The notes under the pieces: generated by a model | What the model saw: only the letters and a program-made list of their open reading frames with translations | Told to the model about the DNA's origin: nothing | Database searches by the model: none | Sequence record: NC_135732.1 | DNA length: 64,000 nucleotides | Direction: 5' to 3' (one strand) | Source of the DNA: a phage | Translations under genes and position numbers: made by a program | In this document: positions 1 to 64,000 of the stretch, one piece after another | Layout of the letters: every line of letters begins with the position of its first letter | Numbering within the stretch: position 1 is the first letter of the stretch

Positions 1-12
1 CATCAGCAAAAA

Positions 13-113
13 GGTGCTAGGTGATGGAATCGAACCACCTATGTATTCAACGACTACCTCGTCTATTTTCAGGATTAAAAATCCTCGCCCTTGCCAAAGG
101 GCTTACCTAGCTC
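13..113 (-). tRNA. tRNA-like element, atypical (about 99 nt); possible degenerate or insert-containing tRNA
   Basis: Minus-strand read: 7-bp acceptor stem GCTAGGT/ACCTAGC, D-arm GCCC-loop-GGGC, canonical T-arm GGTGG-TTCGATT-CCATC. No clean anticodon arm; best guess loop UUUUUAA (anticodon UUU) followed by a ~30-nt extra region. Confidence 0.35.
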
Positions 114-209
114 AGTATGTTGACCATGTTGCTAGTCGGCGATGACGACTGTAACATTTGATAATCCGGTTCTGCTTCCGGCTTTCGCTTAATTACAAGG
201 TCAACAATA

Positions 210-300
210 TGGCTGAGGGTAATGGAATCGAACCATCATCAAGTCATCCTCAACGGGACGGTTTTCAAGACCGCTTGAGCACCATTGCTCCCTACCCTCA
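210..300 (-). tRNA. tRNA-Ser (anticodon UGA), long variable arm, CCA encoded
   Basis: Hand-folded on minus strand: acceptor TGAGGGT/ACCCTCA, anticodon loop CTTGAAA, T-arm GATGG-TTCGATT-CCATT, 3' CCA at 210-212. Confidence 0.75.
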
Positions 301-414
301 TTTATAAACAATACTGATAATGACACTGATTTTCGAGCAGTTAGTGACTAGTATAAACGACGATAAATATCAATGCCATTATCTGTATGATTTATGCATT
401 TAAAACTATAAATT

Positions 415-501
415 TGGTGGGGAGTGGTGGAGTCGAACCACCCGAGTCGCAATGACAATAGATTTACAGTCTACACCGCTACCCCTACGGGATAACTCCC
501 C
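415..501 (-). tRNA. tRNA-Tyr (anticodon GUA), long variable arm, CCA encoded
   Basis: Acceptor GGGGAGT/ACTCCCC, anticodon stem GTAGA/TCTAT with loop CTGTAAA, T-arm GGTGG-TTCGACT-CCACC. Confidence 0.75.
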
Positions 502-505
502 AATT

Positions 506-580
506 TGGCACCCCGTACTGGACTCGAACCAGTGTCAACGGCTTAGAAGGCCGCTGCTTTATCCACTAAGCTAACAGGGC
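506..580 (-). tRNA. tRNA-Arg (anticodon UCU), CCA encoded
   Basis: Acceptor GCCCTGT/ACGGGGT (with G:U pairs), D-stem GCTT/AAGC, anticodon stem GCGGC/GCCGT with loop CTTCTAA, T-arm ACTGG-TTCGAGT-CCAGT. Confidence 0.75.
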
Positions 581-676
581 ACGGGGTGGCTTTCTTTTAC
601 ACCTTAGCCGCCAGAAAAGGTGGGAGACCATGTTTACAATATTACACTGTTAAGCAAAGTTTGTCAAGAAAATATT

Positions 677-1015
677 TTAGCTATTGCTAACAGGTTGTAT
701 TTCTGTGGTAAATGGCATAAAAGGTGCTGGTTTTTCAGCCTCTTCTACTACCACCTCTTCCTCTTCACCAAACATCTCATCATATTCTTCCTGCATTCGG
801 TCTGCCTTATCAAGAACATACTCTGCAATGCTTTGACGAATATTTTGTTTGGTTTTCGGGTCCAACATCAGCTCTCTTAAAACTTTGTGAGCTTCTGGAA
901 CCATCGCTATAAAAGATTCCTTCATATCAAGGATGTTCTTCTCTAGCTGAATGGCGTTGGACTCCTCTTTCAGAGGTCTGCCTCTACGGCGACGCTTTTT
1001 AGTTGTATCCGCCAT
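677..1015 (-). CDS. hypothetical protein, basic N-terminus and acidic C-terminus
   Basis: ORF track 677..1135 trimmed to ATG at 1015 preceded by GGAGGAAAC RBS; the earlier in-frame part overlaps a spurious plus ORF. Confidence 0.5.
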   Translation of the reverse strand: MADTTKKRRRRGRPLKEESNAIQLEKNILDMKESFIAMVPEAHKVLRELMLDPKTKQNIRQSIAEYVLDKADRMQEEYDEMFGEEEEVVVEEAEKPAPFMPFTTEIQPVSNS

Positions 1016-1359
1016 GTTTCCTCCATTATCACGTGATAGGTGGATTTTATCATAGCAAACACTGATTGTCAAGTTCGCCGCATGGTGGTATTCCATGCGA
1101 CTTGTCCAGCGTCCTGGACCAGCAAGACCCAACAAGTGGGTTACCAGAGCCCATTACCGCACTTTGGCTCGACCTTATTACAGGTTGGCTGGGGTCACAT
1201 CGTCATGTGCTGGCTGCCCCTACCATTTTAAGTGTGGTGCACTATCAAGCCCTCTAAGGGGAACTCAGCCTTCTCCGAACCCTGTTTCAAAGCATCCGGA
1301 GATAAAGCCATCAAATTCATCTTTAAATTGGATATTCATCATGATACACGAAAACAACC

Positions 1360-1602
1360 TCATTGTAAAGCACAAATAAATAAAACATACTTAATTTGTT
1401 TGTTATCAGGCTCAGGGTAGAAGTAGAAGATCTTGCTATCACCGATCTGAACACCACCATCCCAACAGCATAGCCCATAACCCGTATTCATACAAGCTAA
1501 GTCGTTGGCAAAATCTATTGCATCATCCAGTGCACGAAATTCACCTTCATCTTCTAAATAATCCTCATTCATGGAACGAAAAACGAGCTTAACCTTAAAC
1601 AT
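1360..1602 (-). CDS. hypothetical protein
   Basis: 80-aa ORF in co-directional minus-strand block. Confidence 0.45.
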   Translation of the reverse strand: MFKVKLVFRSMNEDYLEDEGEFRALDDAIDFANDLACMNTGYGLCCWDGGVQIGDSKIFYFYPEPDNKQIKYVLFICALQ

Positions 1603-1678
1603 AGCATTACCTGTAGACCTCGTAAGTTAAAATTGCATCACATCATATTGCAGATCTTATCAGGTAACACTATTTTTG

Positions 1679-1888
1679 TCAACAGATTCCGGCCTTATCC
1701 TTCCTGTCTGCGTATTCTTTAATCGCAACCTCATCTGCATTAGTGACCAGGTCTTCAAAGTAACTCTCAAGCTCCTCGTCAATGTCAGGAGACCAGCTCT
1801 TTTTCCTGTCAGTGTGAATTGCAGACTTGTTGAACTTATTACAGTTCTTTGCTACCGGGTTGTTCATTAAGCGCTCCTCAGCGTTCAT
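1679..1888 (-). CDS. hypothetical protein
   Basis: 69-aa ORF, start overlaps stop of upstream gene. Confidence 0.4.
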   Translation of the reverse strand: MNAEERLMNNPVAKNCNKFNKSAIHTDRKKSWSPDIDEELESYFEDLVTNADEVAIKEYADRKDKAGIC

Positions 1889-2456
1889 AGTAAATCTTAT
1901 TTAACATTACCTCATCCTTTGCAGAAAGGATATCAAGATATGCATCACCAAATCTTCCTGCAACAACCTCTGCATGATACATCACTTCGTTAACATCGTC
2001 AAGAGTGATAACCGGATGACCATATCTTTCTGAATATTGTCTCAGGGTGCGATGTAACGAGTCGTCATCATATGCAGACTTTTTAATATCACAAACACGA
2101 CGAATAGCCTTGATGTCGAAAAAACCTGTGCGATACCACCCAAGAAAAAGGTTTCGTGCAGTGTCAACATCTACATTGATACCATCAAGAACCTTATCTA
2201 CAAGATAGCTGTCATCCTTTGGACCAGCGTCCTTAGTGCGAATGTAGTTGCCATCTTTTCCAGGCGACATCTCCTTCTCATCCCCAACCTGCATGCCATC
2301 ATTTGGCGGTGTTAGCCACTTATCCGGATGCTTACGATCACGAGCGTTAGAATGATTACGCTGGAAACCGGGCTTCCACTTGAAAGTTTTCTCCATCTGT
2401 TCTTCATTCTGATAACGTTTTGCAATCTTTTCACGGTCATCTTTGCGTGAACCCAT
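1878..2456 (-). CDS. hypothetical protein
   Basis: 192-aa ORF; GAGGAGG RBS 7 nt upstream of ATG at 2456. Confidence 0.55.
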   Translation of the reverse strand: MGSRKDDREKIAKRYQNEEQMEKTFKWKPGFQRNHSNARDRKHPDKWLTPPNDGMQVGDEKEMSPGKDGNYIRTKDAGPKDDSYLVDKVLDGINVDVDTARNLFLGWYRTGFFDIKAIRRVCDIKKSAYDDDSLHRTLRQYSERYGHPVITLDDVNEVMYHAEVVAGRFGDAYLDILSAKDEVMLNKIYYER

Positions 2457-2959
2457 AGCTGCCTCCTCTTCAAGTTATAGAAAAACTCACTGTATCGCTT
2501 TGTAACGAGCTTTTCTATCAAACTGGTGCGATTGCATTACCTGGTATAGTTTATATAGCTGTGGAGCGATTTAGGGGCCTTCTTGTCAGTTTCCACACAT
2601 AAACTTCATCCAAGCTCGCGCGGGAGACTCTCAACCGACTCCTTACGGCGCTGGCAAGCTTTCGTCGGTGGTCCACATCAGTGCTCGGCCTTTGGCCTGC
2701 GCTATCGCTTCGCTCCCACACATGTTAACAGACCTGTATGTATGAACTTCTGTTATTGTGTGCACCAAAGAGGCCCGGCATCTCGCCCCTCGTAGGCGAG
2801 TGCCAATGAAGGGCCGACACTGCCCATAGTAAGTAATAAATTTAAAACATGGTACTTAGGATCTAGTATATTCTACATAAGTTAAGTATATGTACTTAGT
2901 ACCATAAGTACTAGATCTTTTATTTTTTATTATTTAGTTATTTTAGTTATATTCTTTAT

Positions 2960-3042
2960 GTGTCCGTATCACGGACAGTTAGTGTCCGTATTACGGGCAG
3001 ATGTGTCCGCGTGACGGACAGTAGTGTCCGTATCACGGACAG
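2960..3042. repeat. Four tandem copies of a 19-bp palindrome GTGTCCGTATCACGGACAG (period 21-22 bp)
   Basis: Copies at 2960, 2982, 3003 and 3024; each is an inverted repeat GTCCGT..ACGGAC. Lies in an AT-rich intergenic gap between two minus-strand genes. Confidence 0.8.
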
Positions 3043-3116
3043 TTAATAGTATCCGTTCCATGGCGAACATAAAACATACGAATCCTTATAGTACAGATAT
3101 TTAAGTTTTTACTGGT

Positions 3117-3467
3117 CTAACCAGTTGTTGACATCCGAATAACTTCTTCTGGTGGCAAAACTTTGGAAAATGTGCATCTTTTACCTCTCCCTTGTGTGGA
3201 TGTTTCAACCACTCCTGCACATTCTAAAGTTTTAACGCACGCTGCTGCTTTTGTTTTCTTTATCCCAACATCTGCTGCAATTTTCCTTGTGCTTGGTGTG
3301 AAGCGTGAATTTCCTCCAAGCTTATACCAGTTGTGCAGGTAGCAGTATACGATCTTGTCATACAAGTCAAGAACAACAACCTCCCCAGTTGTGTCATTCA
3401 AAACTTTTGACATAGATAGTATTTCAAGGGGGACTTTAAGATATAGCAGCTTATCCCCATCTTTCAT
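3117..3467 (-). CDS. putative helix-turn-helix DNA-binding protein
   Basis: 116-aa ORF; segment TRKIAADVGIKKTKAAACVKTLECAGVVE resembles an HTH motif. Assignment by eye only. Confidence 0.45.
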   Translation of the reverse strand: MKDGDKLLYLKVPLEILSMSKVLNDTTGEVVVLDLYDKIVYCYLHNWYKLGGNSRFTPSTRKIAADVGIKKTKAAACVKTLECAGVVETSTQGRGKRCTFSKVLPPEEVIRMSTTG

Positions 3468-3514
3468 ATCTCCTGATTCTCCTTGTGTGGCAATTTTCTT
3501 TAAAATAGCAGGGA

Positions 3515-4069
3515 TTACTCCCTGCTGTCAATATCAAAACTCATTGCAATACGGTATGCCTCTTCTAATGGTAAGAGTCTCCCCCACACATCCCAACCGA
3601 CATCAAGCTGCCTGCCAAACAACTGTTGTGTGGTTCCGTGAGCATGACCGAACAGTTGGACTGATCCGTGAGGCTTTCTGTTCCACTTTGCAAACTGGTA
3701 ATGGCTCATACAGATCAAATTCTTGTTGTGGCGAAGCTCGTAATAATCTACAACCTCATGACCGAACTCTTTCATAATTCTGACAGTCGTCCTTGTGTCA
3801 TGGTTGCCACGAACAAGAATAATATGTCCGTTCAACATATTTAGAATATCTGGAAGTAAGTTGTTGATATTCTTATCATTAGTGCACGCAATATCTCCCA
3901 AGTGGAACACAGTGTCTGCAGGTGACACAACAGAGTTCCACTCGGCGATGATTCCCGCATTCATACTGTCAAGATTGTGATCATACTGAGATCTGTGTTT
4001 TTGACATGAATCAAACTCCATGACCCGCTGGTGGAGAAAGTGTGTGTCGCTTGTTACAAAGTATTTCAT
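3515..4069 (-). CDS. calcineurin-like metallophosphoesterase; candidate RNA-end phosphatase (Pnkp-type)
   Basis: Motifs SDTHF, GDIxxxND, GNHD and GHxH. Start set to MKYF at 4069; the track start 4174 overlaps the upstream gene. Confidence 0.7.
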   Translation of the reverse strand: MKYFVTSDTHFLHQRVMEFDSCQKHRSQYDHNLDSMNAGIIAEWNSVVSPADTVFHLGDIACTNDKNINNLLPDILNMLNGHIILVRGNHDTRTTVRIMKEFGHEVVDYYELRHNKNLICMSHYQFAKWNRKPHGSVQLFGHAHGTTQQLFGRQLDVGWDVWGRLLPLEEAYRIAMSFDIDSRE

Positions 4070-4076
4070 ACATTCC

Positions 4077-4487
4077 TCATTTAAGTTTAATGCAGTTTTT
4101 AAGCTGGCGTTCCATACGATCCACAACCTTGTCTGGAACATCATGAATGCTTTTATTACCGTGGCGGTTTTCAACCACGATCACGGTATAACTATACCCA
4201 TGACTGATTGCCATGTCAACATATTCCTGCACATGTTTTTCTTTTGTAAACGTATTACTTACCACGATACGGTCGTATCCCATACGCATCATATCTTCTA
4301 CGTTATCTTTGCACCATTTTGCTGCGAGTGTTACTTTACTTGCATCCCAGTTGTAATTGCCGTCATCGTCATACCAGAACATGTCGTTCTCAAAATGTGG
4401 ATACAGACCCTCTAAAGATAGCGCATTTGCCAGTGTTGATTTGCCAGACCCTGGTAGACCACGCACGATATATAGCATTTTAGACAT
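4077..4487 (-). CDS. P-loop polynucleotide kinase-like protein
   Basis: Walker A YIVRGLPGSGKSTLA resembles the T4 Pnk kinase domain. Start at MSKM (4487) with GGAGGG RBS. Confidence 0.65.
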   Translation of the reverse strand: MSKMLYIVRGLPGSGKSTLANALSLEGLYPHFENDMFWYDDDGNYNWDASKVTLAAKWCKDNVEDMMRMGYDRIVVSNTFTKEKHVQEYVDMAISHGYSYTVIVVENRHGNKSIHDVPDKVVDRMERQLKNCIKLK

Positions 4488-4608
4488 AGTGACCCTCCGT
4501 TTTAATTTCAACGGTAGTATACCTAACTGTTTTGTTAATTTCAAGTGTTGACACTAGGTTATTTGTGTGGCAGGATAGACTGACAAAATGACAAATGAGG
4601 AACGTATA

Positions 4609-5523
4609 ATGAAGTATTTTAATGCAGACGACCTGGTTGACAAAGGTCTTGTAACCAGTAGGTATTACCCAGATCTCGGGTTAAAGATCTATAAATATGC
4701 TAGAAAAGTATTTTACAACAATTTATGGCATTTGTCCCCTCGTTTACTGGAGTGCCGAGGCATTGTTGTAGGTAATGAAGGAAATGTTGTGGCATGGCCC
4801 TTCACAAAAGTGTTTAACTTGGGAGAAAACTCCACCAACCTGCCTGACAATAAGCTTGTGACTGCGGTAGAGAAAAAGAACGGATTCCTTGGTGTGGTAT
4901 CATCTCATAAAGGTGACCTATTGTTCTCAACAACCGGGTCTCTTGATTCTCCATATTGTAACCTTGCAAAGGAAACCATCCAAGAGCAATGTGGTAATTT
5001 AGATCTTATCAAGAAGGTTATGGGCAATGAAAACATGACATTCATGTTTGAAATTTGTCACCCTTCAGATCCGCATATTGTTCAAGAAGACCATGGCGCA
5101 TATTTGATAGGTTGCAGATATAATGATTCTGGAATAATGCTACCAGAAGCAGCTTTAGATGGGATTGCCAAATACCTTGGTGCAAAACGTCCTCACACTG
5201 TGCGTGAAATCCCGTTCAGCTATGCAAAAGAATTAGCCGCAGAAACAAGGGGCGAAGGGTATATGATCCGTAAGCCTTACTACCCTTATGACCTGCAGCT
5301 GAAGATCAAGTCTCCATACTACCTGGCACGGAAGGCCGTAATGAGGGGTAAAGCTTGGAAGATTTGGGATGATGATATCTTTAAACGTGTTGACGAAGAG
5401 TTTTACGGCATGGTAAACTTCATTCGTAACAATTACACAGAAGATGTGTGGAACTGCCTCCTGGAGCAGGAACGCCGTGAGATACTTGATTACTATTTCC
5501 ACAACGAGAACTATATGCAATGA
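4609..5523 (+). CDS. RNA ligase, Rnl1 family (T4 RnlA-like)
   Basis: Recalled similarity to T4 Rnl1: LECRGIVV, KVFNLGEN, and nucleotidyltransferase motif I KKNGF (Lys ~96). Start may be 4588 or 4609 (GAGGAA RBS). Confidence 0.8.
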   Translation: MKYFNADDLVDKGLVTSRYYPDLGLKIYKYARKVFYNNLWHLSPRLLECRGIVVGNEGNVVAWPFTKVFNLGENSTNLPDNKLVTAVEKKNGFLGVVSSHKGDLLFSTTGSLDSPYCNLAKETIQEQCGNLDLIKKVMGNENMTFMFEICHPSDPHIVQEDHGAYLIGCRYNDSGIMLPEAALDGIAKYLGAKRPHTVREIPFSYAKELAAETRGEGYMIRKPYYPYDLQLKIKSPYYLARKAVMRGKAWKIWDDDIFKRVDEEFYGMVNFIRNNYTEDVWNCLLEQERREILDYYFHNENYMQ

Positions 5524-5870
5524 AGAAGTTGATTGTGTGGCTGGATGACTTGAGAGATCCGTCAAATTATGGGCTCCCAGACGCTATTTGGCTAAAGAAT
5601 TCCTCCGAGTTTATAGATTTTATTAACGATAGGGGAAAGCTCTACAGACGCGTTTCTGAGTGGCACATGGACAACGACCTTGGAGAGTTGTTCGAAGGGT
5701 ACGATTGCCTATCTATGTTGGAGGAAAAATTTGTATTTGGTAAGCCCCCTGTAGTTGACAACGTGAAGATTTTCGTGCATACTTCTAACCCATCAGCGGC
5801 TCGTAAATTCATGCTTGCAGCTGACTCGTTTAAAAAGTTTGGAATAGAGATTAAACAAAACATCTACTGA
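5520..5870 (+). CDS. hypothetical protein, 116 aa, co-operonic with RNA ligase and Sir2-like gene
   Basis: ATGA start/stop overlap with the ligase gene. No recognisable family; short N-terminal strand IVWLDD. Confidence 0.5.
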   Translation: MKKLIVWLDDLRDPSNYGLPDAIWLKNSSEFIDFINDRGKLYRRVSEWHMDNDLGELFEGYDCLSMLEEKFVFGKPPVVDNVKIFVHTSNPSAARKFMLAADSFKKFGIEIKQNIY

Positions 5871-5878
5871 GGACACTT

Positions 5879-6640
5879 ATGCGACGACTGATTATTATCT
5901 CCGGTGCTGGTTTGAGCGCTGAATCTGGTATTCCCACTTTCCGATCTGGTAGCACTGCAATGTGGGAGAATTTCAGCATCGATGAGGTGTGCAACATCCA
6001 CACCTTTGCCAAGAACTACTACAAGGTGCATGACTTTTACAATGCACGTCGTGTAGCTCTAGGCGGTGTTGAGCCTAACCTTGCACATCTTCGGATCGCT
6101 GAGTGGTATTCCCGCTGGTCTGGTCGTGTGATCAACCTTACCACCAATGTAGATGATTTGCTGGAGCGTGCTGGTGTAAAACATGAAGATATTTTACATG
6201 TTCACGGGTATTTGCCAGAAATAGTCTATGAGGACGATGAAGGAAGTGACGTCATTAAGGACATTGGATACTCTGAGGTAGATGCAGGAAAGTATACCTG
6301 GGTTAAACCTAATGTGGTGTTCTTCGGAGAAGTAGCTCCGAAGTATACAGACATGTATGACCTGTTGACTTCTCTTACAAGCAATGATATGGTTATCCTT
6401 GTAGGGTGTTCCAACACAGTTATCAATTTTAACTGGGAGCTATTCCCTGCCTGCAATAAGGGCACCAAACTGCTGATCGTTAACAAATACGACTCACAGC
6501 ATCTAGAGGAGAATGGCATTTCACGTAGTGATATTTACCAGTACGAGGATCGCGGCATCCCGGTTTGGTTTAACGGGGCGGTTGACGCTTTCTCTGATAA
6601 AACATTCATTGAGACCGTAGAAAACTTTATGGAACTTTAA
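5879..6640 (+). CDS. Sir2-family (sirtuin-like) NAD-dependent protein lacking the zinc ribbon
   Basis: Sirtuin motifs GAGLSAESGIPTFR, TTNVDDL, HVHG, VVFFGE and VGCS..VINF..LLIVN. No CxxC...CxxC module after HG. Confidence 0.8.
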   Translation: MRRLIIISGAGLSAESGIPTFRSGSTAMWENFSIDEVCNIHTFAKNYYKVHDFYNARRVALGGVEPNLAHLRIAEWYSRWSGRVINLTTNVDDLLERAGVKHEDILHVHGYLPEIVYEDDEGSDVIKDIGYSEVDAGKYTWVKPNVVFFGEVAPKYTDMYDLLTSLTSNDMVILVGCSNTVINFNWELFPACNKGTKLLIVNKYDSQHLEENGISRSDIYQYEDRGIPVWFNGAVDAFSDKTFIETVENFMEL

Positions 6641-6653
6641 AAGGAGACCTTTA

Positions 6654-7367
6654 ATGCTGAATACTAAACTGATCGACAACCTGGAAAAACTGTCTCAGCC
6701 TGAAAACTATCTTTGGTCTGCCAACTGGGTGGAAAACTGGAACCGTGTGGCAGCTAAAGTGAAAAAATCATACACACCATTCGAATTACAGCTTAGCTTC
6801 ATTGAGGAAGAGTTCAATGAGGTTTTGGAAGAGCTGGAGAAAGGTGATGGTGGAGATCACCTGCTAAAAGAGGCCTGCGATCTTCACGTTGTCACAAGTT
6901 ATGCCGCTTATCTTGTTAATGATAATCACGAAAAGTGGTCAAACCTGTTTGATAATCCACGAGGTCTTAAGTTCAAGATCGGTGAGTTCTATGATACACT
7001 GATCGCTGCGAAAAACACATCCAAGCAAAGAGCGTCAGCTTACCGCTTAGCGGAGTTGTCAACAGCTTTGCTGTTCCAGCTTCGCGGCGATGTGTGTGGG
7101 ATGATGCGGAAGGTTCTCAAATCCAATGACAGCAAGTTTGCACGGATCAACCATCTACGATATTCTCACGGTGCCAGTGCAGATATGTCTACTGAATTGC
7201 TCATAGAGTTAGAGATTGAAGATCTTGAGCGTCGTTTTGGTGGTCGCTACGAAGGTTTCGTTGCTAAAGAGGAGTTCTACAACGGTAATAAAGTTATTAT
7301 ATTCCTTGACAGTAAAGGTAAGATTATGAAGCCTTCGAGCTTCAAGGATGTAACAGAGTATATTTAA
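6654..7367 (+). CDS. hypothetical protein; possible MazG-like NTP pyrophosphohydrolase
   Basis: 237-aa ORF; segment FIEEEFNEVLEELEKGDGGDHLLKEACD resembles a MazG/all-alpha NTP-PPase EExxE helix. Weak. Confidence 0.4.
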   Translation: MLNTKLIDNLEKLSQPENYLWSANWVENWNRVAAKVKKSYTPFELQLSFIEEEFNEVLEELEKGDGGDHLLKEACDLHVVTSYAAYLVNDNHEKWSNLFDNPRGLKFKIGEFYDTLIAAKNTSKQRASAYRLAELSTALLFQLRGDVCGMMRKVLKSNDSKFARINHLRYSHGASADMSTELLIELEIEDLERRFGGRYEGFVAKEEFYNGNKVIIFLDSKGKIMKPSSFKDVTEYI

Positions 7368-7372
7368 CAACA

Positions 7373-7398
7373 TAGCCGGGATTACCCGGCTTTACTTA
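7373..7398 (+). terminator. rho-independent terminator
   Basis: Hairpin AGCCGGG-attac-CCGGCT followed by a T-rich run. Confidence 0.6.
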
Positions 7399-7429
7399 TT
7401 ATGGAAAGTATGCAGTGAGGTAGTTAGTT

Positions 7430-7738
7430 ATGTACAAGCATTCCAGAGATCTTGAAAAAGATGCTGTGTTTGGCGACCAGATGAAGGAGCTGATCAAACT
7501 TATAGGTAGAATGGAAGATAAGTTTGACACTAAAATCTACATCGATAGCAAGATCTTCAACCACAAAATATGGACAAATGTGTGTGTTGGGCTACATGGT
7601 GATAAAGATATTGTAAATTTGGTTGTAATAAAGTTCATAGTGTGGCAGAATAGGACTATACGTTATTCCGATCCACACTTACTTGTTTATCCTATAAAAG
7701 ACCTACTACAGAAGGAGGACTGCAATGCCGTTATTTAA
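7430..7738 (+). CDS. hypothetical protein
   Basis: 102-aa ORF. Confidence 0.45.
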   Translation: MYKHSRDLEKDAVFGDQMKELIKLIGRMEDKFDTKIYIDSKIFNHKIWTNVCVGLHGDKDIVNLVVIKFIVWQNRTIRYSDPHLLVYPIKDLLQKEDCNAVI

Positions 7739-7994
7739 TCTTGCTAAACCTGTAGAAGCACACCAGTTTGATGGAAGCTCTTCATCAGTATCTGATCTGC
7801 AACGGTGGATTGATACAGGTGTGTTTACATCGTCACCTGTTCGGACCAGAGATATTCGTCGCATGTGTGAGCTTGTTGAGCCGTTTGGCAACTTGGTTTT
7901 GTACCAGGGAGATTGGTTAGTTGACTTTATGGGAGACTGGTTGGTAATGAGTAAAGAAGAGATGTTTAAAATTTTTAAGGAAGAGGCCGAGTAA
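7725..7994 (+). CDS. hypothetical protein
   Basis: 89-aa ORF, overlapping stop/start with neighbours. Confidence 0.45.
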   Translation: MPLFNLAKPVEAHQFDGSSSSVSDLQRWIDTGVFTSSPVRTRDIRRMCELVEPFGNLVLYQGDWLVDFMGDWLVMSKEEMFKIFKEEAE

Positions 7995-9277
7995 TGCATC
8001 AAATCAAAACAACACTGTACGCACTGAACAAAGATGGCAGCTACCAACAGTGGAAAGTATTCACTGATGGCGAAAAGGTTATCGTAGAGTTTGGCAAGCT
8101 TGACGGTAAATTGCAGTACAAAGAGACGGTATGTACACCTAAAAACGTAGGTCGTGCCAACGAGACTACAGCTGAGCAACAGGCCGAGCTTGAGGCTATC
8201 AGCAAGTGGGAAAAACAAGTCCGTCTGGGGTATGTTGAAAACATGGAAGATTGCGAGCAGGGTGTTGATCTTTTACCTATGCTGGTGCATGACTACCTGA
8301 AGCGTGGCAAGGCACTTAAATTACCTTGCTGGATCTTGCGTAAGTTAGATGGCCTTCGTCTGCTTGTTGTTTTCCAAAATGGTGAGCCTAAATTTATTTC
8401 CCGTGGTAATAAGTCCTACCCTATTCAAGGAAAGCTTTTAGAGCAACTTCGTTCTTTCCATTCTACCACTGGGATTAAACAACTTGATGGGGAACTATAC
8501 ATTCATGGTCTTCCTTTGCAGAAAATAGTGTCTCTTGCTAAACGGTGGCGCACACAGGAAGAGATTCAGGCCGAGATCGATAAAGACTATGAGGCAGATA
8601 AAAAACGCCGTCATGCAGCAATTAAGGCAGGCTTATCAACATACAAAAACTTCAACAAGGTAGATATTCCTGTCGATGTTGAGCCTGTTCGTGATGATTT
8701 GCGTTACGGTGGATACTGTAGCTACGATCTGGAGTATCACATTTTTGATATTCCTAGCGACAAGGTGTGGTGGGATCCAGAAACAGAGTCTGGACGCTGC
8801 AAGGATCTTATGGATGCAGAGGATACCGTTACCACTCTGATGCTTGATCATATCAAGGTTGTTGACGCAGAGCTTGCGTACACAGTTGATCATTGCGAAG
8901 AATCTGTTGGTATATTCATGTCCGAAGGATATGAAGGTACTATCATGCGTAATTTCTGCGGTAAATATGAGTATGGTCAGCGAACATCTGAAGCATTGAA
9001 ATGGAAAAAGTTCAACGACGCAGAGGTGAAAGTTATTGACGTTGAGAAAGATAAGAATGATGAAGGTGTTCTTATCTGTGTTGACAAGGAAGGTGTTGTT
9101 GTTAAAATGAAGATGAAAGGCACGCACGAGGAGCGTAGCTATGACAGAATGCAGGAAATGATCGGCAAGTTTGTCACCTTCAAATATCAAGCAAGGACAG
9201 AAGACAACAACTACCAATTCCCTGTCGGTATCTGCGTCCGAAATGTTAACCCAGACACTTGGGAGGTGCTTGAATGA
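7994..9277 (+). CDS. ATP-dependent DNA ligase
   Basis: Ligase motif I RKLDGLR, motif III DGELYIHG, motif IV EGTIMR, motif V KWKK. Confidence 0.8.
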   Translation: MHQIKTTLYALNKDGSYQQWKVFTDGEKVIVEFGKLDGKLQYKETVCTPKNVGRANETTAEQQAELEAISKWEKQVRLGYVENMEDCEQGVDLLPMLVHDYLKRGKALKLPCWILRKLDGLRLLVVFQNGEPKFISRGNKSYPIQGKLLEQLRSFHSTTGIKQLDGELYIHGLPLQKIVSLAKRWRTQEEIQAEIDKDYEADKKRRHAAIKAGLSTYKNFNKVDIPVDVEPVRDDLRYGGYCSYDLEYHIFDIPSDKVWWDPETESGRCKDLMDAEDTVTTLMLDHIKVVDAELAYTVDHCEESVGIFMSEGYEGTIMRNFCGKYEYGQRTSEALKWKKFNDAEVKVIDVEKDKNDEGVLICVDKEGVVVKMKMKGTHEERSYDRMQEMIGKFVTFKYQARTEDNNYQFPVGICVRNVNPDTWEVLE

Positions 9278-9400
9278 TGTAGGAAGGTTCAGTAGGTAAC
9301 GGTAGCCAATTGAATGATGGTTTTCAATCGGCACCTACATAACCACACTGTGTAGTGTTGTTGATCGTGTTAGTTATGAGTAAACTGGAGAGTATGAAAA

Positions 9401-9871
9401 ATGAAACTTGATAAAAATGTTCAACGAAAAGCTTTCTTGGACATGATCGCATATTCGGAAGGCACAGATAATGGTAGGCAACCCACTAAGGATCGGGGAT
9501 ACGATGTCATAGTTGGTGGCAAGCTGTTTAGCGATTACAGCAAGCATCCAGGTGTGTACGTTAAGCTAAATGCTAAACTTACCTCCTCCGCTGCTGGTCG
9601 TTACCAGGTTTTGGAGAAGTTTGCTAAACACTACATGGAACAGTTAGGATTGCCAGATTTTGGCCCCGCCAGTCAGGACAAGATTGCGTTGCAACTGATC
9701 CGTGAGTGCAAGGCTCTCGCCGACATTGACGAAGGGCGTATCCACGAGGCTATCCATAAATGCCGTTCCCGCTGGGCTTCGTTACCTGGTGCTGGATATG
9801 GTCAGCATGAACAGAAGATCGAGAAGTTGATCGAGGTGTTTAAAAAGGCAGGCGGTGTTGTCCTTGATTGA
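9401..9871 (+). CDS. endolysin, lambda R-type lytic transglycosylase
   Basis: Near-colinear with recalled lambda R: RKAFLDMIAYSEGTDNGRQ, GYDVIVGG, AGRYQ, WASLPGAGYGQ. Confidence 0.9.
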   Translation: MKLDKNVQRKAFLDMIAYSEGTDNGRQPTKDRGYDVIVGGKLFSDYSKHPGVYVKLNAKLTSSAAGRYQVLEKFAKHYMEQLGLPDFGPASQDKIALQLIRECKALADIDEGRIHEAIHKCRSRWASLPGAGYGQHEQKIEKLIEVFKKAGGVVLD

Positions 9872-9934
9872 TCATTGACATAACCACACGGACGTGGTAT
9901 TGTTACCTCATAAAATGTTTAGGAGGGCTTAACC

Positions 9935-10141
9935 ATGAAAGATTTTCTGTTGGCAATTTTGTTCATGGTAGCATGTCTGTCCTGTGGTGTCGTGTTTGCA
10001 GGTGAAACAGCGTATCTTGTCGATGTATATCGGGACAATGGTAAACGTATTTGCCTTTATGAGACAAGTCAAGGTGAGCTCTACGAGCTTGTGAAACAAG
10101 GTGAGGCAGGTTCCTGCCCTCGCACCCATTTCTTTGAATGA
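9935..10141 (+). CDS. small secreted or lipoprotein-like protein
   Basis: 68 aa with N-terminal hydrophobic signal LLAILFMVACLSCGVVFA; immediately downstream of the endolysin. Confidence 0.45.
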   Translation: MKDFLLAILFMVACLSCGVVFAGETAYLVDVYRDNGKRICLYETSQGELYELVKQGEAGSCPRTHFFE

Positions 10142-10169
10142 GGGAGAACACGTGGAAGACGGACGTTTA

Positions 10170-10616
10170 ATGAAGTCTGAACGCAGGCTTATTGTGCAAC
10201 TGATCCCAGAAACAGCTTGGTATAATAACCTCCGAAACGCTGTGAAGAAGAGTGAGTGGGATAAGATACGTAAGAAGTGCTATAGAGAAGCCAACTACAC
10301 TTGTGAGGTGTGCGGCGGTAAAGGCAGCAAACACCCAGTGGAGTGTCATGAACTTTACACTTTCGAAGAGGGAGTGATCCGGCTTGTCGGACTGATAGCA
10401 CTGTGCCCGGATTGTCACACATCGGTGCATCCTGGGTTAGCAAATATCCGTGGAAAGTATGCTCAGGCAGTTAATCAGTTGGCTAAGGTGAATAAGATCA
10501 CCAAGAGTATGGCAGAGGCGTATTACCGAGACTGCTTTGCAGAGTGGCGTGAGCTTAGTAAAGTTCCAGAATGGAAGACTGACTTTTCGTGGATAGAGGG
10601 TTACCTTGATGGCTAA
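10170..10616 (+). CDS. putative HNH-type zinc-finger nuclease
   Basis: Cys/His motifs CEVCG...HPVECHELY...CPDCH. Start moved to ATG 10170; track start is GTG 10101 overlapping the upstream ORF. Confidence 0.45.
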   Translation: MKSERRLIVQLIPETAWYNNLRNAVKKSEWDKIRKKCYREANYTCEVCGGKGSKHPVECHELYTFEEGVIRLVGLIALCPDCHTSVHPGLANIRGKYAQAVNQLAKVNKITKSMAEAYYRDCFAEWRELSKVPEWKTDFSWIEGYLDG

Positions 10617-10899
10617 GAGACCTGTAAAAGAGAAATTCGATAAGACAGCTTTTGTATTCGATACACCTCTGGACGACATCATTAGAGGTATGCAATCATT
10701 GTATCGGAAGGCTGAATCTGAGCAGCTGTCGGAATCAGAACTTTACTGGCTCGGTTGGTGGGAGTTAAACCTGCCTAAAGCTGAAAGTTCTTCTCTGAGA
10801 ACTGTTAAAACGTGCGCCCAAGAAAACGCTGCACTTGGAATCTACCACAAAAGGAAAAGATCAACAAAAAGCTCTCCAAGAAAGACTAAAAAGTCTTGA
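10606..10899 (+). CDS. hypothetical protein
   Basis: 97-aa ORF with basic C-terminus. Confidence 0.4.
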   Translation: MMAKRPVKEKFDKTAFVFDTPLDDIIRGMQSLYRKAESEQLSESELYWLGWWELNLPKAESSSLRTVKTCAQENAALGIYHKRKRSTKSSPRKTKKS

Positions 10900-10925
10900 C
10901 AAAAGTGTTATTAATCTGATATTAT
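10896..10925 (+). promoter_or_regulatory. sigma70-like promoter
   Basis: TTGACA, 18-bp spacer, TG-n-TATTAT extended -10. Confidence 0.55.
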
Positions 10926-10958
10926 CGGTCAGATATCTATAAACTAGGAGAACTAGAT

Positions 10959-11267
10959 ATGCTTAAAATTTTTATTGTTGAAGATAAAGATATTGTCCAG
11001 TTGTATGCAAACGAGAATCATAAAGGTATGATTCTGAAGAAGGCAAGCAACCTTCATGAAAACACAATTCAACCTGGCGATGTAATTAAGATCTGTGGTT
11101 ATATGATACCAGACTCCTTGATGAAAATAACCCACCACTGGGGGTCTAATCCGTTCCTTTTTGAAAAGTATTGGGATGTTGAGTCACTTATTGCAGAGAG
11201 TGATGATGCATTCCATTACAGCATCCAACCATCTTGCAGAATAACTAACAGGAGGGTCTTTGAGTAG
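10959..11267 (+). CDS. hypothetical protein
   Basis: 102-aa ORF downstream of the promoter. Confidence 0.5.
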   Translation: MLKIFIVEDKDIVQLYANENHKGMILKKASNLHENTIQPGDVIKICGYMIPDSLMKITHHWGSNPFLFEKYWDVESLIAESDDAFHYSIQPSCRITNRRVFE

Positions 11268-12399
11268 AGAATATCCACTTATTGAGTCCATAGATTGTCT
11301 GGCTGATCTTCTTGAACCTGACGCTATAGTTTATTATGACTTCGATCAGGTTGCATATCAAGCTGCAGCAAGTTGTGAAAAAAGGACAATTGAGGTAACA
11401 CACAAAGCCTCCGGACGTAAGAAGATGTTTAAAACACGAACAGAGTTCTGGGGGCGGCAGAAGAACACAGTTGGTGGTTGGTTAAAAGCTGAGAATACCA
11501 ACCGTGAAGCTGCATGTAAAAAGGCTGGCAAGGAGTTTATTCCGTGGACACGAGAAGATTTCGATGTCTTGGATATCCAAACCCCTGATCCTGTAGAGAA
11601 CTGCTTGCACACAATTAAGTGTAAAGCGAATGCAGTCCTTAATTATCTCGGTATTCCGGAAGATCGGTGCGTGGGGGTACTTGGAGGCACAGGTAATTTC
11701 AGACTAGATCTTCCCATGCCGGAAAGATATAAAGCCAACCGTAACAATACTCTTCGACCACTGCTGCTTGGAGATGCAAGACAGTATCTCCAAAAGCAGT
11801 ATAATGCTCAAGTGATCAACGGTATCGAGGCTGACGACTGGTTAGCTATCCAGCAATTTGAAGGTTGGAACCACTACCAAAAAACAGGTAAGTTCAACAA
11901 GTTTATTATCTCTATTGATAAGGACCAAAGAACACTGCCGGGGCTTGTGTTCGATCCCATGCGAAACGATAAGGGAGATTTTGTAAGGGAAACCCCTATG
12001 CTGATCGATAACGGTATGGGGAACATCTTCATGAAGCCTAATGGAGAGGTTGGTGGTTACGGAATGCTGTTCTTCGGATACCAAATGCTGTGTGGTGACT
12101 CTGCCGACAATATCAAGCCGTATCAAGGACTTATCGGTAAGGGTAAGTTCGGGGATGCCTCAGCATTCTACCTACTGTCTCAGTGCAGCACTCCAAAGGA
12201 GATGTGGGTGGCTATTATTGATCAGTACAAGAAGTGGTTCCCGAAAGGTGTTGTTAAGTATACTGACTTCAATGGTGTTGATCGTAGAATTTCCGTAGGT
12301 CAATGGATGAGTATAATTTTTGACTGTTTGTATATGAAGCGAACATTCAATGATCAAACAAAACTTGTTAACGTTCTCAGAAATGTTGGAGCAATTTGA
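11260..12399 (+). CDS. 5'-3' exonuclease / flap endonuclease (T4 RNase H-like)
   Basis: Motifs YKANR and GIEADDW, N-terminal acidic YDFDQ; resembles Pol I 5' nuclease and T4 rnh. Confidence 0.7.
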   Translation: MSREYPLIESIDCLADLLEPDAIVYYDFDQVAYQAAASCEKRTIEVTHKASGRKKMFKTRTEFWGRQKNTVGGWLKAENTNREAACKKAGKEFIPWTREDFDVLDIQTPDPVENCLHTIKCKANAVLNYLGIPEDRCVGVLGGTGNFRLDLPMPERYKANRNNTLRPLLLGDARQYLQKQYNAQVINGIEADDWLAIQQFEGWNHYQKTGKFNKFIISIDKDQRTLPGLVFDPMRNDKGDFVRETPMLIDNGMGNIFMKPNGEVGGYGMLFFGYQMLCGDSADNIKPYQGLIGKGKFGDASAFYLLSQCSTPKEMWVAIIDQYKKWFPKGVVKYTDFNGVDRRISVGQWMSIIFDCLYMKRTFNDQTKLVNVLRNVGAI

Positions 12400-12731
12400 T
12401 GACTAAAAATTCTGTAGATAGTGCAATTATGGAAGCTGTTTTTGAGGATGATCATACAACAGGGACACTTAAAACAAAAAATACATTCGTTGTTGCCACA
12501 GGTATGTGGCGGTTGTATGAAGATGACACCATTTCATACATCCTGTACACTGATGATTACGCAGATGACCGTGTATGGTCTGCTGTTTTAAAAGAGGATT
12601 GTGAACTGATTGAGGGCGAGCGGTTATGCATGTTCACCAGTGTGGAAACAGATGTTAAGCTTTGCTCTCTCGTCTTGTTCAAAGATAAGGCTTATGCTCC
12701 TGATGAAGGAGAGGAGGATGAGGAAGTATGA
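12396..12731 (+). CDS. hypothetical protein, acidic C-terminus
   Basis: 111-aa ORF, ATGA overlap with upstream gene. Confidence 0.5.
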   Translation: MMTKNSVDSAIMEAVFEDDHTTGTLKTKNTFVVATGMWRLYEDDTISYILYTDDYADDRVWSAVLKEDCELIEGERLCMFTSVETDVKLCSLVLFKDKAYAPDEGEEDEEV

Positions 12732-13357
12732 GAGAGCGTCTATTATCCATAGACCAGTCGTTGACACACACAGCTTGCGTTGTATGGGACGATGGAAAGC
12801 CTGTTCATAAGGTTGTGTTACGAACTCAAAGCTCATCTGCAAAAGAGAAGAAACCAGGGACGGTTTCTTTTGCAACAGCTGCTGAGCGTATTGACTGGAT
12901 CTGCAAACAGGTCAGATATTATATCCACACGCATGGAGTTGACACCGTGGTTATGGAAGGACTTTCCTTCGGATCTCGCGGGGATGCCACACGTGAACTG
13001 GCTGGGTTGTTTTACGGTCTCGAAGTTATGCTTTGGGATGCTTTAGCTGATTGTGAAAATGACGGCCTGTTTAAGGTTCACACAGTGACACCAACAACTG
13101 CCAAAAAGTTTGCTCGTAGTCATCTTCCTGAAGAACTTGCTTTTGAGGAGAAGAAAAAGCTTGACAAAAAGACAGGTAAAGAGCATACTGTGAAGAAACC
13201 TGTTACGATGGATAAAAAGTTGATGGTTAAGGCCTGCGAAGTATCTGAACCAGGGTTCCTAGATGGGATCAATTTGGTACAAGGTAAGGCCGATCTCGCA
13301 GATGCTTATTGGATAGGCAGGGCGCATCTGGAGGGGTTATCGCAAAGCGTAAAATAA
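12728..13357 (+). CDS. RuvC-like Holliday junction resolvase
   Basis: Catalytic-style acidic motifs LSIDQS, VVMEGLSFGS, DAYWIG in RuvC order. Confidence 0.6.
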   Translation: MRERLLSIDQSLTHTACVVWDDGKPVHKVVLRTQSSSAKEKKPGTVSFATAAERIDWICKQVRYYIHTHGVDTVVMEGLSFGSRGDATRELAGLFYGLEVMLWDALADCENDGLFKVHTVTPTTAKKFARSHLPEELAFEEKKKLDKKTGKEHTVKKPVTMDKKLMVKACEVSEPGFLDGINLVQGKADLADAYWIGRAHLEGLSQSVK

Positions 13358-13914
13358 GAAAGAAAGCTGTCAAAGCCCCCGTTCATAGCGGGTGGCTAAA
13401 AGATTCTAAGGACATAGCCAACTTTCGAAAAGAATTGTCAGAGGAGCAGGATGGTCTTGATCCGATCTTGTGCGAGCCACTTCGTAAGCCTTGTTTAGAT
13501 CATGATCATCTGACTGGTCGTTGCAGGGGTGTTTTGTCTCAGTGCACTAATACCTTTGAGGGGTATGTGCTTAAATACTGGATGAAATACTGTAACGAGT
13601 ATACAGATTGCAGTTTATCAGAGGCGTTGCGCCGGATGGCTGACTATCTGGAGAAAGACTACAGCGACTTCCCGCTCCACAAAAACTACAGAGATGATAT
13701 GACAAAGTTCTTGAGGAGATGCTCTAAAGCTACGATTATTGCACGAGCAGAATCAGATCTCAATCTTGTCATTAATCCAGAGTGCACCAAGCATGAGGCT
13801 ATTGAGTCCTACATGCAGGAGTTTATAAAGAAAACTGAGGAGAGAGATTTCTATGGGGATGAAAAAGGTATTCAATCCTTGCGACTCAGTCCTGATCAGG
13901 ATGAAATACCGTAA
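13309..13914 (+). CDS. endonuclease VII (T4 gp49-like)
   Basis: CLDHDHLTGRCRGVLSQCTNTFEG matches the T4 EndoVII signature. Start uncertain; 49-nt overlap with upstream gene. Confidence 0.75.
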   Translation: MDRQGASGGVIAKRKIRKKAVKAPVHSGWLKDSKDIANFRKELSEEQDGLDPILCEPLRKPCLDHDHLTGRCRGVLSQCTNTFEGYVLKYWMKYCNEYTDCSLSEALRRMADYLEKDYSDFPLHKNYRDDMTKFLRRCSKATIIARAESDLNLVINPECTKHEAIESYMQEFIKKTEERDFYGDEKGIQSLRLSPDQDEIP

Positions 13915-14074
13915 CTGGAAAGGTGCTGTTGCAGATCGCTGCGTTACTGAGCCTAATTTATGGTTTGGCTCTACAGAGTATCATAAAGAAGAGCAGTGGT
14001 TGATGCATGCCTTTGATGTAGACAAGGGCGAATATCGTGACTTCGCTTTAAAAGACATTCTTCAGTTTTACTAA
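13901..14074 (+). CDS. hypothetical small protein
   Basis: Track ORF 13853..14074 trimmed to ATG 13901; weak RBS. Confidence 0.3.
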   Translation: MKYRNWKGAVADRCVTEPNLWFGSTEYHKEEQWLMHAFDVDKGEYRDFALKDILQFY

Positions 14075-14080
14075 GGAATT

Positions 14081-15070
14081 TTGACGATGATGACAAAGTT
14101 AACTCTTGAGCAAATTTTAACACTAAAGCAGCAGGGATACACTAATAGACAAATTGCTCGTGAATTTTTAGGCCGTGAGTCACGTGAGAGTTGGATCCGA
14201 CTACAGCTTAAACGTGCACAAGAGAATATGTCAGAGATTGTAGGAGAAGCAACGGAGCGCTTCCTTGAAGAACACAAAGGAGCTAAAGTTTGGGTGTATG
14301 ATACAGAAACATCACCAACAAACGGCTGGTTCTTTGGGCACTATAAGACCAACATTCAAACCTGCGGTATTGAAATTATGCCCTATATGCTAACTTTCGC
14401 AGGTAAGTGGTTAGACAGTCCTAGTGTGGTTGACTGCGCTCTTCCCGATTACAAAATGTGGGATGATGATATTCACAATGACCTCGAATTGATTCAGGAC
14501 TTGTGGTATTATCTTGATAAATGTGATGTCGCAGTAGCCCACAATTCAGGTTTTGACTGTGGGTGGGCAAACCAACGATTTGCATTTCACGGGTTGCCTC
14601 CAACAAGCCCATACAAAGAGGTTGACACCCTTAAAATGATCAAGAAGGCATTCCGTTTGAATGCAAACACTTTGGAGTATGCATGCAAATACTTCCAACT
14701 TGCCCGACAGAAACTGATTGACCACACATTTGAAATGTGGATCAAGTGTGTTCATGGTGATCTTGAGGCGTTTAAACAGATGCGGGAGTACAATGTTGGT
14801 GATATCCTATCTCTGGAAGGCCTGTATTTGCTGGCACGCCCGTTTGCTAAGCAGCACCCCAACATGTCATTGTACTACCAGGATGAGGAGCCAAAAGTTC
14901 GTTGCCCACGCTGCGGTGGAGAACACCTTCACGAGGAAGAAGCTTTGGCGTATACTCAACTGAGTGCATTTAAAACATATCGCTGCGAAGGTTGTGGATC
15001 TGTTGTTCGTGACCGTAACAACATCCGTACCAGAGAAGAAATGAAAAACACCCTGATTCAGATAATCTAA
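14081..15070 (+). CDS. DEDD-family 3'-5' exonuclease with N-terminal HTH and C-terminal zinc ribbon
   Basis: HTH LTLKQQGYTNRQIAREF; exo motifs VYDTETS, AHNSGFD, YNVGD; CPRCG...CEGCG. Confidence 0.65.
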   Translation: MTMMTKLTLEQILTLKQQGYTNRQIAREFLGRESRESWIRLQLKRAQENMSEIVGEATERFLEEHKGAKVWVYDTETSPTNGWFFGHYKTNIQTCGIEIMPYMLTFAGKWLDSPSVVDCALPDYKMWDDDIHNDLELIQDLWYYLDKCDVAVAHNSGFDCGWANQRFAFHGLPPTSPYKEVDTLKMIKKAFRLNANTLEYACKYFQLARQKLIDHTFEMWIKCVHGDLEAFKQMREYNVGDILSLEGLYLLARPFAKQHPNMSLYYQDEEPKVRCPRCGGEHLHEEEALAYTQLSAFKTYRCEGCGSVVRDRNNIRTREEMKNTLIQII

Positions 15071-15078
15071 TCAAGTAT

Positions 15079-15106
15079 AGGGAGGCTTGCGCCTCCCTTT
15101 TCCTTT
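15079..15106 (+). terminator. rho-independent terminator
   Basis: Perfect hairpin GGAGGC-ttgc-GCCTCC followed by CTTTTCCTTTT. Confidence 0.65.
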
Positions 15107-15116
15107 TGGAGGCACT

Positions 15117-15935
15117 TTGAGCAAGAAAGAGTCCAACGACAAATATTACACAAACCCTGAGTATGCAGAATATCTTGTTGGTAAAGTAAAAGATAAGTAT
15201 GGAAATTGTGCATACGTTGAGCCTTCTGCTGGAAGGGGTTCTTTTTCAAAACTATTTTCAGAGATACTGTCTTACGATCTAGTACCAGATCCTGAATTTG
15301 AAGGACCAACACCGTGCATTCAGGCAAACTTCTTGGAGGTGCATCCCAAGGCAGATGTCTTCATAGGTAACCCACCATTTGGCAAGAATTCATCTTTAGC
15401 TTGCAAATTCTTTAACCATTGTGCATCATTGCTAGAGCTTGGAGGGGCTATAGCCTTCATCTTGCCACGGACATTTGAAAAAATATTTTTTGCAAACAAA
15501 CTGGACATGTCGATGCACCTTGTCTACAGTGAAAGGTGCCCTAAGAACTCGTTTCTACTTAATGGCAAACCTTATGACGTGCCGTGTGTTTTCCAAATTT
15601 GGGAGAAAAAGGCGTGCAACAGGGATCCTGTAGAGATTGGGGAGAATAAGTTATTTTCTTTTAGCACTCCAGATGACTACGACTTCTGTGTAAGACGTGT
15701 TGGGTATAATGCTGGAAAAGTATTGGGGGAGGATGACCCAAAATCTGAAGAATCAACATATTTCATAAAATCTTTAGTTGACGGTGTTGACAGAGTGTTT
15801 GCTGAATGCTATTCTTCTTTTCAAGAAGAAGCAGGTAAGACTGCCGGAATGAAGAGTATAGGTAAGAAAGAACTACAATACATTTTGGAGACTAGGTATG
15901 ATCAAAAGCATAGACTTGACCAAAGAACTTACTGA
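15117..15935 (+). CDS. DNA N6-adenine methyltransferase
   Basis: Motifs VEPSAGRGSF (AdoMet binding) and NPPFG (motif IV). Track start TTG 15087 lies inside the terminator hairpin, so the in-frame TTG at 15117 after GGAGG is preferred; uncertain. Confidence 0.65.
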   Translation: MSKKESNDKYYTNPEYAEYLVGKVKDKYGNCAYVEPSAGRGSFSKLFSEILSYDLVPDPEFEGPTPCIQANFLEVHPKADVFIGNPPFGKNSSLACKFFNHCASLLELGGAIAFILPRTFEKIFFANKLDMSMHLVYSERCPKNSFLLNGKPYDVPCVFQIWEKKACNRDPVEIGENKLFSFSTPDDYDFCVRRVGYNAGKVLGEDDPKSEESTYFIKSLVDGVDRVFAECYSSFQEEAGKTAGMKSIGKKELQYILETRYDQKHRLDQRTY

Positions 15936-16356
15936 TGCAAAAGCTTTTGGTGAGACAGCGGTACAAAGGGGGCAGGCGATGGGACTGGCACTACCTTTCG
16001 TATTAAAAGAGCACTTTACAGATTTTCAACTTATCAAGGGTGATAAGGGAATGCTTATCCTGGAGCATAAGTTGAGTAAGAAACGCTATAAAGTTGTTTT
16101 TAATTCTAAAGCTCCAACAAAACTGGGATTCAGAACTTACAATCTTAACCCATCCTACACTAAGGGTGTTGGAAGGGTAGAACAACAGCATTTCAGTGCC
16201 AGAGCTTCTTTAGCCCCTTTGATGCTAAATTTCTCAGGGGTGGCTTTAGGATACCTTGATAAGAAAAGAGTTCTTCATGTCCGTTTCACAGACTTTGTAA
16301 CGCTTCTAGCCAACAACGAGGTTGATGAAAAGGGACGTGTAAAAACAAACTTCTAA
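15898..16356 (+). CDS. hypothetical protein
   Basis: 152-aa ORF. Confidence 0.45.
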   Translation: MIKSIDLTKELTDAKAFGETAVQRGQAMGLALPFVLKEHFTDFQLIKGDKGMLILEHKLSKKRYKVVFNSKAPTKLGFRTYNLNPSYTKGVGRVEQQHFSARASLAPLMLNFSGVALGYLDKKRVLHVRFTDFVTLLANNEVDEKGRVKTNF

Positions 16357-16383
16357 TAACGCATAGTATGATTGGAGAACGCA

Positions 16384-16575
16384 ATGACACTAAAGTTAAC
16401 AATTCCAGACAGCTTTTCAGAAGACTTTATCCCAGAAATGATGGGTAAGATGCGATCATTGCTTGATCAGATCGAGGAAGCTGTTTGGGAAGACGATGCT
16501 GTAGTGGCTAACGAGCTGGTAGATAAGTGTAAAAGTATTATTGATGCAGTTGAAGAATACCACGGAGGTTTTTGA
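16384..16575 (+). CDS. hypothetical acidic protein
   Basis: Start at ATG 16384 after GGAGAA RBS. Confidence 0.4.
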   Translation: MTLKLTIPDSFSEDFIPEMMGKMRSLLDQIEEAVWEDDAVVANELVDKCKSIIDAVEEYHGGF

Positions 16576-17189
16576 TGGATATTATTGTTCTTAACGCCCC
16601 ACCCAGCAGTGGTAAGGATCACATTGCAGATCTCTTGTTGGAAGCTATTCCTAACTCACACCACCGTGAGGTTAAGGAGATGCTCTTCAGTGTGGCAATT
16701 AAGGCAGCTGGTGTAACTCCTCAACTCTGGAATGCACTTTATGACCGCCACTACAAAGAAGAGCCTTGCCCTTTCTTAATGATAGACGGCAAGCATGTTT
16801 CTCCGCGAGAATGGATGATCCATTGTAGTGAAAATCTGATTAAACCTATCTTTGGTGAAGATGCTTTCGGTAAAGCCGCAGTCGCATCTTTGAAGAAAGA
16901 TTTCCCTAAAGGTAAAGGGGTTGTTGTTTACTCTGATGGTGGATTCAAAGAGGAGCTGGCATGCCTTAGCGAGTACGCGTACAGCACAGGTGGAGATCTG
17001 TTGTTGTTCCGTATTCACCGTGTCGGATATGACTGGGGAAATGATTCCAGAACCTATCTAAGTCTGGAAAAGAACGGAATAAAAGGAATTGAGTTCGATG
17101 TTGTAAACCCTGAAGGTGCACCTTGGGAATGTGCATCGGAGATTGTGTGCAAGTATATTGATGCTAAAGAGGCCCAAGAAGAATGTTAA
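16572..17189 (+). CDS. deoxynucleoside monophosphate kinase
   Basis: N-terminal P-loop variant IIVLNAPPSSGKDH typical of phage dNMP kinases (T4 gp1-like). Confidence 0.6.
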   Translation: MMDIIVLNAPPSSGKDHIADLLLEAIPNSHHREVKEMLFSVAIKAAGVTPQLWNALYDRHYKEEPCPFLMIDGKHVSPREWMIHCSENLIKPIFGEDAFGKAAVASLKKDFPKGKGVVVYSDGGFKEELACLSEYAYSTGGDLLLFRIHRVGYDWGNDSRTYLSLEKNGIKGIEFDVVNPEGAPWECASEIVCKYIDAKEAQEEC

Positions 17190-17776
17190 TCGGTATTGAT
17201 GTAGATTTGACACTGGTAGATTCAGGAACAGCATGGTGGGAGTGGTTGGAGCGTTTATATGGTCCAGCCAGTAAGACAGTCACTAAACCTTCTAATGGGT
17301 TAATGTATTACGATCTGTCAAAGTATTGGCCTGATCGCCCCAAAGAAAACATCATAGGGCCTTTTGATTTCTGGAGTGACCCGTTCCTCTACGACTTTCT
17401 TAAGCCTGAAGAGGGGGCTATTGAGGTTATGAAAGATTTGGTGGCTCGTGGTCACAAGCTTGCATTTATCTCGGTATGCAAGAAAGGTCACCTTGCATCT
17501 AAATCAAGGTTCTTAAAGCGTTGGACTAGTGATTTTATGGATCTGGACGATCACACCCAGGGTCACGGCTTCTACGCCACGCATTTCAAGGGAAATGTGG
17601 CTGTAGATGTTATAATTGACGACAGGCATGAATACCTGAACCAATTCGCTTCACGCCCTGAAGTTATTAAAATCCTAAAAGATACGCCTTATGAGCAATT
17701 TGAGGAGTTAAAGGTCAGTGTTGACTATACCGCTAATAGCTGGTATAAAATAGGAAAGTTTTTAGAAGGTATTTGA
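17183..17776 (+). CDS. HAD-family 5'(3')-deoxyribonucleotidase
   Basis: HAD motif I IGIDVDLTL and motif IV VIIDD. Confidence 0.65.
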   Translation: MLIGIDVDLTLVDSGTAWWEWLERLYGPASKTVTKPSNGLMYYDLSKYWPDRPKENIIGPFDFWSDPFLYDFLKPEEGAIEVMKDLVARGHKLAFISVCKKGHLASKSRFLKRWTSDFMDLDDHTQGHGFYATHFKGNVAVDVIIDDRHEYLNQFASRPEVIKILKDTPYEQFEELKVSVDYTANSWYKIGKFLEGI

Positions 17777-17777
17777 A

Positions 17778-17978
17778 ATGGGCAGATGTTCTAAAGGTGG
17801 CGATCCTGTAGTCAGATACGGTGACTGGCTAGAGGTGTATGATCTGGGAGGTAAGCTGGTGTATGCCTCCAGGATCACCCAAGACATGTGCTCCGATATG
17901 TTCAACAGATACCTTGCATTTAAGGCCAACATAAACCCAGACGAAATTTCCAAAATTAAAACAAGGAGAGCTAAATAA
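17778..17978 (+). CDS. hypothetical protein
   Basis: 66-aa ORF. Confidence 0.4.
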   Translation: MGRCSKGGDPVVRYGDWLEVYDLGGKLVYASRITQDMCSDMFNRYLAFKANINPDEISKIKTRRAK

Positions 17979-18961
17979 TGCTAAAACTGTGCACTGCAAA
18001 GATCATTGCTGACAGCATTTCCGAGAAAGGTAAGCGCATCACAACTTTTGAGCTAGAGTATCCTCGAATTATTCACTCAGAGCTTATGACGCACCGAGTG
18101 TTCAGCCGAAACGCCATGTCTTCCCGTGCAGTGCCTGTCGGAAAGATGCTGCAACAGATTGTGGAGAATCCGGCAATGCCAGTTCGCTTCGGTGTAAATA
18201 AGCGAGGAATGGAAGATGGTGGGGAACACGATCAAAAGATCCGTGTAGAGTACACTGATATGGAGCTAACTCCGGAAGAGTTTTGGAAAGAAGCTGCAAA
18301 AAACGCCGCTTGGCATGCAGAGAAGTTTGCCCTTGCTGGTTACCATAAGCAAGTATGTAACCGCTTAGTGGAGCCTTTTCAGCGCATGAAAACAGTTGTA
18401 ACAAGCACCGAGTGGAATAATTTTTTCCACCTCCGTTGCTGGCACGATGCGGATCCTACGATTCAGATGTTAGCTAATTGTATGTGGGAGGCTCTTGTGA
18501 ATAGCACTCCTGAAATCCTTAAACCGGGTCAATGGCACACTCCATATGTAGAGCACGTTTATTTGGACGGGGAGTTTAACTACGCTGTACGTGACACAGA
18601 AGGAAAGCTCTGCATTCTCGATACTAAAGAAGCTCTGTCTATCAGTGCTAGTTGCTGTGCACAAGTATCTTATCGAAATATTGACAGCACGTTTGAAAAG
18701 GCAGACAGTGTGGCTAAAAAATTGATTGGTGGGGATCGTATTCATGCAAGCCCTTACGAGCACCAGGCAACACCTATGGATCACGATAACGCAATGGAAC
18801 GTTTAAACTACTACCTGTCTTCATGTGAAATCACACAAGACATCAGTACTTGGCAGGAAGGTGTAACCCATCAAGACCGTGATGGTAAATTCTGGTCTGC
18901 CAACTTTTGTGGGTGGGTTCAGCACAGACAACTGCTTAATAACCACTTCGTGAAAGGTTAA
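17978..18961 (+). CDS. thyX: flavin-dependent thymidylate synthase ThyX
   Basis: ThyX signature HSELMTHRVFSRNAMSSRA (RHR...S..SxR). Confidence 0.85.
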   Translation: MLKLCTAKIIADSISEKGKRITTFELEYPRIIHSELMTHRVFSRNAMSSRAVPVGKMLQQIVENPAMPVRFGVNKRGMEDGGEHDQKIRVEYTDMELTPEEFWKEAAKNAAWHAEKFALAGYHKQVCNRLVEPFQRMKTVVTSTEWNNFFHLRCWHDADPTIQMLANCMWEALVNSTPEILKPGQWHTPYVEHVYLDGEFNYAVRDTEGKLCILDTKEALSISASCCAQVSYRNIDSTFEKADSVAKKLIGGDRIHASPYEHQATPMDHDNAMERLNYYLSSCEITQDISTWQEGVTHQDRDGKFWSANFCGWVQHRQLLNNHFVKG

Positions 18962-18962
18962 T

Positions 18963-18988
18963 CCTATCACAGCGATAGGTAACTTTTG
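18963..18988 (+). terminator. putative terminator hairpin
   Basis: CCTATC-acagc-GATAGG then T-rich run. Confidence 0.45.
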
Positions 18989-18990
18989 TG

Positions 18991-19019
18991 TTGACTAATA
19001 GTATTAGATAATCTATAAT
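18991..19019 (+). promoter_or_regulatory. strong sigma70-like promoter
   Basis: TTGACT, 17-bp spacer, TATAAT. Confidence 0.7.
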
Positions 19020-19059
19020 AATGGCTCACTTTGTTGGTGAGCCAGAAATGGAGACAGAT

Positions 19060-19521
19060 ATGAGTAATGTTATGATTCCTAAAAAGACATTTATTTCAGT
19101 TACTTTGGATTTCCTATCTACCGTTCCCGGGTTTAACGTTCGCACACGAAACGGTCTCCGAGCTGCACTCTTTGCCGTAGGGTTTGATTTAAAAAGTATT
19201 GATGTTCTTCGTGGAAAAAACGTTCGATGCAAAAATAAGCCAACACATTATCGAAAGGCAGATGTATTTGCTGGTGTCATGCGTGCAGACTTTAGATACC
19301 CGCAAATGTATAACGGTGTAGATATTTTAGATGTGGATAAAGCACCTGGTGAGGCAATGCTTGTTCAAGATCTTCCGTATGATATTCCTGTAGAGGATCG
19401 TGTTAATGTAAGAAAGTATACAAAACAATCTGAAAAGGCTGAAGATATTCATATTGTTGATGAACCTTTCAATTTTGAAGATCTGCATCGCCTGGAAAAA
19501 TTATTCGGTATTGAAAGCTAA
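19060..19521 (+). CDS. hypothetical protein
   Basis: Track start 19021 lies inside the promoter -10; ATG 19060 with GGAGA RBS preferred. Confidence 0.5.
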   Translation: MSNVMIPKKTFISVTLDFLSTVPGFNVRTRNGLRAALFAVGFDLKSIDVLRGKNVRCKNKPTHYRKADVFAGVMRADFRYPQMYNGVDILDVDKAPGEAMLVQDLPYDIPVEDRVNVRKYTKQSEKAEDIHIVDEPFNFEDLHRLEKLFGIES

Positions 19522-19531
19522 GGTGGTGAAG

Positions 19532-19762
19532 ATGAGTCATAACTCCAAGTGGAAGGATCTTGGTTTTGCAAGTCGGTCAGAGTATGTTGGTTGGCTTTGG
19601 TTCAACGGCCTGACAAACGATATTAAAATGTATGATGATGTTTATTATGACGAGTATACAGGCAAAATTATAAATATCTCTGTAGAAGAGGATACCTTTA
19701 TCCAGCAAGATACTGATACCTGCCTTGATAAATACGTTGATGAAGTGGAGGAAGCAAATTGA
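19532..19762 (+). CDS. hypothetical protein
   Basis: Start ATG 19532 after AAGGTGGTG RBS. Confidence 0.4.
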   Translation: MSHNSKWKDLGFASRSEYVGWLWFNGLTNDIKMYDDVYYDEYTGKIINISVEEDTFIQQDTDTCLDKYVDEVEEAN

Positions 19763-22074
19763 TCACCAAGGTAATTAAAAGCAACGGATGTGAAGTGGCA
19801 TTCGATCCAGAACGTTTAAATAAGGCAGCTATTTTCGGTGACGACGGTAACGGCAATTGGTCACATATTGCACTGGATGCATACAAACGACTGTATGATG
19901 GATGTACAACCAAAGAAGTTAACCAAGCTATCATAGACTCCTGTGTTAGCCGTAAAGACGAAGCACATTCCCGTATGGCTGGTCGTGTTCTTATTGGTCA
20001 GATTTATAAAGAGGCTTTTGGAGGGTTTACAAAGATCCCTTCCTTACCATCATTTTACAACGACATGGTTGAGAAAGGGTATTGGGAGGATATGGGATAT
20101 AGCTTTACCGAGCTAAACACTTTAGACGCTGTTATTGACCACAGTAAAGATCTCGGTTATGGCTATGCAGTCCTTAAACAGTTTCGCGACAAATACGGGA
20201 TCAAGGATACTCTTAAAGACACCTTGTTTGAATCTCCCCAGATGATGTTTATGGGGATAGCAATGGCTGTCATGAAGAATATGCCGAAAGAACGTCGTAT
20301 CAACGATGTTGTAAAATTATACACTTATCTGTCCGACTTAAAGATCAATGCCCCGACACCGTACTTAAACGGGCTGCGCACAGGTAAGACAGGGTATGCA
20401 TCTTGTTGTGTAATAAAAGCTGACGATACAGCAAAATCTATTGGTGTGGCACGTGAAGTTGCGTACACAATGACGGTTAACCAAGCAGGTATCGGCTACT
20501 ATTTATCATCAAGATCTGCAGGTGATGGTGTTCGCGGTAACACTATTAAACACATGGGTAAGATTCCATATTATCGAGGTATTGATGCTGGTGTTAAGGA
20601 GAACAGACAACAATCACGTGGCGGTTCTGCAACAGTATCATTCCTTGCACTGGACCCGCAGATTGATGAGCTAATCCGTTTGAGAAACCCTATGACTGTT
20701 GCTTCAAAAAGAATCAACACCATGGACTACTCCATCGGTATTAATAGGTCGTTTATCAACCGTGTGGCTAAGAATTTAGATTGGATGCTTGTTTCTTATA
20801 AGCACGCTCCTCAACTGCATGAGGGTATCTTCACCATGTCTATGGAGGAGTTTGATGCAGAGGTTGATCGTATTGCTAAAGATGACAGTATCCCTAAAAC
20901 ATGGATCCGAGCCAGAGATCTTGCTGTTGAACTGATCACGCAGCGTACTGAGGTGGGAAGGCTGTATGTATACTGGACAGATGAGATGAATAGACATACA
21001 CCTTTTAAAGATGTGATCTATTCAAGTAACCTGTGTGCAGAAATAGCCCTCCCTACAAAAGGCTATTCAGATATGCGTAATATCTTCAAGTACGATGCTG
21101 ATGATGGAGAGGTTGCATTGTGCTTCCTGTCATCTCTTGTAGCTGGAAGGGTTACTCCAGAGGAGTATGAGGATGTTGCATACTACACGGTGCTTATGAT
21201 TGACAATGTTATGGAAATCATGACATATCCGTATGAAAATATGGAAAGCACAGTTAAAAAACGCAGATCCATCGGGGTTGGCCTTACCAATGTTGCACAT
21301 TTTATTGCCAGCCACAAGGTTACTTACGGATCTCCTGAAAGTAAACAGCTTGTTCACGATCTTGCAGAACTTCACAGCTACAGCTTGCATAAGGCAAGTT
21401 TACGGTTGGCAAAAGAGCGTGGTGTCTGCGAGTGGATGCATAAAACAAAATATCCAGAAGGTTGGTTACCAATCGACACCTATAACAAAGAGGTCGATAG
21501 CGTGGTGAAAGATCCTTCTCTTAAACAGGATTGGGAAGGGTTACGTAAAGAAATTATTGAAAATGGTGGGCTACGTAATAGCGTTCTTGAAGCATATATG
21601 CCTAATGAAAGCTCTTCGCTGGCAACAGACACCACTAACGGGGTTTATCCTGTCCGTGAGCACATTATCTTTAAAAAGTCGCCACAAGGGCAGGTGCTGT
21701 TTATCGTTCCTGACTATGATGAGTTGAAAGAGTATTACACCTCGGCTTGGGACGTTGATACTAACGACATGATCGATATGTATGCTGTGATTCAAAAATT
21801 TACAGGTCAGGCAATCAGCGCGGATTTATACATAGACTACACCAAGTTGAAAGATGGTAAAATTTCAATGAAGGAGCAGCTAGGGTACCTTATCCGTGCC
21901 ACTAAATTCGGGATGAAGACATGGTATTATTTAAACTCCAGGGTTGGTGCTGGTGACTCATTGGCAGAGGAACTTCATGCCAAGAAACAGGCTGAAGATG
22001 AAACCAGAAAGAACTACCCTTTGATTGCAGATAGTTCGGTTGAAGATCCGTATTGCGAAAGTTGTGCACTATAA
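19759..22074 (+). CDS. nrdA: ribonucleotide reductase class Ia large subunit
   Basis: 771 aa; N-terminal ATP-cone-like start MITKVIKSNGCEVAFDPERL; TTG start after GGAGGAAG RBS; followed by nrdB. Confidence 0.9.
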   Translation: MITKVIKSNGCEVAFDPERLNKAAIFGDDGNGNWSHIALDAYKRLYDGCTTKEVNQAIIDSCVSRKDEAHSRMAGRVLIGQIYKEAFGGFTKIPSLPSFYNDMVEKGYWEDMGYSFTELNTLDAVIDHSKDLGYGYAVLKQFRDKYGIKDTLKDTLFESPQMMFMGIAMAVMKNMPKERRINDVVKLYTYLSDLKINAPTPYLNGLRTGKTGYASCCVIKADDTAKSIGVAREVAYTMTVNQAGIGYYLSSRSAGDGVRGNTIKHMGKIPYYRGIDAGVKENRQQSRGGSATVSFLALDPQIDELIRLRNPMTVASKRINTMDYSIGINRSFINRVAKNLDWMLVSYKHAPQLHEGIFTMSMEEFDAEVDRIAKDDSIPKTWIRARDLAVELITQRTEVGRLYVYWTDEMNRHTPFKDVIYSSNLCAEIALPTKGYSDMRNIFKYDADDGEVALCFLSSLVAGRVTPEEYEDVAYYTVLMIDNVMEIMTYPYENMESTVKKRRSIGVGLTNVAHFIASHKVTYGSPESKQLVHDLAELHSYSLHKASLRLAKERGVCEWMHKTKYPEGWLPIDTYNKEVDSVVKDPSLKQDWEGLRKEIIENGGLRNSVLEAYMPNESSSLATDTTNGVYPVREHIIFKKSPQGQVLFIVPDYDELKEYYTSAWDVDTNDMIDMYAVIQKFTGQAISADLYIDYTKLKDGKISMKEQLGYLIRATKFGMKTWYYLNSRVGAGDSLAEELHAKKQAEDETRKNYPLIADSSVEDPYCESCAL

Positions 22075-22079
22075 TTTTA

Positions 22080-22100
22080 AAGGGGCTTCGGCCCCATTTT
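22080..22100 (+). terminator. rho-independent terminator
   Basis: GGGGC-ttcg-GCCCC followed by ATTTT. Confidence 0.6.
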
Positions 22101-22113
22101 AGAGGTTAGAATA

Positions 22114-23202
22114 ATGGCTGTATTTAATGCTGAGAACACCGCTCATAAAACTGGTGACTATCCGCTGTTTCTAGGACAGCAAATGGGTATGTATGACTCT
22201 ATCAACAAAAAATATCCACAACTGTTTGAACTATACAAAAAACAAAAAGAGCAAGATTGGGCAGAGGATGAAGTGGATTTGTCGCAATCTATTTCAGATT
22301 TTGTAACATGCTCCAAGTCAACTTATGACGTGATGGTGCAGACCTTGATGTGGCAATGGGAGGCTGATAGCGTTGCGGCAAGATCGATCATCTGCCTCTT
22401 TTCACCATTCATCACTAATAGTGAGCTTTTCACTCTATTGATGAAACAGTCAGAGATTGAAGTTCTTCACGCACTAACTTACTCAGAGATTGTTAGACAA
22501 TGCCTCCCCAATGCCCGTGAGATTATAGAAGAGATTCAGGAAAACCAAAACGTTCTGAGCAGATCTGGCGTTATTGTCAAATACATGCAAGAGCTTGAGG
22601 TTATTGGTGCAAAATACCGACTGGATCCTTCTAGTGTTGAAGAAGATATTGTGCGGAAATGCATTCTTAGAGCGCTTTTTGCACTTTTAGCCCTGGAAAG
22701 TATTGAGTTTATTGCAAGTTTTGCATGCACTTTCGCAGTAGCTGAACAGGGTATTTTTGTTCAGGTGGCGCAGCTTGTTCAAAAAATCATGCTTGACGAA
22801 ATGCTACACTCGAAAGGTGATTTTGCCATCATTGATATCCTGCTTAATGATCCCACATGGGAGAAAAGCTTCCTTGAGATAAAGGGGGAGTTAAAAGAGA
22901 TTCTTGATGAAGTACGAACCAAAGAGTACGGTTGGAGTGACTATATTTTCAGCGAAGGAAGGGCGATTATAGGTCTTAACTCACCGTTGCTTAAAGAATG
23001 GGTTGACTATAACTGCTCACCGATTTATGATTACTACGACATCGACAAAGACTTTGTGCCGCCAACAAAGGACCCGCTACCGTTTATGCAGGTGTGGATG
23101 AAACCTTCATTGCAACAGACGGCGAACCAAGAAATGTCGAACACTGACTACCGCGTCAACACAACTGTTAACGACGCTGAAGAAGAAATTTGGGAGTTTT
23201 AA
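22114..23202 (+). CDS. nrdB: ribonucleotide reductase class Ia small subunit
   Basis: 362 aa directly after nrdA; diiron ligand-type glutamate/histidine spacing (EDEV..., EIEVLH...). Confidence 0.85.
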   Translation: MAVFNAENTAHKTGDYPLFLGQQMGMYDSINKKYPQLFELYKKQKEQDWAEDEVDLSQSISDFVTCSKSTYDVMVQTLMWQWEADSVAARSIICLFSPFITNSELFTLLMKQSEIEVLHALTYSEIVRQCLPNAREIIEEIQENQNVLSRSGVIVKYMQELEVIGAKYRLDPSSVEEDIVRKCILRALFALLALESIEFIASFACTFAVAEQGIFVQVAQLVQKIMLDEMLHSKGDFAIIDILLNDPTWEKSFLEIKGELKEILDEVRTKEYGWSDYIFSEGRAIIGLNSPLLKEWVDYNCSPIYDYYDIDKDFVPPTKDPLPFMQVWMKPSLQQTANQEMSNTDYRVNTTVNDAEEEIWEF

Positions 23203-23205
23203 TAT

Positions 23206-23484
23206 ATGAGCTGCGAAAAATCTTTTTTCATCATCATTTACGGTAAGGATAACTGCCCACATTGTGTCAGAGCAAAAGAATTTGCAATCAGCAAAGGTCT
23301 GCCTTTTGTATATAAGACACTTGGCGAGGGCTACACAAAAGAAGAGCTTATTGAGAAGTGTAGTCCAATCGTCCCCCGAACGTTGCCGCAGATCTTCTTA
23401 GAAAGCGATCTTGACAGTATCCATATAGGCGGTGCCGACGATTTCATCTCTTTTGTTAAGAATGGTTTTGGAGAGAAAAAGTGA
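23206..23484 (+). CDS. glutaredoxin-like protein
   Basis: Active-site CPHC in IIYGKDNCPHCVRAKEF; located between nrdB and nrdD. Confidence 0.8.
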   Translation: MSCEKSFFIIIYGKDNCPHCVRAKEFAISKGLPFVYKTLGEGYTKEELIEKCSPIVPRTLPQIFLESDLDSIHIGGADDFISFVKNGFGEKK

Positions 23485-24334
23485 AAGTTGTAAAACGGGA
23501 CGGTAGAGAAGAGTTCTATAACGGAATTAAGGTGATCAAGGCGGCAGAGTCCGCCTTACTTGAGTCTGGACATACTGAAGAAGAAGCTTACCGGATCGCC
23601 TGCGCGGTTAATGAAGTTGTTGCTAACAATCTACCAACCGACCAGTGCACAATCTCTGTAAAAAATATCCATATCCTTGTTGAAGATGCTCTTATGGATA
23701 TGGGTTTAAAATGTGCAGCCAGAGAATACATCCAGTATAGACAGACAAGAGATAATAACAGAGAGGCAGGTGGAAAACTGCTTGCAGATATTAGTGGCTT
23801 CTTGGATCGAACTTGTGATGAATTTACAAAAGAAAACGCAAATAAGCCTACTAATCATGTACACACTCATCGCGACCTGCTTGCAGGTATTCTTAGCAAA
23901 CACCTTGCATCAACACAGATCCTGCCAGACCGTGTCTCCGAAGAGCACAATAAAGGCTTCATCCATGTGCATGATCTTGACTACTTGATCAGTCCGTTAA
24001 CAAACTGTTGTTTGGTAAATTATCCAGATATGTTGGAAAACGGATTCAACATTGGTAACGCCCATGTCAGTAAGCCGAAGTCAATAGGGGTTGCAACAAC
24101 AATCCTTAGCCAAATCTCTAGTGCGGTAGCTAGTGCTCAATATGGGGGTCAGACTATGAGCCATATTGATCATTATCTGGCACAGTATGCTGAAGCGACC
24201 TATGAGAAGAACCTTAAATTTTGCCAGGAACATTGGTTGCCAGATGCTGAGACTGTTGCAATGCAAATGACAGATAAAGACGTATTTGACAGCATGCAGA
24301 CTTTGCTCTATCAAATCAATACATTAACTTCTGT
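23481..24334 (+). CDS. nrdD: anaerobic ribonucleotide reductase NrdD, exon 1 (3' boundary approximate)
   Basis: Exon ends in the conserved block YQINTLTS; ORF then hits a stop at 24342 inside the putative intron. Confidence 0.8.
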
Positions 24335-25128
24335 CAACGGTTAACAAACTGGCCGTTGTAAAACTCTCCTAACCTCATAAGAGGGGTCGGTAAATCCGGC
24401 TAACGGGGAACGCTAAGGCGAAAGCTATGCCAATCCCGTGACTAGTTCTTACAGGAGTTGGAACGGTTGTAACGACTAACGAAAGGCAGAAATGCTTGAC
24501 AAACATTTCTGAACCAAGTAGTGTAGGGGTTAGTTGAAATACTAACTTCGAAATGGAGAGGCTCTATGAAAAAGATCATTCTTAATGGTGAAGAATCAAA
24601 CTATGTGATTGATGAGGTTGGAAACGTATACGGAAAACGTGGAATGCTACACCCAATATTGTGGGGAGGTTATGGAAAAGGTAACAAGCATGTTAAACGC
24701 CGTTATATGTACTCTTTCGACCACAAAGGTAAAAAGATTCGAATCCAAACCTCAAGGATTGTTGCCTTGTATTGTTTGCCGGATGTCCCAGAAGACCCTG
24801 AAAACTGGGAAGTGAATCATAAAGATGGCAATACATTGAATGATCATCCGTCTAACCTAGAGTGGGTTTTGCCGGAAGATAATAAGAGACATGCTTTCCG
24901 AACAGGACTTTGTCCAGGTAAGTGCTATAGGAAAGTGCAGGCATACAAAGGGAAAACCTTGGTGGGTGAATATCCTTCACTCTATGCCTGTGCAAAAGCC
25001 TTAAATTTGAACGTAGGTAACGTTCATAGGGCTATTGAAGGAAATGCCGAAGGTAAGCATCTCACAATAAAGGGTTATTATCTTATTGAAGTAGAGTAAG
25101 AGATAGTCTGGCCCTGTGGAAACACAGG
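24335..25128 (+). mobile_element. putative group I intron in nrdD carrying an HNH homing-endonuclease ORF (boundaries +/- 3 nt)
   Basis: Conserved NrdD sequence resumes in frame at QQTPFITLSLGLDTS...ITPVFPKVLFFLEEGVN; exon 1 ends with U and the intervening sequence ends with G. Confidence 0.6.
24566..25099 (+). CDS. HNH homing endonuclease (intron-encoded)
   Basis: HNH core WEVNHKDGNTLNDHPSNLEWVLPEDN; RBS GGAGAGG before the ATG. Confidence 0.8.
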   Translation: MKKIILNGEESNYVIDEVGNVYGKRGMLHPILWGGYGKGNKHVKRRYMYSFDHKGKKIRIQTSRIVALYCLPDVPEDPENWEVNHKDGNTLNDHPSNLEWVLPEDNKRHAFRTGLCPGKCYRKVQAYKGKTLVGEYPSLYACAKALNLNVGNVHRAIEGNAEGKHLTIKGYYLIEVE

Positions 25129-26401
25129 GAGGAGACAGCAGACTCCATTCATCACATTAAGTTTAGGACTGGATACCTCGGTCTTTGGTAGAATGATTAC
25201 CAAAAATTACTTGAAAGTCCACAAAATGGGTCTTGGTGAAGAACGGATCACACCTGTGTTCCCTAAAGTGCTGTTCTTCCTAGAAGAGGGTGTCAACATG
25301 AACCCTGGAGATCCTAACTATGATTTGAAACGATTAGCTCTGGAATGCTGTGCAGAACGTATCTATCCTGACTTCGTATCTGTACCACTAAATAGGAAAG
25401 TGACAGGCTCGACAGATGGCAAAGTAACGAGCATGGGTTGCCGGAGTTTTCTTAGCAAATACAATGACTTGGAAACAGGCGAGGAGAAATACCTTGGCAG
25501 ATTTAACTTAGGCGTTGTTAGCCTTAACCTGCCAATGATTGCGGCAAAAGCTAAGACGGAAGGTGTTGATTTCTTTGCAGTTCTTGACGAATACTTGGAT
25601 CTTGCATACGAGGCTCACCTTGTAAGGGTTAACCGTCTAAAAGGAACAAAGGCAGGGCAGAACCCCATCATGTGGTGTGAAGGCGCTCTTGCTCGCCTGG
25701 ATCCTGAAGAAAGTATTGATAAACTCTTCTATGATGGGTACGCTTCCATCAGCATTGGGTATATTGGTGTGTATGAAACCTGTCAGATTTTGGGCAGAGA
25801 AGGTGACAAGGCTTTAGCTCTTGGAATCCTTCAGCACATGAGAGATGCTTGTGAGCGGTACAAGAAGGAAAGTAGACTAGCATTTAGCTTGTACGGCACT
25901 CCTTCTGAGAGTCTATGCTATAAAGCTGCAACCTGTCTGGATCGTGAATATCCTGAAGTGTTGAAGCACGAGCATGAATATCTCACCAACAGTTTCCATC
26001 AGCCAGTATGGATAAATAGCTCTCCTTTTGATAAGTGGGAGTATGAGGAAGGTTTTGCTATGATCTCCTCTGGTGGCAACATCGGATACGTAGAAACACC
26101 TAACCTGAAAAACAACCTGGATGCTTTAGAGGCTCTTGTTGACTTCGGGTATAAACACATTATGTATTTTGGTATTAACCAACCTGTGGATAAATGTCTC
26201 AAGTGTGGTTTCTCTGGTGAGTTCAGTGCAACAGCTAAAGGCTTTGTATGCCCAGAGTGTGGAAACCATGAAGAGGGAACGATCAGTGTAATTCGACGTG
26301 TGTCTGGATACCTTTCCAGTCCTAACTCCCGTCCTTACAATAAAGGTAAGCAAGCGGAAGTTATCGAGCGAGTTAAGCACTACGGAAGTTGTGGTTGCTG
26401 A
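25129..26401 (+). CDS. nrdD: anaerobic ribonucleotide reductase NrdD, exon 2
   Basis: DPNYDLKRLALECC block, C-terminal zinc ribbon CLKCG...CPECG and glycyl-radical motif RRVSGYL. Confidence 0.8.
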
Positions 26402-26464
26402 TTCTTGACAAAAGCCACAAGGATGTGGCATATTATTGACACACAGTGAGCTAGGAGGTGTAGT

Positions 26465-26581
26465 ATGTCATCAGGTATTTATAAAATTTGCAAGTGCGGC
26501 TGTAGTTGTAATCTTCGTTGGTGCAAGGCACTAGACGATTTTATTTGGCATTGCCCTAAATGTGATGCGGAGTATCTATGA
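26465..26581 (+). CDS. small Cys-rich (zinc-ribbon-like) protein, 38 aa
   Basis: Not in ORF track (<60 aa). GGAGGTG RBS; CxC..C...HCPKC pattern; ATGA overlap with nrdG start. Confidence 0.45.
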   Translation: MSSGIYKICKCGCSCNLRWCKALDDFIWHCPKCDAEYL

Positions 26582-27051
26582 ACATTGCTGGATACACAGA
26601 AATATCTTACACCGAAGGACCAGGTATTAGAACTGCCTTGTGGGTATCTGGGTGCCCACACGCTTGCCCTGGTTGCTTTAATCAGGCATTTTGGTCAAAA
26701 GATAAGGGGAGGGAGTTCACTGAAGAAGACTTGCAAAAAATCTTGTCAGATTTAGATAACCCGTCTGTGTGCGGTATCTCTCTACTGGGTGGAGAACCCT
26801 TAGCATACTATAATGAGCCAGATATTATTAGCCTGATGGAGAAAATTAAGGAAAAATTTGGTGACAAGAAAACTATTCTTGTATATACTGGGTTCACATT
26901 TGACCATATCTCTAGTGATGTTCTTAAACTGGCTGATATCATCATTGACGGTAAGTATGTAAAAGATTTACCAACCAAGAAACCGTTCCGAGGCAGTGAT
27001 AACCAAAGAATGTTTAAAAAAGTATCAGGCGGTTGGGTTCAGGTAGACTAG
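26578..27051 (+). CDS. nrdG: anaerobic ribonucleotide reductase activating protein (radical SAM)
   Basis: Radical-SAM cluster motif CPHACPGCFN; immediately downstream of nrdD. Confidence 0.85.
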   Translation: MNIAGYTEISYTEGPGIRTALWVSGCPHACPGCFNQAFWSKDKGREFTEEDLQKILSDLDNPSVCGISLLGGEPLAYYNEPDIISLMEKIKEKFGDKKTILVYTGFTFDHISSDVLKLADIIIDGKYVKDLPTKKPFRGSDNQRMFKKVSGGWVQVD

Positions 27052-27054
27052 TTG

Positions 27055-27084
27055 TTGACAAAGCTTTGTTGAGTTGGTTATAAT
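27055..27084 (+). promoter_or_regulatory. sigma70-like promoter
   Basis: TTGACA, 18-bp spacer, TATAAT. Confidence 0.65.
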
Positions 27085-27113
27085 TGCCGTAATGAAAGCA
27101 GAGGAGGTGCCAA

Positions 27114-27227
27114 ATGGCTAAAAAAGCCTTGAAGAAGGCGTACAAGAAAGAGATTGCGCTTGAGCTTAAGAAAAAACACAAGCGTGAAAAGAAACATCAT
27201 GAAGATGAAGAGGGGGTGCAACAGTGA
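27114..27227 (+). CDS. small lysine-rich basic protein, 37 aa
   Basis: Not in ORF track. Strong RBS AGAGGAGG; overlaps the GTG start of the next gene. Confidence 0.4.
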   Translation: MAKKALKKAYKKEIALELKKKHKREKKHHEDEEGVQQ

Positions 27228-27574
27228 CACAAGAACGTATCGATTTGGCTAATAAGTTTGTAGACCTCATTTTGCCACGGTTAGTTACTCAACATGCAGA
27301 TGCTATTTCTACTAATCTTGATGGCTTACGCCTAATGCTGAATCGCACAGATGACCCTCGTATTCGGGCTGATTTAGAAGCCTCTGCCAACAAACTGGAA
27401 AAGTTCTTGCAAGTAGACACGCAAGAAGCCTTGCACAAGATTATGGTGGAAGGTTTCTCTAAAGAATTTACCATTAAAGAGCTTAAGGAGCTGATCCACC
27501 AAGAAGAGATGAATATCCGAGTTCAGGCTGTTGCAAGCAGCATGGAAGCGGCTATTGAAAAACTGTTGCAGTAA
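27224..27574 (+). CDS. hypothetical protein
   Basis: 116-aa ORF with GTG start. Confidence 0.45.
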   Translation: MTQERIDLANKFVDLILPRLVTQHADAISTNLDGLRLMLNRTDDPRIRADLEASANKLEKFLQVDTQEALHKIMVEGFSKEFTIKELKELIHQEEMNIRVQAVASSMEAAIEKLLQ

Positions 27575-27612
27575 AAGTACTTGGCACATCTCAATCTGAA
27601 AGGAGTCCCAAC

Positions 27613-28401
27613 ATGGGTCGAGCTAAAGAAACAAAACGCATGCGTGATGAAGCTAGAGAGGCTCGCAAATCTGATCGCCTGCGTAAGGCTGCTGAGAAAT
27701 TTGCTGACGAAAGAGAGCACACCGCTCCAGCTCTCCGACCAATGAATAAGAAGCAGCAAAAGTATCTTGATTATCTAGGGTCACGTAAGATTATTATTGT
27801 AAACGGTGTGTTTGGATCCGGTAAGACATTCATGGCATCTGCATATGCAGGTGATCTTCTGCGTAAGAACGAGATTGATAAGATTATTGTTGCACGTCCT
27901 TACGTTCAGACAGGAAAGACTTCAGGATTTAAACCTGGAAATGCAATGCAGAAACTGTGGCCCTATCTTCGAAGCATGATGGACACGATTTGTCGTCGTG
28001 TTGGCAAAGGTGCTTTTGCCGCAATGCTGGGAGACGGTCAGAACAGCCGTATCGAGATTTGTGAAGTTGAAAGCATTCGTGGTCGTAGTTTCGATGAGCG
28101 ATGCTTTGTCCTGATTGACGAGGCACAGCAAACTAACCCTGAAGAAATGTTGTCAATTATCACAAGGATCTCTGATCAAGCCACCCTTGTAATTATGGGT
28201 GATAATAGCCAACGTGACATCCCTGGTAAATCTGGCCTTGCATGGGTGACGGATTTCTTTACTCGTCATCCAGATCCTGAGGTTGGAATGATCAGCTTTG
28301 ATAGTCCAGACGATGTCGTTCGTTCTGGGTTGGGCCGTCAGATCGCACTCAATCTTATTGAGGATCGTGCAAATCATATTTGGACCCCTGTTTCCGAGTA
28401 A
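27613..28401 (+). CDS. phoH: PhoH-like ATPase
   Basis: Walker A GVFGSGKTF and Walker B CFVLIDEAQ; RBS AAAGGAG. Confidence 0.85.
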   Translation: MGRAKETKRMRDEAREARKSDRLRKAAEKFADEREHTAPALRPMNKKQQKYLDYLGSRKIIIVNGVFGSGKTFMASAYAGDLLRKNEIDKIIVARPYVQTGKTSGFKPGNAMQKLWPYLRSMMDTICRRVGKGAFAAMLGDGQNSRIEICEVESIRGRSFDERCFVLIDEAQQTNPEEMLSIITRISDQATLVIMGDNSQRDIPGKSGLAWVTDFFTRHPDPEVGMISFDSPDDVVRSGLGRQIALNLIEDRANHIWTPVSE

Positions 28402-28445
28402 TACAGAAGGGTGGTTATTCCACCCTTAAATATCTAAAACAGTTG

Positions 28446-28474
28446 TTGACAAATAGGTAAGCTTTAGATATTAT
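28446..28474 (+). promoter_or_regulatory. sigma70-like promoter
   Basis: TTGACA, 17-bp spacer, TATTAT. Confidence 0.65.
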
Positions 28475-28502
28475 TATCGGACAAAACAGAGAGAAGGACA
28501 GT

Positions 28503-28814
28503 ATGGCTACAATACAAGAGAAACTGAATAAAATATACTGCCTGTTTGTCTATAACGGCGAGACAATTTTGGCAAATAAAGGATCCAAGAATGTGTGGAT
28601 CAAGGACAGCGGTGGTAACATAATCAACTTAGCGTTGCTACGTGAGCGCCGACACAGATTCTTTATCGAGTCTCGAATTATTGAAAGCAGCATCTGCTAC
28701 AGAACAGGCGATAAAGTAATTGTTGACAATGATACGTGGTATGTGGTAGACTGGCAATCATTGAGTTGTGATGCTTCTGACAATCGTAAGTATTCCATAG
28801 TAATTGCTAAATAA
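28503..28814 (+). CDS. hypothetical protein
   Basis: 103-aa ORF after promoter. Confidence 0.5.
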   Translation: MATIQEKLNKIYCLFVYNGETILANKGSKNVWIKDSGGNIINLALLRERRHRFFIESRIIESSICYRTGDKVIVDNDTWYVVDWQSLSCDASDNRKYSIVIAK

Positions 28815-28874
28815 AGGTAAATGTGAATCAGGTTTAAATAAATAGCTTTCAACTTCCAATATTAAGGATTTCTC

Positions 28875-29924
28875 ATGAATTTAACACCTCGCAGCACCAT
28901 GGTACACGGCATGAAAGAAAAACAGAACGGTTTCGAACCTATGAGTAATAAAATGTTTGGTATGCCGGGTGGTATTATGGAAACATACAGCTACCCAACA
29001 CCTGTTGTTGACCACGTTCTTTATATCGACGATTTGGAGGACCTGCAGGATCATATGTCTCGTCTGCAGACGATCCGTATGGCTCAGCCGGAAGAAAGCA
29101 TTCGTGTGATCATCAATAGCCCTGGGGGTTGCGTGCACATTGCAATGGCTTATCTACAGGCATTCCGCGAGTCTCAGGCAAGCGTTGTTGCACATGCTGA
29201 AGGGATGTGCTGCTCTGCTGGAACAATCCTATGGCTGGGTTGCAAAGAACGCACTGTGGCTCCGGACACAGAGTTTATGTTCCACTACTATCAAGGCGGC
29301 ACTTATGGCAATGGTGTGAACATGAATACTCAGGTCAGCTACTGGAAAAAACGTTTCGAACGCCTGATCGAAAAATACTACGGTTGGGTGCTGACAGAAG
29401 ATGAGATCGCATCCATCACAGCGGGTGGCGAAGTGTGGTTGGACGGAGAGGAGCTGGCAGCTCGAACTGGAGCTATCATTCTGGATGAAGGCAACATACA
29501 ACGCATCCAGAACGGACAAAAACCTAAAAAGCTTTTGGCAAAAGGTGATGAAGAAGGTGTGCTAGGTGAAGCAGGTCTTCCGGAGATTCACCAGTGCACC
29601 TCTTTAGATGAGCTAGTTCATGCTGTTGAATCTGCAAAAGCGGGTGGTTCGAAAGGTGATGTTCACACTGTGTTCCTGAACCTGCAGATGGAAAGTGGTG
29701 AGACCGTTAAGATTGCCTTAGGCGAGATTACCTCAGAAGATCTGCAGCGATTCTCTGTCGTTGAACTTCAAGACATTCTGTCCCAATTGAAGACAACCCT
29801 GAACGGCGGTGAAGAGGTTAAGGTAAAAGATAAGACTCGCAAGCGTCTGGTGGACAATATTATTAAAACAGCAAAAGAGCTCAATGAAAAAATCCTGGGT
29901 GCAGGAATTGTCGAAGAAGCTTAA
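28875..29924 (+). CDS. ClpP-like serine protease with ~170-aa C-terminal extension
   Basis: ClpP core INSPGG...GMCCSAGT (Ser)...FMFHYYQ (His). Confidence 0.7.
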   Translation: MNLTPRSTMVHGMKEKQNGFEPMSNKMFGMPGGIMETYSYPTPVVDHVLYIDDLEDLQDHMSRLQTIRMAQPEESIRVIINSPGGCVHIAMAYLQAFRESQASVVAHAEGMCCSAGTILWLGCKERTVAPDTEFMFHYYQGGTYGNGVNMNTQVSYWKKRFERLIEKYYGWVLTEDEIASITAGGEVWLDGEELAARTGAIILDEGNIQRIQNGQKPKKLLAKGDEEGVLGEAGLPEIHQCTSLDELVHAVESAKAGGSKGDVHTVFLNLQMESGETVKIALGEITSEDLQRFSVVELQDILSQLKTTLNGGEEVKVKDKTRKRLVDNIIKTAKELNEKILGAGIVEEA

Positions 29925-29936
29925 ACATTAATTCTA

Positions 29937-29960
29937 AAGCCCTCTTCGGAGGGCTTTTAT
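29937..29960 (+). terminator. rho-independent terminator
   Basis: AGCCCTC-ttcg-GAGGGCT followed by TTTT. Confidence 0.65.
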
Positions 29961-29975
29961 GATCTGGAGATTTGC

Positions 29976-30509
29976 ATGACTTGTGCTCGAAAACCTGATG
30001 AACAACGTAACGCCTACGATGAGTATGTGACACCGGAGTGGTGTGCAGAAGGGCTGTATGACCTTATTCCGTTCCCAGAAGACTGGACCTACTTAGAGCC
30101 TTGCAGGAATAGTGCCTCAGGTGTGTTCTACTCCCGTATGCCGTTAGGATCTGCATGGGGAGAAATCCAAGAAGGTGTTGACTATCTGAATACAGAATAC
30201 AACCATGTTGACTGTATTATCACCAACCCACCATACAGTTTGGCTCGTGAGTTTGTAGACAAGGCGTTGAAAGATGCTGACGTAGTTATTATGCTTTTGC
30301 GTCTTAATTTTCTGGAAAGCAAAGCCAGATTTGAATGGTGGCTTGATAATGCACCTACCACTGTGATCACAATATCTAAGCGTCCATCTTTTCAATCAAA
30401 TGGCAGAACTGACGGGCAAGCATATGCATATTTTGTGTGGGATAAGAAAAACCGTTTAGGCTTGCCGCCATTTATGTGGTTGGCACCACCAGAGGTAGAC
30501 CTGAAATGA
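29976..30509 (+). CDS. small phage-type DNA N6-adenine methyltransferase (Dam-like)
   Basis: Motifs YVTPEW and ITNPPYS in a ~177-aa protein. Confidence 0.65.
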   Translation: MTCARKPDEQRNAYDEYVTPEWCAEGLYDLIPFPEDWTYLEPCRNSASGVFYSRMPLGSAWGEIQEGVDYLNTEYNHVDCIITNPPYSLAREFVDKALKDADVVIMLLRLNFLESKARFEWWLDNAPTTVITISKRPSFQSNGRTDGQAYAYFVWDKKNRLGLPPFMWLAPPEVDLK

Positions 30510-30790
30510 AAATGAGTGCTAAGGACAAATTACACCAGTTAGCGCTAAAACGTCCTGTAACGCTCCCTGACGAGCTTAACTCCATTTATGATGCGATTGT
30601 AGGGGAGATACAAAATAAAGCGTTAGCAGGCTTTCTGGGGTGCGGATTTTCGATAAATCTACCCTCGCATCTCTCAGATTACTTCCCGCACATTGTTGGA
30701 GATTTAAGGGCAGGAGGTCTGCAGGTAGATGTTGTTGGCATCTCCCCAGAGAAAAATAATACGGTTGCCTACTTGACAGTAACCTGGTAG
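30506..30790 (+). CDS. hypothetical protein
   Basis: ATGA overlap with the MTase stop. Confidence 0.45.
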   Translation: MKMSAKDKLHQLALKRPVTLPDELNSIYDAIVGEIQNKALAGFLGCGFSINLPSHLSDYFPHIVGDLRAGGLQVDVVGISPEKNNTVAYLTVTW

Positions 30791-30826
30791 TTGTGTATTG
30801 TTGTTTTCAACAAGAGGGGGTCATTT

Positions 30827-31066
30827 ATGTACAAGTCATTTTCAATCTACTCAAGACAGGCGAAACACTACACAGAGATCCTGATCACTCAGAAAAAATC
30901 TGTGGAAGGTGAGTGGGAATATCACCATAAAATGTTGCGTCCAGACTGGGTTTTTGATAGACTTATTGCTATGATCCCTCTCGGAGAAGTATACCCTCTG
31001 ACAGCCCATCGCGATGCTTGGGATTTAATTGATTACATAGATTCATTTAAGGAGCCTAGATTATGA
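30827..31066 (+). CDS. hypothetical protein
   Basis: Start ATG 30827 after AGAGGGGG RBS. Confidence 0.45.
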   Translation: MYKSFSIYSRQAKHYTEILITQKKSVEGEWEYHHKMLRPDWVFDRLIAMIPLGEVYPLTAHRDAWDLIDYIDSFKEPRL

Positions 31067-31461
31067 AGATTGAGATTACTAAAGAAGGTAAGAAAGTGTC
31101 CGGCAACTATGCAACAGTAATTCGGGATTTAATGTTTGAAGCCACCAAGATCGGTACATCTAAAGTTGGTCAAACTGTTAGTGTGAAAAGTAATATCGCC
31201 ACAGGAGAGAAGGTATTCATTGTGGTCAAAGGGCAGGATCCCGTGGAAGGAACAGTGGGCCGAGGTGGCTACCTGTGCATTTCTGAAGAGCCGCGTATGT
31301 TAGTGGCTGACGCTACTATGGGTGGGAAACGTGTGTGCGAGGCGGATGAGGTAATGATTATCCAACCTGTTGATCCAGATGACCCAGCAACTTGGGTGGT
31401 AGGAAATGAAATCTTCTCTTTAGAAGAGTTATCCTTCCCAGCACCGCGCTCTGTTCAGTAA
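31063..31461 (+). CDS. hypothetical protein (starts MKIEIT)
   Basis: 132-aa ORF. Confidence 0.5.
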   Translation: MKIEITKEGKKVSGNYATVIRDLMFEATKIGTSKVGQTVSVKSNIATGEKVFIVVKGQDPVEGTVGRGGYLCISEEPRMLVADATMGGKRVCEADEVMIIQPVDPDDPATWVVGNEIFSLEELSFPAPRSVQ

Positions 31462-31498
31462 TAATTTATCTTACCAGGGACGGTAGGTAGGAGGTAGC

Positions 31499-31732
31499 AT
31501 GAAAGTTAAATTTCTTACAGATTTAGGGTACCCTTCCTTGGTTGACTGTGTTGGTAAAATTGTGGAAGCAAAACGGCTATCTGCAAACGAGAATGTTGTC
31601 CTGGTTAAAGGGAAGGATTTACTAGCTGCAGGTGCAGAGTCTGGCAGGATCTCTCCTGATTATATGTATTACCTATCTTTAAGTAATCTGCCAGAGCGAG
31701 GCGGTAAAGGCCTTGAAGTTGTGGAGGAGTGA
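31499..31732 (+). CDS. small acidic protein, MKVK-paralog family
   Basis: MKVKFLTDLGYPSLV...KGKDLLAAGA...LEVVEE; paralog of 35155 and 35372 genes. Confidence 0.5.
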   Translation: MKVKFLTDLGYPSLVDCVGKIVEAKRLSANENVVLVKGKDLLAAGAESGRISPDYMYYLSLSNLPERGGKGLEVVEE

Positions 31733-32262
31733 CAGGTATGCTTCTGATTAACTGGGAAGACCTCTATGGGGACAAAGACCCTGTTGCGTTTGTTGATCGT
31801 AGGTGGAGATACACTGAAGAACAACTGGCGGCAAAAAATTTAACTGCAAAACGCAGAAAGATCATCCAGTGCAAGTACAAATACGCACAGTTTGCTGCAA
31901 AAGTGTCTCCACAAATCGAGAGCTTTGTGCTTAAATTGTATGACGAGTACCTCAAATTCAAATTGGATTTTGTGCAGGTGTACCGTGCACAGGTACGACC
32001 AGATACCAACATATGTAGATGGGAGGTTGTTTGTGAAGGTAAAGATTTGCCGCTCAGCTTGACAATTGAGTGGCGTTATGGGTATCATGAGTGTGGTCTG
32101 TATGATATTTGGGATGTCATTGTAGATCCTGCTAAGCATCTGAACACAGAGGAGCTGGAATATATCAATAAGGTTATTCTCGATATGTTTTTCAGCTACA
32201 CACATGAAAACTCTGAGAAAGAACGGGATAATTTTCTTGACACCCTCAGCGACCATTTGTAG
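31729..32262 (+). CDS. hypothetical protein
   Basis: 177-aa ORF. Confidence 0.5.
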   Translation: MTGMLLINWEDLYGDKDPVAFVDRRWRYTEEQLAAKNLTAKRRKIIQCKYKYAQFAAKVSPQIESFVLKLYDEYLKFKLDFVQVYRAQVRPDTNICRWEVVCEGKDLPLSLTIEWRYGYHECGLYDIWDVIVDPAKHLNTEELEYINKVILDMFFSYTHENSEKERDNFLDTLSDHL

Positions 32263-32292
32263 TATACAATTTAACCTACAAAGGGAGGACCA

Positions 32293-32520
32293 ATGAGTAT
32301 AAATGTTGTGCTAATAGGTTACCTGGTAATGTCCGTTATAACAGCGGTATTCTTGACAGGTGTATGCATCGTGTCCAGACGAAGGGTGAAGTTTGATGAT
32401 TTTATCACCATCATCACTGCTGCACCTTTTTGGCCTGTTGTTATCTTCATCGTAATAATGTGCCTAGTTGATTACTACAAGAATATCAGGAAGGAGAGTA
32501 GGGATGGAGACCGCACCTAA
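32293..32520 (+). CDS. small membrane protein (two predicted TM helices)
   Basis: Hydrophobic stretches VLIGYLVMSVITAVFLTGVCIV and ITAAPFWPVVIFIVIMCLV. Confidence 0.45.
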   Translation: MSINVVLIGYLVMSVITAVFLTGVCIVSRRRVKFDDFITIITAAPFWPVVIFIVIMCLVDYYKNIRKESRDGDRT

Positions 32521-32739
32521 AACTATCTATACTGTTCTTAAAGAGATTGCGTTCTACGCAGATCTTAGCCAGGCACCTTTATGGGAAAAGAGCATGTATT
32601 TAAAATGGTGCGTTAATTTAGGGAGACCTTCCAGTGTTTCAAGCCATGTTTATTGAGATGCTATCTGGGATATTGTTACTGGTAGCCATCTTAGGTGGTG
32701 CAGTTCTGATGTATAACTATCTTGAAAAAGGAGACAGCA

Positions 32740-32925
32740 ATGGTAAAAAATAAATCTTTAGAGCAGGCTGAAAACCTTCTCCACGAGCTGGTAAAGGAGT
32801 GGAAAGTTGAATACTCAGATTTTAATGCACGAGAGGGTGAAGATTATTGGCCTACGGAGCGCTCAGAGGGCGAATGGTATCAAGATTTTATAGAGTGGTT
32901 ATATCAGACGTGCGATGAGGGGTGA
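32740..32925 (+). CDS. hypothetical protein
   Basis: Start ATG 32740 after AAAGGAGA RBS. Confidence 0.4.
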   Translation: MVKNKSLEQAENLLHELVKEWKVEYSDFNAREGEDYWPTERSEGEWYQDFIEWLYQTCDEG

Positions 32926-33392
32926 CGATGTTTGTTAAATATGTAAAAACGTGCCTCAACAGTCTTGGCAGAGAGCATTGGTACACCTTGCTTGAAAAAG
33001 GGGAAATTTTAACAAAATCTGGAAAGATAACTTTGATACCTCTTGATAGTAAAGGTAAAGACCCGTCACGACTTGTTATAGATGATTACGTTACAGGTGT
33101 GACGTTCGAGGTCTCTGTGGAGAGGTTAATACGCAGAGCTGGCGGCCCTTATGACCGAAGAGAGTATGTTTTCGATTCCGTTACAGAGATGGGGGAGCAT
33201 CCGTCTTTAATGTTCAGGATGGTAATCAGAGATATGAGGTCATCTATAGATAGGATCGTAAAGGACATTAAGGAACCTTTTAGAGTAAAAGTTAAGAAGT
33301 TTTTCGATTCTAAGATTAACATACTCGCCGTTGCACTAGGTGTAGTTCAACTTCTGTTAATTTTGCACTATTTTGAACTACTATTTAAGTAG
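32922..33392 (+). CDS. hypothetical protein, C-terminal TM helix
   Basis: 156-aa ORF. Confidence 0.5.
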   Translation: MTMFVKYVKTCLNSLGREHWYTLLEKGEILTKSGKITLIPLDSKGKDPSRLVIDDYVTGVTFEVSVERLIRRAGGPYDRREYVFDSVTEMGEHPSLMFRMVIRDMRSSIDRIVKDIKEPFRVKVKKFFDSKINILAVALGVVQLLLILHYFELLFK

Positions 33393-33454
33393 TAGTTGAG
33401 ATATGGCACAAAGGATGTGCCATAGTGAAATAAACTAAGAAAGAGGTAGAGAGA

Positions 33455-33802
33455 ATGCCAAAGATTAAAACGTTATTACTGTGGGTAGCTGTTTTAGCTT
33501 TTATAGGGTACTGGACTTGGGAAACTGAATTAAAAGATATCGGATATACCAGTCTTGAGAGCAAGGCGTGCATTGGCATAACCGATGCGTTCAGGCAAAA
33601 TGCTCTGGATCACGAATGTGTTGATGCAGATATAGATGAGAAACTGTCTAAGGACAAAGATTTTTACCATGGGCATGCTTTACTTGATAGTGGTGACACT
33701 GTAGAGTTCTGGTCGTGGTTTCGTGAAGATGGAACAATAAAAACAGCAGTAAAGATCTCTAACAAAGAGTTAATGCTGTTGCAGCAAAAGGAGGCTCAAT
33801 GA
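33455..33802 (+). CDS. hypothetical protein with N-terminal signal/TM segment
   Basis: 115-aa ORF. Confidence 0.5.
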   Translation: MPKIKTLLLWVAVLAFIGYWTWETELKDIGYTSLESKACIGITDAFRQNALDHECVDADIDEKLSKDKDFYHGHALLDSGDTVEFWSWFREDGTIKTAVKISNKELMLLQQKEAQ

Positions 33803-34086
33803 TCTGGATATCCTATGCTGATGGCACCATGCTGTATACTGCAGGTACCAGATATGAAGTTCAGGAGAACGATAAAAAATTTATCGTAAAAACATTTGAC
33901 AAGGACGACAACCTTTTGCTAGAATTGACTTACAAAGTTGGAGAGGTATCCAATATCCAGTTGGATTGTGGTCATAAAGATAATCCACTCAAAAAACCTG
34001 GAGTAGGTAAGGCTTCAGAAGAACGTCTGTCTCGTATTGCAGAAAGCGTTTCTCCCCAAAAATCTAAGAAGAGGACTAGAAAATGA
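33799..34086 (+). CDS. hypothetical protein
   Basis: 95-aa ORF. Confidence 0.5.
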   Translation: MIWISYADGTMLYTAGTRYEVQENDKKFIVKTFDKDDNLLLELTYKVGEVSNIQLDCGHKDNPLKKPGVGKASEERLSRIAESVSPQKSKKRTRK

Positions 34087-34277
34087 AAAACTTACGTTTT
34101 AACACTTATTACTACAACACATTGAATGATTTGTATTATATTGTTCGAAGTAAAAGTCCTGAAACAGTCCTATTCTGCCGCGAACCTTTCAAAGGGGAGG
34201 AAGTAGAGTCTGAGATGAATGTTAGCCAGATCACCTCTTTGTTGCTCTCAGGCGCAATGGAAGAAGCAATATTCTAA
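34083..34277 (+). CDS. hypothetical protein
   Basis: 64-aa ORF. Confidence 0.4.
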   Translation: MKNLRFNTYYYNTLNDLYYIVRSKSPETVLFCREPFKGEEVESEMNVSQITSLLLSGAMEEAIF

Positions 34278-34296
34278 ACCGGGCGGGAGGGTTTTT

Positions 34297-34482
34297 ATGA
34301 AGCACTATTGTCTGTCTGGTAGAATGGGTGCAGATTGTGATTGGGTTTTCTTAAAACTTGTCAGTATTCGAGAGTTCATCCCAGAGGAAGAGCAAGAAAG
34401 TGAGCTGATGTCATGGATCAACCATTACGGTAACACTTTTCGGCATGTTAAGGTAGAAGAGTTGCCAGGCGAGGCTGATTGA
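34297..34482 (+). CDS. hypothetical protein
   Basis: Track ORF trimmed to ATG 34297 after GGGAGGG. Confidence 0.4.
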   Translation: MKHYCLSGRMGADCDWVFLKLVSIREFIPEEEQESELMSWINHYGNTFRHVKVEELPGEAD

Positions 34483-34577
34483 CTATGATTGCATCAATAT
34501 TAACGTTTATGGGTGGCGTGTCATTCGGATTCATTGTTTGCCTATTTATAGTGATTATGTCTATGCGGGGCTGAATT

Positions 34578-34874
34578 ATGAAACTTTTTGAGTGGTTTAA
34601 AAAGTTTAAATATAAAGCTGTAGCCATCGTGCCGTGGTCAATTCAGTGGGTTGATGAAGGTGGTCTACCGATACCTGGTGACAAAGATACTGGGTACTGG
34701 ATTATGATGGAGAACGGGTTTGGAAAGCGAAAGTATACGTGCACAAACTCTACTCGATCTGCACTTAATAGAGTGCCTGGTTATAAACTTATGGTTGTGT
34801 GGAAAATGTCAGGCGTGCCTCCAGCCAATGCTCAATTTCTTACTGACAATCCGACCACGGTAGAGGGAGATTGA
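34578..34874 (+). CDS. hypothetical protein
   Basis: 98-aa ORF. Confidence 0.5.
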   Translation: MKLFEWFKKFKYKAVAIVPWSIQWVDEGGLPIPGDKDTGYWIMMENGFGKRKYTCTNSTRSALNRVPGYKLMVVWKMSGVPPANAQFLTDNPTTVEGD

Positions 34875-35158
34875 TAATGAAAAAGATTAACAGTAGTGAA
34901 GTAGAGTTTAAACTTGTCGGAAAAGGCACTTACTGGGAAGTTCGTCAAAAGGTATATTTGTTCGGTCTTATTCCCTACTGGTCTAAATTCTACTGGGGAG
35001 CTAACGAGTGGGGAAGATACGCCACCAAATCAATGGCACTTGTTGGTATAGCAGAGTACATTGCAGCCCGAGATAGGGTTGGAACCACTTATTACTACAC
35101 TGCTGACGATATTCGTAACAGTGTTTACGTCCCACAACCGCCTGAGGGAGACCGTTGA
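34871..35158 (+). CDS. hypothetical protein
   Basis: 95-aa ORF. Confidence 0.5.
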   Translation: MIMKKINSSEVEFKLVGKGTYWEVRQKVYLFGLIPYWSKFYWGANEWGRYATKSMALVGIAEYIAARDRVGTTYYYTADDIRNSVYVPQPPEGDR

Positions 35159-35382
35159 TGAAAGTTAAAGTTTTAGATTCAAGCTTCTATATTGGTCAGG
35201 AGCCCTTAGTGGGGAAAGTGTTTACCGCTATCCCTAACGAAGATTATCCTGACCTTTTAAAAATAAAAGGTGCAGATCTTATTGCCGCTGGTGCATCTCA
35301 GGACTGCTTTGACAGCCAGTGGACCTACAACTTTGCCCTTGGTGAGGATGTAGAGATAGTGGAGGACGAGAATGAAGGTTAA
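35155..35382 (+). CDS. small acidic protein, MKVK-paralog family
   Basis: MKVKVLDSSFYIGQEPLVGKV...KGADLIAAGA...DVEIVEDENEG. Confidence 0.5.
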   Translation: MMKVKVLDSSFYIGQEPLVGKVFTAIPNEDYPDLLKIKGADLIAAGASQDCFDSQWTYNFALGEDVEIVEDENEG

Positions 35383-35626
35383 AATTCTTGATTCTAACGT
35401 CTACTTGGGACAATCCTTCCTGAAGGGAAAGGTTGTACCTGCGGTGTACTTTGAATGGTTGCCTGACAACGATCCTGTGCGTCAGAAGCATTCCACTGTA
35501 TCACACGGTGTGGTATTTATTCGCGGGTTAGATCTGATCAAAGCGGGTGTCCCCAAGTATTACTTTGGGGAAGAACATTACTATGCCTTCGGTGTAGGAA
35601 CAGACGTAGAGATTGTAGAGCGGTAG
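35372..35626 (+). CDS. small protein, MKVK-paralog family
   Basis: MKVKILDSNVYLGQSFLKGKV...RGLDLIKAGV...DVEIVER. Confidence 0.5.
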   Translation: MKVKILDSNVYLGQSFLKGKVVPAVYFEWLPDNDPVRQKHSTVSHGVVFIRGLDLIKAGVPKYYFGEEHYYAFGVGTDVEIVER

Positions 35627-35627
35627 T

Positions 35628-36026
35628 ATGAAGAACAAGCTTTTCAAAGTAACAATGAAAATTCGCGGAGCTTGGAGCGTAAAGCAAGGGCGTATTCCGG
35701 AATTTGAGAAAGACTTCTACGTAGTCTCCACCTCGGAGGAGGCTGCATGCTGGCAGGCTGGCTATGCCTATGCAAGAACCTGGTACGAAGGATACCAGAC
35801 TGGGGGCTATGACGGAGAAATTATCAGCAAGGGTGTAGAAGAAATTAATGTGTTGACAAGTGAAAAAGTTTTTGTTATAGTGCATCCAGATTCCAGAGTG
35901 AAGCATTACTGGAATGCCAGAACAAAAACTTGGACACCGTTTGCAGATTCTGCTACGCCACTTTTAAACCAGAAAGCTCTTGACTCTGCCCCAAGTTATG
36001 GGGTTGTTGAAGAAAAGCTAAACTGA
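35628..36026 (+). CDS. hypothetical protein
   Basis: 132-aa ORF. Confidence 0.5.
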   Translation: MKNKLFKVTMKIRGAWSVKQGRIPEFEKDFYVVSTSEEAACWQAGYAYARTWYEGYQTGGYDGEIISKGVEEINVLTSEKVFVIVHPDSRVKHYWNARTKTWTPFADSATPLLNQKALDSAPSYGVVEEKLN

Positions 36027-36043
36027 AACAGTGAGGTGTCACC

Positions 36044-36334
36044 ATGATGGATTTAATTCTAAATATTGATAACGCAGAAGAGTTTAAAGACGATGGTGTA
36101 ACAAGCATGGACAAACCCTGCTCTGCTAAGGTTGACTCAAAATGGACCTACAAGTTTGACGGAGAGATCTTCGCAAATGATGAGAAGGTTGTAGATGCTG
36201 CAGCCATTTTAAACGCTCTAGGGTACGACCCTGTGAATTCTTTGATCAAGGATCCTGTTGAGTTTGCAGAGTATGTTCGAAAAATGGCAGATCTTGCTGT
36301 GGATATTTTAAAAACTATCGACAACAAGCTGTAA
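36044..36334 (+). CDS. hypothetical acidic protein
   Basis: 96-aa ORF. Confidence 0.5.
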   Translation: MMDLILNIDNAEEFKDDGVTSMDKPCSAKVDSKWTYKFDGEIFANDEKVVDAAAILNALGYDPVNSLIKDPVEFAEYVRKMADLAVDILKTIDNKL

Positions 36335-36340
36335 AAACTG

Positions 36341-36369
36341 TTGACACAACGCTTCAGATTTAGTATCAT
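36341..36369 (+). promoter_or_regulatory. sigma70-like promoter upstream of the HPF homolog
   Basis: TTGACA, 17-bp spacer, TATCAT. Confidence 0.6.
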
Positions 36370-36418
36370 TGTTTTCAAAGAGAGATAGTTATTCCCTCTT
36401 CCTTAAAAGGAACACGTT

Positions 36419-36739
36419 ATGCAAATTGAAATCACTGGCAACAATGTAGAAATCACAGAAGGTATGGTATCTTTTATTTCCCGCAAAATGTCCAAGCTGG
36501 AGCGTTTACATCCCTCTGTTAACTATGCACGTGTGAGTGTAAAAGTTGAAAATGATCACCAGGAAGTTATGGCGTTCATTTTTGACAATTCTGGAAAAGA
36601 AGTTATTGCCAAGGCTAAAGGCAGTGATGCTTACGAGGCAACTGACCGTATGGTAGATGTTGCAGCACGTCAGCTGGCTAAATGCGGTGGAAAGAAAGGT
36701 AAGGGGAAAGGCAAAGTAAAGATTGACTTTGGAGAATGA
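36419..36739 (+). CDS. hpf: ribosome hibernation promoting factor / RaiA-family protein
   Basis: N-terminus MQIEITGNNVEITEGM almost identical to recalled E. coli HPF (MQLNITGNNVEITEAL); further KLE, VKVE and AARQLAK blocks in register. Confidence 0.8.
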   Translation: MQIEITGNNVEITEGMVSFISRKMSKLERLHPSVNYARVSVKVENDHQEVMAFIFDNSGKEVIAKAKGSDAYEATDRMVDVAARQLAKCGGKKGKGKGKVKIDFGE

Positions 36740-36876
36740 GGTGCTACAATGGGTGTGATTAAGAAATTAGTCCCAAATGTAGAGATTGCATGCTTTGAAA
36801 TTATGTTTGCAATCGCAGTTGTAGTTAATGTGTTAGGTTACGGCTATTAATATCAAATAATTGAGGAGACCTCTAA

Positions 36877-37146
36877 ATGAAAATTAAATTATTCAAAACT
36901 GAGCTGGCAGACAAAAATTGTGGTCTGGTTGAAGGCATGATTGTTGAAGCACAACCAGTGGACTATATGAAGGTGGTTCGTGATGCCCTGGGTGAAGGTT
37001 TTGATCTGATGGAGCCAGCTCTGCGAGAAGATGTTATCGAGATGGCTAAAAAGCACACACCTGAGGGTTTGGTGGTGTTTGTTGCACCTGGTAATGGAGA
37101 AGAGTTGATTGTAACTCCTGATGTGTATGAGATTGTAGAGGAATAA
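36877..37146 (+). CDS. small acidic protein, paralog family (ends YEIVEE)
   Basis: 89-aa ORF starting MKIKLF. Confidence 0.5.
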   Translation: MKIKLFKTELADKNCGLVEGMIVEAQPVDYMKVVRDALGEGFDLMEPALREDVIEMAKKHTPEGLVVFVAPGNGEELIVTPDVYEIVEE

Positions 37147-37237
37147 TCCTGCTTGGATTAGCATACTTCCTCGCTAAGGAAGATTTGTAATTATTTGTGG
37201 GAAAGGAATCCCAATATCTTACCAGAGGTGATATTAT

Positions 37238-37501
37238 ATGATTGTTTATTTTAAAACTTCAGGTGGATACCCTGATTCTCAAAGCTTGATCGGAAAAACG
37301 TGCACAGCATACTCACCTCTTGATGAGGAGGTAAGTGATATTCTACGAAATATGTATCGGATTGACCCCCAAGAAGCTTTTGATCAAAACCTTGTATTTG
37401 TCAAGGGCTCAGACATGAAGTCTTTGGGAGCATTCCCTGAAGCAGATGATGATGCCGTTTATTCGTTCATGACTCCTTTTGAAGCTATGGTTGTTGGGTG
37501 A
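37238..37501 (+). CDS. small acidic protein, paralog family
   Basis: 87-aa ORF. Confidence 0.45.
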   Translation: MIVYFKTSGGYPDSQSLIGKTCTAYSPLDEEVSDILRNMYRIDPQEAFDQNLVFVKGSDMKSLGAFPEADDDAVYSFMTPFEAMVVG

Positions 37502-37505
37502 TAAT

Positions 37506-37838
37506 ATGAAAGTACGCTTTATTGGTGAAACAATTCCTGTGCATCTCCGGTCTCCTGAGGATTCTGCAGATCTTGCATCTCAAAAGGCGAGAGGTTATGA
37601 TAAGAAAGTAACCTCAACCGATGTAGTGCTTGAGGCTACTAGTCTACCTGACCCTGCTGCATTCTTTAATCATTATGGGTACTATTTCAGCAATCTGATG
37701 AATATCGGTGAGCTTGTGTTTATTAGTGGTGGAGAAATTGTTAGCAAGCTTGGCGGAGATCCGGATGTCTTTCATGAAACCTGTCCTTTTGCATTTGTGG
37801 TGGGTTCAGATGTGGAAGTTATTGAGGAGGTGCGGTAA
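37506..37838 (+). CDS. small acidic protein, paralog family (ends DVEVIEEVR)
   Basis: Start ATG 37506 (MKVRFIG). Confidence 0.5.
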   Translation: MKVRFIGETIPVHLRSPEDSADLASQKARGYDKKVTSTDVVLEATSLPDPAAFFNHYGYYFSNLMNIGELVFISGGEIVSKLGGDPDVFHETCPFAFVVGSDVEVIEEVR

Positions 37839-38233
37839 TGGTAAGCCTATACCGTGTTGAGTATAGCTCAGATACTGTATACAACGTAAGAAGCAAAGAT
37901 CGCAGCGACAGAGTGCAAGAAATGTACGTTCTTGCCGACAGTCCGTTATCTGCAGCGTTCAAGGCAGGGGCTCTTGCATCTCGTTGGAAATTTGAAGGTG
38001 GATCTTTCTATGAAGAAACCCTTGAAGATTCTGTTGTTATTTCTTCTGTAGAGGTTTCAGATGACTACGAAGGGAAAAAGTTCGTAATGCGGCACCCACA
38101 CAGCAATATTGCGTACTACTGGGATGTTCTGAACAACGAGTGGACCCCAGATCTTCAGAAGGCTACTGTGCTAACACCGTTTTTGGCAGATAAGTTCCCA
38201 CCAGAAGGTAATTTATCTGCACTGTTTCAGTAA
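37838..38233 (+). CDS. hypothetical protein
   Basis: 131-aa ORF. Confidence 0.5.
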   Translation: MVSLYRVEYSSDTVYNVRSKDRSDRVQEMYVLADSPLSAAFKAGALASRWKFEGGSFYEETLEDSVVISSVEVSDDYEGKKFVMRHPHSNIAYYWDVLNNEWTPDLQKATVLTPFLADKFPPEGNLSALFQ

Positions 38234-38309
38234 TTTTCTTGCACACAGGTGTTGACAACGCCAACCCTGTGTGAAATAATACCTTCATCTTAACAAGACA
38301 GGAGACCGA

Positions 38310-38570
38310 TTGATGAAGATTAAATTGAAAAACCTTGAAACGGCAGAGATTCAGGACGGTGTTGATTTCCGTTCTAAAGATGGTGACATCTTAGAGGTAA
38401 ATATTCCAACCTACGAGCTGATCAAAGGTTTTGGCAACGTCCCCGAGGAAGGTATCGCAGACGTTCTTCTAATGTTAATCGTTAGTGGGACAGTGTTCTT
38501 GGGTGAAGGTGAGAACGCTATTGCAATCCCAAGCCATTTTTATGAAGTAGTTGACGAAGAGGTGCTGTAA
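38310..38570 (+). CDS. small acidic protein, paralog family (ends YEVVDEEVL)
   Basis: Promoter-like TTGACA-17-AATAAT at 38252-38280 upstream. Confidence 0.5.
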   Translation: MMKIKLKNLETAEIQDGVDFRSKDGDILEVNIPTYELIKGFGNVPEEGIADVLLMLIVSGTVFLGEGENAIAIPSHFYEVVDEEVL

Positions 38571-38921
38571 ATGAAAGTAGAAATTACTGGTTTTGATGTG
38601 AATGTGGTTCCGGAAGATATTTTAGCTAAACTCCCGGAAGGTTTTGGTAACGGTGTTGTGGTGGATGCTGTTCCTCCTACCAAAGACATTCTGCTGCAGT
38701 ATGGTGTAGCAGAGGAAGATGTCGATAAAGTTCTTACAATGATGGCAATCGATCGTGTTGTCGTTGTTAAAGGTCTCGATAATTTTGAGAGTGATCCCCT
38801 GATTATTCGTGGAGATGACTATAAAATCATCGATAATGAAGGCCAAGAGTTCTATGAGCCTTGTGCAGAAGATATTCTTAGCTTATTACTGGAAGCAGGT
38901 ACCGAAGAGGAGGACGAATAA
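38571..38921 (+). CDS. small acidic protein (starts MKVEITGFDV)
   Basis: 116-aa ORF. Confidence 0.5.
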   Translation: MKVEITGFDVNVVPEDILAKLPEGFGNGVVVDAVPPTKDILLQYGVAEEDVDKVLTMMAIDRVVVVKGLDNFESDPLIIRGDDYKIIDNEGQEFYEPCAEDILSLLLEAGTEEEDE

Positions 38922-39250
38922 TGAAGATTGACCCGTTACTGAAGGCTCGTGCAGAAAAAGCGTACACCATTAAGCTGACCAACCTGGTTCCTACTTGTCA
39001 TCCAGATGTAGGTTGGCCTGAAGGTCTGGTAGAGGGGACTGTAACAGCTGCATACCTCCCTAACATCAAATACCTTATGGAAATCTTGGAGCTGGATGAG
39101 GAAACGGCAGAAGAGTTCCAGTTGGACATGAAACAAAGTGGGACTCTGGTTATTCACGGGTGGTATAATACTAAAGACGCAGAAGACCCTCTTGTAACTT
39201 CTAATCTGGCATATGAAATCTTAGGACCTTTGAACCTGGGGGAAGACTAA
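38921..39250 (+). CDS. small acidic protein
   Basis: 109-aa ORF. Confidence 0.5.
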   Translation: MKIDPLLKARAEKAYTIKLTNLVPTCHPDVGWPEGLVEGTVTAAYLPNIKYLMEILELDEETAEEFQLDMKQSGTLVIHGWYNTKDAEDPLVTSNLAYEILGPLNLGED

Positions 39251-39537
39251 TGAAAGATCTGGTTAAGATTAAGATTAAAGATACCAACGGCGAACTCAGC
39301 CATTTTGGAATTAATGATGGTGACGAGCTGATCGCACACCTGCCTACCAAGGAAGTTGTAAGCAAAGCAGTTGCCGGAGAAGAAGATGCAATGCAGGCTG
39401 CAGGTGTGGATGAAAACTATGTAGCCATGTGCATGTGCCGAGACCAGGTTGTTCTGTATAAAGCGTATCGACCAAACGGAGCCACGGAGTGGCTTGTATT
39501 CCGACCCGAAGGATATGAAATCTTAGAGGCACTATGA
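39250..39537 (+). CDS. small acidic protein
   Basis: 95-aa ORF. Confidence 0.5.
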   Translation: MKDLVKIKIKDTNGELSHFGINDGDELIAHLPTKEVVSKAVAGEEDAMQAAGVDENYVAMCMCRDQVVLYKAYRPNGATEWLVFRPEGYEILEAL

Positions 39538-39626
39538 TAAATCTTGCCAAGGTTGCAACGGTACTGTTAATTATTTGCTGGTCAGTAACCTTAACACTGT
39601 GTCTTGTATTTCAGTAAGGTGCTTAT

Positions 39627-39890
39627 ATGAACATCCTGATGTGGGTTGTAGCAGTGGCGTTTGTTGCATGTTTTTGCTGCTGGGTTGCGGTGAGGATTTC
39701 TGTAGCTACCCTTCGGAAGTTGGGGTTCTCAGAGTGGGATATTAATATCCTTTCTTTTCGCAATGAAACAATCTCAGCCGCCCTGCTCTGTAAGAAATTC
39801 AAGTGGGAACCTTGCGAGGTCATGAACTATCTAAGAACGGGAGATATCCCTGAAAGATTTAAAAAAGTTCTTGACGACAAGGATAAATGA
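39627..39890 (+). CDS. small membrane protein
   Basis: N-terminal TM helix WVVAVAFVACFCCWVAV. Confidence 0.45.
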   Translation: MNILMWVVAVAFVACFCCWVAVRISVATLRKLGFSEWDINILSFRNETISAALLCKKFKWEPCEVMNYLRTGDIPERFKKVLDDKDK

Positions 39891-40045
39891 TAGTATAGTG
39901 ACTAACAAGAGGTGAGGAATGACTGATTTTACTGAAGCTTTAATGATGGCCTTGTCTGTTTTAGCGCTATCGGTGTGTTTTGGGGCGTTATTCACATCTC
40001 TGGTTAAAGTTTTACATACAGTATTATTACCCAAGGAGCGCAGTA

Positions 40046-40297
40046 ATGACGAAGATTGACTTGAATGCTGGCGATCATGTTGTTGTCAAATGCATTGGAG
40101 ATTATCTTGGATTCACAATCGGCAATACTTACGAGGCGGTAGTGGCGAAGGTTTACTATGATAAAGTCCTCAGTCTTGTATTTGACTGCGATGATGATGG
40201 GGATGACCGATACGTCTGTGAGGTGCTGGCACGAGACGATAGTGAAGACCAGAAATTCCTGGTTATTGAACTGAACGGTATTTTTGTAGAACGTTAA
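40046..40297 (+). CDS. hypothetical acidic protein
   Basis: Start ATG 40046 after AAGGAG RBS. Confidence 0.45.
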   Translation: MTKIDLNAGDHVVVKCIGDYLGFTIGNTYEAVVAKVYYDKVLSLVFDCDDDGDDRYVCEVLARDDSEDQKFLVIELNGIFVER

Positions 40298-40325
40298 TTT
40301 AAAACAACATAAGGAGACTCTTACT

Positions 40326-40631
40326 ATGGCTAAATCTAAAGTTGAACTGTTCACCTCTCTTCCTTCTGACACTGCAGAGCGTGATCGCCTTCGCAAAACA
40401 ATCGAAGAACTGGTAGAACTCCAACTTCAGATTAAAGATCTGAAAGATGCCATTAAGGATATCATTCTCGTTGAGAAGCAGGATCACCTGTATTCTCCTA
40501 AATTCATCAAATCTCTGGTGGCTACCGAGTTCGATATTCGCTATGAGGCTGAAAAACGTCGCGCTAAAATCGAAGAAGAGGTTGAGCACATGTCTGAGGC
40601 AGACATTCTGTTCAAACGCTCTGTAGAATAA
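40326..40631 (+). CDS. hypothetical coiled-coil protein
   Basis: 101-aa ORF followed by a strong terminator. Confidence 0.5.
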   Translation: MAKSKVELFTSLPSDTAERDRLRKTIEELVELQLQIKDLKDAIKDIILVEKQDHLYSPKFIKSLVATEFDIRYEAEKRRAKIEEEVEHMSEADILFKRSVE

Positions 40632-40635
40632 TGAC

Positions 40636-40663
40636 AAAGAGGGGGGCTTGGGCCCCTCTTTTT
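40636..40663 (+). terminator. rho-independent terminator
   Basis: AGAGGGGGGC-ttg-GGCCCCTCT followed by TTTTTT. Confidence 0.7.
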
Positions 40664-40686
40664 TCTATCTATGAAGGAGATTTGAG

Positions 40687-41013
40687 ATGGGTATACCGAT
40701 TACTGTAAAAGAGCTAAATGAACGTGATGCAGGTGGTCTATGGCCTGCACGAAAAATCCGCTGCGTCTATATGAAAGAGAATCTTGAACATCTTGATCAA
40801 CAGATAAAGGTCGGCGATATTTTCGAGGTCTTCTATTCCAATCGTCGCAACTGGGAAACCATTCAACCTTCCGGTTTTGTTCTTGCTAAGCTCGACACTG
40901 GAGAAGTGATTATCCCAGGGTTGGATATTGTCTTCGAAATTATCCAGGAGTGGGATCCGGATAAGATTAGATACGAAGAGTTATTCGGTAAAGGTATTAT
41001 CAAACCTGTGTGA
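40687..41013 (+). CDS. hypothetical protein
   Basis: 108-aa ORF with GGAGA RBS. Confidence 0.5.
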   Translation: MGIPITVKELNERDAGGLWPARKIRCVYMKENLEHLDQQIKVGDIFEVFYSNRRNWETIQPSGFVLAKLDTGEVIIPGLDIVFEIIQEWDPDKIRYEELFGKGIIKPV

Positions 41014-41321
41014 GGTGGATTATGTCTACAAAGGCGGCTAAATACTCTTACATGCCATCAACCTCTGCAGAGGTAGACTTTAGTTTCGATGTGTTTCCAC
41101 TGTTTGAGGTGGTTCTGGCATACCCAACAATACTATCTACTCCTGAATCACTTGTGCCTGTTAAATTGCAGAACGCTATGCATTCTATGCACTACAACAA
41201 TAAATGTAGGCACAGATGGTGTCAGGACGAGGAAAAAGATTTAGATAGTTTGAGAGATTTTGACAGTCACCTTTTGACACCTTTCAGCTACTCCAACCTT
41301 GATAAGCCCTCATGGGTATAG
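41010..41321 (+). CDS. hypothetical protein
   Basis: 103-aa ORF. Confidence 0.45.
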   Translation: MRWIMSTKAAKYSYMPSTSAEVDFSFDVFPLFEVVLAYPTILSTPESLVPVKLQNAMHSMHYNNKCRHRWCQDEEKDLDSLRDFDSHLLTPFSYSNLDKPSWV

Positions 41322-41345
41322 CAAAATATCAAATTTAAGACACCT

Positions 41346-41372
41346 AGGACGCTCTGTGGCGTCCTTTTCTTT
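41346..41372 (+). terminator. rho-independent terminator
   Basis: AGGACGC-tctgt-GGCGTCCT followed by TTTCTTT. Confidence 0.6.
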
Positions 41373-41534
41373 ATCTGGTGCACGATTGCATACCTTGGAC
41401 AGATAATCTCATTACAGAGCGTTTAAGAGCTTCCTACAAACAAATCTCTCTTTCGAGCGTAGCGAGAACGCACGTCCGTTTTGACCCAAATCACCATACG
41501 CTCGGATTTTAACCAAACCCTCGCGGCGTTTCTG

Positions 41535-41563
41535 TTGACACATTACCGCTCTCGTGATAGTAT
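41535..41563 (+). promoter_or_regulatory. sigma70-like promoter
   Basis: TTGACA, 17-bp spacer, TAGTAT. Confidence 0.55.
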
Positions 41564-41583
41564 CCACACATCGTTTGGAGAAT

Positions 41584-41685
41584 ATGGAATACACAATGAG
41601 AACATTGTCTGAAGTTTTAGTGGTGATCCTGATGATCATTACATCCATAGCGGCTGTTGCCGGAATACTCACAGGTGGAACATGA
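41584..41685 (+). CDS. small hydrophobic protein, 33 aa
   Basis: Not in ORF track. GGAGAA RBS; ATGA overlap with the next ORF. Confidence 0.35.
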   Translation: MEYTMRTLSEVLVVILMIITSIAAVAGILTGGT

Positions 41686-41897
41686 TCAACACACATGCAT
41701 CTGAAGAGACATCCGAAGGAGTGACGACCATATGTAACCTGGCTGAGCCAGTGAAAGAGGAAAACTTCGATTCTGAAGATTCTCCATCTTCGCTCCAGGT
41801 AGACCCTGAGGCTGATGACCTGACGTGGGAGGACATCGTAGACATCTGGTTCTCTATTATGCCTGAGCACGAAGAGTTCAGAGGTGGTAGACTATGA
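41682..41897 (+). CDS. hypothetical acidic protein
   Basis: 71-aa ORF. Confidence 0.4.
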   Translation: MINTHASEETSEGVTTICNLAEPVKEENFDSEDSPSSLQVDPEADDLTWEDIVDIWFSIMPEHEEFRGGRL

Positions 41898-42017
41898 AGC
41901 ACCGAGCCCACACAGGTTCCTCATGCTAAAGCATGACCTGAAGAGGCAAACGTGCATAATTCCTGTGCATTGAAACGTATAAACCCTGTTCACACTCTCA
42001 TTCACAGAGGAGATTTC

Positions 42018-42233
42018 ATGAAGATAGAAATATTTGGTGGGGCTGACAACACTCGTGGCCTGATTTACCTTGAATTCGATGAATCATACCTGCCAGAGGT
42101 GTTAAATATAGACTCTGTTGCTGAGGCTTTGGGAGTAAACCCTAAAGAACTCCACTCTTGTGCTGAGATCGATGGTTGGGAAGAGACCATGAACATTGAT
42201 TTCAGTGAAGTAGAGGATGAACCGCTGGACTGA
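42018..42233 (+). CDS. small acidic protein (starts MKIEIFGG)
   Basis: Start ATG 42018 after GAGGAGA RBS. Confidence 0.45.
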   Translation: MKIEIFGGADNTRGLIYLEFDESYLPEVLNIDSVAEALGVNPKELHSCAEIDGWEETMNIDFSEVEDEPLD

Positions 42234-43699
42234 CACACAATTAGCTGCCCGGCTAAAGTGCTGGAAGCGCACCTATAACACATATTTCAACTAAATTTCC
42301 CACCACCACAATCACTTACCTACCACACGTGACTGTTTGCTTGTTTAGTGAGCAGTCATGCCTTGACATTCTTGCCTATCCTGATAAAATTAAGTTCTTC
42401 TCTTTTCTTTTACCGAGTAATTCGGGTTTTCTGTTCTCTTCGGTTTGAAGGGGTATGGAGATACACCTGAGTGAACAGGGTGAACAACCGAACCATTAGC
42501 TATGGCATTAGCATGGCGAAGCGGACGGGTGACGAAAGAGGGGCCGGAGGACACCAGTCACTGCCATATGATATATGGGTGATAACCTGAAGAGTCTGAA
42601 TAAGTGTTTAAGTACCAGTCAGAGGAAAAGGTGAATGGTAGCCGAAGGGGGAGGGGGGGTTTCTTGTATCTTTAATTTGTATATTATGTATACACTTGTA
42701 AACCAATTTCATATGAATCTGTTTACCACACAAAGTGGATTGAGACAAATATTACCTATTAAACTTGAATTATTTATAGAAAATACCACAACACACCTTA
42801 AGTCTTTGATTTTACACATAAATCTTACAGATATTCAACCTCCATATTTAACATACTTGTAACATATCCTATACCACACCTGCCTGATCAATTCCCCCAA
42901 CTACATCCTCTATATTTTCCCTGTCTGTACTACCCCATCCCCGCCGGGAGTCCCGTCATATCTGGCTTTCCAGCAAATATCACACCCACAAATATCATTG
43001 CCTGAAGAGGGTTTCATCCTCTAATACCTGCCTTACCTGAAGAGCGCTTCATACACCACGTAAATTTTTTAATTGACCTGCAATTTTCCCGTCATGACCC
43101 CCTGCCCCGCCGGAGAGGTTGGCTTTTCCCACACAGACCTGAAGAGTCAGCCAGAAATATCTGAACAGGCCCAATTCTACCACGATTTTGACCTGACCTA
43201 CAGGAGTGCTGCCAGGCGGACGAAATGGGAATACTTCTCATTCTTATAATAATTCTCAAATATCGAGGCAGTGAAGCAAATTAATAGGTGAGGCCGTTCA
43301 CATAGTGGCACAACATTTGCAATCTATTTTGTGTGGGGGAATGAGAATACCTATCATTGTGAGAACTGTTATCATTACGGGCAATTTAACATAATACCCA
43401 TTATGCGCACCACTGGCGATACATACAGGGATTGATAACATGAGTTACTGTTTACGCATATAACAATTATATTTATTACTATTTGTGTGGGATATAGTTA
43501 GCAGCCGATAGATTAGATATTGACCTGCGGACTTCTGACCGTCTAGACGTCTAAACGCCCACACAGCAAGAGTTATACATACATCGCTGAATGTAAACAG
43601 GGCCGCAAAAATGCTACCATACCAGTTTGTAAATTTTTCATGCAGCACTTGACAAAGAGGAGAAAAACTTGTCTGACATAATGTGACCTAACTGACACA

Positions 43700-43800
43700 A
43701 CATGACACTTTTACACACCTATTAGTTTACACACTGGATTGTTTACATTCCTGATTGTTCACATGCTAACCATTTACATGATTGACTGTTTACACACCGA
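43700..43800. repeat. Cluster of short direct repeats (iteron-like): TGTTTACA(C) and CATGACA
   Basis: Six or more copies of GTTTACA/TTTACAC within ~100 bp; further copies at ~44216 and ~44259. Confidence 0.7.
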
Positions 43801-43807
43801 TAATCAG

Positions 43808-44060
43808 CCATGCCATTCGTTTGCATGACAATAATTATACATGACAATAATCGCACTGATTATAATTAGCATGACATAATATAAAAGCAGGGCAACTATT
43901 AGCAGATCTATAGTTGCCTTGCTTGTTATGTCATGATTAACTAAATACAAGGCAACTATGATCTGATTAATAGTTTGCAGACAAACTATCACGGGGGTGA
44001 TGGTTACTGCTTTTATATTATGTCGCGACTCCGTCGCGCCATGCCATTCGTTTGCATAGT
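43808..44060. repeat. Composite element: 20-bp direct repeats flanking a 16-bp perfect inverted repeat and nested palindromes
   Basis: GCCATGCCATTCGTTTGCAT at 43808 and 44040; CATAATATAAAAGCAG (43875-43890) with its exact reverse complement at 44007-44022; palindrome GGCAACTAT...ATAGTTGCC at ~43891-43919. Confidence 0.75.
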
Positions 44061-44659
44061 TGCCTTATTGTTACAGATAAAATAATTGTATTGTTAATTA
44101 TTTCTTATCTTTCTATTAGTCATCTAATGATTTCAGTTAATATAGTAACGTACAGTAAACATTAGACGACTAAAGATTTCTCTGCTTATGGTAACCTAAC
44201 GTGACAATTCCAGACTGTTTACGAAAAATGTTGACACCTGGGCCGATTTATGTTATGCAGTTTACACGAATAATTATTTTATGCAGGTATTGACTATTCC
44301 GTTATTCTACGGTTGGAATAAATGCTTAGCAGGCTATAGAATGGCGAGCGTACGTAAATTCTGAGATCTGGCGGCTATAGTTATACTCGATTTTTCACGT
44401 AGAAAACGCTTTTGTAGTTATGTAAGTGTATGACTTATAAGAATTTTTAGTTGTTGACAAGCTATTGAAGATATGCATCAGGTTAAATTTTGTGCAAATG
44501 CTGCATTACGTGCAATTTTGGAAGGAAAAACGTGTAAAAATGGCCCTGCTACCACACAATGAAAAATTATGCAATAGTTATTTTATATGTATGTTTGTAC
44601 AGTGGGGTTAATTGCTGGCTTGTTGATTATTCCATTTGCCAGGCGGGGCCATTTGTGGT

Positions 44660-44700
44660 AGGAAAAGAGGAGACAAAAAGAAAGGGGCTTTAAGCCCCTG
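44660..44700 (-). terminator. terminator for the minus-strand block
   Basis: AGGGGCT-ttaa-AGCCCCT with a T-rich run on the minus strand. Confidence 0.55.
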
Positions 44701-44718
44701 ACCGTGCACCTTGTTGTA

Positions 44719-44931
44719 TTATTTGTTGCTCATCCAGTTTTCCCAAGCTGCCTGATAATCTGCCTCACTACGGCGGATCTCTTCTTGCTCTTCAAGGCGG
44801 ATCTCTTCTTCCAGGTACCCCAAGATGTCAGCCTTTTTGGTCTGGCGTAACATCCAATCATCTTTTTTTACGAGTGAAGATCTTATAAGCTTTCTCGCAA
44901 ACCTCTTTTTTGCTACCTTTCTGGACTTCAA
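44719..44931 (-). CDS. hypothetical protein
   Basis: 70-aa ORF. Confidence 0.4.
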   Translation of the reverse strand: MKSRKVAKKRFARKLIRSSLVKKDDWMLRQTKKADILGYLEEEIRLEEQEEIRRSEADYQAAWENWMSNK

Positions 44932-45060
44932 GAATTCTGTAGGCCATGTACTGAACTAATTTAAGCTGATCCAGACGTTTCATGATGTTTCCTCTTTATG
45001 TGGTTCGTTTTGATTAGTTGATAATACAGCAGTTCGCAGATCAGTCTTTAGCAATTCATG

Positions 45061-45279
45061 CTATTTACTCACAACGGTGTCGAAAACAAATTTTTCTTTA
45101 TTGTCTAAACTCACGTATCCGATTCGACCACGCAAGCCGCAAGTAGTGCCGTACTCGTAACCATTAAGGCCTTTAACCTTCCAATCCGTACCCATTAAAA
45201 CCGCATTATATTCCTGACCAACTACAAAAGCGCCCCCAGTCGATTCAATGCAAACAACTTTAATTTTACGGGTTGTCAT
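45061..45279 (-). CDS. hypothetical protein
   Basis: 72-aa ORF. Confidence 0.45.
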   Translation of the reverse strand: MTTRKIKVVCIESTGGAFVVGQEYNAVLMGTDWKVKGLNGYEYGTTCGLRGRIGYVSLDNKEKFVFDTVVSK

Positions 45280-45339
45280 TTTCTTTCTCTCTTTGTGTGG
45301 TTCTGATTAGTGGGCCTTTTGGCCCGTGTCATTATCTTA

Positions 45340-45612
45340 TTACTTACGGCGGCAGAATTCAAGCGTTTTTAATTGATAATCTTCCTCAGCCTGGAGTACA
45401 ACCGCCTCGATCATTTCGTTGGCATTGTTGAAGCCATACCCTTTAGCGAACTCATCCGCACCACCTTCGTGATCATGTTCTGCGTTCATCGCTTCCACGA
45501 AATGGAATTCAAGATTATTGAGATAAGGGCTTGATGTTCCGTCCTCTTTTTCGATGAGATCCCAAATAGCATTAAAACGTGATTCGACTTCTTGATTAAT
45601 CCAGCTTGACAT
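45340..45612 (-). CDS. hypothetical protein
   Basis: 90-aa ORF. Confidence 0.45.
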   Translation of the reverse strand: MSSWINQEVESRFNAIWDLIEKEDGTSSPYLNNLEFHFVEAMNAEHDHEGGADEFAKGYGFNNANEMIEAVVLQAEEDYQLKTLEFCRRK

Positions 45613-45865
45613 AATGTTTTCCTCTCTTCTGGTTGTTGTGTGGGCACTTTTGCCCCTTCAAGATAAATGTTACCCCACCCCATGGCAGATGTCAACGGTT
45701 TTTATAGTTCTTATATGACAGGCAGGCCCGGTGATTTGCGATCATAGTGATTCCTCCAGATCTTCCCGAACCTTTTCGGTTTATTCAGTTTATTGTTACG
45801 CTGGCGGCGTTCTGGCAGCTCTTCGGAATCGTGGGGGCGCTTTACAATTTTTTCGAAATTAATTT

Positions 45866-46213
45866 TCATAAATTTCCCCCTTTACTAATTTCAATATTTG
45901 CCTGAATCGCCCGGATACGACGTTTTATGACCTCCTGATCCTTGCAATCATATCCCCAAAAGTCTACGATCTTTGCGCCTCCGGCCTTTAGGCGGTATAG
46001 TGTTTCCTGCATCTTGTAAGCTGGGATCGGTCGCGGTGTTACCTGGTCGCCTCTCTCATCTTTGTACTTGATTATGTAGTCTTCGTTGTCGTTGAATACC
46101 CAAAATGGGTATTCTGTGAGCGCGTTGCTATCTTTTTCGTTTTTAGATTGGATCTTGTTTACAATTAAAGCCGTAGCAATAGCGCCAATAATAAAACTTG
46201 CCCCGCTGATCAT
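45866..46213 (-). CDS. hypothetical membrane-anchored protein
   Basis: N-terminal TM helix ISGASFIIGAIATALIV. Confidence 0.45.
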   Translation of the reverse strand: MISGASFIIGAIATALIVNKIQSKNEKDSNALTEYPFWVFNDNEDYIIKYKDERGDQVTPRPIPAYKMQETLYRLKAGGAKIVDFWGYDCKDQEVIKRRIRAIQANIEISKGGNL

Positions 46214-46287
46214 GTACTTTCTCCTTTCATGGTGTTAATAAATTATCTTTATAGATGGCCCTGCAACCAGGACCACCGAAAAAATAA

Positions 46288-46533
46288 CTATTTCACAATG
46301 CCTACAAAACAGATCCCGCCTTCACCTATATAAGCAATATCGGTCACTTTATAACTTGTCAAGATCTGCTTATTTAGTTCATTAATAAAATCGGTCATTG
46401 CGTTGGTGTAGTTGTCTTCCGTGTCTAAGGCATAATCCCAAGTGTACACCTTTTTACGTCCGAAGCCTTTTACCATGATACGGGCGCTTTTGGTGTTGGT
46501 AGGGGCATAATATTTGGTGATTAGTGCTGCCAT
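46288..46533 (-). CDS. hypothetical protein
   Basis: 81-aa ORF. Confidence 0.45.
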   Translation of the reverse strand: MAALITKYYAPTNTKSARIMVKGFGRKKVYTWDYALDTEDNYTNAMTDFINELNKQILTSYKVTDIAYIGEGGICFVGIVK

Positions 46534-46622
46534 GGTTTTAACTCCTATGCATTAGTTCAGTGTTAACAGTATAAAGTTTACTTTATTGATGGCCCTGGTG
46601 TCAAGGCCATCTAAAAATAAGC

Positions 46623-46964
46623 TTACTCGTTTTCTTCCAGCTCCGCAAGCTCTTCTTTTGCTTCTTCTAACTCTGTCTGTAATTCCTGGTATTCTTCATC
46701 GTCCTCAATATCCAGGCTGTCGATGTAGTCGCTAAATCCGCAGCGGTAAGCGATAGGATCTAGCTCCTTGAGGATACGCGACGGAAGAAAAGAAATGTTT
46801 CCGATCATAATTTCGCCGTAGATCTCGTCTAACCATTCATCATAGTTTTCGTCGTACTTGTCCTCGTCGATTTCAAAGTTATCGATCTTATTCTCAAGGT
46901 CTGCGATCTGTTTTTTCAGTTCAGCGATCTGCATAGCTTTTTCTGAGGCGGTCATAGTAGTCAT
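46623..46964 (-). CDS. hypothetical acidic coiled-coil protein
   Basis: 113-aa ORF. Confidence 0.5.
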   Translation of the reverse strand: MTTMTASEKAMQIAELKKQIADLENKIDNFEIDEDKYDENYDEWLDEIYGEIMIGNISFLPSRILKELDPIAYRCGFSDYIDSLDIEDDEEYQELQTELEEAKEELAELEENE

Positions 46965-47043
46965 GGTGTTTTTCTCCTTTTGTGTGTTCTGGGAAGTTTT
47001 CCCGTTTATGTGCTTATTATATCGATTTAAGTTAGCTTGTCAA

Positions 47044-47226
47044 TTAAAAGTTTAAGAAAAATTTTGCGACACCGTTGGCGCTACCCATCAACATTTGCGC
47101 CAGGATGTACCCAATGATGCAAACGATGATGGTTACCTTTGTGTGCTGGCGGGAAACATTCCCGCCTTTTGTGTCTAGTTTACTTAAATTTTGCAGCGTG
47201 TCAATGATTTTTATTCGTGGGCGCAT
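47044..47226 (-). CDS. small membrane protein
   Basis: 60-aa ORF with a hydrophobic helix. Confidence 0.35.
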   Translation of the reverse strand: MRPRIKIIDTLQNLSKLDTKGGNVSRQHTKVTIIVCIIGYILAQMLMGSANGVAKFFLNF

Positions 47227-47609
47227 GTTACAATGTGCTTTTTATAGCCCAGGTGGTCAGCAAGTGCCGACAAAAACTCTTCTTCGTAGATCCAGCCGTC
47301 GGCAGTGATCCCCATAGCATTTAATGCGCTCTCAAGTGCTGCGTTAGCTTTATCATAACCGTGACCGCTCGCCTTGCCGCCAGTATAGCCGTACTTATTG
47401 TTCTTGTTGTCGTGAATCCAAAACACGCAGTAGTGAGTGTTCCCGCTGGCGGCGGCATAATACCGGATCTCAGCTACTTCGTGCAAATTATTGTCATCGT
47501 CCAGGCCCACCAGATTATAAGCCTTGTAAAATCCACGATCACGGCGGCAGTTCTTGACATCAGAAAAAGAAAAGTCCGCATTATCAAAATTAAAGGTAGT
47601 GGTTTTCAT
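47211..47609 (-). CDS. hypothetical protein
   Basis: 132-aa ORF; no recognisable family. Confidence 0.5.
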   Translation of the reverse strand: MKTTTFNFDNADFSFSDVKNCRRDRGFYKAYNLVGLDDDNNLHEVAEIRYYAAASGNTHYCVFWIHDNKNNKYGYTGGKASGHGYDKANAALESALNAMGITADGWIYEEEFLSALADHLGYKKHIVTCAHE

Positions 47610-47673
47610 GATTTTATCCTCTTAGTGTCTTTTGTGCTTTTAGTGTATTTGGTGTCGGACTATATGTCAATAC

Positions 47674-47871
47674 TTATTTTTTATTAAACCAGTGGTTGAT
47701 CTGTCCTTTTGTCAGGGCGCAACGATTAAGCTGTTGCCGGGTATAGCTCTGACCGCGACGGAATTTATAAAGGCCTTGCCCGTTGTTGATGGTTACGTCC
47801 ACCTGGCAAACCATTTGATCGGTGACCACCTGGCGAGTGTTGCGACGTACTTTGATCCCGTATGCGTTCAT
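47674..47871 (-). CDS. hypothetical basic protein
   Basis: Track ORF trimmed to ATG 47871 after AAGAGGA RBS. Confidence 0.4.
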   Translation of the reverse strand: MNAYGIKVRRNTRQVVTDQMVCQVDVTINNGQGLYKFRRGQSYTRQQLNRCALTKGQINHWFNKK

Positions 47872-48289
47872 AAATTTATCCTCTTTACTGGTTAGTGCGG
47901 TGTTGTTCACCTTGTAGGGTAATAATACCATGATTAACCTTGTTGTCAACGATTATTTTAAATTATTTTTATGATAGAATCCACCTGCCGCCCCCGCCAG
48001 GTTAACCACCATTTTTCGTACTCTTCTTTATGTTCCCGCGCTTCTGTATCATTAATCACTACATTTCCCAGGTGAGTAGCATTACCTTTCATTTTTGTAC
48101 CTCCTCTTCAATTGTTTACCCTACAGCATGGGCCTACCAGGTTTGCAAGATTTCACCCTCTCCCACCTGGTCAGTTAGGTCCTGCCAGGCTGGCCCCGCC
48201 AGGTTGCAACGGTTAGCGCATCAGGTTAGAAAAATTTTTTGAAAAGGTGTTGACAGCGGCCCCGCCAGGGGGCACAATATACCTATCGA

Positions 48290-48520
48290 AAGGACGGCAG
48301 GCACCGGTGACGGGGGAGACAACCACCGGGGATGGGCGCTGCATAAAATGAGAACGGTTATCATTATCATTTAAAAATTTATGCAAAAAATCCTTGCCTT
48401 CTTTGTCCTGTGTGATACTATAATAACAAGCCGGGGCAACAGGGGCCGGGAGACAATCACCGGGCCTGCCCGTTATTCTGCAAACGAGAATGATTATCAT
48501 TCAAAATTCTAAATGAGAAC
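48290..48520 (+). repeat. Two ~90-bp imperfect direct repeats, each with a GC-rich hairpin and a shared GAGAAxGxTTATCATT box
   Basis: Unit 1 ~48291-48380, unit 2 ~48423-48520; shared core GGGAGACAA(C/T)CACCGGG. A TTGACA promoter-like site lies at 48250. Confidence 0.55.
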
Positions 48521-48628
48521 TCCTCGCATTTAATAAATTTAATTAGCATGCTAATTACCCTCCGTAACAATTTCCTATAAAACAGTATCCCATAAAATAT
48601 TCCCATATAGAAATTTTAAAAATCCATT

Positions 48629-48801
48629 TCTGAAAACGAAAAATCGATTTCGTCCCCAAAAATTTCAGGTCGAGAGCTGGAACGATTTCCAGAAAATCCG
48701 ATTCAGAAAACGAAAAACAGATCGAGTACTTGGAAATTTATCGAGAAAAATTTTCAGAAAATTCAATCTTTGAAACGAAAAACAGATCGAGTACTTGGAA
48801 A
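48629..48801 (+). repeat. Tandem direct repeats, three copies with period ~66-74 bp
   Basis: GAAA(A)CGAAAAACAGATCGAGTACTTGGAAA at ~48706 and ~48772 (about 30 nt nearly identical), plus a degenerate copy at ~48632. Confidence 0.7.
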
Positions 48802-49106
48802 GCTGTACCGCAACTTCAAGATAGTGGTTAGATTATTACCATAAAAGGTCAAGGGTAAGTGGAGGAAGTTCTAGTAGAAGGATGTGAGCATGTGCGGGAA
48901 ATCTGTAATGGTGGTCTGGAATATGGTGCAAACGATAGGATGAGCGATTCAGCTTGTCGCGCCTACTCTGAAAAATCCATTTTAGTTTTCGATCCATTTT
49001 CTGATTTTCTAAGAATTTTAAAATATCTGGTCCGGTTAAATATCAAAAGGAGGAAATCCATTTTAGAAATCCTCCTGATCTCTAGCAACCTGATAACTTA
49101 AAAATA

Positions 49107-49439
49107 TCAGGTGCCCAGTTTGTTCTTTCCTTTATACAACCGTAAGGGTATAGTTTTTGTAACAGTCCATCTCCCCAGCCCTTCCCAGTTCCAGTTGTAG
49201 GCATGGTACCCGGTTACGCATGCACTGCTAGAGTGGTCATAGGCATAAGAGAACGCTATACGCACCAAATGGAACCAGTCTTTCCACGGTTGTGGTCCGT
49301 AAGCTTTTCTCCAACACCGACACAAACTAAATGTCTCAAGAATAGGCAGGATAACAAATCCATACACCGCCACCAGAATAGCCAACGCAATGATTGTCAG
49401 GAATACATACCCTGCAGTTGAAACGATGATCTCTGTCAT
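49107..49439 (-). CDS. hypothetical membrane protein
   Basis: N-terminal TM segment VFLTIIALAILVAVYGFVILPIL. Confidence 0.45.
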   Translation of the reverse strand: MTEIIVSTAGYVFLTIIALAILVAVYGFVILPILETFSLCRCWRKAYGPQPWKDWFHLVRIAFSYAYDHSSSACVTGYHAYNWNWEGLGRWTVTKTIPLRLYKGKNKLGT

Positions 49440-49639
49440 TTGTCGTCCCCTTTCTTACGGATATAGATGTGAGAGCCTGCCTGTATATAAATTTCTCGAC
49501 CATCTTCTGCAAAGATATGAAATACACGATCACCTTCATACTCGATACGTGATATCTTCATAATGGTCTTTCCACCTGGGATGCGGATCTCGTCCCCCAC
49601 AGCGATGTTCCATGCAGATTTAAGCTTAAACATCTGCAC
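49436..49639 (-). CDS. hypothetical protein
   Basis: 67-aa ORF. Confidence 0.45.
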   Translation of the reverse strand: MQMFKLKSAWNIAVGDEIRIPGGKTIMKISRIEYEGDRVFHIFAEDGREIYIQAGSHIYIRKKGDDK

Positions 49640-49871
49640 CCTCCTTTGGGAGCTCTAACTCTGGCATAGCCATATACGCCACAACAGGGTTGTAATCAAA
49701 GTAGAAATGGCCGTTAATTATCCCAGTTTTGTGAGCATAGTCACCAGATCCTGCAAGAACAACCTCGCAAACTCCGAAATCCACCTTGCCATTCTCATCT
49801 GCCATGGCTACAATATACTTTCCTAGAGGCATGTTTTCAACGCCGTCTACAAATGTCCACCCTTTGTTCAT
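49626..49871 (-). CDS. hypothetical protein
   Basis: 81-aa ORF. Confidence 0.45.
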   Translation of the reverse strand: MNKGWTFVDGVENMPLGKYIVAMADENGKVDFGVCEVVLAGSGDYAHKTGIINGHFYFDYNPVVAYMAMPELELPKEGADV

Positions 49872-49891
49872 ACTTTATCTCCTGCATTCTC

Positions 49892-50224
49892 TTAAGGTAA
49901 CCAGTAAACAATCTCGCCTTTCAGCTTCATGTCGTTTCCAACATAAATTTGCCAGCCATCCATCTTAGCAGCTGCAGGCCCAAAGTCATCCGCACCCCTT
50001 ACCTCTTTCCAGGCCCAGTAGTCAGGCTGCCAGATGTAAAATCCACCTTCTTTGTCCCATGCTCCATACACTACGTTTAACAAGTTTCCCATTGCAACAA
50101 TAGTGGGCCGTGGGAACAATGCATCTACAGATGCGCCACAATTTCTGGTATCTTTTAAGTTGCAATCCCAAAAGATGTCTGCCAGTGTGGCGGCGATAGC
50201 TTTACGTCTTTCCAATGTTACCAT
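49892..50224 (-). CDS. hypothetical protein
   Basis: 110-aa ORF. Confidence 0.45.
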   Translation of the reverse strand: MVTLERRKAIAATLADIFWDCNLKDTRNCGASVDALFPRPTIVAMGNLLNVVYGAWDKEGGFYIWQPDYWAWKEVRGADDFGPAAAKMDGWQIYVGNDMKLKGEIVYWLP

Positions 50225-50231
50225 ATCATAC

Positions 50232-50423
50232 TCACTTGTTGTTAATAAGTTCTAAAACTTTCTGTCTTACTTTGTCAAGGTCTGTGGATTCAAAAACTGT
50301 ACGGTATCCCCAACTTTGCCCATAGGAGTGACTGCAATCCCCGTAGCACCATTGCTCAATTTGATAGTATTCAAGGAACGGGTGCTGTCTAACTATGATA
50401 CTATCCCGGTTAAAAATTACCAT
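50232..50423 (-). CDS. hypothetical protein
   Basis: 63-aa ORF. Confidence 0.4.
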   Translation of the reverse strand: MVIFNRDSIIVRQHPFLEYYQIEQWCYGDCSHSYGQSWGYRTVFESTDLDKVRQKVLELINNK

Positions 50424-50486
50424 AATACATCGCTCTCTGTTAGTTTATGCGTATATTATACACTGCAGTTTTCAGATGTCAACCTC

Positions 50487-50681
50487 TTACAGATTGCTCC
50501 AGTACAATCGGCATTTACATTTTGGGCAATGAGGTTCTTTTATGTAATAACCATCAGTCTTTGGAACACTTTTTGGTGCAGTTTTAAGATTGTACCTGGT
50601 AAAACATCGGAAGCAGGTTACCTCTCCCACCTGTTGATCGTTGATCCACTCACCAGAGTAAAGCTCTTTCTTGTTTCTCAT
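50487..50681 (-). CDS. small zinc-ribbon protein
   Basis: CFRC...CPKC; start ATG 50681 after GGGAGAG RBS. Confidence 0.4.
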   Translation of the reverse strand: MRNKKELYSGEWINDQQVGEVTCFRCFTRYNLKTAPKSVPKTDGYYIKEPHCPKCKCRLYWSNL

Positions 50682-50932
50682 AATTCTCTCCCAAATCATC
50701 TGCAATCTTATACCAAAATCTCCAGCCAGAAAGCACACGGGAACACTTTGAGGATTGAATCTTTACTTGGCTCGGAAGTTCTTTTTCCGTATGGTAGGTA
50801 GAAATACCCTCCTGCAGATTCGAATATAGCTCCTTCGGTTGTATCTACCACAGCAAGAATTAAGATTTTAGTCTCCACAGTGCTCTCCTCTCTTAGTTGT
50901 TGTGGAAACTATATCACCTCAGAAGATGGTCG

Positions 50933-51391
50933 TCAACACTTTTTGTACTCCACCACGATAATATCCATATCAAAAGTGGCAAGGTTAATAACGTCCTCTA
51001 CGTGCTCCCACTTCAAACCGCCTATGCCGCACCCGATCTTAGGGATGTAGAATGGTAAAGTCGATCCACCGAATACCTCGTTGACTAGCTCAAAGCCTTT
51101 CAGGATTGAGAAATATTCAGCATTAGGTCCTGGGTAGAACTGAGTATACAGATTGATTCCGTAGACAATACCTCTCGGAGATAAGTGCTCCCATCGGGAG
51201 AATGCACCCAGTTTACTTAGGCAACCGTGTCTAGTCTCTTTGTCGGCTGACAATGCTTGAGGGAACTCACGGGCAATATCTTTCGCTATGCCTGCACCCA
51301 TTGTGTGAAAGCAGTTACAACCGTGGATCATGTGTCCTGCCCCTTTCTTGAAAAGGGAGATTAGATCTCCTTCTACAGTATCAATAATCAC
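50933..51391 (-). CDS. macro-domain protein (ADP-ribose binding/processing)
   Basis: Segment GDLISLF...HMIHGCNCFHTMGAGIAKDI aligns by eye with the macro-domain GDIT...VNAAN..GGGV block; C-terminal GCGIGG. Start uncertain (GTG 51391, or ATG 51472/51490 with long overlap). Confidence 0.65.
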   Translation of the reverse strand: MIIDTVEGDLISLFKKGAGHMIHGCNCFHTMGAGIAKDIAREFPQALSADKETRHGCLSKLGAFSRWEHLSPRGIVYGINLYTQFYPGPNAEYFSILKGFELVNEVFGGSTLPFYIPKIGCGIGGLKWEHVEDVINLATFDMDIIVVEYKKC

Positions 51392-51806
51392 GGTATGCCA
51401 GCTCCTCTTCCGCAATTTCAAAAAACTCAGTCCAGCACTGTGGCATATTGGAGTTACCGAAGTGGCTTTCATAGTAAAGGTTCTCACCACTCGGGAGATA
51501 GAAATCTGTTACCTCATAGAATCCACAATCGTCGCACTCACCTTCTTCAAACTTGGCCTCGACCTTAATACCGAGGAAGGTGAAAAGTTTATGGATATCT
51601 TCAGTTTCGAACTCCCAGTGAATGTTGTTTTCCGCATCGGTGTAGAACTGGATCAGCAGACCATTGTCCAGTTTACCAAAATACTCTGTGAAGTAACTTC
51701 CTTCCCAGAAATCTTTATGACAAATAATATCCATGCGTTTGCCCATAATAATGGTGTGAGCGTTTTGGGCATCATCACGAATCAGTTTTGGCATTTCATA
51801 GATCAT
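51381..51806 (-). CDS. hypothetical protein
   Basis: 141-aa ORF. Confidence 0.45.
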   Translation of the reverse strand: MIYEMPKLIRDDAQNAHTIIMGKRMDIICHKDFWEGSYFTEYFGKLDNGLLIQFYTDAENNIHWEFETEDIHKLFTFLGIKVEAKFEEGECDDCGFYEVTDFYLPSGENLYYESHFGNSNMPQCWTEFFEIAEEELAYRDY

Positions 51807-51874
51807 CTTAGTTCTCCGGGTTCAACAGGTGGTGGTGCTACAGGAAGATCATAAAACATGGCTATCACAGTCTC

Positions 51875-52072
51875 TTACACAGGAATTGCTTCAAATAGAC
51901 CGTTATCTATACCGTCCTTCAGATAGAGATTATATTCTATATCGGTATCTGTATAAAGGGCAGCATCCAGCATTCTATCTGTGAGTCCATCCATCGGGTG
52001 GAGAAACCACCACCCACGCCAGTCAAAGTAACAGCCTGGTGCATCTTCTCTTACACGGATTCTATAAATCAT
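51875..52072 (-). CDS. hypothetical protein
   Basis: 65-aa ORF. Confidence 0.4.
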   Translation of the reverse strand: MIYRIRVREDAPGCYFDWRGWWFLHPMDGLTDRMLDAALYTDTDIEYNLYLKDGIDNGLFEAIPV

Positions 52073-52168
52073 GGGCAGTGGCCTCCTGTTAGTTATACAT
52101 CCCAGTTTTCTTCGTTCATCACGTCCTCCCGTTCTATGAAGTTATAATTACACACCTTTCAACTTGTG

Positions 52169-52585
52169 TCAACAGAAAACTTCAACAAATTCTTCCACAG
52201 TTTTAATGTCGTGTGAAAAAGGTTTACGGCTATAACGGGCAATAGCACTATCAACCACCGCCCGGTACTCCAAATCTTCAGAATATTTCATGAAGCATTG
52301 CAGCGTCTCTGGGCAGATAGCTAAATAGCTCCACCACCCCTCTTCAGATTGGTAGTCGAATCCCATACTCTCCAACCATGAAGCATATACGCCTGCACCC
52401 TCAAGCCAGTGAGTATTTTCATCCAGAAACTTGTTAATAGACATGTGAGCTTCTAAGCATTTATCCAGCTCTTTTCCGTTAACCAGCCACGCACTGACCG
52501 TGGCGCATCCAAAGTCTACAGATTGAGTTGACAGGTTGTATTGGTCATAGTTCTCAGGTTTAACAATGATATCTTCTAATGTCAT
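52169..52585 (-). CDS. hypothetical protein
   Basis: 138-aa ORF. Confidence 0.45.
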   Translation of the reverse strand: MTLEDIIVKPENYDQYNLSTQSVDFGCATVSAWLVNGKELDKCLEAHMSINKFLDENTHWLEGAGVYASWLESMGFDYQSEEGWWSYLAICPETLQCFMKYSEDLEYRAVVDSAIARYSRKPFSHDIKTVEEFVEVFC

Positions 52586-52599
52586 TTTTCAGATCTCCT

Positions 52600-52632
52600 T
52601 ATACAAAAATGCCCCACCCTTTCGGGCAGGGC
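52600..52632 (-). terminator. terminator; same 22-bp sequence as at 63599-63620
   Basis: GCCCCACCCTTTCGGGCAGGGC forms a GAAA-looped hairpin on the minus strand, followed by a T-run. Confidence 0.55.
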
Positions 52633-52647
52633 TATGTTAACTAGATG

Positions 52648-53874
52648 TTAGAATGGGATGTCATCATCAAAGGCGTACTGTGCTGGATTCTGATCCATCG
52701 GGTCATCTTCCTCGTCATTTACAGGAGGAGCGTCTACAGTATTTTGCTGTGAAGCAGCTTCCTGTTTGGCAGCTTGAGGTTCTTGATGGTCAGTGGACCC
52801 AGCACCGTTCTTGATCCAATCGTACAACGGCTCAGCCAGATTAGTCAAGACATCTTTTGCTTCTGCAGTAATTGCCGCTGCAAAATCATCAACTTTCGTT
52901 TTCTTGTCAATACGGCGACAAGCGTTCAACACCGCATTACCGACACTGGCACCTACTTCATCTTCAGTTCGGTTGGTGGCTTGAGCATACTCTTTCTTAA
53001 GCTCAATAGTGACTACGTGCAGTGTTTTAGCCACACCTAGTGGGTCGTCTACCTTAAACCCGCGATCCAGGATGATTTGCAACGCATTGATGCTATGTCC
53101 CGTCTCCACACCAATAGGGTCGTAAGAGGATTTACGCTTGCCACCAGAGCCTTGAGTGCCGTTCTCTGCCTTAGGTGGATAGGCTTTGAAACCACTGATA
53201 ATGTTTCCGGTGTCTTTGTCAACAATGGCTGCAACACGACCACCTACCACCAGGTCTTTAAGCTGCTCATCAGTAACAACCATGGCACCTTCGCCAATCT
53301 TGTGGTCATTAACAGTAACCACGTTGCCAACAATCTGAGTCACATCGCCATAGATGCGTAAAACGTCCTGATTGGCATTCTGCTGAGGTTTCTGCTTCTG
53401 GCCTTGTGATTGTGCACCTTGTTGCTGTTTTTGCTGCTGAGTCGCTGCTGGAGCCTCTCCTGCACCCAGCTTGACCATCTTAGCCAGTGAGCCTTTGTAA
53501 TAGGTCTTACCGTTATGCTCGTTTGCCTTCAAAGGGATATTTACGATCCATCCCGGCGTTACGGTTTCCCACTTGTCATCAATCTTAACAGAGACAGAGT
53601 CTTGATGACCAGGTTTAAGCAGCTTATCACCCATACTGATCCAAACTTCTTCACCACCTTGAAGCAGGTTATCAGAGGAATCCAGTTCAGAAATCAGTAA
53701 AGAGATGGTGTGGCTGGATTCAATTTTCTTACCTTGCCACACAGTGGTTTTAATACCTGTTGTAGGATCAGCACCTTTGATAGGTTTGATGCTGACACGT
53801 TTAATCATGCCGTGAGCCAGTAAAACAGTTTCACGCGGATTCATCGGGTTAGCGAATTGTTGAATAACGCTCAT
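52648..53874 (-). CDS. putative single-stranded DNA-binding protein with SSB-type acidic C-terminal tail
   Basis: Ends ...NPAQYAFDDDIPF (E. coli SSB ends DDDIPF); Gln-rich linker. No OB-fold alignment done. Confidence 0.5.
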   Translation of the reverse strand: MSVIQQFANPMNPRETVLLAHGMIKRVSIKPIKGADPTTGIKTTVWQGKKIESSHTISLLISELDSSDNLLQGGEEVWISMGDKLLKPGHQDSVSVKIDDKWETVTPGWIVNIPLKANEHNGKTYYKGSLAKMVKLGAGEAPAATQQQKQQQGAQSQGQKQKPQQNANQDVLRIYGDVTQIVGNVVTVNDHKIGEGAMVVTDEQLKDLVVGGRVAAIVDKDTGNIISGFKAYPPKAENGTQGSGGKRKSSYDPIGVETGHSINALQIILDRGFKVDDPLGVAKTLHVVTIELKKEYAQATNRTEDEVGASVGNAVLNACRRIDKKTKVDDFAAAITAEAKDVLTNLAEPLYDWIKNGAGSTDHQEPQAAKQEAASQQNTVDAPPVNDEEDDPMDQNPAQYAFDDDIPF

Positions 53875-54239
53875 TATTTGTCTCCTTGTTCTTCGTTAGT
53901 GTTTGCCGTGTGTGCAAACCCTGCTTGAATTAATTTGTCCTGAACTTGAGCCAACAGGCCCATTGCAAAACTTGTGGTCCCAGAGAGGGCCATCAACATA
54001 TCTCGTTGTTGAGCTACCCAACCTAAGGCATAGTCCAAACGACGATATTTTTCTTCTTCACGCAGAGCCTGAAATAATTGTTCAGCCTCCGGTTGTTGTG
54101 TGAGCTCCTGAAGTCTTCCCATGAAAGAAGAAAGCACTAGCAAAAGAGACACTTGATCTTTACTTAACCCTAAGAAAAATTCTTGAGGTTGTTCTTGCTC
54201 GTTCATCGCAACCGACGCTTGATCGTTCATTTGTTCCAT
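53874..54239 (-). CDS. hypothetical protein
   Basis: 121-aa ORF. Confidence 0.45.
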   Translation of the reverse strand: MEQMNDQASVAMNEQEQPQEFFLGLSKDQVSLLLVLSSFMGRLQELTQQPEAEQLFQALREEEKYRRLDYALGWVAQQRDMLMALSGTTSFAMGLLAQVQDKLIQAGFAHTANTNEEQGDK

Positions 54240-54322
54240 TATGGAATCTCCGATTTTATTTGAACAACATAGAAGGAGACACTATTTTAGCATCCCCTTC
54301 TGTAAATTACAATAGATATTTG

Positions 54323-54568
54323 TTAGCCAATCACTTCAAAAGTTCCCCAATTCCCGTCCAGCAGGCAGGTGATCGGATCCCCATCGTCGTCAAAGATTTC
54401 AAAGTTTTCAGCATCCAGGATGTGGCCCTCGAACACAATACTTTCGTCGCCACCACCAGAAATAACAGCGTATTCCTTACCTTGAGTCAAGTTTTGACAC
54501 CCTTTGCCACCAAAACCTACTTCAACACAACGTACTTTCTGTCCTGCGCGAGCAACTACTCCAGTCAT
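54323..54568 (-). CDS. hypothetical protein
   Basis: 81-aa ORF. Confidence 0.4.
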   Translation of the reverse strand: MTGVVARAGQKVRCVEVGFGGKGCQNLTQGKEYAVISGGGDESIVFEGHILDAENFEIFDDDGDPITCLLDGNWGTFEVIG

Positions 54569-54585
54569 CTTAAGGTCTCCTGATA

Positions 54586-54906
54586 TTAATCGTCAAGTTC
54601 AAAATAGATTTTAACAGCTTCATCAAAGATTGGAATCCCGATGTTGTTGATAAGCTGCCAAACTACCATATCTTTACCTGGGTCTGGGAGAATGTCAACC
54701 TTTCTCCATGCGCTGTATATCCAGTTCGGACCACCTTCTGCACTAACTGGCAGATTTTCACCAGCCTCCTGCAGATACTTATACAGCAAAAGATATTCTG
54801 GATACTCTAGAACACTGTCCTCTGTAGTATATAGCAGTTCACGGTATACTTTTAAGAACCCTGCGGGGGTGATGTTTTCAGTCTTCATTTGCTGCTTCTC
54901 CTGCAT
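54586..54906 (-). CDS. hypothetical protein
   Basis: 106-aa ORF. Confidence 0.45.
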   Translation of the reverse strand: MQEKQQMKTENITPAGFLKVYRELLYTTEDSVLEYPEYLLLYKYLQEAGENLPVSAEGGPNWIYSAWRKVDILPDPGKDMVVWQLINNIGIPIFDEAVKIYFELDD

Positions 54907-55267
54907 TCATCAGATCTGCCATAGCGTCACCCACGAAGAGAACAACCACATCGTTGATCGCGTCAGCATCATCTTTGTTGACGTTGCTGAATTTAGGACA
55001 CACAGCAATGATCATATAGACACCGTTACCAACCTGGACTGTCCGTGTGGTGCACATCATGGCGGTATTTGTGCCTTCTTTGAAGGCGAAGCCTTGAAGA
55101 CGCTCCTCTAAAGTGTTACCGGTAGATTTCAGAAGCGCCAGCTCGTCCAAGGCATAGATGATATCTCCGGAAGTTAGTGTTGCCTTGCCATCAGACACCA
55201 TAATCACTCCATCAGCACCGTCAAGCTTAGAGGCTTCAAAGATATCAATATCCCAAATATTTTTCAT
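54878..55267 (-). CDS. hypothetical protein
   Basis: 129-aa ORF. Confidence 0.45.
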   Translation of the reverse strand: MKNIWDIDIFEASKLDGADGVIMVSDGKATLTSGDIIYALDELALLKSTGNTLEERLQGFAFKEGTNTAMMCTTRTVQVGNGVYMIIAVCPKFSNVNKDDADAINDVVVLFVGDAMADLMNAGEAANED

Positions 55268-55599
55268 TACGCTTCCTCGTCGTCTAAGTAATCATCAAGA
55301 GAGGTGAAGATTTCACCGAAGTATTCTAAGATTGCTAGCTCACGTGTGGTGCAGCAAACATAATCGCCTTGGTCGTCCTTAATAGTGGCCTCTTTACCCA
55401 GAACATGCACTTCAAATTCATCGTTCAGCAGGACGGCCCCTGTGTAAACTTTGTCAGCTGTGCAGTCCCGAAAAGCAGAGTCCTTTTCCAGATAGTCTGG
55501 CTTAACCTTGGCTTTAATTCGTTGATATTGTTTGGTCATTGCTGTGGTCCCCTTTCGTTTTGATAGGGCCATTATATTAGGCCCTATCACTGTTGTCAA
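55267..55599 (-). CDS. hypothetical protein, paralog of 55603..55857
   Basis: Shared blocks AFRDCTADKVY/AFKDCTIGVVY and KDDQGDYVCCTTRE/KDDEGDSVWCTVNE. Confidence 0.45.
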   Translation of the reverse strand: MTTVIGPNIMALSKRKGTTAMTKQYQRIKAKVKPDYLEKDSAFRDCTADKVYTGAVLLNDEFEVHVLGKEATIKDDQGDYVCCTTRELAILEYFGEIFTSLDDYLDDEEA

Positions 55600-55602
55600 G
55601 TA

Positions 55603-55857
55603 TTAATGTTCAGGTTTTACAAAAACTACTTCATTAACAGTGCACCAGACAGAGTCTCCTTCGTCATCTTTAAAGGTAAGGCACTGTGCTGAGTTTTCCA
55701 GCTCATCAATCTCTTCTTGTGATAAAGGAGCCCCTTCTTCCAGAAGGGCTTTTACCAAAGGGTTCTCACAAAACTCTGCTTCATAAACTACACCGATTGT
55801 GCAATCTTTAAAAGCTCGGTCATTTTCAACGCATTCTGGCTTCAGAGTAATTTTCAT
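55603..55857 (-). CDS. hypothetical protein, paralog of 55267..55599
   Basis: See paired gene. Confidence 0.45.
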   Translation of the reverse strand: MKITLKPECVENDRAFKDCTIGVVYEAEFCENPLVKALLEEGAPLSQEEIDELENSAQCLTFKDDEGDSVWCTVNEVVFVKPEH

Positions 55858-55933
55858 CTTGGCAGTCTCCTTAATTATTTAAAAATCAACTCTTTGTTTG
55901 TGTGAAACATCTTATACCTAATCTTACTTCTTG

Positions 55934-56332
55934 TCAACGACTATTTTCAATCATCCACCAAGGATCAAGGTAGGTTTGTTGACTTTTTGCCCACTGGCAA
56001 ACATCTTCGTACATCTGAACTTCGTTTTCAGTCAGTTCGCGAATAGGCTCATCTATACCCTCATTTTTGTGGTAATCCCAGCTGGCATCGATTTCCCATA
56101 GCCACGGTTTGTTATTTCCACGTTTACGTACACAGAAGTCACCGGGACGGCCTGCCAATGCATTTAAGAACTCGTTCTCCGCTCGCTCCTGAAGAATACT
56201 AAGGAGCAAAACGTTGGAGCATGACCGTAAAATATGCTTCAGCTCACAATCATCAATCTCAACTTCAATACGTTGTTTGACTGTGTGGGTACCTTTTACT
56301 AACATCCTACCTCCTCTAAACGAACTCTGCAA
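55934..56332 (-). CDS. hypothetical protein
   Basis: 132-aa ORF. Confidence 0.45.
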   Translation of the reverse strand: MQSSFRGGRMLVKGTHTVKQRIEVEIDDCELKHILRSCSNVLLLSILQERAENEFLNALAGRPGDFCVRKRGNNKPWLWEIDASWDYHKNEGIDEPIRELTENEVQMYEDVCQWAKSQQTYLDPWWMIENSR

Positions 56333-56510
56333 GGGTTGTGTTGTTCACTGCACCGCAGTAAATGGAGTATCCCAGCCCATTAGAGTGCAGAAACCACGGC
56401 GTGCCGAAATTATCTTTCACGTAGACATCGCCGTTGCTTGTAAAGGGCCAATATTCTTCACCAAGGGTGAAATACCTACTCATACCCTCAGCCAGATACT
56501 TTACTTTCAT
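56316..56510 (-). CDS. hypothetical protein, three-member paralog family
   Basis: Motif DNFGTPWFLHSNGLGYSIYCG. Confidence 0.4.
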   Translation of the reverse strand: MKVKYLAEGMSRYFTLGEEYWPFTSNGDVYVKDNFGTPWFLHSNGLGYSIYCGAVNNTTLAEFV

Positions 56511-56734
56511 AGGTCCTCTTCAACAGCTACAAACTTGGCAAGCAGGGTGGTTCCGTAGATATGATACTCACCGTTTGCCAGATGGGAGATAAACCAGGCA
56601 ATCCCTTCCTCGTCTTTAATCATCTTGTTTGCACGATTTTTATCGTAATAAACCTCGTAGGTCTTTCCTTCTTTAAAGAAGGACAGGTCTGTCATCTTTT
56701 CTTCTACAAAAGTAGCTTTAACCAAAGTTGTCAT
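56507..56734 (-). CDS. hypothetical protein, three-member paralog family
   Basis: Motif DEEGIAWFISHLANGEYHIYG. Confidence 0.4.
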   Translation of the reverse strand: MTTLVKATFVEEKMTDLSFFKEGKTYEVYYDKNRANKMIKDEEGIAWFISHLANGEYHIYGTTLLAKFVAVEEDL

Positions 56735-57048
56735 TGATCGGTCTCCTTCTTGTTAAGTCTGAATACTGCAATAATAGCATTCCCAAGGTGCAGTGTCAAA
56801 TCATTTCCAAGATACCACAGCATCCCACGGTCATCTTTAATGAAAGGGTGACAATCTGGTGCCTTCCAGACATTGTACACTTTCCCAACCTGAAAGAAAT
56901 CAGGCCCTGTCGGGATTTTGGTGCCTGGCCACACTTGAGATACCTGAACACACTCCACCTGCATAATAACAGGGATAGTCATGGATGTAAATGTTTTTGT
57001 TGGCTCTACTACCATAAAAGTCTCCTCTTTGCTCAACAACACTTCCAT
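56731..57048 (-). CDS. hypothetical protein, three-member paralog family (start uncertain)
   Basis: Motif DDRGMLWYLGNDLTLHLGN; track start 57105 overlaps the polymerase exon 2. Confidence 0.35.
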   Translation of the reverse strand: MEVLLSKEETFMVVEPTKTFTSMTIPVIMQVECVQVSQVWPGTKIPTGPDFFQVGKVYNVWKAPDCHPFIKDDRGMLWYLGNDLTLHLGNAIIAVFRLNKKETDQ

Positions 57049-57064
57049 GTGTTGATAGTTTACA

Positions 57065-57418
57065 TTAGTGACAATCACCCCAATTACGACCACACAAGTA
57101 TTCACCTGTGATCTGGAACGGGACTCCCATCATTTTAGAAGCTTGCCAGAAGCAATGCACCACCATTTCACCCACCGGGCTCCAGATAAGTTCAAGCTTC
57201 CCGTCATCGTTCAGGATAGGATCGTACACCGTGTTTCCGTCTCTGTCAACCACTTCGTTTCCGTTCTCATCCTTGCGTGCCTTTTTGTACTTATGACCGT
57301 CAAACACATGAAGTTTGGCTTCCTGCTCTGCCTTAAATGCTTCCAATTCTTCAATTGTGTCGAAGGTGTACACAGTCTTATACTTAGGCGTGTCAGGGAC
57401 CTGAAGTTGGTACTCATC
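57065..57418 (-). CDS. DNA polymerase (family A), exon 2 (C-terminal part)
   Basis: Begins DEYQLQV, completing motif C (...IIYYH|DE) when joined to exon 1; ends LCGRNWGDCH like Pol I (GENWDQAH) and T7 (GPNWAICH). Confidence 0.6.
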   Translation of the reverse strand, partial: DEYQLQVPDTPKYKTVYTFDTIEELEAFKAEQEAKLHVFDGHKYKKARKDENGNEVVDRDGNTVYDPILNDDGKLELIWSPVGEMVVHCFWQASKMMGVPFQITGEYLCGRNWGDCH

Positions 57419-58260
57419 CAATAGTTCAGGTAGGTCGTTAAGCTACCCCGCACCATTACGTGCACAGCCATACGGTTTCCTGTATGGATCGGACTATCTC
57501 ACTACCTTGTTACCAAGGCACCTCTCATTTCGACCGCACTTGCTGGCCTACTCTACTCGCTTCTTCACACCAAACTATGTTGGAGCTATGCTTTCGATAG
57601 TCTCTGAACGTTACTACCAGGTGTAGTTTTTAGAGATATGTTTCCACTGTCTTCTTTGCTTTATGGCTCTGACCGTCTCATAAGGATACCCAAGATCCCT
57701 AATCTCGCATTGTCGTAGACCACTCTGCAACAGTTCGCAAATCTCCGTTACCTCATCCTCGGTCAGCACAGCGTTGGCATTATACTCACCGACTGGCCTT
57801 ACTCTGAGTTCATTATCGTAGGCGTGTTTGATATTTCCACCAGGGGTAGTCCATTCCAGGTTCCAGTGTGCATTGTTGTACTTATTTCCATCCTTATGGT
57901 TCACCCATGTGAGCTTTTCAGGATCAGGGTTCGGTACAAAGCATTCAGCAACCAAGTGGTGGACACCTTTTGTGCACTGCTTCCCCTCGATGAGCATGGT
58001 TACGCAAAGGTAACCTCTACCATTATCAAAACAAAACATTGTTGTATGATCACGTTTCGATAAAGGTATTGTTCCATCATCAAACACGGTATACCCGTGA
58101 TAATCAGCTGATCTAGCCATTTTAACTACACCCCTTTAGTCTTCGCTGCGGATTAGCATATTAAGCTTTTACCATGTTCAGGTGTAAAAGTCAACTTAGC
58201 CTTCCCGTCAATTAAAGAGGTTTTCGACGTGCATCACTGCACGAAGCCACAATGTTATTT
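57419..58260 (-). mobile_element. putative group I intron interrupting the DNA polymerase at motif C, carrying an HNH ORF
   Basis: Exon 1 ends ...TAC CAT (last nt U); the 842-nt intervening sequence ends with G; splicing restores YYHDEY. Confidence 0.55.
57614..58120 (-). CDS. HNH homing endonuclease
   Basis: HNH core LTWVNHKDGNKYNNAHWNLEWTT; same subfamily as the nrdD intron ORF. Confidence 0.8.
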   Translation of the reverse strand: MARSADYHGYTVFDDGTIPLSKRDHTTMFCFDNGRGYLCVTMLIEGKQCTKGVHHLVAECFVPNPDPEKLTWVNHKDGNKYNNAHWNLEWTTPGGNIKHAYDNELRVRPVGEYNANAVLTEDEVTEICELLQSGLRQCEIRDLGYPYETVRAIKQRRQWKHISKNYTW

Positions 58261-60684
58261 ATGGTAATAAATAATACGACGAACACCTTCATCGTACCAC
58301 CCGCGCTTCACCATTTGGTGGTGCATGAGTATCCCAACTAAGTCACACAACGATGCACCACCATTCTGTTGGTATGCATTAAGTAAAGAGTGTTTAGATC
58401 GGGTCCAGATAGCATGACCATCAAAAGAGTAGATAAACTTCTTACCCGTTGCTTCCCAGAATTTCTCCAGATCTTCTTTACGCCCCTTAAGACCGGGGTT
58501 GGCATCCCAAAGTGCATCGATTACCCTTTGTCCCAACTCTGGGGAGATATCCAGCATGTCTGCAACTTTGTCTTTTTGTGCCCCATACATAACCCCATAC
58601 GTGATAGGTTTACCGTCGTTACGAGACACCTCTCTGCCTGCTACTTTTGTATATGCCTCAGCATTGTTTTGGTGTGCGTCCCCGTTACTTACAACATCAT
58701 AATACAAGCCGTTGTCGAACTCAAAGGCACCCCAAGCCCCGATAAGCTGCTCTAAGTTGGACCCGTCAATACCGATCTCAAAGTATCCCGGAGGAACACC
58801 CCACAGACTACGCATCTCTTTACCCATAACAACTTTAGGAGATGGTTTAGGCATGTTTGCACAAATACTGTGTTTCTGTCTGGAAGTGTTTGTTAATCCA
58901 GAGCTTTTAGCAGGAAGCTTATGGTCAATCTTCAAACGTGGGTGATTAAGAAGACCAGTGTCAACCTTATCCTCCTTGATTGGATCAAGTACCGATCTGC
59001 GGTTTCGCAATGATAACCACAAGACGATATCTTTAGCCATCTCTCCGTTCAATTTTTCAAGATTCGGGCACAGGTGTCCAAACGTATCTTTCAGTTGCGG
59101 AGAAGTAATAAGTGCCCTAGCTTTTCTACGTATTTTCCCGAATACTTCCTTTTTAATCCTTTCGGAGTTAGGAAAGCTTCGGAACTTGTGCACGGTTGTC
59201 TGGAACTTAGCATCAGTTTTGTTCCAGAAGTTGATAATTAGATCACAATACTCTGACTCTAAAAGCTCGTCCATATATGCATATACTCGTGCATCAACAT
59301 CTGCATCAGGTAGAGCTTTCTTCTTGCTGTCTTTAGTTACATCCTTAGTTCTCCACATTGTCGGAAGCCAACCAGCACTGATCAGATACCGCTTAATGTC
59401 GTCCTGATTGCTGATTTTCATAGGTATCTTGCAGTCCGGCATTCGCTTCTGCTGTAGATCACTTATTGCCTGATCCATTAGCTCTTTAGGTAAAGGTTGT
59501 GGTGTGGAGGTGCCCTTAATATAGCCTCTCAAGAAATCAGCCATCTTATCTGGGTCTTTGCAGCCCATCTCTTCACACCATTTTATCCCCATCTTACTGA
59601 CATCTCCTGTGGAGGTAAATGCTCGCTTAGGCGGGGCTTTGAACTCTAAAGCACTCATGTCTACAGGATAGCCAAGCTTATCTTTTAACCATTTCCAACC
59701 ATTATTGGAAATTGTCCCATCTTGGTTAAATGGCTTTTCAGGGAACTTGGGCCGCTGAGACATTGACAGCTCTTTTAAAGGTAGTTGTGGTTCAACACGA
59801 TCAGCGATTTCTTTCATCCACGCATCGCAACGGTCACGTAAAGCAATAGCTCCATCTATGTCAAAATACACACCCTGACGGGCCTGCAGCTCCATCAGGA
59901 AGTGCTGCAGCATGCCTCGGCGCAATGCGTTCTTCCAGGTGATTTTCTTGAACCCTTTCGGCTTCTCTTTGGCTGGATCGTACATAAAGTTCTGCATGTC
60001 AGATTTGCCGTAGAATACACCTTTTGATTCCGCTACCAGCTCTTTCCAGAGCAGCTCCTGGATGATAACGTCCTCGAATACACGATCCACATACTTCCAC
60101 AACGGAAGATCGCGCCAGTCATCAATTTGAACTTTCTGGTTACCAAGGGCGTAGCCCCATGCCATAAGGCCGTGAGGACCAACAGGCTGCATTTTCTTAG
60201 TAACCGGGTTGAATACAGAGTCCGGACAACCTTTTGGTAAAGGGCGATCAGGCCACAAGATTCTGCTCATCGCCAACGTATCAAACAGGTTAACCTGGTG
60301 GTCGTTGATAGTCCCCATGCATTTAGGATCACGGAACATATCAAAATGAATACCGGATAATCTTTCCATCAGCATAAAGTCATAACTGTAGCAGTTATGG
60401 CAGTTCAAAGCTGTTGGTGACCAGTCGGAATTGCCTGTAAGCCAACCTTCCAACTCCGAAAAATCTGCTATGCGAACTTCAAAATCTTTATGAAGAGTTT
60501 TCTTTGCCAGAATAAAGTTCTTAGCCTTCTCTATATCCTCTTCGGAGTAGTGTGTGCGGTCATTTAGAGGAAGGAACAGCATAAAACGGTTCTTATTCAG
60601 CTCTTTAAACAGGCCGCAGTGATAATAAAGATCTGGATCTTCCAGCAAACCGGATGACTCAAAGTCGAACGACCACATGCTCAT
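58261..60684 (-). CDS. DNA polymerase (family A, T7-like), exon 1
   Basis: 3'-5' exo motif FDFESSG; motif A IGIDGSNLE; motif B RNDGKPITYGVMYG; track ORF reads through into the intron (H-K-stop). Confidence 0.8.
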
Positions 60685-60742
60685 ATACAGTTCTCCTTAA
60701 AGGGGAGGCGGTTGTACTACCCCTCCCACTCTTTGTTAAACA

Positions 60743-62821
60743 TTAAAAAGGTGTTTCATCATCCTCAAAACCAGGGACCGGATCAGAGGATGGATCATCG
60801 TATTGGAGGTCTTCCTGCGTGTCAATAGGCTTGACAGTGGGTGTTACAACCTTATCAGCCACAACCTTGCCCATAGGTGTTTCTACAACTGCATGCTCCT
60901 GATCCTCAAACATAGCCTGAGGTCTCCAAACAACCTCCCCACCTTCTCCGTCTGTAAACATCTGCATTTCTTTGTCCCAGTACCAATTACTGGCATCATG
61001 GAACTTACCTGTATGCGGATCCATAACTAAAGTGTCAGCAATACCTAAAGTTTTTGCTGGACGGTTTTTAAGACCTACCAGACGGACACGTCCACGAGAA
61101 CGATCCACCATTTCTTCGGCCTCGACACCTATGACTACCCAACTCAACTGTTCAAGCCCAGCCGATCCTCGCAAATTCTCTTTTCGCACAGGATACCAGA
61201 AAGGTAATGGGTTACCATCCTTGTCCTTAGGGGGCACAATCTCTGTACGTTTGAGGTGAGCGATCACCAAGATAAACACGTTAAACTGCTTACAAAACGC
61301 AGCCAGTTGGGTCATAGCCATGTCCAGTTCTTTTCGCTCATCCTTAACATTAAGCCCTGAAATTACCATGGACAGGTGATCCAGCACAATATAACGACAA
61401 TGGTACAGGCAAACCATTTGCTTAAGCTTGGTAATCAACTCGTCCACTGGAATAGACCCGAAATGTTTGAACACTTTGATTTTTCCAGCTTTTGCCCATG
61501 ATTGGTGAATCTCTGCGTGTTCTTGATCAGTTAAAAACTGGCTAGGATCTTCAACAAACTCTTTAACATCAAACCCTAACTGGTTTGCATACAAGGAGTT
61601 AATTGCTTCCTCTGGGTCCTCCTCAAGATGGATCATACATAGACGATCATCCTCTTCATAGTCATCAGCCTTCGGGCATGTTGGGTCCATTAGGTATCTT
61701 GCAATACAATGTTCCAGTTTTTTAGCTACGGTTGTTTTACCGCCACCTGATGGGCCTGTAAGCATTACAAGTGTCCCCTTGTGCAAGCCTTTTAACATTT
61801 TTTGCAGTTTTGGGAACTCTGCACTGATATCTACCCCGTTGGAAGTCTTTTTCCGCAAAGACTCGATAGAGAAGTCTTCTAAGTCCGACACAGCATCAGG
61901 CACATATTTAACAGGATGCCGGAACATGTTGACAATATCTTCCAGCTTTTTAGCCTTCAGCATGTCACGGATATCTTTTACCCCGTCAGGGTCATTTACT
62001 TCACCAGGGTATTCTACGTGGTAAACGTTATCAGCCATCAAAAATGCTGCGATATTGTGCGTGGCCTCAACACCTTTAATGACGTGTTTTTGCTTCTCTA
62101 CCTCGTTGGCTGCATCGTTATCCATTGCCAGCACAACTGTTCCATAGCTACGGATAAACTTCTCATTGTTTGCAAAAGTATCTACTGCGTTTGCACATCC
62201 ACAGTTAATTCCAACAAAAGGTAGGCAGGGTTTTCCTGCCAGATCACCACCGTTGATAACTGCATCGATCCCGTCCTGGACCTCTTTAGCCCACTGTTTC
62301 ACCTTTGCCGGGGCTTTAGCATTGGTGAGAATCCCTTTTACTTGTATCTGATATGCAGCCTGCCATGCTGCAATAACATCGCCTTCCCCCTCACAAACGT
62401 TAATCTGCTTACGGTTGTTAGAAGATGCACACAGCTTTTGCCCAAACATTTGGGAGTTAGCCTTTACGATCCCAACCGTCGTAAAGTGCCCACGTTGCTC
62501 TTTGGGGATCGTCCAGTCACGCTTTTTGAAACCGGACAGATTCCCGTAGCGGTCGTAATATGGGAAATATGTTGCAGTAACTGTCACACCGTCTTCTTGG
62601 GACAATGCTGATCGCACACCAAAATATTGTGCAGCCATCAGACCGATATTTTGTTGTGGGACAGGGACAATTTTAGTATTTTCTAAAACAGTCTCTACAG
62701 TTTCAACTTCTTTTTCATCACGATAGTCTCGTTTCACACTTCCCCCACTTTTATACTTAGTTGCTTTCGGGTTTGGCTCACCGAAACGGTTGTATGCAGA
62801 TGCCATAAATTTACTTCCCAT
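60743..62821 (-). CDS. primase-helicase (T7 gp4-like: TOPRIM plus DnaB-type helicase)
   Basis: TOPRIM CEGEGD and LAMDNDAAN; Walker A LTGPSGGGKTT; acidic C-terminal tail ...FEDDETPF. Confidence 0.8.
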   Translation of the reverse strand: MGSKFMASAYNRFGEPNPKATKYKSGGSVKRDYRDEKEVETVETVLENTKIVPVPQQNIGLMAAQYFGVRSALSQEDGVTVTATYFPYYDRYGNLSGFKKRDWTIPKEQRGHFTTVGIVKANSQMFGQKLCASSNNRKQINVCEGEGDVIAAWQAAYQIQVKGILTNAKAPAKVKQWAKEVQDGIDAVINGGDLAGKPCLPFVGINCGCANAVDTFANNEKFIRSYGTVVLAMDNDAANEVEKQKHVIKGVEATHNIAAFLMADNVYHVEYPGEVNDPDGVKDIRDMLKAKKLEDIVNMFRHPVKYVPDAVSDLEDFSIESLRKKTSNGVDISAEFPKLQKMLKGLHKGTLVMLTGPSGGGKTTVAKKLEHCIARYLMDPTCPKADDYEEDDRLCMIHLEEDPEEAINSLYANQLGFDVKEFVEDPSQFLTDQEHAEIHQSWAKAGKIKVFKHFGSIPVDELITKLKQMVCLYHCRYIVLDHLSMVISGLNVKDERKELDMAMTQLAAFCKQFNVFILVIAHLKRTEIVPPKDKDGNPLPFWYPVRKENLRGSAGLEQLSWVVIGVEAEEMVDRSRGRVRLVGLKNRPAKTLGIADTLVMDPHTGKFHDASNWYWDKEMQMFTDGEGGEVVWRPQAMFEDQEHAVVETPMGKVVADKVVTPTVKPIDTQEDLQYDDPSSDPVPGFEDDETPF

Positions 62822-63605
62822 TAATTCTGCTCCTTACTACAGGCTCGTTTGCTAAGAATACGGCTTTTGCCCAGCCACGTGGTGTGAGGCTTCGGATCAT
62901 CTTCGTTCTTGCACTCTTCCCACCCAGCTTGGCGTGTTGCATGGAATACCCGCTAACCGCGTCAACTATTTGCGGGACAGGTTTTGTGGCCGGGATTATA
63001 AATCCATTACCTATCCAGCCGCAAGTTATTTTTGGATAGGCATCACGTGGAGCTATAAATTCAGGAAACCAGGGGTTTACATCATCCTCCGGTAAATACC
63101 CGCCATAGTCAGAAGGATGAAAACGGTAATCAGGTTTGCGCCACAGTGTGGACATAACACCAACAGGATTCTCTACATGCCACGGGCAATCGTAAATCTC
63201 TCCCAGCTCTTCCGCAACCCGAGCATCCTTTACAGCATTAATTTGGATCAAAGGATCCTTAGCCAGCTTTTTCTTAAAATGTGCAGCACCTGATACCGCT
63301 AAATGCGTGCACGGAGGAAATGCAAGAATAAAGTCTGGAGCTGGATACATGCAAAAAGTTTCCTGAGGGAACCATGGGTCAATCCAATAATCCACATAGT
63401 GAATGTTAGGATGATCGGTTATCACCTCTGCATAACTGCCGTGGTCAGCACCTTCTGCATTAAAGCACAGGCACAGGTACCCAGCTTTTGCCCAGTCAAT
63501 AACTGCACCACCAGACCCGTCAAATAGACTCCACACAACACCTTTGTGGTAGTGTTCTTTGTAGATGAATTTCAATTTGCTGTCTCCTAATGCAAAAAGC
63601 CCCAC
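62811..63605 (-). CDS. DNA cytosine-5 methyltransferase-like protein
   Basis: Motif I LFDGSGG, PC-type motif IV FPPCTHL, ENV-type motif HVENPVG; short (264 aa) for a C5-MTase. Confidence 0.5.
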   Translation of the reverse strand: MGLFALGDSKLKFIYKEHYHKGVVWSLFDGSGGAVIDWAKAGYLCLCFNAEGADHGSYAEVITDHPNIHYVDYWIDPWFPQETFCMYPAPDFILAFPPCTHLAVSGAAHFKKKLAKDPLIQINAVKDARVAEELGEIYDCPWHVENPVGVMSTLWRKPDYRFHPSDYGGYLPEDDVNPWFPEFIAPRDAYPKITCGWIGNGFIIPATKPVPQIVDAVSGYSMQHAKLGGKSARTKMIRSLTPRGWAKAVFLANEPVVRSRINGK

Positions 63606-63620
63606 CCTTTCGGGCAGGGC
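63599..63620 (-). terminator. terminator; same sequence as at 52611-52632
   Basis: GCCCCACCCTTTCGGGCAGGGC with an adjacent A/T run. Confidence 0.5.
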
Positions 63621-63626
63621 CTAGTG

Positions 63627-63998
63627 TTAAACCCGGATACCTATTGTATACTCGGTGGATACCAATGTCAAATCTAAATTTAAAATTTCTTGCATCTCAT
63701 AATATGCGTCCAGGGTTAGATACATTTCCCCATCCTTTTCTACATACTTGTCCAAGTGCTTGAGGCATTTCGGATAACTATCAAGTGCAGCTTTCAGGCA
63801 CTCAAACTCTGTGCTGTTGATGAATCCTTCCATCTTGGCTACCCGTTCTGGGGTAATGATAGCACTGTAGTGAGATTTAGCTTCCTGAATGCAATGGGTC
63901 CAAGCATCAACCTTCTCTTCGAAAAGTCCAAAGAACTTCTTTTTGGTGAGCTTCAGATTCTTTAAGTGCTTAAGCACTCGGTTGCCGATTACAGCCAC
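63627..63998 (-). CDS. hypothetical protein (start at window edge)
   Basis: 123-aa ORF whose ATG is the last codon of the window. Confidence 0.4.
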   Translation of the reverse strand: MAVIGNRVLKHLKNLKLTKKKFFGLFEEKVDAWTHCIQEAKSHYSAIITPERVAKMEGFINSTEFECLKAALDSYPKCLKHLDKYVEKDGEMYLTLDAYYEMQEILNLDLTLVSTEYTIGIRV

Positions 63999-64000
63999 AT

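Follow-up and report, generated by a model that had tools for sequence, protein, structure and literature searches.

The tRNA clusters of phages are now being reinterpreted as counter-defense loci, because many bacterial immune effectors cut tRNAs; PrrC is among the enterobacterial defense nucleases that hit tRNA-Lys. The classic precedent for RNAs other than tRNAs in such clusters is provided by the species 1 and 2 RNAs of phage T4 (rnaC and rnaD, 139 and 119 nt), small stable RNAs, one of which, rnaC, ends in a hairpin that resembles a T arm. The tRNA-Other of Bacillus cereus and the staphylococcal non-proteinogenic tRNA-Gly are tRNA-shaped and chargeable and are used outside ribosomal decoding. 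The allo-tRNAs found in genomes of Acidobacteria, Clostridia, and Proteobacteria (Mukai et al. 2017, PMC5389517) have long variable arms, and some of them, which are apparently unused in translation, have been proposed to be regulatory RNAs (PMC5389517). B. cereus tRNA-Other has been cited as a tRNA-like small RNA (PMC5389517). In phage T5, a tRNA-Lys from the phage tRNA cluster deviates from that of the host at nuclease recognition sites in its anticodon arm; PARIS AriB recognizes U36AAUC|A41 in tRNA-Lys (PMC12409363), and a bacterial Schlafen also cuts tRNA-Lys (PMC13056530).

We analyzed a tRNA-shaped element that, like T4 rnaC and rnaD and T5 tRNA-Lys, lies within a phage tRNA cluster. Comparison of its homologues leads us, on balance, to lean toward the view that this gene is functional and specifies a small tRNA-shaped RNA, which would be processed and stable and would serve as a tRNA mimic that does not decode.

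Results

Position of the element in the tRNA cluster

The window, the whole 64,000-nt stretch of DNA that was analyzed, belongs to an rV5-like coliphage and is ~99.8% identical to Escherichia phage pangalan (Vequintavirus). The features of the cluster in the window were as follows.

1 to 7, minus strand: first 7 nt of tRNA-Thr(UGU), the remainder of which lies beyond the window; it starts 5 nt past the CC of the element
15 to 111, minus strand: the whole tRNA-shaped element, 97 nt, with G1 at 111 and discriminator A73 at 15 (ARAGORN; Rfam tRNA model, 35.5 bits; covariance model R1, 104.6 bits, E 2.5e-24)
210 to 300, minus strand: tRNA-Ser(UGA) (ARAGORN)
415 to 501, minus strand: tRNA-Tyr(GUA) (ARAGORN)
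506 to 580, minus strand: tRNA-Arg(UCU), the first gene of the cluster (ARAGORN and Rfam)
639 to 667, minus strand: promoter-like site, TTGACA-17-TAATAT, upstream of tRNA-Arg, a consensus match only (3667-3639 in L001)

The promoter-like site could drive the entire tRNA cluster. The original prediction had placed the element at the edge of the cluster. In phage pangalan, however, the gene order is Arg-Tyr-Ser-element-Thr-Met-Pro (seven genes, the element included), which makes the element interior, and positions 7 to 1 of the window are the start of tRNA-Thr; the element seems to lie at an edge because the window boundary cuts the cluster. The span initially assigned to it, 13 to 113 (~99 nt), does contain the element, but the RNA itself runs from 111 (G1) to 15 (A73), with CC at 14 and 13, and positions 112 and 113 are spacer. 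In most genomes only 1 to 6 nt separate the element from a neighboring tRNA. Each of the six regular tRNA genes in the cluster ends in a complete, encoded CCA.

The phage also encodes an RNA ligase and a Pnk-like enzyme. A CCA-adding enzyme is encoded by phage Hena1, and none was annotated in the 50-kb stretch of pangalan that was examined. Analysis of co-occurrence established no partner protein for the element.

Predicted fold of the RNA

ARAGORN reported positions 13 to 111 of the window (minus strand) as "tRNA-???" with a four-base "anticodon," atcc, and in a stand-alone run labeled the element "tRNA-?(Asp|Gly)(atcc)." The match of the Rfam tRNA model (RF00005, gathering score 29) to positions 15 to 111 needs a 26-nt insertion in the variable region and one deleted anticodon-stem position. 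Rfam gave no match to the element beyond the tRNA clan, and the copies from PVP-SE1 and KB57 were unmatched at E ≤ 0.1. GenBank records label the element tRNA-OTHER, tRNA-Lys, tRNA-Stop, or tRNA-???, and many records omit it.

The minimum-free-energy fold of positions 13 to 113 (-34 kcal/mol; z = -3.47; none of 200 shuffled sequences folded as well) consists of an acceptor stem, a 6-bp D stem, an anticodon-like hairpin, a small variable hairpin, and a T arm. From the 5' end to the 3' end, its parts are as follows.

105 to 111, minus strand: 5' strand of the acceptor stem, GCUAGGU, pairing with 16 to 22; both sides changed in five of the seven pairs in the family, with 100% of cells paired
103 to 104, minus strand: positions 8 and 9, A and A; A8, in place of the near-universal U8, is found in 27 of 27 variants
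87 to 102, minus strand: D arm, GCCC-UUUGGCAA-GGGC, which holds G18 and G19; pairs 11:24, 12:23, and 13:22 covary
86, minus strand: G26, invariant in the family alignment
71 to 85, minus strand: anticodon-like hairpin, AGGA-UUUUUAA-UCCU, 15 nt with a 4-bp stem
64 to 70, minus strand: G44, then the single-stranded linker on the 5' side, AAAAUA; three of its A's, like G44, do not vary in the family
49 to 63, minus strand: variable-region hairpin, GACGA-GGUAG-UCGUU, with a compensatory change in Av-05 (GACGG/CCGUU)
40 to 48, minus strand: 3' single-stranded linker, GA-AUACAUA; AUACAUA is invariant in the 29 motif-collected variants
23 to 39, minus strand: T arm, GGUGG-UUCGAUU-CCAUC, with a canonical T loop (Rfam tRNA model; covariation)
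16 to 22, minus strand: 3' strand of the acceptor stem, ACCUAGC, pairing with 105 to 111
13 to 15, minus strand: discriminator A73 and C74 C75, followed by U

The perfect 7-bp acceptor stem, the D arm, and the canonical T arm that had first marked the element as tRNA-like are all present in this fold, and the two anomalies described with them are also there: in place of a standard anticodon arm of 17 nt there is a 15-nt hairpin, and the ~30 extra nt form a 30-nt variable region. The 7-bp acceptor stem, the 5-bp T stem, and a T loop with U54, U55, C56, and A58 are those of a canonical tRNA, as is the elbow, in which G18 is invariant and 19:56 is GC in 18 variants and UA in 9, with no mismatches. 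The canonical U8/A14 reverse-Hoogsteen tertiary pair is absent, A8 and U14 being invariant in the family. According to RNAfold and RNAalifold, the D arm is able to form a 6-bp stem (GCCCUU/AAGGGC) with a 4-nt loop (UGGC), but the two U-A pairs that extend the stem never vary, and thus covariation cannot confirm them. A possible fifth pair in the anticodon-like hairpin, U31-A39, would leave the loop UUUUA.

The variable region, which reaches 40 nt in homologues and has unpaired linkers of 6 to 8 nt and 9 to 10 nt, corresponds neither to the 4 to 5 nt of class I tRNAs nor to the hairpin with 0- to 2-nt linkers of class II tRNAs. A hairpin is predicted there in nearly all variants, those of other clades being unrelated and longer, and the linkers AAAA and AUACAUA are nearly invariant across the family. 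The homologue collection was anchored on the ATACATAGG motif and carries the corresponding ascertainment bias; one diverged group, found without that motif, reads AAAUACGAAAU at the position of the AUACAUA linker. At the 3' end, the CCA of the rV5 clade is incomplete because a U comes after C74 C75. Most other clades encode U73-CCA; the encoded A76 has been lost in the rV5 clade, and CCA has been lost altogether in the Av-05 clade.

The anticodon fold that ARAGORN proposed for the window copy, with an AUUUU/AAAAU stem and an 8-nt loop containing atcc, was rejected because UCCAU replaces AUUUU in PVP-SE1-type copies and is unable to pair with AAAAU; it is the AGGA/UCCU stem that covaries. Complementarity in PVP-SE1, GAP31, and KB57 (UCCA:UGGA) and in 4MG (GCCA:UGGC) suggested a kissing contact of the anticodon-like loop with that of the variable hairpin, but this idea was dropped because, by inspection, the complementarity is absent in FENT2, AV124, L028, and L035.

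Distribution of the family

GenBank phage records were matched by an rV5-type query (128 records) and by a Seunavirus-type query (181 records), and 30 distinct homologues, comprising 29 variants and one diverged group, were distinguished. The carriers belong to five genera of the Vequintavirinae (Vequintavirus, Avunavirus, Seunavirus, Mydovirus, and Henunavirus); outside the Vequintavirinae, the element was found in the N4-like Schitoviridae phage UTK0002 and in uncultivated viral contigs. When 185,579 bacterial and archaeal genomes were scanned with a motif, no matches were obtained. Covariance model R1 scored members at 80 to 119 bits, with one hit per locus, and ordinary tRNAs at no more than 29 bits. 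Judged from these comparisons, the family is discrete and restricted to phages, and it has moved between unrelated phage families.

Comparison of the acceptor and T halves with 269 phage tRNAs revealed no clear parent isotype; the nearest, which shared ~20 of 25 positions, were the tRNAs for Thr, Ser(UGA), Cys, and Tyr. Within this set of 269, U73 was present in the tRNAs for Cys and Gly and in part of those for Ser(UGA), with single cases in Ala, Met, and Thr. Searches of the literature on rV5, the Vequintavirinae, Hena1, and tRNA-like RNAs of phages yielded no description of the element, which is also absent from the rV5 genome paper and has no matching Rfam family.

Conservation of the element

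Standard pairs were present in 594 of 594 cells for the 22 proposed pairs in the 27 aligned variants, and RNAalifold independently arrived at this fold. Both sides had changed in 11 of the 22 pairs, including the tertiary elbow pair (G19:C56 to U19:A56), and compensatory changes were seen in every helix, with covariation at 50:64 and 51:63 in the 5-bp T stem. The covariation score was 0.421, compared with 0.169 for shuffled alignments (0 of 500 reached 0.421) and no more than 0.10 for slid controls. Within Vequintavirus, considering full-length loci only, 5 of the 97 columns of the element were variable, compared with 25 of 98 in the adjacent spacer, 13 of 91 in tRNA-Ser, and 14 of 87 in tRNA-Tyr; the figure for tRNA-Arg was not used owing to ragged alignment ends.

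These results bear on the earlier suggestion that the element is a decaying tRNA. Such a pseudogene might derive from a former class II tRNA such as Ser or Leu. Complete pairing with compensatory changes throughout five Vequintavirinae genera and a Schitoviridae phage, and variation lower than in the adjoining bona fide tRNA genes, argue against decay, and the non-canonical anticodon arm, which might otherwise be taken as a sign of it, is among the unusual features that are themselves conserved. Other signs that could be taken to favor decay are the 3' end, where the incomplete CCA of the rV5 clade and the missing CCA of the Av-05 clade could reflect relaxed constraint, the omission of the element by many annotators, and phage V18, in which the 5' half of the element has been deleted. 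V18 is apparently a viable isolate, so that loss of the RNA seems to be tolerated, at least under laboratory conditions. Taken as a whole, the comparative data largely refute a decaying pseudogene, which we regard as very improbable.

Insert-containing tRNA and tmRNA

It had also been proposed that the element is a tRNA containing an insert, in which case removal of a small intron or insert would give a normal tRNA. ARAGORN in intron mode did call a tRNA-Gln(ttg) with a 5-nt intron in the window, but the calls among the homologues were inconsistent: isotype (Gln, Thr, Leu, Phe, Met, Ile, Asp, or Val) and intron size (5 to 28 nt) varied for almost every one, and 13 of 29 received no call. The RNA is ~25 to 35 nt longer than a class I tRNA, and the ligase and Pnk-like enzyme of the phage could in principle reseal a cut RNA. 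To our knowledge, however, the tRNA introns of bacteria and phages belong to group I, exceed 200 nt, and interrupt the anticodon loop, whereas the extra sequence of the element sits in the variable region, and its removal would leave the arm of 14 to 16 nt rather than a canonical anticodon arm. An interrupted tRNA is extremely improbable.

In tmRNA mode, ARAGORN found no tmRNA in the window or in 29 homologues. A tmRNA was further ruled out by the 3:70 pair, which is U-A, C-G, or A-U and not G3:U70, and by a length of 97 nt, which is too short for a tag open reading frame.

Comparison with noncanonical tRNAs and tRNA-like RNAs

The family resembles the allo-tRNAs in its long variable arm, in a predicted long D stem with a tetraloop like that of tRNA-Sec, in a discriminator of U73 (U73 or G73 in allo-tRNAs; A73 in the window copy), and in its highly diverse "anticodons," among which UAU, predominant in allo-tRNAs, is found in Av-05. 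The allo-tRNAs differ in having an 8/4 or 9/3 acceptor/T branch, compared with 7/5 in the family, where 8/4 would need an A8-C65 pair, and in having longer anticodon stems, whereas the arm of the element is shorter than canonical. Unlike the allo-tRNAs, the family has long conserved single-stranded linkers around its variable hairpin, and it occurs in lytic enterobacterial phages rather than in bacterial genomes.

A 6-bp D stem with a 4-nt loop is possible in both the element and bacterial tRNA-Sec (RF01852), and both have a long variable region. The loop of E. coli tRNA-Sec, which we take to be CUUCAAA, differs from the CAUCAAA loop of Hena1 and UTK0002 at position 33 only. The tRNA-Sec model scored the Av-05, Hena1, and UTK0002 copies at 29.4 to 39.1 bits, below the gathering threshold of 47 and best for the Hena1/UTK0002 type (39 bits), and the PVP-SE1 and KB57 copies were unreported at E ≤ 0.1. 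However, tRNA-Sec has an 8/5 branch, compared with 7/5 in the element, in which A8 is unable to pair with the base after the T stem. It also has G73 and UCA, whereas the family has U73 or A73 (UUU with A73 in the window copy; UCA in the Hena type, but with A33 and U73) and an anticodon stem of 4 to 5 bp.

No homology to T4 rnaC or rnaD was detected with model R1, filters off (8.3 bits or less), and the architecture of those RNAs is unlike that of the element. B. cereus tRNA-Other and the staphylococcal tRNA-Gly are chromosomal rather than phage borne and have no sequence relationship to the element; on unsystematic inspection, the phage revealed no transferase dependent on aminoacyl-tRNA. The element falls outside the definitions of a canonical tRNA, tRNA-Sec, allo-tRNA, tmRNA, and intron-containing tRNA.

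Anticodon-like loop and possible decoding

The anticodon-like arm was 14 to 16 nt long in 29 of 29 variants, none of which had the canonical 5-bp stem and 7-nt loop; the fourth pair of its stem was CG in 9, UA in 12, GC in 1, and AU in 7. The loops, of 5 to 8 nt, were clade specific (UUUUUAA, which is tRNA-Lys-like, in the window and CAUCCA or CAUCAAA elsewhere), with A, C, or U at position 33 depending on the clade. CAUCCA and AUCAA were each retained across lineages with diverged stems and variable hairpins, and therefore the loop sequence matters.

It is conceivable that the RNA, although non-canonical, is a tRNA active in translation. The rV5 clade would then have a tRNA-Lys(UUU) whose anticodon stem is 4 bp and whose variable arm is giant; it would supply or replace the host tRNA-Lys and might be a nuclease-resistant substitute. 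The RNA of other clades would be an opal suppressor (UCA) or a tRNA of Gly or frameshifting type (8-nt loop, CC-AUCC-AG). Numbered U32 U33 U34 U35 U36 A37 A38 and combined with A73, the rV5 loop offers exactly what a Lys decoder would need and what we take to be the identity set of E. coli LysRS. Ordinary tRNA-Lys is absent from rV5-like phages and present in Hena1 and in two uncultivated contigs with the ancestral loop type. Annotators using tRNAscan-SE have named the element tRNA-Lys or tRNA-Stop(tta), and the Hena1 copy sup(tca). Nevertheless, U33 is not conserved, the most widespread type having A at this position, and the short arm without a 5-bp stem and 7-nt loop is common to all variants. 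The loops of Seunavirus and Mydovirus phages differ only at two positions 5' of an invariant CCA (CAUCCA, CAGCCA, CUUCCA, and CCUCCA) and, with U73, G1:C72, and C2:G71, presumably provide most of the E. coli GlyRS identity set, but these phages already carry a normal tRNA-Gly(UCC). An opal-suppressor reading of the Hena1/UTK0002 type was disfavored: the loop has A33, and TGA ends 29 of the 72 long open reading frames of Hena1 (40%), so that efficient opal suppression would be harmful.

The implied "anticodons" vary among sister clades (UUU, UAU, UCC/GCC, and UCA) while the remaining RNA is conserved, which is hard to reconcile with one decoding function, and nothing comparable to the variable region of 30 to 40 nt, with its long unpaired linkers, exists in known tRNAs for Lys or Gly. 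There are documented cases of phage tRNAs that evade defense nucleases through changes in the anticodon arm (PMC10264068; PMC12409363). All in all, a translationally active tRNA seems unlikely as a general explanation for the family, and the RNA may have a weak or specialized decoding role in the rV5 clade.

Possible relation to tRNA-Lys and defense nucleases

At the AriB-type site the element carries UAAUC|C, and the corresponding A41C change is also that of T5 "Mut2" (PMC12409363). An anti-PARIS function received partial support only and is weakened because the adjacent rV5 tRNA-Thr(UGU) retains an intact UAAUCA site. Moreover, the T5 tRNAs are otherwise canonical aminoacylated decoders, whereas the element is structurally non-canonical and is tRNA-Lys-like in the rV5 clade only. 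The ancestral loops (CAUCCA and CAUCAAA) are unlike tRNA-Lys, and thus a Lys-related role cannot be the original function of the family.

Possible role in cis

The element might also act in cis, as a tRNA-shaped module that guides RNase P or 3'-end cuts in the maturation of adjacent tRNAs or that attenuates transcription, with the released RNA having no role. Its close spacing to a neighboring tRNA in most genomes is compatible with such guidance, but neighboring tRNAs are already RNase P substrates, which makes a helper unnecessary. With regard to attenuation, a strong helix at the 3' end runs into UUUUU in the rV5 clade, and a scan flagged this arrangement as terminator-like, but the U-run is limited to this clade. 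The conserved loop sequence and single-stranded linkers and the covarying 19:56 elbow suggest that what is selected is the RNA as a folded molecule and not a cleavage site. A cis-acting element is considered improbable.

Discussion

The original prediction left three options for the element, and whereas a decaying tRNA and an insert-containing tRNA are not borne out, another small stable RNA is favored, in the form of a tRNA-like RNA family of its own. The family retains the L-shape and acceptor end of a tRNA (7-bp acceptor stem, 5-bp T stem, T loop, G18, 19:56, and U73-CCA in most clades). It departs from normal tRNA in a D stem extendable to 6 bp with A8/U14, in the anticodon arm of 14 to 16 nt, and in a variable region of 30 to 40 nt with a replaceable hairpin between conserved A-rich linkers.

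If the element is a tRNA mimic, as we suggest, it would be cotranscribed with the neighboring tRNAs, excised by RNase P and the 3' trimming and CCA-repair pathway, and accumulated as a stable RNA. Rather than serving as an ordinary ribosomal decoder, this RNA would more likely engage tRNA-binding proteins. In the rV5 clade, the loop appears to have become UUUUUAA-UC and the discriminator A73, and the most likely specific guess is that the element competes for, or substitutes toward, factors that recognize tRNA-Lys.

A broader proposal is made tentatively, from sequence comparison. The family may represent a dedicated, horizontally mobile tRNA mimic of lytic enterobacterial phages that does not decode, matures like a tRNA, and acts on the tRNA-binding machinery. 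It might do so as a decoy or competitive inhibitor of tRNA-targeting immune nucleases, with a loop that copies the targeted host tRNA (tRNA-Lys in rV5-like phages), or as a charged aminoacyl donor or sink outside translation. If true, this would constitute an RNA-based strategy of anti-defense or host takeover, and it might also serve as a functional model for the T4 species 1 and 2 RNAs.

The element is thus a strongly conserved member of a phage tRNA cluster that preserves the tRNA fold, including a tertiary pair that covaries, and yet is no textbook decoder. Definition of the family corrects annotations, including spurious "suppressor" and "Lys" calls, and covariance model R1 is now available for finding further members. 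The system is tractable, as E. coli K-12 supports the growth of rV5 and BASEL phages and deletion variants occur in nature, and it offers a practical route to the role of non-decoding tRNA-like RNAs in infection.

The element belongs to a discrete family of phage tRNA-like RNAs

The 97-nt element at window positions 15-111 on the minus strand is a member of a conserved and apparently undescribed family of phage tRNA-like RNAs. Its sequence (window 111-15, minus strand) is GCUAGGU AA GCCC UUUGGCAA GGGC G AGGA UUUUUAA UCCU G AAAAUA GACGA GGUAG UCGUU GA AUACAUA GGUGG UUCGAUU CCAUC ACCUAGC A, in which the final A73 is followed by CC and then a U run. ARAGORN reported 'tRNA-???' with a four-base anticodon. 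The general Rfam tRNA model scored 35.5 bits (gathering score, 29), with an alignment that required a 26-nt insertion in the variable region and the loss of one anticodon-stem position. The thermodynamic fold contained an acceptor stem, a 6-bp D stem, a hairpin at the anticodon position, a small extra hairpin, and a T arm (z-score, -3.47; 0 of 200 shuffles folded equally well). Thus, the original prediction described the structure correctly. The apparent location at the edge of the tRNA cluster was an artefact. Escherichia phage pangalan (Vequintavirus, an rV5-like myovirus), to which the window is 99.8% identical, carries the element within a cluster of seven genes (Arg, Tyr, Ser, element, Thr, Met, Pro), and the window starts seven bases into tRNA-Thr. 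A promoter-like TTGACA-17-TAATAT, which is a consensus match only, is located upstream of tRNA-Arg. In GenBank the identical sequence is labelled tRNA-OTHER, tRNA-Stop(tta), tRNA-Lys(AAA), or tRNA-???(atcc) or is left unannotated. The rV5 genome paper (PMC3606486) reports six tRNAs but says nothing of the element, and literature searches found no description of it.

With the window copy as the query, BLAST matched 128 phage records (near full length in 113). A Seunavirus copy (72% identical to the window copy) matched 181 records, among them Seunavirus, Mydovirus, Henunavirus, and Avunavirus phages of Salmonella, Cronobacter, Klebsiella, Proteus, Enterobacter, and Erwinia. One member is in a phage of a different virus family, the N4-like Schitoviridae phage UTK0002, and the element is present in two virus families. 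Motif scans recovered further copies from IMG/VR and metagenomes, for a total of 29 distinct variants and one more diverged group, the latter recovered with a motif that did not require AUACAUA. The motif used for IMG/VR and metagenomes had no matches in 185,579 bacterial and archaeal species (one genome each); within the limits of motif scans, the family is confined to phages. A covariance model built from 27 variants (R1) scored family members at 80 to 119 bits, one per locus, and ordinary tRNAs of the same loci at ≤29 bits; the family is therefore discrete. The element nearly always has a tRNA 1 to 6 nt away, most often Thr(UGU), Ile/Arg, or Leu(UAA).

Eighteen GenBank records labelled as Campylobacter phages (MG065635, MG065653, and others; C12, C14, A141, etc.) were 99 to 100% identical to the rV5-like coliphage region, which points to mislabelling or contamination in that series of submissions.

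The tRNA-like fold is under selection

Base pairs were counted in a 27-sequence alignment for a cloverleaf that we specified, together with the tertiary 19:56 pair. Standard pairs were found in all 594 cells, and both partners had changed in 11 of the 22 pairs. The covariation score was 0.421, compared to 0.169 in column shuffles (0 of 500 reached 0.421) and ≤0.10 when partners were slid by 1 to 3 columns. RNAalifold, with no structure specified, gave the same fold. At the elbow, the most telling case, 18 sequences have G19:C56 (D-loop UUUGGCAA, T-loop UUCGAUU) and 9 have U19:A56 (D-loop UUUGUCAA, T-loop UUAGAUU), with no mixed cases. MAFFT misaligned the fourth pair of the anticodon-like stem, in which C-G, U-A, G-C, and A-U all occur; pairing in the variable hairpin is kept through changes such as GACGA/UCGUU to GACGG/CCGUU in Av-05. 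Among ten distinct full-length Vequintavirus loci, 5 of 97 columns varied in the element, compared to 25 of 98 in the adjacent spacer, 13 of 91 in tRNA-Ser, and 14 of 87 in tRNA-Tyr. The element is thus under selection for a tRNA-like fold. The suggestion that it is a decaying tRNA is untenable, and a decaying pseudogene was rejected on the basis of the compensatory pairs and the lower variability than in the adjacent tRNAs. It is a conserved, structurally constrained, tRNA-shaped gene within tRNA operons.

Departures from normal tRNA are themselves conserved

The features that distinguish the element from tRNA are also conserved. A8 and U14 take the place of U8 and A14. The D arm is predicted to be extensible to a 6-bp stem and 4-nt loop, the form found in tRNA-Sec and allo-tRNAs, and the two added U-A pairs never vary. 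The anticodon arm is 14 to 16 nt in all 29 variants and 17 nt in none; its stem has 4 bp, with G28 and G29 invariant and a fifth pair optional, and its loop has 5 to 8 nt. The variable region (30 to 40 nt) consists of G44, an A-rich linker, a hairpin, and a linker ending in AUACAUA directly before the T stem. The hairpin is wholly different between clades, with at least five unrelated types, one with the conserved loop GAACUAACAGUA. In the sole group found without AUACAUA the 3' linker is AAAUACGAAAU, and the invariance of the motif is therefore partly due to the search method. Most clades encode U73-CCA; the rV5 clade ends in A73-CC-U, the Av-05 clade lacks CCA, and U-UCA or U-CCC is found in the diverged group. 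All six regular tRNAs of the rV5 cluster encode CCA.

The element failed the defining tests for every known family considered. Canonical tRNA was rejected because the anticodon arm, the 8/14 bases, and the variable region are all wrong; tRNA-Sec because the branch is 7/5 rather than 8/5, G73 is absent, and scores were 29 to 39 bits against a threshold of 47; and allo-tRNA because the branch is neither 8/4 nor 9/3. ARAGORN found no tmRNA in the window or 29 homologues in its tmRNA mode, and its intron calls were inconsistent among homologues; an insert- or intron-containing tRNA was likewise rejected. No homology was found between the family and T4 rnaC/rnaD. The known RNAs that most resemble the element are the allo-tRNAs: they have varied anticodons and a Sec-like D arm, as well as U73 and a long variable arm, all of which are shared with the family, and some of them are reportedly unused in translation. 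The genomic setting is most like that of the T4 species 1 and 2 RNAs, unexplained stable RNAs within a phage tRNA cluster. We group the element with the irregular tRNAs and tRNA mimics.

The anticodon-like loop differs between clades

The loop sequence is clade specific and conserved inside each clade.

Loop sequences, with the triplet obtained when the loop is taken as an anticodon and the base then at position 33
rV5 type: UUUUUAA; UUU; U
Av-05: UUUAUAA; UAU; U
Seunavirus and Mydovirus: C-CAUCCA-G; UCC/GCC; A/U/C
Henunavirus, Schitoviridae phage, and several uncultivated contigs: (C/U/A)-AUCAA-(A/G); UCA; A

In three variants of the CAUCCA type (CAGCCA, CUUCCA, and CCUCCA) only the second and third loop bases are altered. 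The 'anticodon' switches between sister clades while the RNA is conserved, and the arm is never of canonical size, which argues against one conserved decoding function for the family. The copy in phage Hena1 is annotated sup(tca); 29 of 72 long Hena1 open reading frames end in TGA, and an efficient opal suppressor would harm the phage's own proteome. E. coli synthetases recognize tRNA-Lys by A73 with U35 and U36, which the rV5 type matches, and tRNA-Gly by U73, G1:C72, and C2:G71 with C35 and C36, which the PVP-SE1 phage type matches. Because each loop coincides with a synthetase identity set, the element could be charged, and might even decode weakly.

Deletions and neighboring tRNA-like sequences

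Escherichia phage V18 (NC_041937; locus L006:1471-1543) has lost tRNA-Ser and the 5' half of the element through a deletion, which leaves a chimera of tRNA-Tyr (5' part) and the element (3' part) (...GACUGUAAAUCUAUUG joined to GUCGUUGAAUACAUAGG...) with a family-model score of 34 bits. In typing phage 4 (KP869102), the match is likewise limited to the final 39 nt of the query.

Window 210-300, minus strand: tRNA-Ser(UGA), with a U1-A72 start and G73-CCA

The best Rfam model for this tRNA and tRNA-Tyr (415-501) was tRNA-Sec (37.9 and 34.6 bits, both sub-threshold), which simply reflects that both are class II tRNAs; long-arm phage tRNAs are weakly scored by Rfam. Salmonella phage UTK0002 has a class II tRNA immediately upstream of the element (L015:1412-1493) that lacks annotation, ends in ...AAUCUUCC-G-CCA, scores 30 bits with tRNA-Sec, and looks like tRNA-Ser(UGA).

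On metagenome contig JACCDR012020344 (L043:2541-2639) the family member is directly followed by a second odd tRNA-like sequence, in which an acceptor-like stem (GGCGUUU.../...AAACGCC-CCA) accompanies two hairpins resembling T arms (UUGGGUUCGAUUCCCAA and GAAGGUUCGAUUCCUUC); it scored 18 bits with R1 and was not called by ARAGORN. Uncultivated phage contigs with a CAUCAAA or UAUCAAA element carry a CUA-anticodon tRNA (L054:2791-2865 and L044:7862-7934) that ARAGORN labels 'tRNA-Pyl' and that looks like an amber suppressor. The stretch AAAGUGCAUUAGCUCAGAUUAUUUGAUUCACNGACUGAUCAUCUGUG, conserved 3' of the element in Seunavirus and Avunavirus (L004:~2790-2850, L013:~1640-1700, and L005:~1615-1700), resembles a tRNA 5' half, including a D arm and a GAU-containing anticodon arm. 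Neither ARAGORN nor Rfam called a tRNA there, and several hundred bases in this region have no annotated gene; possibly, a tRNA here has been interrupted or has degenerated.

Window ~2958-3042 (pangalan 75425-75509): two overlapping repeat_region features of the pangalan record, an apparently non-coding stretch

The Rfam rli43 match overlapping this area (window 2779-3000; E, 0.19; 18.5 bits; threshold, 100) is most likely due to chance.

Possible role of the element

The element would be cotranscribed with the cluster, matured at its 5' end by RNase P, trimmed at its 3' end with repair of CCA, and accumulated as a stable RNA. On balance, we lean toward tRNA mimicry over decoding as its role.

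tRNA-Lys is a target of the defence nuclease PrrC. It is also targeted by a bacterial Schlafen (PMC13056530), and AriB, the nuclease of the PARIS defence system, recognizes U36AAUC|A41 in tRNA-Lys, with A41C inhibiting cleavage (PMC12409363). The corresponding stretch of the element is UAAUC|C. The rV5-like phages have no ordinary tRNA-Lys but, 3.5 to 5.5 kb away, have genes for an RNA ligase, a Pnk-like protein, and a phosphoesterase.

Window ~3515-5520 (6515-8520 in L001, the pangalan stretch): tRNA-repair-type gene set of a putative phosphoesterase, an NTP-hydrolase/polynucleotide-kinase-like gene, and an Rnl1-like RNA ligase

Two Sir2-like genes follow this set, and Hena1 additionally has a tRNA nucleotidyltransferase gene (L058 12590-13855).

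Because of the UAAUC|C sequence, the nucleases that target tRNA-Lys, the missing ordinary tRNA-Lys, and the repair-type genes, the most concrete hypothesis for the window's copy, though a weak one, is that it may serve as a competitor, decoy, or substitute in tRNA-Lys-directed conflicts. However, an AriB-type site is intact in the adjacent tRNA-Thr, the ancestral loops are unrelated to tRNA-Lys, and V18 is an apparently viable isolate that has lost half of the element.

Follow-up and report, generated by a model that had tools for sequence, protein, structure and literature searches.

A candidate replication origin in a vequintavirus intergenic gap, with a hairpin array related to non-coding DNA of capsid-encoding E. 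coli plasmids

In RSF1010, oriV comprises iterons, an AT-rich region, and the ssiA and ssiB hairpins used by the plasmid primase. In ColE1 (RNA II) and at the promoter-plus-unwinding-element origins of T4 (oriF and oriG) and T7, a structured transcript directed toward an easily melted region primes or activates replication. P4 shares cos with P2, an example of a cis site common to satellite and helper, and small hairpin-bearing cassettes are known as PeSL in T4-type phages and as the in-frame palindromic RPE in Rickettsia. The phage lambda O protein has 299 aa, and its C-terminal half binds P. oriLambda consists of four 19-bp imperfect inverted-repeat iterons, which are bound by O dimers, and an AT-rich tract (PMC7466680). 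The rV5-like phages, which are widely used in phage therapy and O157 typing work, have no defined replication origin; the rV5 genome paper sought one by skew analysis and found only strand-switch points (PMC3606486). A candidate origin together with a putative cognate binding protein would fill this gap.

We analysed 64 kb (64,000 nucleotides; NC_135732.1; hereafter, the window) of a Vequintavirus, i.e., an rV5-like E. coli myophage, and focused on a 660-bp gap within one long minus-strand transcription unit (window annotation; PMC3606486). A reading made from the sequence only had divided this gap into a GC-rich, an AT-rich, and a palindromic part, and all three were found where that reading had placed them: a GC-rich stretch without a real gene, a 134-bp AT-rich imperfect palindrome, and four TGTCCG-N5-CGGACA palindromes. 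We rate the gap, with a probability of roughly 0.45, as a candidate replication origin; it would be an origin-like module that acts in cis and is confined to the genus Vequintavirus. Its features are as follows.

2457-3116 (660 bp): intergenic gap between the minus-strand CDSs 1878-2456 and 3117-3467
2457-2519, no strand: conserved leader, from the start of CDS 1878-2456 to the GC-rich element
2520-2614, no strand: variable 5' part of the hairpin array, from phage/plasmid alignments
2615-2680, no strand: module M1, with GCGCGGGAG...GGTCCACAT at 2618-2678
2681-2722, no strand: module M2, small GC hairpins (GGCC-TTT-GGCC and others)
2723-2768, no strand: module M4, long variable hairpin CACACATGTTAACAG...CTGTTATTGTGTG
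2769-2825, no strand: module M7, two-tier hairpin at 2772-2815 followed by GACACT
2826-2959 (134 bp), no strand: AT-rich zone, proposed DNA-unwinding element (GC 22-33%, inverted repeats, abuts the palindromes)
2961-2977, 2983-2999, 3004-3020, 3025-3041, no strand: cores of the dyad-symmetric repeats TGTCCG-N5-CGGACA, proposed iterons
3046-3116, no strand: poorly conserved spacer between the palindromes and the stop codon of the winged-helix gene
3117-3467, minus strand: 116-aa winged-helix protein, proposed palindrome binder (Pfam, PHROG, and PDB profile matches)

The leader contains an inverted repeat, ATAGAAAAACTC/GAGCTTTTCTAT, at 2477-2488/2507-2518. Structural and terminase genes fall outside the 64-kb window, far from the GC-rich element. 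Among the general indicators of an origin, a GC-skew inflection lies ~1.5 kb away but coincides with a switch of the coding strand and is, therefore, uninformative, and the DnaA box TTATNCACA occurs three times in the 64 kb, i.e., at chance level, with none of the copies within 16 kb of the gap region. In a Mydovirus and a Phapecoctavirus that share the neighbouring phosphoesterase, the syntenic place contains no large gap, palindromes, or equivalent module, and the gap is, therefore, not the ancestral origin of the group.

The four tandem palindromes had been described as 19-bp units; they are present at 2960-3045, but the symmetric core is 17 bp and the period 21-22 bp (start-to-start spacings of 22, 21, and 21 bp). 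Two copies are identical, and the remaining two are 82% and 77% identical to those. Allowing at most one mismatch, the core TGTCCG-N5-CGGACA has four matches in the 64 kb, all in 2960-3045; at up to two mismatches there are six, including two extra, weak ones, vs 1.29 expected. Because of the 21-22 bp period, all four sites lie on one helix face, which would make cooperative dimer binding possible, and in form (a 17-bp dyad core at a period of about two turns) the repeats match the cooperative sites for a dimeric protein that had been envisaged. The array of palindromes folds far better than shuffled sequences on both strands (z = -7.7 and -7.1), a result that is silent on function because any set of palindromes must fold. 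Natural stem variants place G-T pairs on different strands in different phages, as would suit a double-stranded DNA target better than a hairpin in RNA.

Next to the palindromes, the segment at 2826-2959 is AT-rich as noted before (GC 0.22-0.33), and the inverted repeat previously seen there, GATCTAGTA/TACTAGATC at 2860-2868/2909-2917, is 100% complementary. With a second pair, ATGGTACTTAG/CTTAGTACCAT at 2849-2859/2895-2905, positions 2830-2937 make up one long imperfect palindrome of ~108 bp. The zone also holds two GATC sites and, at 2914-2926, GATCTTTTATTTT, the sole exact match in the 64 kb (0.11 expected) to GATCTnTTnTTTT, which we take to be the E. coli oriC 13-mer consensus; this match is a single event with a chance probability of ~10%. 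Folding of the zone gave -26.2 kcal/mol for the plus strand vs -17.2 kcal/mol for the minus strand, with T-rich sequence following.

To describe conservation, we used the mean pairwise identity among 9 diverse vequintaviruses and took the divergence of the spacer at 3046-3116 (86.8% identity) as an estimate of the local neutral level. By this measure, the leader and the palindromes (97.9% each), the AT-rich zone (97.5%), and modules M1, M2, and M7 (96.9%, 96.8%, and 95.2%) stand out in the gap, and the flanking CDSs have 93.6-96.1% identity. The three other stretches of the gap reach 76.5-88.9%: in addition to the spacer, they are the variable 5' part, which at 88.9% is close to the neutral level, and M4, which at 76.5% has the lowest identity in the gap and is, therefore, dispensable or free to vary. 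Thus, conservation of the palindromes, the AT-rich zone, and modules M1, M2, and M7 equals or exceeds that of the flanking genes. That the AT-rich zone is conserved in sequence, beyond composition, is more typical of sites for proteins or RNA polymerase than of a simple melting zone.

The HTH-like segment that had been noticed in the 3117-3467 gene was borne out: the 116-aa product is a winged-helix/HTH protein by Pfam HTH_36 and DUF6945, just under the cut-offs, and its profile matches PDB 4ro3 and CodY/MarR-type winged-helix regulators, with CodY, MarR, and SlyA as the closest solved relatives. It belongs to PHROG 12838 and matches phrog_8102, 428, and 270 more weakly; all four are labelled 'replication initiation protein', and the matches outside its own family are weak (E-values of 8e-6 to 5e-3). 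Record names for the gene are mostly 'putative transcriptional regulator' and in several cases, including RefSeq, 'replication initiation protein'. The gene was found only in 118 Vequintavirus records, and the homologues detected were near-identical proteins and three remote HTH_36/DUF6945 proteins. The protein did not match Pfam Phage_rep_O, and similarity to lambda O, RepA, or DnaD nowhere passed a curated threshold. Only a DNA-binding domain was detected, with no part that might interact with a helicase loader. An AlphaFold model from the single sequence had low confidence (pLDDT 39).

The GC-rich character of the remaining part was confirmed (GC 0.51-0.60 over 2551-2800 vs ~0.40 in flanking genes). 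This part is a modular array of hairpin cassettes with CCCACAC(A) between them. Its variable 5' part includes the 17-mer GGTGCGATTGCATTACC at 2525-2541, which plasmids carry in the opposite orientation, the conserved GATTTAGGGG (2568-2577), and the first CCACACA (2593-2599). In M1, the stem ACCGAC/GTCGGT encloses a 24-nt loop, and the module is ~85% identical to plasmid copies. M2 terminates in CCCACACA at 2715-2722, a motif that is enriched (12 copies vs 2.4 expected) and also occurs in sense orientation in 5' leaders at 41907 and 45637 of the window. An 18-nt deletion affects M4 in V5, Murica, and typing phage 5. The M7 hairpin, GGCCC-G-GCA(T)CTCGCC...GGCGAGTGC-CAATGAA-GGGCC, is common to plasmid NZ_CP020521.1 and has a plus-strand fold z of -3.0. 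A cassette composed of three mini-hairpins occurs repeatedly, in three versions that differ in sequence; a scan of the phage window for clusters of three mini-hairpins revealed no enrichment.

Comparison of phage and plasmid stems bears on whether these hairpins are maintained. In M1, 3 of 6 pairs changed on both sides, a result matched by 3 of 500 shuffles, and no double changes remained in a control in which the partner columns were slid. In M7, two G-C pairs are T-A in the plasmid, again with changes on both sides. In total, five pairs are compensatory (three in M1, two in M7) and none is disruptive, with two lineages compared and, hence, few independent events. At the level of sequence, this comparison shows directly, if from few independent events, that intra-strand pairing in the array is maintained by selection. 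The two checks that had been proposed for the GC-rich part, an Rfam scan and RNA folding, were negative: it had no match in Rfam 15, where only tRNAs passed the gathering thresholds in the whole window, and its single-sequence z-scores (-1.4 and -0.7) were not significant on either strand. At E-values up to 10, positions 580-3200 gave only chance-level Rfam matches, the best being rli43 (21.9 bits vs a gathering threshold of 100). Alignment folds of the array were similar on the two strands (-86.9 kcal/mol minus vs -83.1 kcal/mol plus), with per-sequence energies favouring different strands by member; the strand favoured by one-sided changes varies with the helix, and G-U counts single out neither strand.

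The only known relatives of the array lie in non-coding DNA of 13-kb E. coli plasmids, e.g., NZ_CP020521.1, which encode a major capsid protein, a neck protein, Dit, and a tape measure; neither terminase nor portal was annotated or detected in them, based on annotation and family scans of the annotated genes. In a whole-plasmid blastn search against 50,697 phage records (E up to 1e-4), plasmid positions 1-8000 had no match, and positions 8001-13689 matched Vequintavirus records only; among the matches listed, all correspond to the GC-rich element. A local blastn search of the plasmid against the window added one 55-nt hairpin cassette. One cassette also lies inside reading frames, namely in the Rep-like gene of the plasmid (10882-10938) and at 41701-41760 of the window. 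At a distance of ~0.5 kb, the plasmid array is accompanied by at least six palindromic repeats, CGGAAATATTTACCGGGGT, of which the first three are 23 bp apart, and the Rep-like winged-helix gene of the plasmid matches PHROGs for 'replication initiation (O-like)'. BLASTP detected no similarity between the phage winged-helix protein and the plasmid Rep-like protein, and the phage palindrome is absent from the plasmids, so that the plasmids do not simply borrow the binding protein of the phage. In most of the plasmids, the array ends in a hairpin followed by TTTCATTT on the plus strand, with a weak plus-strand promoter upstream. Sequence collections were scanned with GCGCGGGAGACTCT (viral and genome contigs) and with a gapped pattern (metagenome contigs); nearly all matches were due to chance, and one true plasmid-type contig (L319) was recovered.

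Because the plasmids share this type of array, carry it near their iterons, and have nearly no other DNA in common with the phage, the array is probably a cis signal linking satellite-like plasmids to vequintaviruses. We consider it possible, albeit doubtful on balance, that the array represents an undescribed kind of cis-element, exclusive to a genus of lytic 137-kb phages and its 13-kb plasmid satellites with capsid and tail genes, that the satellites plug into helper replication or packaging via the array, and that its cassettes (including a unit of three mini-hairpins that is also found in reading frames and has short direct repeats at its flanks) behave as mobile units that can be acquired, lost, and swapped. 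That vequintaviruses share this DNA exclusively with small capsid-encoding E. coli plasmids hints at a possible satellite-helper pair. Our literature searches turned up no description of such a pair; nor did they yield a transcript map, an origin, a non-coding RNA, or a satellite for vequintaviruses. Such a pair, if confirmed, would be unusual in combining a plasmid satellite, a large virulent myophage as helper, and a fast-evolving hairpin array rather than cos.

Several other explanations of the gap were considered. The one that we give the least credence is that the GC-rich stretch encodes the 56-aa minus-strand ORF at 2551-2721 that is annotated in some records. Of the 9 phages examined, 8 have this frame open, and Murica preserves it despite a 3-nt deletion, but the frame has a GTG start without a ribosome-binding site; within its variable C-terminal third, two phages with ~89% DNA identity differ at 7 of 20 residues, so that the changes there look largely non-synonymous. 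Hand translation indicates that the compensatory changes in the stems lead to non-conservative replacements in the ORF (H-R to R-C and S-R-L to R-Q-Q) and that the plasmid copies share neither its start nor its stop. The frame thus lacks signs of purifying selection on a protein, in line with the sequence-only reading, which saw no supported ORF here and had named a conserved small gene as what would refute it. Hardly more credible is that the four palindromes are a terminator array, the second option of that reading, or RNA-stabilising hairpins for the 3117-3467 mRNA. The palindromes lie 71 nt past the stop codon of this gene, and four 6-bp hairpins could form in the transcript. However, no T-run (U-run in RNA) follows any copy on either strand, and a scan of both strands at 2300-3600 returned zero terminator-like sites; moreover, the exact 21-22 bp phasing would be meaningless for RNA, and the wobble pairs on opposite strands among phages speak against RNA stems. 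A more serious contender, which we nevertheless judge unlikely, is a transcriptional control region, in which the winged-helix protein would be an ordinary regulator that represses, activates, or roadblocks from four operators where the early RNA-repair genes border on the small genes, tRNA cluster, and late genes downstream, and the AT-rich palindrome would hold a promoter or a bidirectional stop. The prevailing gene label, the CodY, MarR, and SlyA relatives, the position within a single transcription unit, and the sequence conservation of the AT-rich zone all agree with this explanation, and a winged-helix protein that has four operators might just as well regulate transcription as initiate replication. 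Against it, the palindromes are downstream of the regulator's own gene and outside any promoter; neither a sigma-70-like promoter (promoter scan) nor an intrinsic terminator was found in 2457-3116; and four sites with a two-turn period plus a 134-bp AT-rich block exceed the complexity of a typical operator. In addition, the 64 kb contain no further good copy of the palindrome, which is, therefore, not a regulon operator.

Another contender, no less unlikely in our view, is an independent structured non-coding RNA made from the GC-rich array. Such an RNA would more likely be of the plus strand, which is antisense to the genes on either side; its job would be unrelated to origin firing (for example, regulation, titration of host or satellite factors, or counter-defence), and the plasmids would carry their own versions of it. 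A GC-rich island beside the tRNA cluster of an AT-rich phage is typical of RNA genes, and the compensatory changes in the hairpins, the promoter and hairpin-TTTCATTT end of most plasmid arrays, the better plus-strand fold of the phage AT-rich zone with its T-rich sequence, the sense-oriented CCCACACA copies in 5' leaders, and the overall enrichment of this motif all favour it. It is weakened by the lack of an Rfam family even at E up to 10, the weak single-sequence z-scores of the whole element, the lack of a phage promoter in 2457-3116, and the similar scores of both strands in alignment folds, with one-sided changes split by helix; furthermore, the inversion of the 17-mer between phage and plasmid suits a double-stranded DNA site better than RNA. 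A packaging signal is quite improbable in our estimate. The array would then be a pac-type site for the vequintavirus terminase that the plasmids copy in order to be packaged, as with the cos of P4 and P2. Plasmids that carry structural genes but no recognisable terminase or portal, and whose DNA matches only Vequintavirus records in the phage collection, speak for such a system, and a short motif repeated at intervals is common in sites for terminase small subunits. However, terminase binding does not require hairpins with co-varying stems, the element is remote from structural and terminase genes, and the start points of the phage records are scattered in their assemblies with no sign of a genome end at the gap. 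The repeats and AT-rich DNA beside the array in both phage and plasmids point to replication instead.

The candidate origin, our preferred reading, draws on the combination of repeats, an AT-rich zone, and a neighbouring gene for a binding protein, which matches the architecture of iteron- and lambda-type origins: the tandem repeats, at about two-turn phasing, are unique to the gap in the 64 kb, and the AT-rich DNA with the exact GATCTnTTnTTTT directly abuts them. The parallel in the plasmids, in which autonomous replication is obligatory and the hairpin array is likewise near palindromic iterons, supports an origin. From this anatomy, dimers of the 116-aa winged-helix protein would bind the four repeats at 2960-3045, with possible cooperativity like that of lambda O on its four iterons. 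The bound complex would then strain the adjoining AT-rich palindrome at 2826-2959 and cause it to melt. More speculatively, unwinding or transcription might subsequently engage the hairpin array at 2520-2825, which could be either a single-stranded priming or loading site, comparable to ssiA/ssiB beside the RSF1010 iterons, or a structured RNA transcribed toward the melting zone, comparable to ColE1 RNA II. The role of the array in this scheme is proposed by analogy only.

Of the described systems, ColE1, T4, and T7 would fit a plus-strand reading of the phage array, but the promoter, RNase H site, and persistent-hybrid motif were not identified in it. As with the cos of P2 and P4, a short non-coding stretch is almost the only DNA common to a large phage and a small element without packaging genes; in contrast to cos, which is a cleavage site by the terminase genes, the array adjoins repeats and AT-rich DNA, and the helper dependence of the plasmids is putative. 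The array resembles PeSL and RPE in that its hairpin cassettes vary in number and order between close relatives and one also lies inside reading frames, and we infer from their presence and absence between plasmids that the cassettes may be mobile; they differ in being bounded by CCCACAC(A) and in having no recognisable promoter. RSF1010-type iteron origins resemble the gap in the phasing of their repeats (about two turns), in having an AT-rich zone for unwinding, and in the nearby conserved DNA that can form hairpins; the related E. coli plasmids, as iteron origins do, carry iteron arrays near the same hairpin element. However, the phage repeats are dyad symmetric, in contrast to the direct repeats of classical iterons, to which Rep binds as a monomer, and the ssi sites of RSF1010 are two 40-nt hairpins, whereas the phage element is a 300-nt modular array. 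Compared with lambda, the phage repeats lie 71 bp downstream of the 116-aa gene rather than inside the gene as oriLambda lies inside O, the protein is far from the 299 aa of O in length and has no detectable sequence homology to it, and a hairpin array adjoins the vequintavirus repeats but not those of lambda; what the two loci have in common are four tandem imperfect inverted repeats, an adjoining AT-rich tract, and the gene for a (here putative) binding protein at the same locus.

The gap between two minus-strand genes (2457-3116) lies in a region (2400-3500) similar to 118 phage records (89-100% identity), all of which are Vequintavirus, i.e., rV5-like E. coli myophages with a genome of ~137 kb. 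Among these, 18-19 records (MG0656xx) were deposited as "Campylobacter phage" with C. jejuni as the host; over this region, they match E. coli vequintaviruses at 95-99% identity and probably represent mislabelled or contaminant phages. Phage records annotate the gap with nothing more than "repeat_region," a handful of doubtful small ORFs, and a single predicted promoter, and its surroundings consist of minus-strand genes and a tRNA cluster. As a measure of conservation, we used the mean pairwise identity in an alignment of nine vequintaviruses picked for divergence.

Features of the gap and its surroundings, with mean pairwise identity (neighbouring genes, 93.6-96.1%)
13-580: tRNA cluster, same side of the gap as the next gene
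1878-2456, minus strand: coding sequence, one flank of the gap
5' GC-rich part of the gap: 88.9%
2615-2680: module M1, 96.9%
2681-2722: module M2, 96.8%
2723-2768: module M4, 76.5%
2769-2825: module M7, 95.2%
2826-2959: AT-rich zone, 97.5%
2960-3045: palindromes, 97.9%
3046-3116: spacer, 86.8%
3117-3467, minus strand: gene for a 116-aa protein, other flank of the gap
3515-4544: metallophosphoesterase and P-loop kinase (AAA_33/zeta-toxin-like), beyond the 116-aa gene
Thereafter, to 5523: divergent RNA ligase 1-like gene, then Sir2-family gene

The contrasts in identity among the segments support that the gap is composed of discrete conserved cis elements embedded in freely drifting DNA.

The genes at 3515-5523 form an RNA-repair-type set that adjoins the tRNA cluster and the origin-like module proposed below. 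The tRNA-like gene at 13-111 (minus strand) is unusual: it is 97-99 nt long, is named tRNA-Lys or tRNA-OTHER in the records, is of undetermined type with a 4-base anticodon according to ARAGORN, and aligns in Rfam as a tRNA, save for a 26-nt insertion that follows the anticodon arm. A second GC-rich stretch (~1050-1330; ~0.53) without a convincing ORF lies on the minus strand between two small genes, directly upstream of a TTGACA-17-TAAAAT promoter; it has no Rfam match and may be another structured element.

The sequence-only reading had described a GC-rich segment without a supported ORF, and both points hold. The GC content is 0.51-0.60 over 2551-2800, and the best ORF, which encodes 56 aa on the minus strand and stays open in eight of the nine phages, was rejected as a gene: it lacks a ribosome-binding site, 7 of 20 residues in its variable part are changed at ~89% DNA identity, and its start and stop are not common to the plasmid homologues by hand translation. 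A small gene is, therefore, essentially excluded.

Searching E. coli genomes showed that small circular plasmids carry non-coding DNA ~85% identical to parts of the GC-rich segment. The aligned phage and plasmid copies comprise a 5' region containing ATTTAGGGG, module M1 (61 nt), a run of hairpin cassettes that varies between copies, with CCCACAC(A) at the end of every cassette, and a terminal module. The first and last modules are common to the phage and plasmid NZ_CP020521.1, while the middle modules differ, and the number and order of cassettes vary between closely related plasmids. M1 differs at nine positions between phage and plasmid; six of them face each other within a 6-bp stem and make up three compensatory pairs (ACCGAC/GTCGGT versus GCTGCC/GGCAGC); M7 has two further compensatory pairs, and a three-mini-hairpin cassette recurs with three unrelated sequences. 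These patterns support that intra-strand pairing, as RNA or single-stranded DNA, is maintained by selection. The triloops of the three-mini-hairpin cassettes are mostly GNA (GAA, GTA) on the strand reading CCCACACA. GNA triloops are unusually stable in DNA hairpins, a weak pointer to this strand as the active one. Separately, the plasmids carry GGTAATGCAATTGCACC at the corresponding site (~12302-12318 in NZ_CP020521.1), and the phage 17-mer GGTGCGATTGCATTACC (2525-2541) is its reverse complement with one mismatch, whereas the surrounding sequence keeps its orientation; such an inversion would be expected of a protein site in double-stranded DNA.

The plasmids with such copies include NZ_CP020521.1 (13.7 kb; 13,689 bp), pE275a_13, pVTB448v-4, and CP148565. 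The family to which they belong (L006, i.e., NZ_CP020521.1; L007-L011; and the 13.9-kb metagenome contig L319) consists of circular E. coli "plasmids" of 13.2-13.9 kb; a 39.6-kb record holding three copies of the element looks like a trimer. The plasmids encode a major capsid protein (phrog_29), neck/tail-completion and Dit-like proteins, a tape measure protein (706 aa), small HTH proteins, and a wHTH Rep-like protein (303 aa) matching "replication initiation (O-like)" PHROGs. The capsid protein shares only ~22% identity with its counterparts in a few 140-150-kb myophages. The plasmids also carry, ~0.5 kb from the array, six or more palindromic repeats (CGGAAATATTTACCGGGGT; the first three are 23 bp apart) and AT-rich repeats; the plasmid origin region and the phage gap are, therefore, built from the same components. 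These elements look like plasmid-borne phage satellites; we found no literature on them or on any vequintavirus satellite.

In blastn of the whole plasmid against 50,697 phage records (E up to 1e-4), DNA similarity was to Vequintavirus only, at the hairpin-array element. A local plasmid-window comparison added one 55-nt three-mini-hairpin cassette. At 55-60 nt and ~82% identity, this cassette is common to the phage (window 41701-41760), where overlapping ORFs contain it, and the plasmids (NZ_CP020521.1 10882-10938; L319 571-625 and 2915-2953); in the plasmid, it falls within the Rep-like gene, in a linker of low complexity. Relative to NZ_CP020521.1, L319 has similar cassettes as insertions with short direct repeats on either side (CCACA..., GACTAACAAA), which suggests that they are mobile units.

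Across the window, CCCACACA is over-represented (12 copies versus 2.4 expected, 7 of them in non-coding DNA), with sites including 2715, 41907, 43128, 43330, 43484, 43558, and 45637; those at 41907 and 45637 read in the sense direction, each preceded by a promoter-like site and followed by the ribosome-binding site of the downstream gene. The 2.5 kb at 42230-44700, between converging gene blocks, have no ORF of ≥70 aa except a 75-aa ORF (42635-42862) taken to be spurious, and correspond to the "non-coding" box in the rV5 genome paper (PMC3606486). Repeats crowd this stretch: CCCACACA occurs on both strands, CCTGAAGAG five times on a single strand (6 copies in the window versus 0.59 expected), and TTTACAC as a run of repeats at 43700-43800, alongside CATGACAATAAT repeats and several TTGACA-type promoter-like sites. 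A 2.9-kb non-coding region of the plasmids shares motifs with them (e.g., ATTGCCTGAAGAGG).

The AT-rich stretch that had been noted is also there, with GC dropping to 0.22-0.33 over 2826-2959. Its inverted repeat, GATCTAGTA/TACTAGATC, has perfectly matching arms and forms a portion of a larger imperfect palindrome spanning 2830-2937. The block also carries the window's only exact match (0.11 expected) to GATCTnTTnTTTT, which we take to be the oriC 13-mer consensus. The skew analysis in the rV5 genome paper located no origin (PMC3606486). The four tandem units at 2960-3045 are present as described, with a spacing of 22/21/21 bp, and their core, TGTCCG-N5-CGGACA, has no other good copies in the 64 kb. 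The proposal that they form a terminator array fails: a T-run after the palindromes is absent, and a scan of the gap found no terminator, which essentially excludes this function. Stem variants (TGCCCG in FV3, CGGGCA in the second copy) give wobble pairs on opposite strands, which argues for recognition of the palindromes as double-stranded DNA.

The HTH-like segment suspected in the adjacent 116-aa product is borne out. Pfam matches to HTH_36 and DUF6945 fall slightly below thresholds, and a profile of the protein with three remote homologues matches PDB 4ro3 (6e-12), followed by CodY/MarR/SlyA wHTH domains. The PHROG to which it belongs and three others, more distant and weakly matched, are all labelled "replication initiation protein," a name also used in several phage records, RefSeq included. 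The protein is restricted to the same 118 Vequintavirus records.

The best-supported reading, to which we assign a probability of roughly 0.45, is that the gap is an origin-like module: the four phased palindromes would be the binding sites of wHTH dimers, the conserved AT-rich palindrome would be the part that melts, and the hairpin array would play an accessory role as a single strand. Downstream of the phosphoesterase homologue, the one Mydovirus (from Klebsiella) and the one Phapecoctavirus (Phapecoctavirus anhysbys) checked lack all parts of the module (wHTH gene, palindromes, AT-rich zone, and hairpin array), and this syntenic position is packed tightly with small genes. The module thus appears to be a Vequintavirus-specific acquisition, which weighs against a universal origin, as does the 116-aa protein being a bare DNA-binding domain. 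The array stands out by its high GC against the ~40% GC of the phage, from which we infer that the array may have come from the plasmid lineage.

The palindromes and their presumed binder could instead constitute a purely transcriptional operator array, which we regard as unlikely; the scan of the gap found no sigma-70 promoters. A stand-alone ncRNA, to which the paired array would belong, is similarly doubtful, and the Rfam scan suggested by the sequence-only reading gave zero family matches for the GC-rich part. Even less probable is a packaging signal copied by satellites. In its favour, the plasmids share the array and encode a capsid protein, with no terminase or portal annotated or detected among their annotated genes; a tube and a sheath were likewise neither annotated nor detected there.

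We found no described counterpart to the CCCACAC(A)-delimited hairpin-cassette array or to its exclusive sharing with capsid-encoding plasmids, and these could prove to be the part that is new in kind. For the origin-like module, the closest likeness is to oriLambda, in which O dimers bind four iterons, each a 19-bp imperfect inverted repeat, and an AT-rich tract follows (PMC7466680). The phage gap similarly has 17-bp dyads with a two-turn period, an adjoining AT-rich block, and the gene for a dimer-type DNA-binding protein alongside, and iteron plasmids have the same layout. An iteron-plus-AT-rich origin is already known; what would be new here is its form, with dyad-symmetric repeats lying downstream of a gene for a minimal wHTH protein, and its presence in a large virulent phage.

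Follow-up and report, generated by a model that had tools for sequence, protein, structure and literature searches.

A predicted RNA break-repair locus with a zinc-less sirtuin in an rV5-type phage

The stretch of phage DNA that we analyzed (64,000 nucleotides, NC_135732.1; hereafter the window) shares 99.9% identity with the Vequintavirus Escherichia phage ime, which is of the rV5 type. Two minus-strand genes, for a PNK-like kinase and a metallophosphoesterase, diverge from a single plus-strand operon that encodes, in order, an Rnl1-family ligase, a cREC protein, a sirtuin and a MazG-like protein and ends in a terminator hairpin. The locus and its surroundings contain the following features:

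13-580, minus strand: tRNA array (context), with Arg-UCU, Tyr-GUA, Ser-UGA and one atypical 99-nt tRNA (ARAGORN, Rfam)
3515-4069, minus strand: binuclear metallophosphoesterase, 184 aa, candidate healer of 2',3'-cyclic-phosphate or 3'-phosphate ends (Pfam, PHROG)
4077-4487, minus strand: PNK-like P-loop kinase, 136 aa, candidate polynucleotide 5'-OH kinase (Pfam, PHROG, AF2 model)
4488-4608, no strand: divergent intergenic region with back-to-back promoter-like sites (consensus evidence only)
4609-5523, plus strand: Rnl1-family ATP-dependent RNA ligase, 304 aa (311 aa from ATG 4588; Pfam, PHROG, AF2 model)
5520-5870, plus strand: cREC (cyclic-phosphate-processing receiver-like) domain protein, 116 aa (Pfam cREC_REC, PF20274)
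5879-6640, plus strand: sirtuin (Sir2 family) without zinc-binding cysteines, 253 aa (Pfam, PHROG)
6654-7367, plus strand: MazG/PRA-PH-like putative nucleotide pyrophosphohydrolase, 237 aa, last gene of the operon (PHROG; Pfam sub-threshold)
7374-7391, plus strand: intrinsic-terminator-like hairpin, AGCCGGGATTACCCGGCT, with 7 pairs (6 G-C) and a T-rich tail, closing the operon
7994-9277, plus strand: ATP-dependent DNA ligase (Pfam DNA_ligase_A_M and OB_2; phrog_114, 3e-83)

The ORF list and the Pfam and PHROG profiles placed all five ORFs named in the original prediction at their positions and with their assigned domains, but several starts, the intergenic limits and the operon end required revision. 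The kinase most likely starts at ATG 4487, which is preceded by GGAGGG (4493-4498); TTG 4544 was rejected in its favor. The phosphoesterase starts at ATG 4069, and its 184 residues match the annotation of phage ime. For the ligase, the most likely start is ATG 4609 with GAGGA at 4597-4601, giving 304 rather than 311 residues; its homologues begin there, and GenBank uses the same start. The kinase and ligase starts set the intergenic limits at 4488-4608, so the predicted divergent arrangement stands but not its proposed extent of ∼4545-4587. Within this region, a promoter scan called a minus-strand sigma70-like site (TTGAAA-17-TATACT, 4544-4516, 10/12 matches), and a plus-strand TTGACA (4548-4553) located three bases from it and followed by a weak TG-extended -10 was read by eye without a call from the scan. 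Such promoter-like sites were not clearly above chance (19 versus 14.8 ± 3.6 in shuffled sequences). Shine-Dalgarno sequences precede both divergent genes.

On the plus strand, the last 4 bases of the ligase gene are also the first 4 of the cREC gene, and the sirtuin start lies 9 bases past the end of cREC. Ending the cassette at 6640 had made it too short, as the operon runs on through the MazG-like gene to the hairpin, which scores as a terminator on both strands. The tRNA array lies 2.9 kb from the cassette in the window and, in phage ime, extends past the position corresponding to the window start; tRNA genes were present within 10 kb in 32 of 58 ligase-centered loci.

The ligase matched Pfam RNA_lig_T4_1 (1.1e-14) and phrog_562 (2.8e-66), and T4 Rnl1 was the only PDB sequence matched by its family profile (5e-14). 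Residues K96, E155, E223-G224, K239/K241, R57, K74 and F76 were invariant in the alignment. The AF2 model (pLDDT 90.8) gave Rnl3, Trl1-LIG and T4 Rnl1 as top structural matches (E about 1e-11), with far worse scores for DNA ligases. Profile, catalytic residues and structure comparison thus bear out the predicted Rnl1-like RNA ligase and speak against a DNA ligase identity for the 311-aa reading. The C-terminal tRNA-specificity domain of T4 Rnl1 comprises ∼120 residues, whereas the phage ligase has only about 65 helical residues there, a domain about half as long. The protein also scored 38.7 bits against the NCBIfam T4 RnlA equivalog, far under the cut-off of 242.

Going by its phrog_562 label ("RNA ligase and tail fiber protein attachment catalyst") and by most GenBank annotations, the ligase would chiefly catalyze tail-fiber attachment, the second function of T4 gp63, and its neighbors would be unrelated. 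We consider this highly improbable: the label was transferred from T4 gp63, the nucleotidyltransferase residues are all invariant, and the gene is fused or tightly linked to those of the kinase and phosphoesterase. The ligase gene is positioned amid early nucleic-acid enzymes, away from structural genes.

The kinase matched Pfam AAA_33 (1e-10), phrog_2071 (3e-58) and phrog_505, "polynucleotide kinase" (5e-10). Its family profile aligned with Pnkp1, T4 Pnk, PSTK and the kinase of Clostridium thermocellum Pnkp (CthPnkp) over most of its length, whereas matches to NMP kinases were restricted to the P-loop; the AF2 model (pLDDT 84) was closest to CthPnk and T4 Pnk (TM 0.73-0.77). These results agree with the earlier assignment as a P-loop polynucleotide kinase rather than a dNMP or adenylate kinase. 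The catalytic Asp (D35) and the SxT acceptor-site motif of T4 Pnk aligned in the phage kinase, where T79 corresponds to T4 T86, but R38, the arginine that holds the acceptor nucleotide, has no equivalent and the aligned position is aromatic. T4 Pnk combines a kinase with a HAD 3'-phosphatase, whereas the 136-aa phage kinase stands alone. The missing R38 equivalent and the short C-terminal domain of the ligase both count against the repair reading set out below.

The phosphoesterase scored above threshold with Pfam Metallophos_2 and Metallophos and matched phrog_547 (1.5e-51). Invariant motifs among 15 homologues were DxH (D8, H10), GD (G58, D59), GNHD (88-91), H123 and GHxH (141-144), and by these motifs the protein is a complete binuclear metallophosphoesterase. 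Its nearest solved protein was Aquifex aq_1665 (1xm7, 1.8e-10), the only PDB sequence matched below E = 0.1; there was therefore no match to Pnkp phosphatase or lambda phosphatase. The description of this enzyme as Pnkp-style accordingly holds at the superfamily level and not as a closer kinship, the protein belonging to an AQ1575/aq_1665-type clade.

We surveyed 80 viral loci that contain the ligase subfamily of the window, using a 10-kb range and grouping the loci into 41 clusters at 70% ligase identity. The kinase lay within 10 kb of the ligase in 73 loci (fused or within 1.5 kb in 68) and the phosphoesterase in 62 (within 1.5 kb in 57); by cluster, they were found in 36/41 and 35/41, respectively. 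Eleven metagenomic loci encoded the kinase and ligase as a single protein, confirmed to contain AAA_33 and RNA_lig_T4_1. This co-occurrence in most lineages that possess the ligase, along with the fusions, supports a functional link among the three enzymes. Sir2, cREC and MazG accompanied the ligase in only 4 of the 41 clusters, and because about 90% of the clusters contain the triad without Sir2, cREC or MazG, the triad needs no sirtuin. The phosphoesterase, ligase and kinase form a widespread core to which Sir2, cREC and MazG are lineage-restricted additions. In rV5 the kinase and phosphoesterase genes run opposite to the ligase gene, but the whole set is co-directional in PVP-SE1-type phages; the gene set is kept while its order varies.

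The survey also bears on the proposal that DNA is what the kinase and phosphoesterase heal, preparing 5'-OH and 3'-phosphate ends for the neighboring ATP-dependent DNA ligase, in a general end-repair locus rather than one for tRNA. An ATP-dependent DNA ligase occurred within 10 kb in 44 of the 80 loci, and in PVP-SE1-type phages its gene comes right behind Sir2. The substrates of T4 Pnk include DNA in addition to RNA, and PdeM, a "ligase-associated DNA damage response endonuclease", gave a weak match to the phosphoesterase that stayed below threshold (20.5 bits, cut-off 150; E = 2.6e-4). This proposal is nevertheless very unlikely, as the fusion partner of the kinase is the RNA ligase rather than DNA ligase, DNA ligase is present in just 15 of the 41 RNA-ligase clusters, well below the counts for kinase and phosphoesterase, and the cREC and HAD_SAK_2 contexts denote RNA repair by their Pfam definitions. 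The DNA ligase at 7994-9277 is a conserved neighbor, probably outside the RNA pathway; given that conservation, some of the healing enzymes might serve DNA.

The 116-aa protein previously listed as unknown proved to be a cREC domain protein (PF20274, 8.3e-15; 55.7 bits, cut-off 27), with D9, D10, D51, D53, S89, N90 and K96 invariant in nine homologues. The sirtuin matched Pfam SIR2 (5.5e-27) and phrog_2162 (3e-109) but no defense-type SIR2 model. Its nearest solved relatives were CobB and SIRT5 (about 5e-21), class III sirtuins that act as protein lysine deacylases, and it shares with them the NAD+-binding motif (GAGxS), N90, D93 and the catalytic H109. It differs in having no Cys in the segment that aligns with the zinc ligands of E. 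coli CobB, as is true of four other phage members of the clade; "zinc-ligand-less" is thus an accurate rendering of the predicted loss of the zinc ribbon. A clade-specific D128-x-G130-Y131 motif occupies this segment, the protein falls below every NCBIfam CobB cut-off (122 versus 243 bits), and its clade is phage-carried with RNA-repair or ADP-ribose-processing neighbors. The MazG-like protein matched phrog_671, "nucleotide pyrophosphohydrolase" (5.7e-22), and Pfam PRA-PH at sub-threshold level (0.025-0.089), with E52, E53, E56 and D76 invariant; its gene accompanies the cassette in Vequintavirinae-type loci, and Iyer et al. 2022 (PMC9503650) named it a member of the MazG superfamily.

There were 1009 phage records of the sirtuin clade and 758 of the ligase subfamily, and the two sets coincide only in part: the sirtuin is absent from most ligase phages and the ligase from most sirtuin phages. 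The Sir2-ligase association does fall outside the T4 pathway, as predicted, but the link is looser than implied. T5-like phages with the sirtuin had no such ligase within 10 kb, and in a phi92-like genome the sirtuin is about 30 kb from a cREC-phosphoesterase-ligase-kinase-MazG cluster. In 29 T5-like loci the sirtuin clade adjoins HAD_SAK_2, a "Swiss Army Knife RNA repair" phosphatase; in a jumbo phage a clade member adjoins NADAR. These placements in separate lineages, with the Pakpunavirus-type neighbors described below, favor a tie to NAD+ and ADP-ribose.

These distributions are consistent with the possibility, which we regard as doubtful, that only the kinase, phosphoesterase and ligase repair RNA, and that Sir2, cREC and MazG make up a separate NAD+/ADP-ribose module placed in the ligase operon solely through shared early expression and inherited gene order. 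Such a module might serve counter-defense, directed at ADP-ribosylating toxins or at immune signals made from NAD, or its targets might be host proteins, which it would deacylate or ADP-ribosylate. The rarity of the sirtuin in ligase clusters, its unlinked positions and its kinship to protein deacylases fit this reading, as does the relatedness of all phages with Vequintavirinae-type loci, whose shared gene order therefore partly reflects one inherited event. Against it, the T5-like association with a phosphatase of the RNA-repair type is an independent architecture, cREC keeps its place in the ligase cluster when the sirtuin lies elsewhere, the overlapping and closely spaced genes share one terminated operon, and the whole clade has lost the zinc ligands found in canonical protein-deacylase sirtuins.

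From the domain identities, intact catalytic motifs, operon structure and conserved gene linkage observed here, we infer the enzymatic activities, the RNA substrate and, above all, the sirtuin role in what we take, with a probability of about 0.65, to be an RNA (most likely tRNA) break-repair locus composed of a core and an NAD+-dependent layer. In the core, the kinase would place a phosphate on the 5'-OH, the phosphoesterase would open and/or strip the cyclic or terminal phosphate, and the ligase would seal the 3'-OH to the 5'-phosphate via lysyl-AMP at K96. The second layer, confined to Vequintavirinae-type phages, most likely provides an NAD+-dependent end-healing branch: cREC would open cyclic phosphates, the sirtuin would remove the 2'-phosphate by moving ADP-ribose from NAD+ onto it in a KptA/Tpt1-like manner, and cREC and MazG would degrade the ADP-ribose cyclic-phosphate by-product. 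The deacylases nearest to the sirtuin count against this branch. A literature search located no experimental paper on any of the six proteins.

The arrangement is already known as a comparative-genomics prediction. Iyer, Burroughs, Anantharaman and Aravind (2022; Viruses 14:1977, PMC9503650, section 3.7.3) described it as the type 2 sirtuin-centered phage RNA-repair neighborhood, with Escherichia phage V5 and Proteus phage Mydo as prototypes; the second-layer scheme, including KptA/Tpt1-like removal of the RNA 2'-phosphate by the sirtuin, is theirs, and the rationale for cREC derives from PMC7824862. Their gene set (sirtuin, T4-like tRNA ligase, cREC, nucleotide kinase, MazG-superfamily pyrophosphatase and calcineurin-like phosphoesterase), phage lineage and predicted sirtuin role are those of the window, with no essential difference. 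They regarded the phosphoesterase as an "occasional" partner, whereas in our survey it was a near-constant partner of the ligase subfamily, which shifts the emphasis from the sirtuin module to the core triad.

The locus resembles T4 tRNA repair, in which Pnk and Rnl1 counter the PrrC anticodon nuclease, in its phage-encoded heal-and-seal logic and an Rnl1-family ligase with all catalytic motifs; it differs in using a metallophosphoesterase in place of the T4 HAD phosphatase and in the additional cREC, Sir2 and MazG genes. In bacterial RNA repair by Pnkp with Hen1, the Pnkp of C. thermocellum unites a kinase, a binuclear metallophosphoesterase and a ligase in a single chain (PMC2190708, PMC3675462). 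The phage locus is predicted to supply these three chemistries too, again with a binuclear metallophosphoesterase as 2',3'-end healer, and the CthPnk kinase domain was the top structural match of our kinase model; the phage proteins, however, are separate, the ligase is of the Rnl1 type and the phosphoesterase of the AQ1575/aq_1665 type, and no Hen1 methyltransferase was recognized among the neighbors examined.

Fungal and plant tRNA splicing relies on Trl1, which combines a ligase, a kinase and a 2H cyclic phosphodiesterase, with Tpt1/KptA and Poa1 acting afterwards (PMC10946426). The ligase sequence matches T4 Rnl1 and not Trl1, and no 2H domain or Tpt1/KptA (ART fold) protein was recognized in this comparison, cREC and the sirtuin being proposed as non-homologous substitutes. 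The likenesses are the Trl1 ligase domains among the best structural matches, the kinase-ligase fusions in phage relatives, and the proposed logic of opening the cyclic phosphate, ligating and removing the 2'-phosphate with NAD+. Pakpunavirus-type phages add a further parallel to this pathway, with a Poa1p-like Macro domain and the NAD+ salvage genes PRPP synthetase and NAMPT directly beside the ligase-kinase pair.

The window derives from an rV5-type myovirus. Over positions 3000-9500 it shares 99.9% identity with Escherichia phage ime (Vequintavirus), and 114 phage records each span 80% or more of this interval. The ORF listing, Pfam, PHROGs, and GenBank annotation yielded the following map.

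Genes of the cassette and the terminator that follows them.
3515-4069, minus strand, metallophosphoesterase, 184 aa
4077-4487, minus strand, P-loop kinase, 136 aa
4609-5523, plus strand, Rnl1-family RNA ligase, 304 aa
5520-5870, plus strand, cREC domain protein, 116 aa
5879-6640, plus strand, sirtuin, 253 aa
6654-7367, plus strand, MazG-like protein, 237 aa
7374-7391, plus strand, G+C-rich hairpin terminator

The original prediction had taken its gene limits from the longest ORFs, so several starts needed to be moved. The likeliest start of the kinase is ATG 4487, with the ribosome-binding site GGAGGG ahead of it, and the ligase most likely begins at ATG 4609, which is preceded by GAGGA and is where its homologues start; with these revisions the divergent intergenic region becomes 4488-4608. 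A promoter scan located a minus-strand promoter-like site (TTGAAA-17-TATACT) in this region, and three bases from it the plus strand carries TTGACA, followed by a TG-extended -10 of poor quality; this second site was read by eye rather than called by the scan. Because the scan total was not clearly above shuffled expectation, the divergent promoters at 4488-4608 are kept as putative elements at the level of consensus matches. In the GenBank record of phage ime (L001, MN850576), annotation transfer has mislabelled the kinase (ime_14, equivalent to window 4077-4487) as 'putative phosphoesterase' and the MazG-like protein (ime_18, 6654-7367) as 'putative Sir2-like protein'.

The ligase matched Pfam RNA_lig_T4_1 (PF09511; 1.1e-14, 55.3 bits versus a cut-off of 28.3) and scored 38.7 bits against NCBIfam TIGR02308, the T4 RnlA equivalog model, for which the cut-off is 242.25. 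From these scores, it is predicted to be a broad Rnl1-family member and no equivalog of T4 RnlA. None of the cassette proteins reached any NCBIfam curated cut-off, so they cannot be classed as equivalogs of T4 RnlA, CobB, PdeM, or YfcE. Single-sequence PDB searches with the ligase, kinase, and MazG-like protein returned nothing useful, so family profiles were needed for the first two. A profile from 32 ligase homologues (A1) matched only T4 Rnl1 among all PDB sequences (E = 5e-14), in the nucleotidyltransferase domain. K96-x-N98-G99 (KxxG of motif I, with K96 as the lysine nucleophile), E155, E223-G224, and K239/K241 were invariant in the 32 homologues, as were the Rnl1-specific upstream residues R57, K74, and F76, and motifs I, III, IV, and V aligned with KEDG, FE, EGY, and KIK of T4 Rnl1. 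When the AlphaFold (AF2) model (pLDDT 90.8) was compared with the PDB by Foldseek, the best matches were Rnl3, Trl1-LIG (fungal Trl1 ligase domains), and T4 Rnl1 (E = 2e-12 to 1e-9, TM ~0.6), whereas DNA ligases scored no better than E = 1e-5, and their TM values were 0.3-0.4. The profile and structural matches thus both identify an RNA ligase, as originally predicted, rather than a DNA ligase, the assignment named beforehand as contrary to that prediction. The C-terminal region of T4 Rnl1 is an all-helical tRNA-specificity domain of ~120 aa (T4 residues about 255-374). Our profile match stops at T4 residue 249, and the ~65 residues of helices (243-306) that follow the nucleotidyltransferase domain in the model are about half as long as that domain.

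The kinase is one member of an extensive family whose stand-alone proteins are ~130 aa long. Its P-loop (GLPGSGKST), D35 (aligned with the T4 general base D35), and S77-N78-T79 (aligned with T4 S-D-T, containing T86) are invariant or nearly so. The position of T4 R38, the arginine that holds the 3'-phosphate of the acceptor, is occupied by W38 in the window and by F, W, or H in homologues. Judged from this alignment, the kinase must recognise its acceptor differently from T4 Pnk, and an invariant E-N-R-H motif (R108) may be a candidate replacement for R38. Most of the length of the family profile (A2) aligned with Pnkp1, T4 Pnk, PSTK, and the Clostridium thermocellum Pnkp kinase domain, and its matches to NMP kinases were confined to the P-loop. 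The kinase model (pLDDT 84) superposed best on CthPnk and T4 Pnk (TM 0.73-0.77); TMq values were 0.70-0.77 for CthPnk, T4 Pnk, Pnkp1, and PSTK versus 0.3-0.6 for adenylate, UMP-CMP, shikimate, and gluconate kinases. Profile span and fold both favour a polynucleotide kinase over an NMP or adenylate kinase, in agreement with the earlier assignment. For this protein, PADLOC gave nothing beyond weak P-loop matches.

All five binuclear metal motifs (DxH, GD, GNH[DE], H, and GHxH) are present in the phosphoesterase as D8, H10, G58, D59, G88-N89-H90-D91, H123, and G141-H142-x-H144, which are invariant in 15 homologues. A phmmer search of all PDB sequences (E up to 1) found the uncharacterised Aquifex protein aq_1665 (1xm7, 1.8e-10) to be closest, with no other match below E = 0.1 and three marginal ones at E = 0.13-0.58; membership in the lambda-phosphatase/CthPnkp phosphatase clade is unsupported by this search. 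A Pakpunavirus homologue carries the CDD annotation MPP_AQ1575. The description 'Pnkp-style' therefore holds as a functional analogy at the superfamily level and not as clade membership.

The linkage of these genes was assessed in a ligase-centred survey of 80 loci, in which the ligases fell into 41 clusters at 70% identity and partners were counted within 10 kb.

Partners within 10 kb of the ligase.
Kinase: 73 of 80 loci, 36 of 41 clusters
Phosphoesterase: 62 of 80 loci, 35 of 41 clusters
DNA ligase: 44 of 80 loci, 15 of 41 clusters
Sirtuin: 11 of 80 loci, 4 of 41 clusters
cREC: 11 of 80 loci, 4 of 41 clusters
MazG-like protein: 13 of 80 loci, 4 of 41 clusters

True kinase-ligase fusions, Pfam-confirmed as AAA_33 plus RNA_lig_T4_1, were present at 11 loci (L094, L095, L099, L102, L103, L105, L107, and L111-L114; e.g., L112:9527-10825). 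These polypeptides are 421-432 aa in length, with the PNK-like kinase forming the N-terminal part and the Rnl1-type ligase following it, except for a shorter ORF of 338 aa in L114 that starts near the contig end. No phosphoesterase was detected near the fusion genes. A phage tmRNA gene lies ~5-7 kb downstream of the fusion gene in L099, L107, L112, and L113. The counts and the fusions define phosphoesterase, ligase, and kinase as a robust, widespread unit, to which the sirtuin module has been added in certain lineages only.

An intact Rnl1-type ligase, a PNK-like kinase, and a binuclear phosphoesterase are thus genetically coupled. We infer, with a probability of about 0.75, that this core alone heals 5'-OH and 2',3'-cyclic-phosphate ends and reseals RNA, the most plausible substrates being tRNAs cut by host anticodon nucleases. 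Such a scheme matches that of T4 Pnk/Rnl1, and its use of a metallophosphoesterase matches bacterial Pnkp. Bacteria commonly attack phages by cleaving tRNA (PrrC, RloC, PARIS, some retrons, and colicin-type toxins), and to our knowledge the biochemical understanding of phage tRNA repair comes from T4 only. The cassette would represent a second way of meeting this threat; it is widespread among viral sequences, combines a short Rnl1-type ligase with a metallophosphoesterase and a stand-alone kinase, and in rV5-type phages is joined to an NAD+-using sirtuin.

As a raw count, tRNA genes occur within 10 kb at 32 of 58 ligase loci, and in the window a tRNA array and the cassette are 2.9 kb apart. 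In the ligase-bearing viral contigs L120, L121, L127, L130, and L139, suppressor-type tRNAs (anticodons CUA or UUA) lie within 10 kb of the cassette, a hint of stop-codon-recoding phages. At 13-111 of the window (minus strand) is a 99-nt tRNA-like gene, left unassigned by ARAGORN ('anticodon atcc') and scoring 35.5 bits against Rfam tRNA, with a cloverleaf fold and a ~30-nt extra arm. An alternative 7-nt loop chosen by eye, UUUUUAA, would speculatively give it the anticodon UUU (Lys); tRNA-Lys with this anticodon is a classic anticodon-nuclease target.

The 116-aa protein, previously listed as unknown, is a cREC domain (PF20274, 8.3e-15, 55.7 bits versus a cut-off of 27). Its receiver-like aspartates D9-D10 and D51/D53 are invariant, as are S89-N90 and K96. 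The domain was defined by the Aravind group as a predicted opener of cyclic phosphates, and the family is without a described biochemical activity (PMC9503650). At L055 9090-9575 (Erwinia-type Vequintavirinae relatives), cREC is missing between the kinase and the sirtuin, and in its place stands a 161-aa ORF that is unrelated to it and matches nothing in Pfam; this ORF may be a non-homologous replacement. The sirtuin (PF02146, 95.3 bits versus a cut-off of 24) is closest to CobB and SIRT5 (~5e-21), and its Rossmann NAD+ motif GAGxS (G9-A10-G11, S16) together with the catalytic residues N90, D93, and H109 is invariant in five clade members. As had been proposed, it lacks a zinc ribbon: there is no Cys between H109 and K143, where CobB has its Cys zinc ligands, and a conserved D-x-G-Y motif fills this segment. 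The four-Cys zinc module is also absent from four sirtuin clade members, those of PVP-SE1, a T5-like phage, a phi92-like phage, and a Vibrio phage. The idea of a phage-captured defence-style NADase was rejected, as PADLOC returned no defence-type SIR2 match. The last protein matched phrog_671 (5.7e-22) and, below threshold, Pfam PRA-PH; its MazG-like assignment is based on PHROGs, conserved acidic residues (EExxE...D), and the published classification.

KptA/Tpt1 is an ART-fold enzyme that moves ADP-ribose from NAD+ onto an RNA 2'-phosphate. Searches of Pfam, PHROGs, and NCBIfam with the six cassette proteins gave no match to it, and the sirtuin fold differs from the ART fold; the likeness that has been proposed is one of functional analogy only. 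Iyer et al. 2022 (PMC9503650 section 3.7.3) already suggested a KptA-like role for the sirtuin, and from their proposal cREC, sirtuin, and MazG would add an NAD+-dependent branch for 2'-phosphate removal, a reading that is much weaker than that of the core and in our judgment rather improbable. The sirtuin would use NAD+ to ADP-ribosylate, and thereby remove, the 2'-phosphate at a tRNA break or splice junction, and cREC and the MazG-like protein would dispose of the ADP-ribose 1''-2''-cyclic-phosphate by-product. That the zinc-less sirtuin is RNA-directed and replaces KptA/Tpt1, with the other two proteins clearing the by-product, appears unlikely at present. If true, no sirtuin before this one would have had RNA as its substrate, so that sirtuin chemistry would extend to RNA, and cREC would gain its first assigned activity; rV5-type phages would run a Trl1/Tpt1-like 2'-phosphate-dependent ligation beside the direct phosphoesterase route.

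A sirtuin-centred survey covered 54 loci from IMG/VR, four from other phages in GenBank, and the window plus the GenBank record nearly identical to it. In the published type 2 neighbourhood (PMC9503650), the sirtuin gene is linked to genes for a T4-like tRNA ligase, cREC, a nucleotide kinase, and MazG; a calcineurin-like phosphoesterase may or may not be present. In the window all six genes lie within 3515-7367, and ~15 Vequintavirinae-type loci have phosphoesterase, ligase, cREC, kinase, sirtuin, DNA ligase, and MazG all together. The genes are co-directional in PVP-SE1-type phages, and an inversion of kinase and phosphoesterase is seen in rV5-type phages alone; the set has therefore been kept through rearrangement. 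Elsewhere the sirtuin is paired with HAD_SAK_2 ('Swiss Army Knife RNA repair' phosphatase) in 29 T5-like loci and with NADAR in a RaK2-like jumbo phage, and no RNA-repair domains were recognisable among its neighbours in phi92-like and Vibrio phages. One phi92-like genome has a cREC-phosphoesterase-ligase-kinase-MazG cluster (L063) ~30 kb from its sirtuin (L038). Among GenBank phages, 1009 records contain the sirtuin clade (many T5-like) and 758 the ligase subfamily (many from Pseudomonas, Streptomyces, and Vibrio phages), with only partial overlap. In the main rival explanation, which we consider doubtful, the sirtuin module would be an NAD+/ADP-ribose system with a function of its own that merely shares the operon. 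In the T5-like loci L003 (8165-9507) and L032 (10969-11762), the sirtuin is followed downstream by HAD_SAK_2 and then by two paralogous DUF7415 proteins; a Klebsiella T5-like lineage has the DUF7415 pair without the HAD domain.

Genes of NAD+ metabolism also occur beside the ligase. In Pakpunavirus PAK_P4 (L140 3472-9833), PRPP synthetase, NAMPT (NadV), and a Poa1p-like Macro protein directly follow the ligase-kinase pair of a cassette that also includes the phosphoesterase, and in IMG/VR contig L073 (6371-11273) PRPP synthetase, NAMPT, and Macro are directly upstream of phosphoesterase-ligase-kinase; sirtuin and cREC are absent from both loci. NAMPT and PRPP synthetase lie a few kb upstream of the cassette in PVP-SE1, and the phage ime annotation shows no NAD+ salvage genes elsewhere in the window. 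From these neighbourhoods, NAD+ supply and ADP-ribose-phosphate processing cluster around the ligase even where the sirtuin is missing, and the Pakpunavirus-type arrangement independently connects this ligase with NAD+ and ADP-ribose. The clustering fits an NAD+-dependent step in the pathway without proving it; the published prediction, if true, would account for the grouping of NAD+ salvage and ADP-ribose-processing genes near RNA ligases of phages.

The cassette is real and was sensibly interpreted in the original prediction, and it is already known as a computational prediction; since both the gene set and the hypothesis are in the literature, the finding adds little that is new. What is added here is the phosphoesterase-containing triad as the common core, the occurrence of kinase-ligase fusions, and the looseness of the sirtuin-ligase coupling. 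A literature search for experiments on sirtuins of phages, on cREC, or on RNA repair in Vequintavirinae yielded Aravind-group comparative papers only. The idea is directly testable because rV5-like phages, several of them in the BASEL collection, are easy to handle and of interest for therapy.

Two repeat regions were observed elsewhere in the window. At 2960-3045 a 21-22 bp repeat (GTGTCCGTATCACGGACAGTTA) containing a palindrome occurs four times in tandem, just past the 3' end of a minus-strand HTH gene (3117-3467; DUF6945/HTH_36, PHROG 'replication initiation protein'). The repeats are annotated only as a repeat_region in the phage ime record and look like a putative iteron-type binding array. 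At about 41800-44300, 2.5 kb with no gene annotated in phage ime, gene orientation and GC skew reverse; this stretch is rich in inverted repeats and in direct repeats, among them 14-mers resembling GACCTGAAGAG in five copies, and may be an origin or regulatory region.
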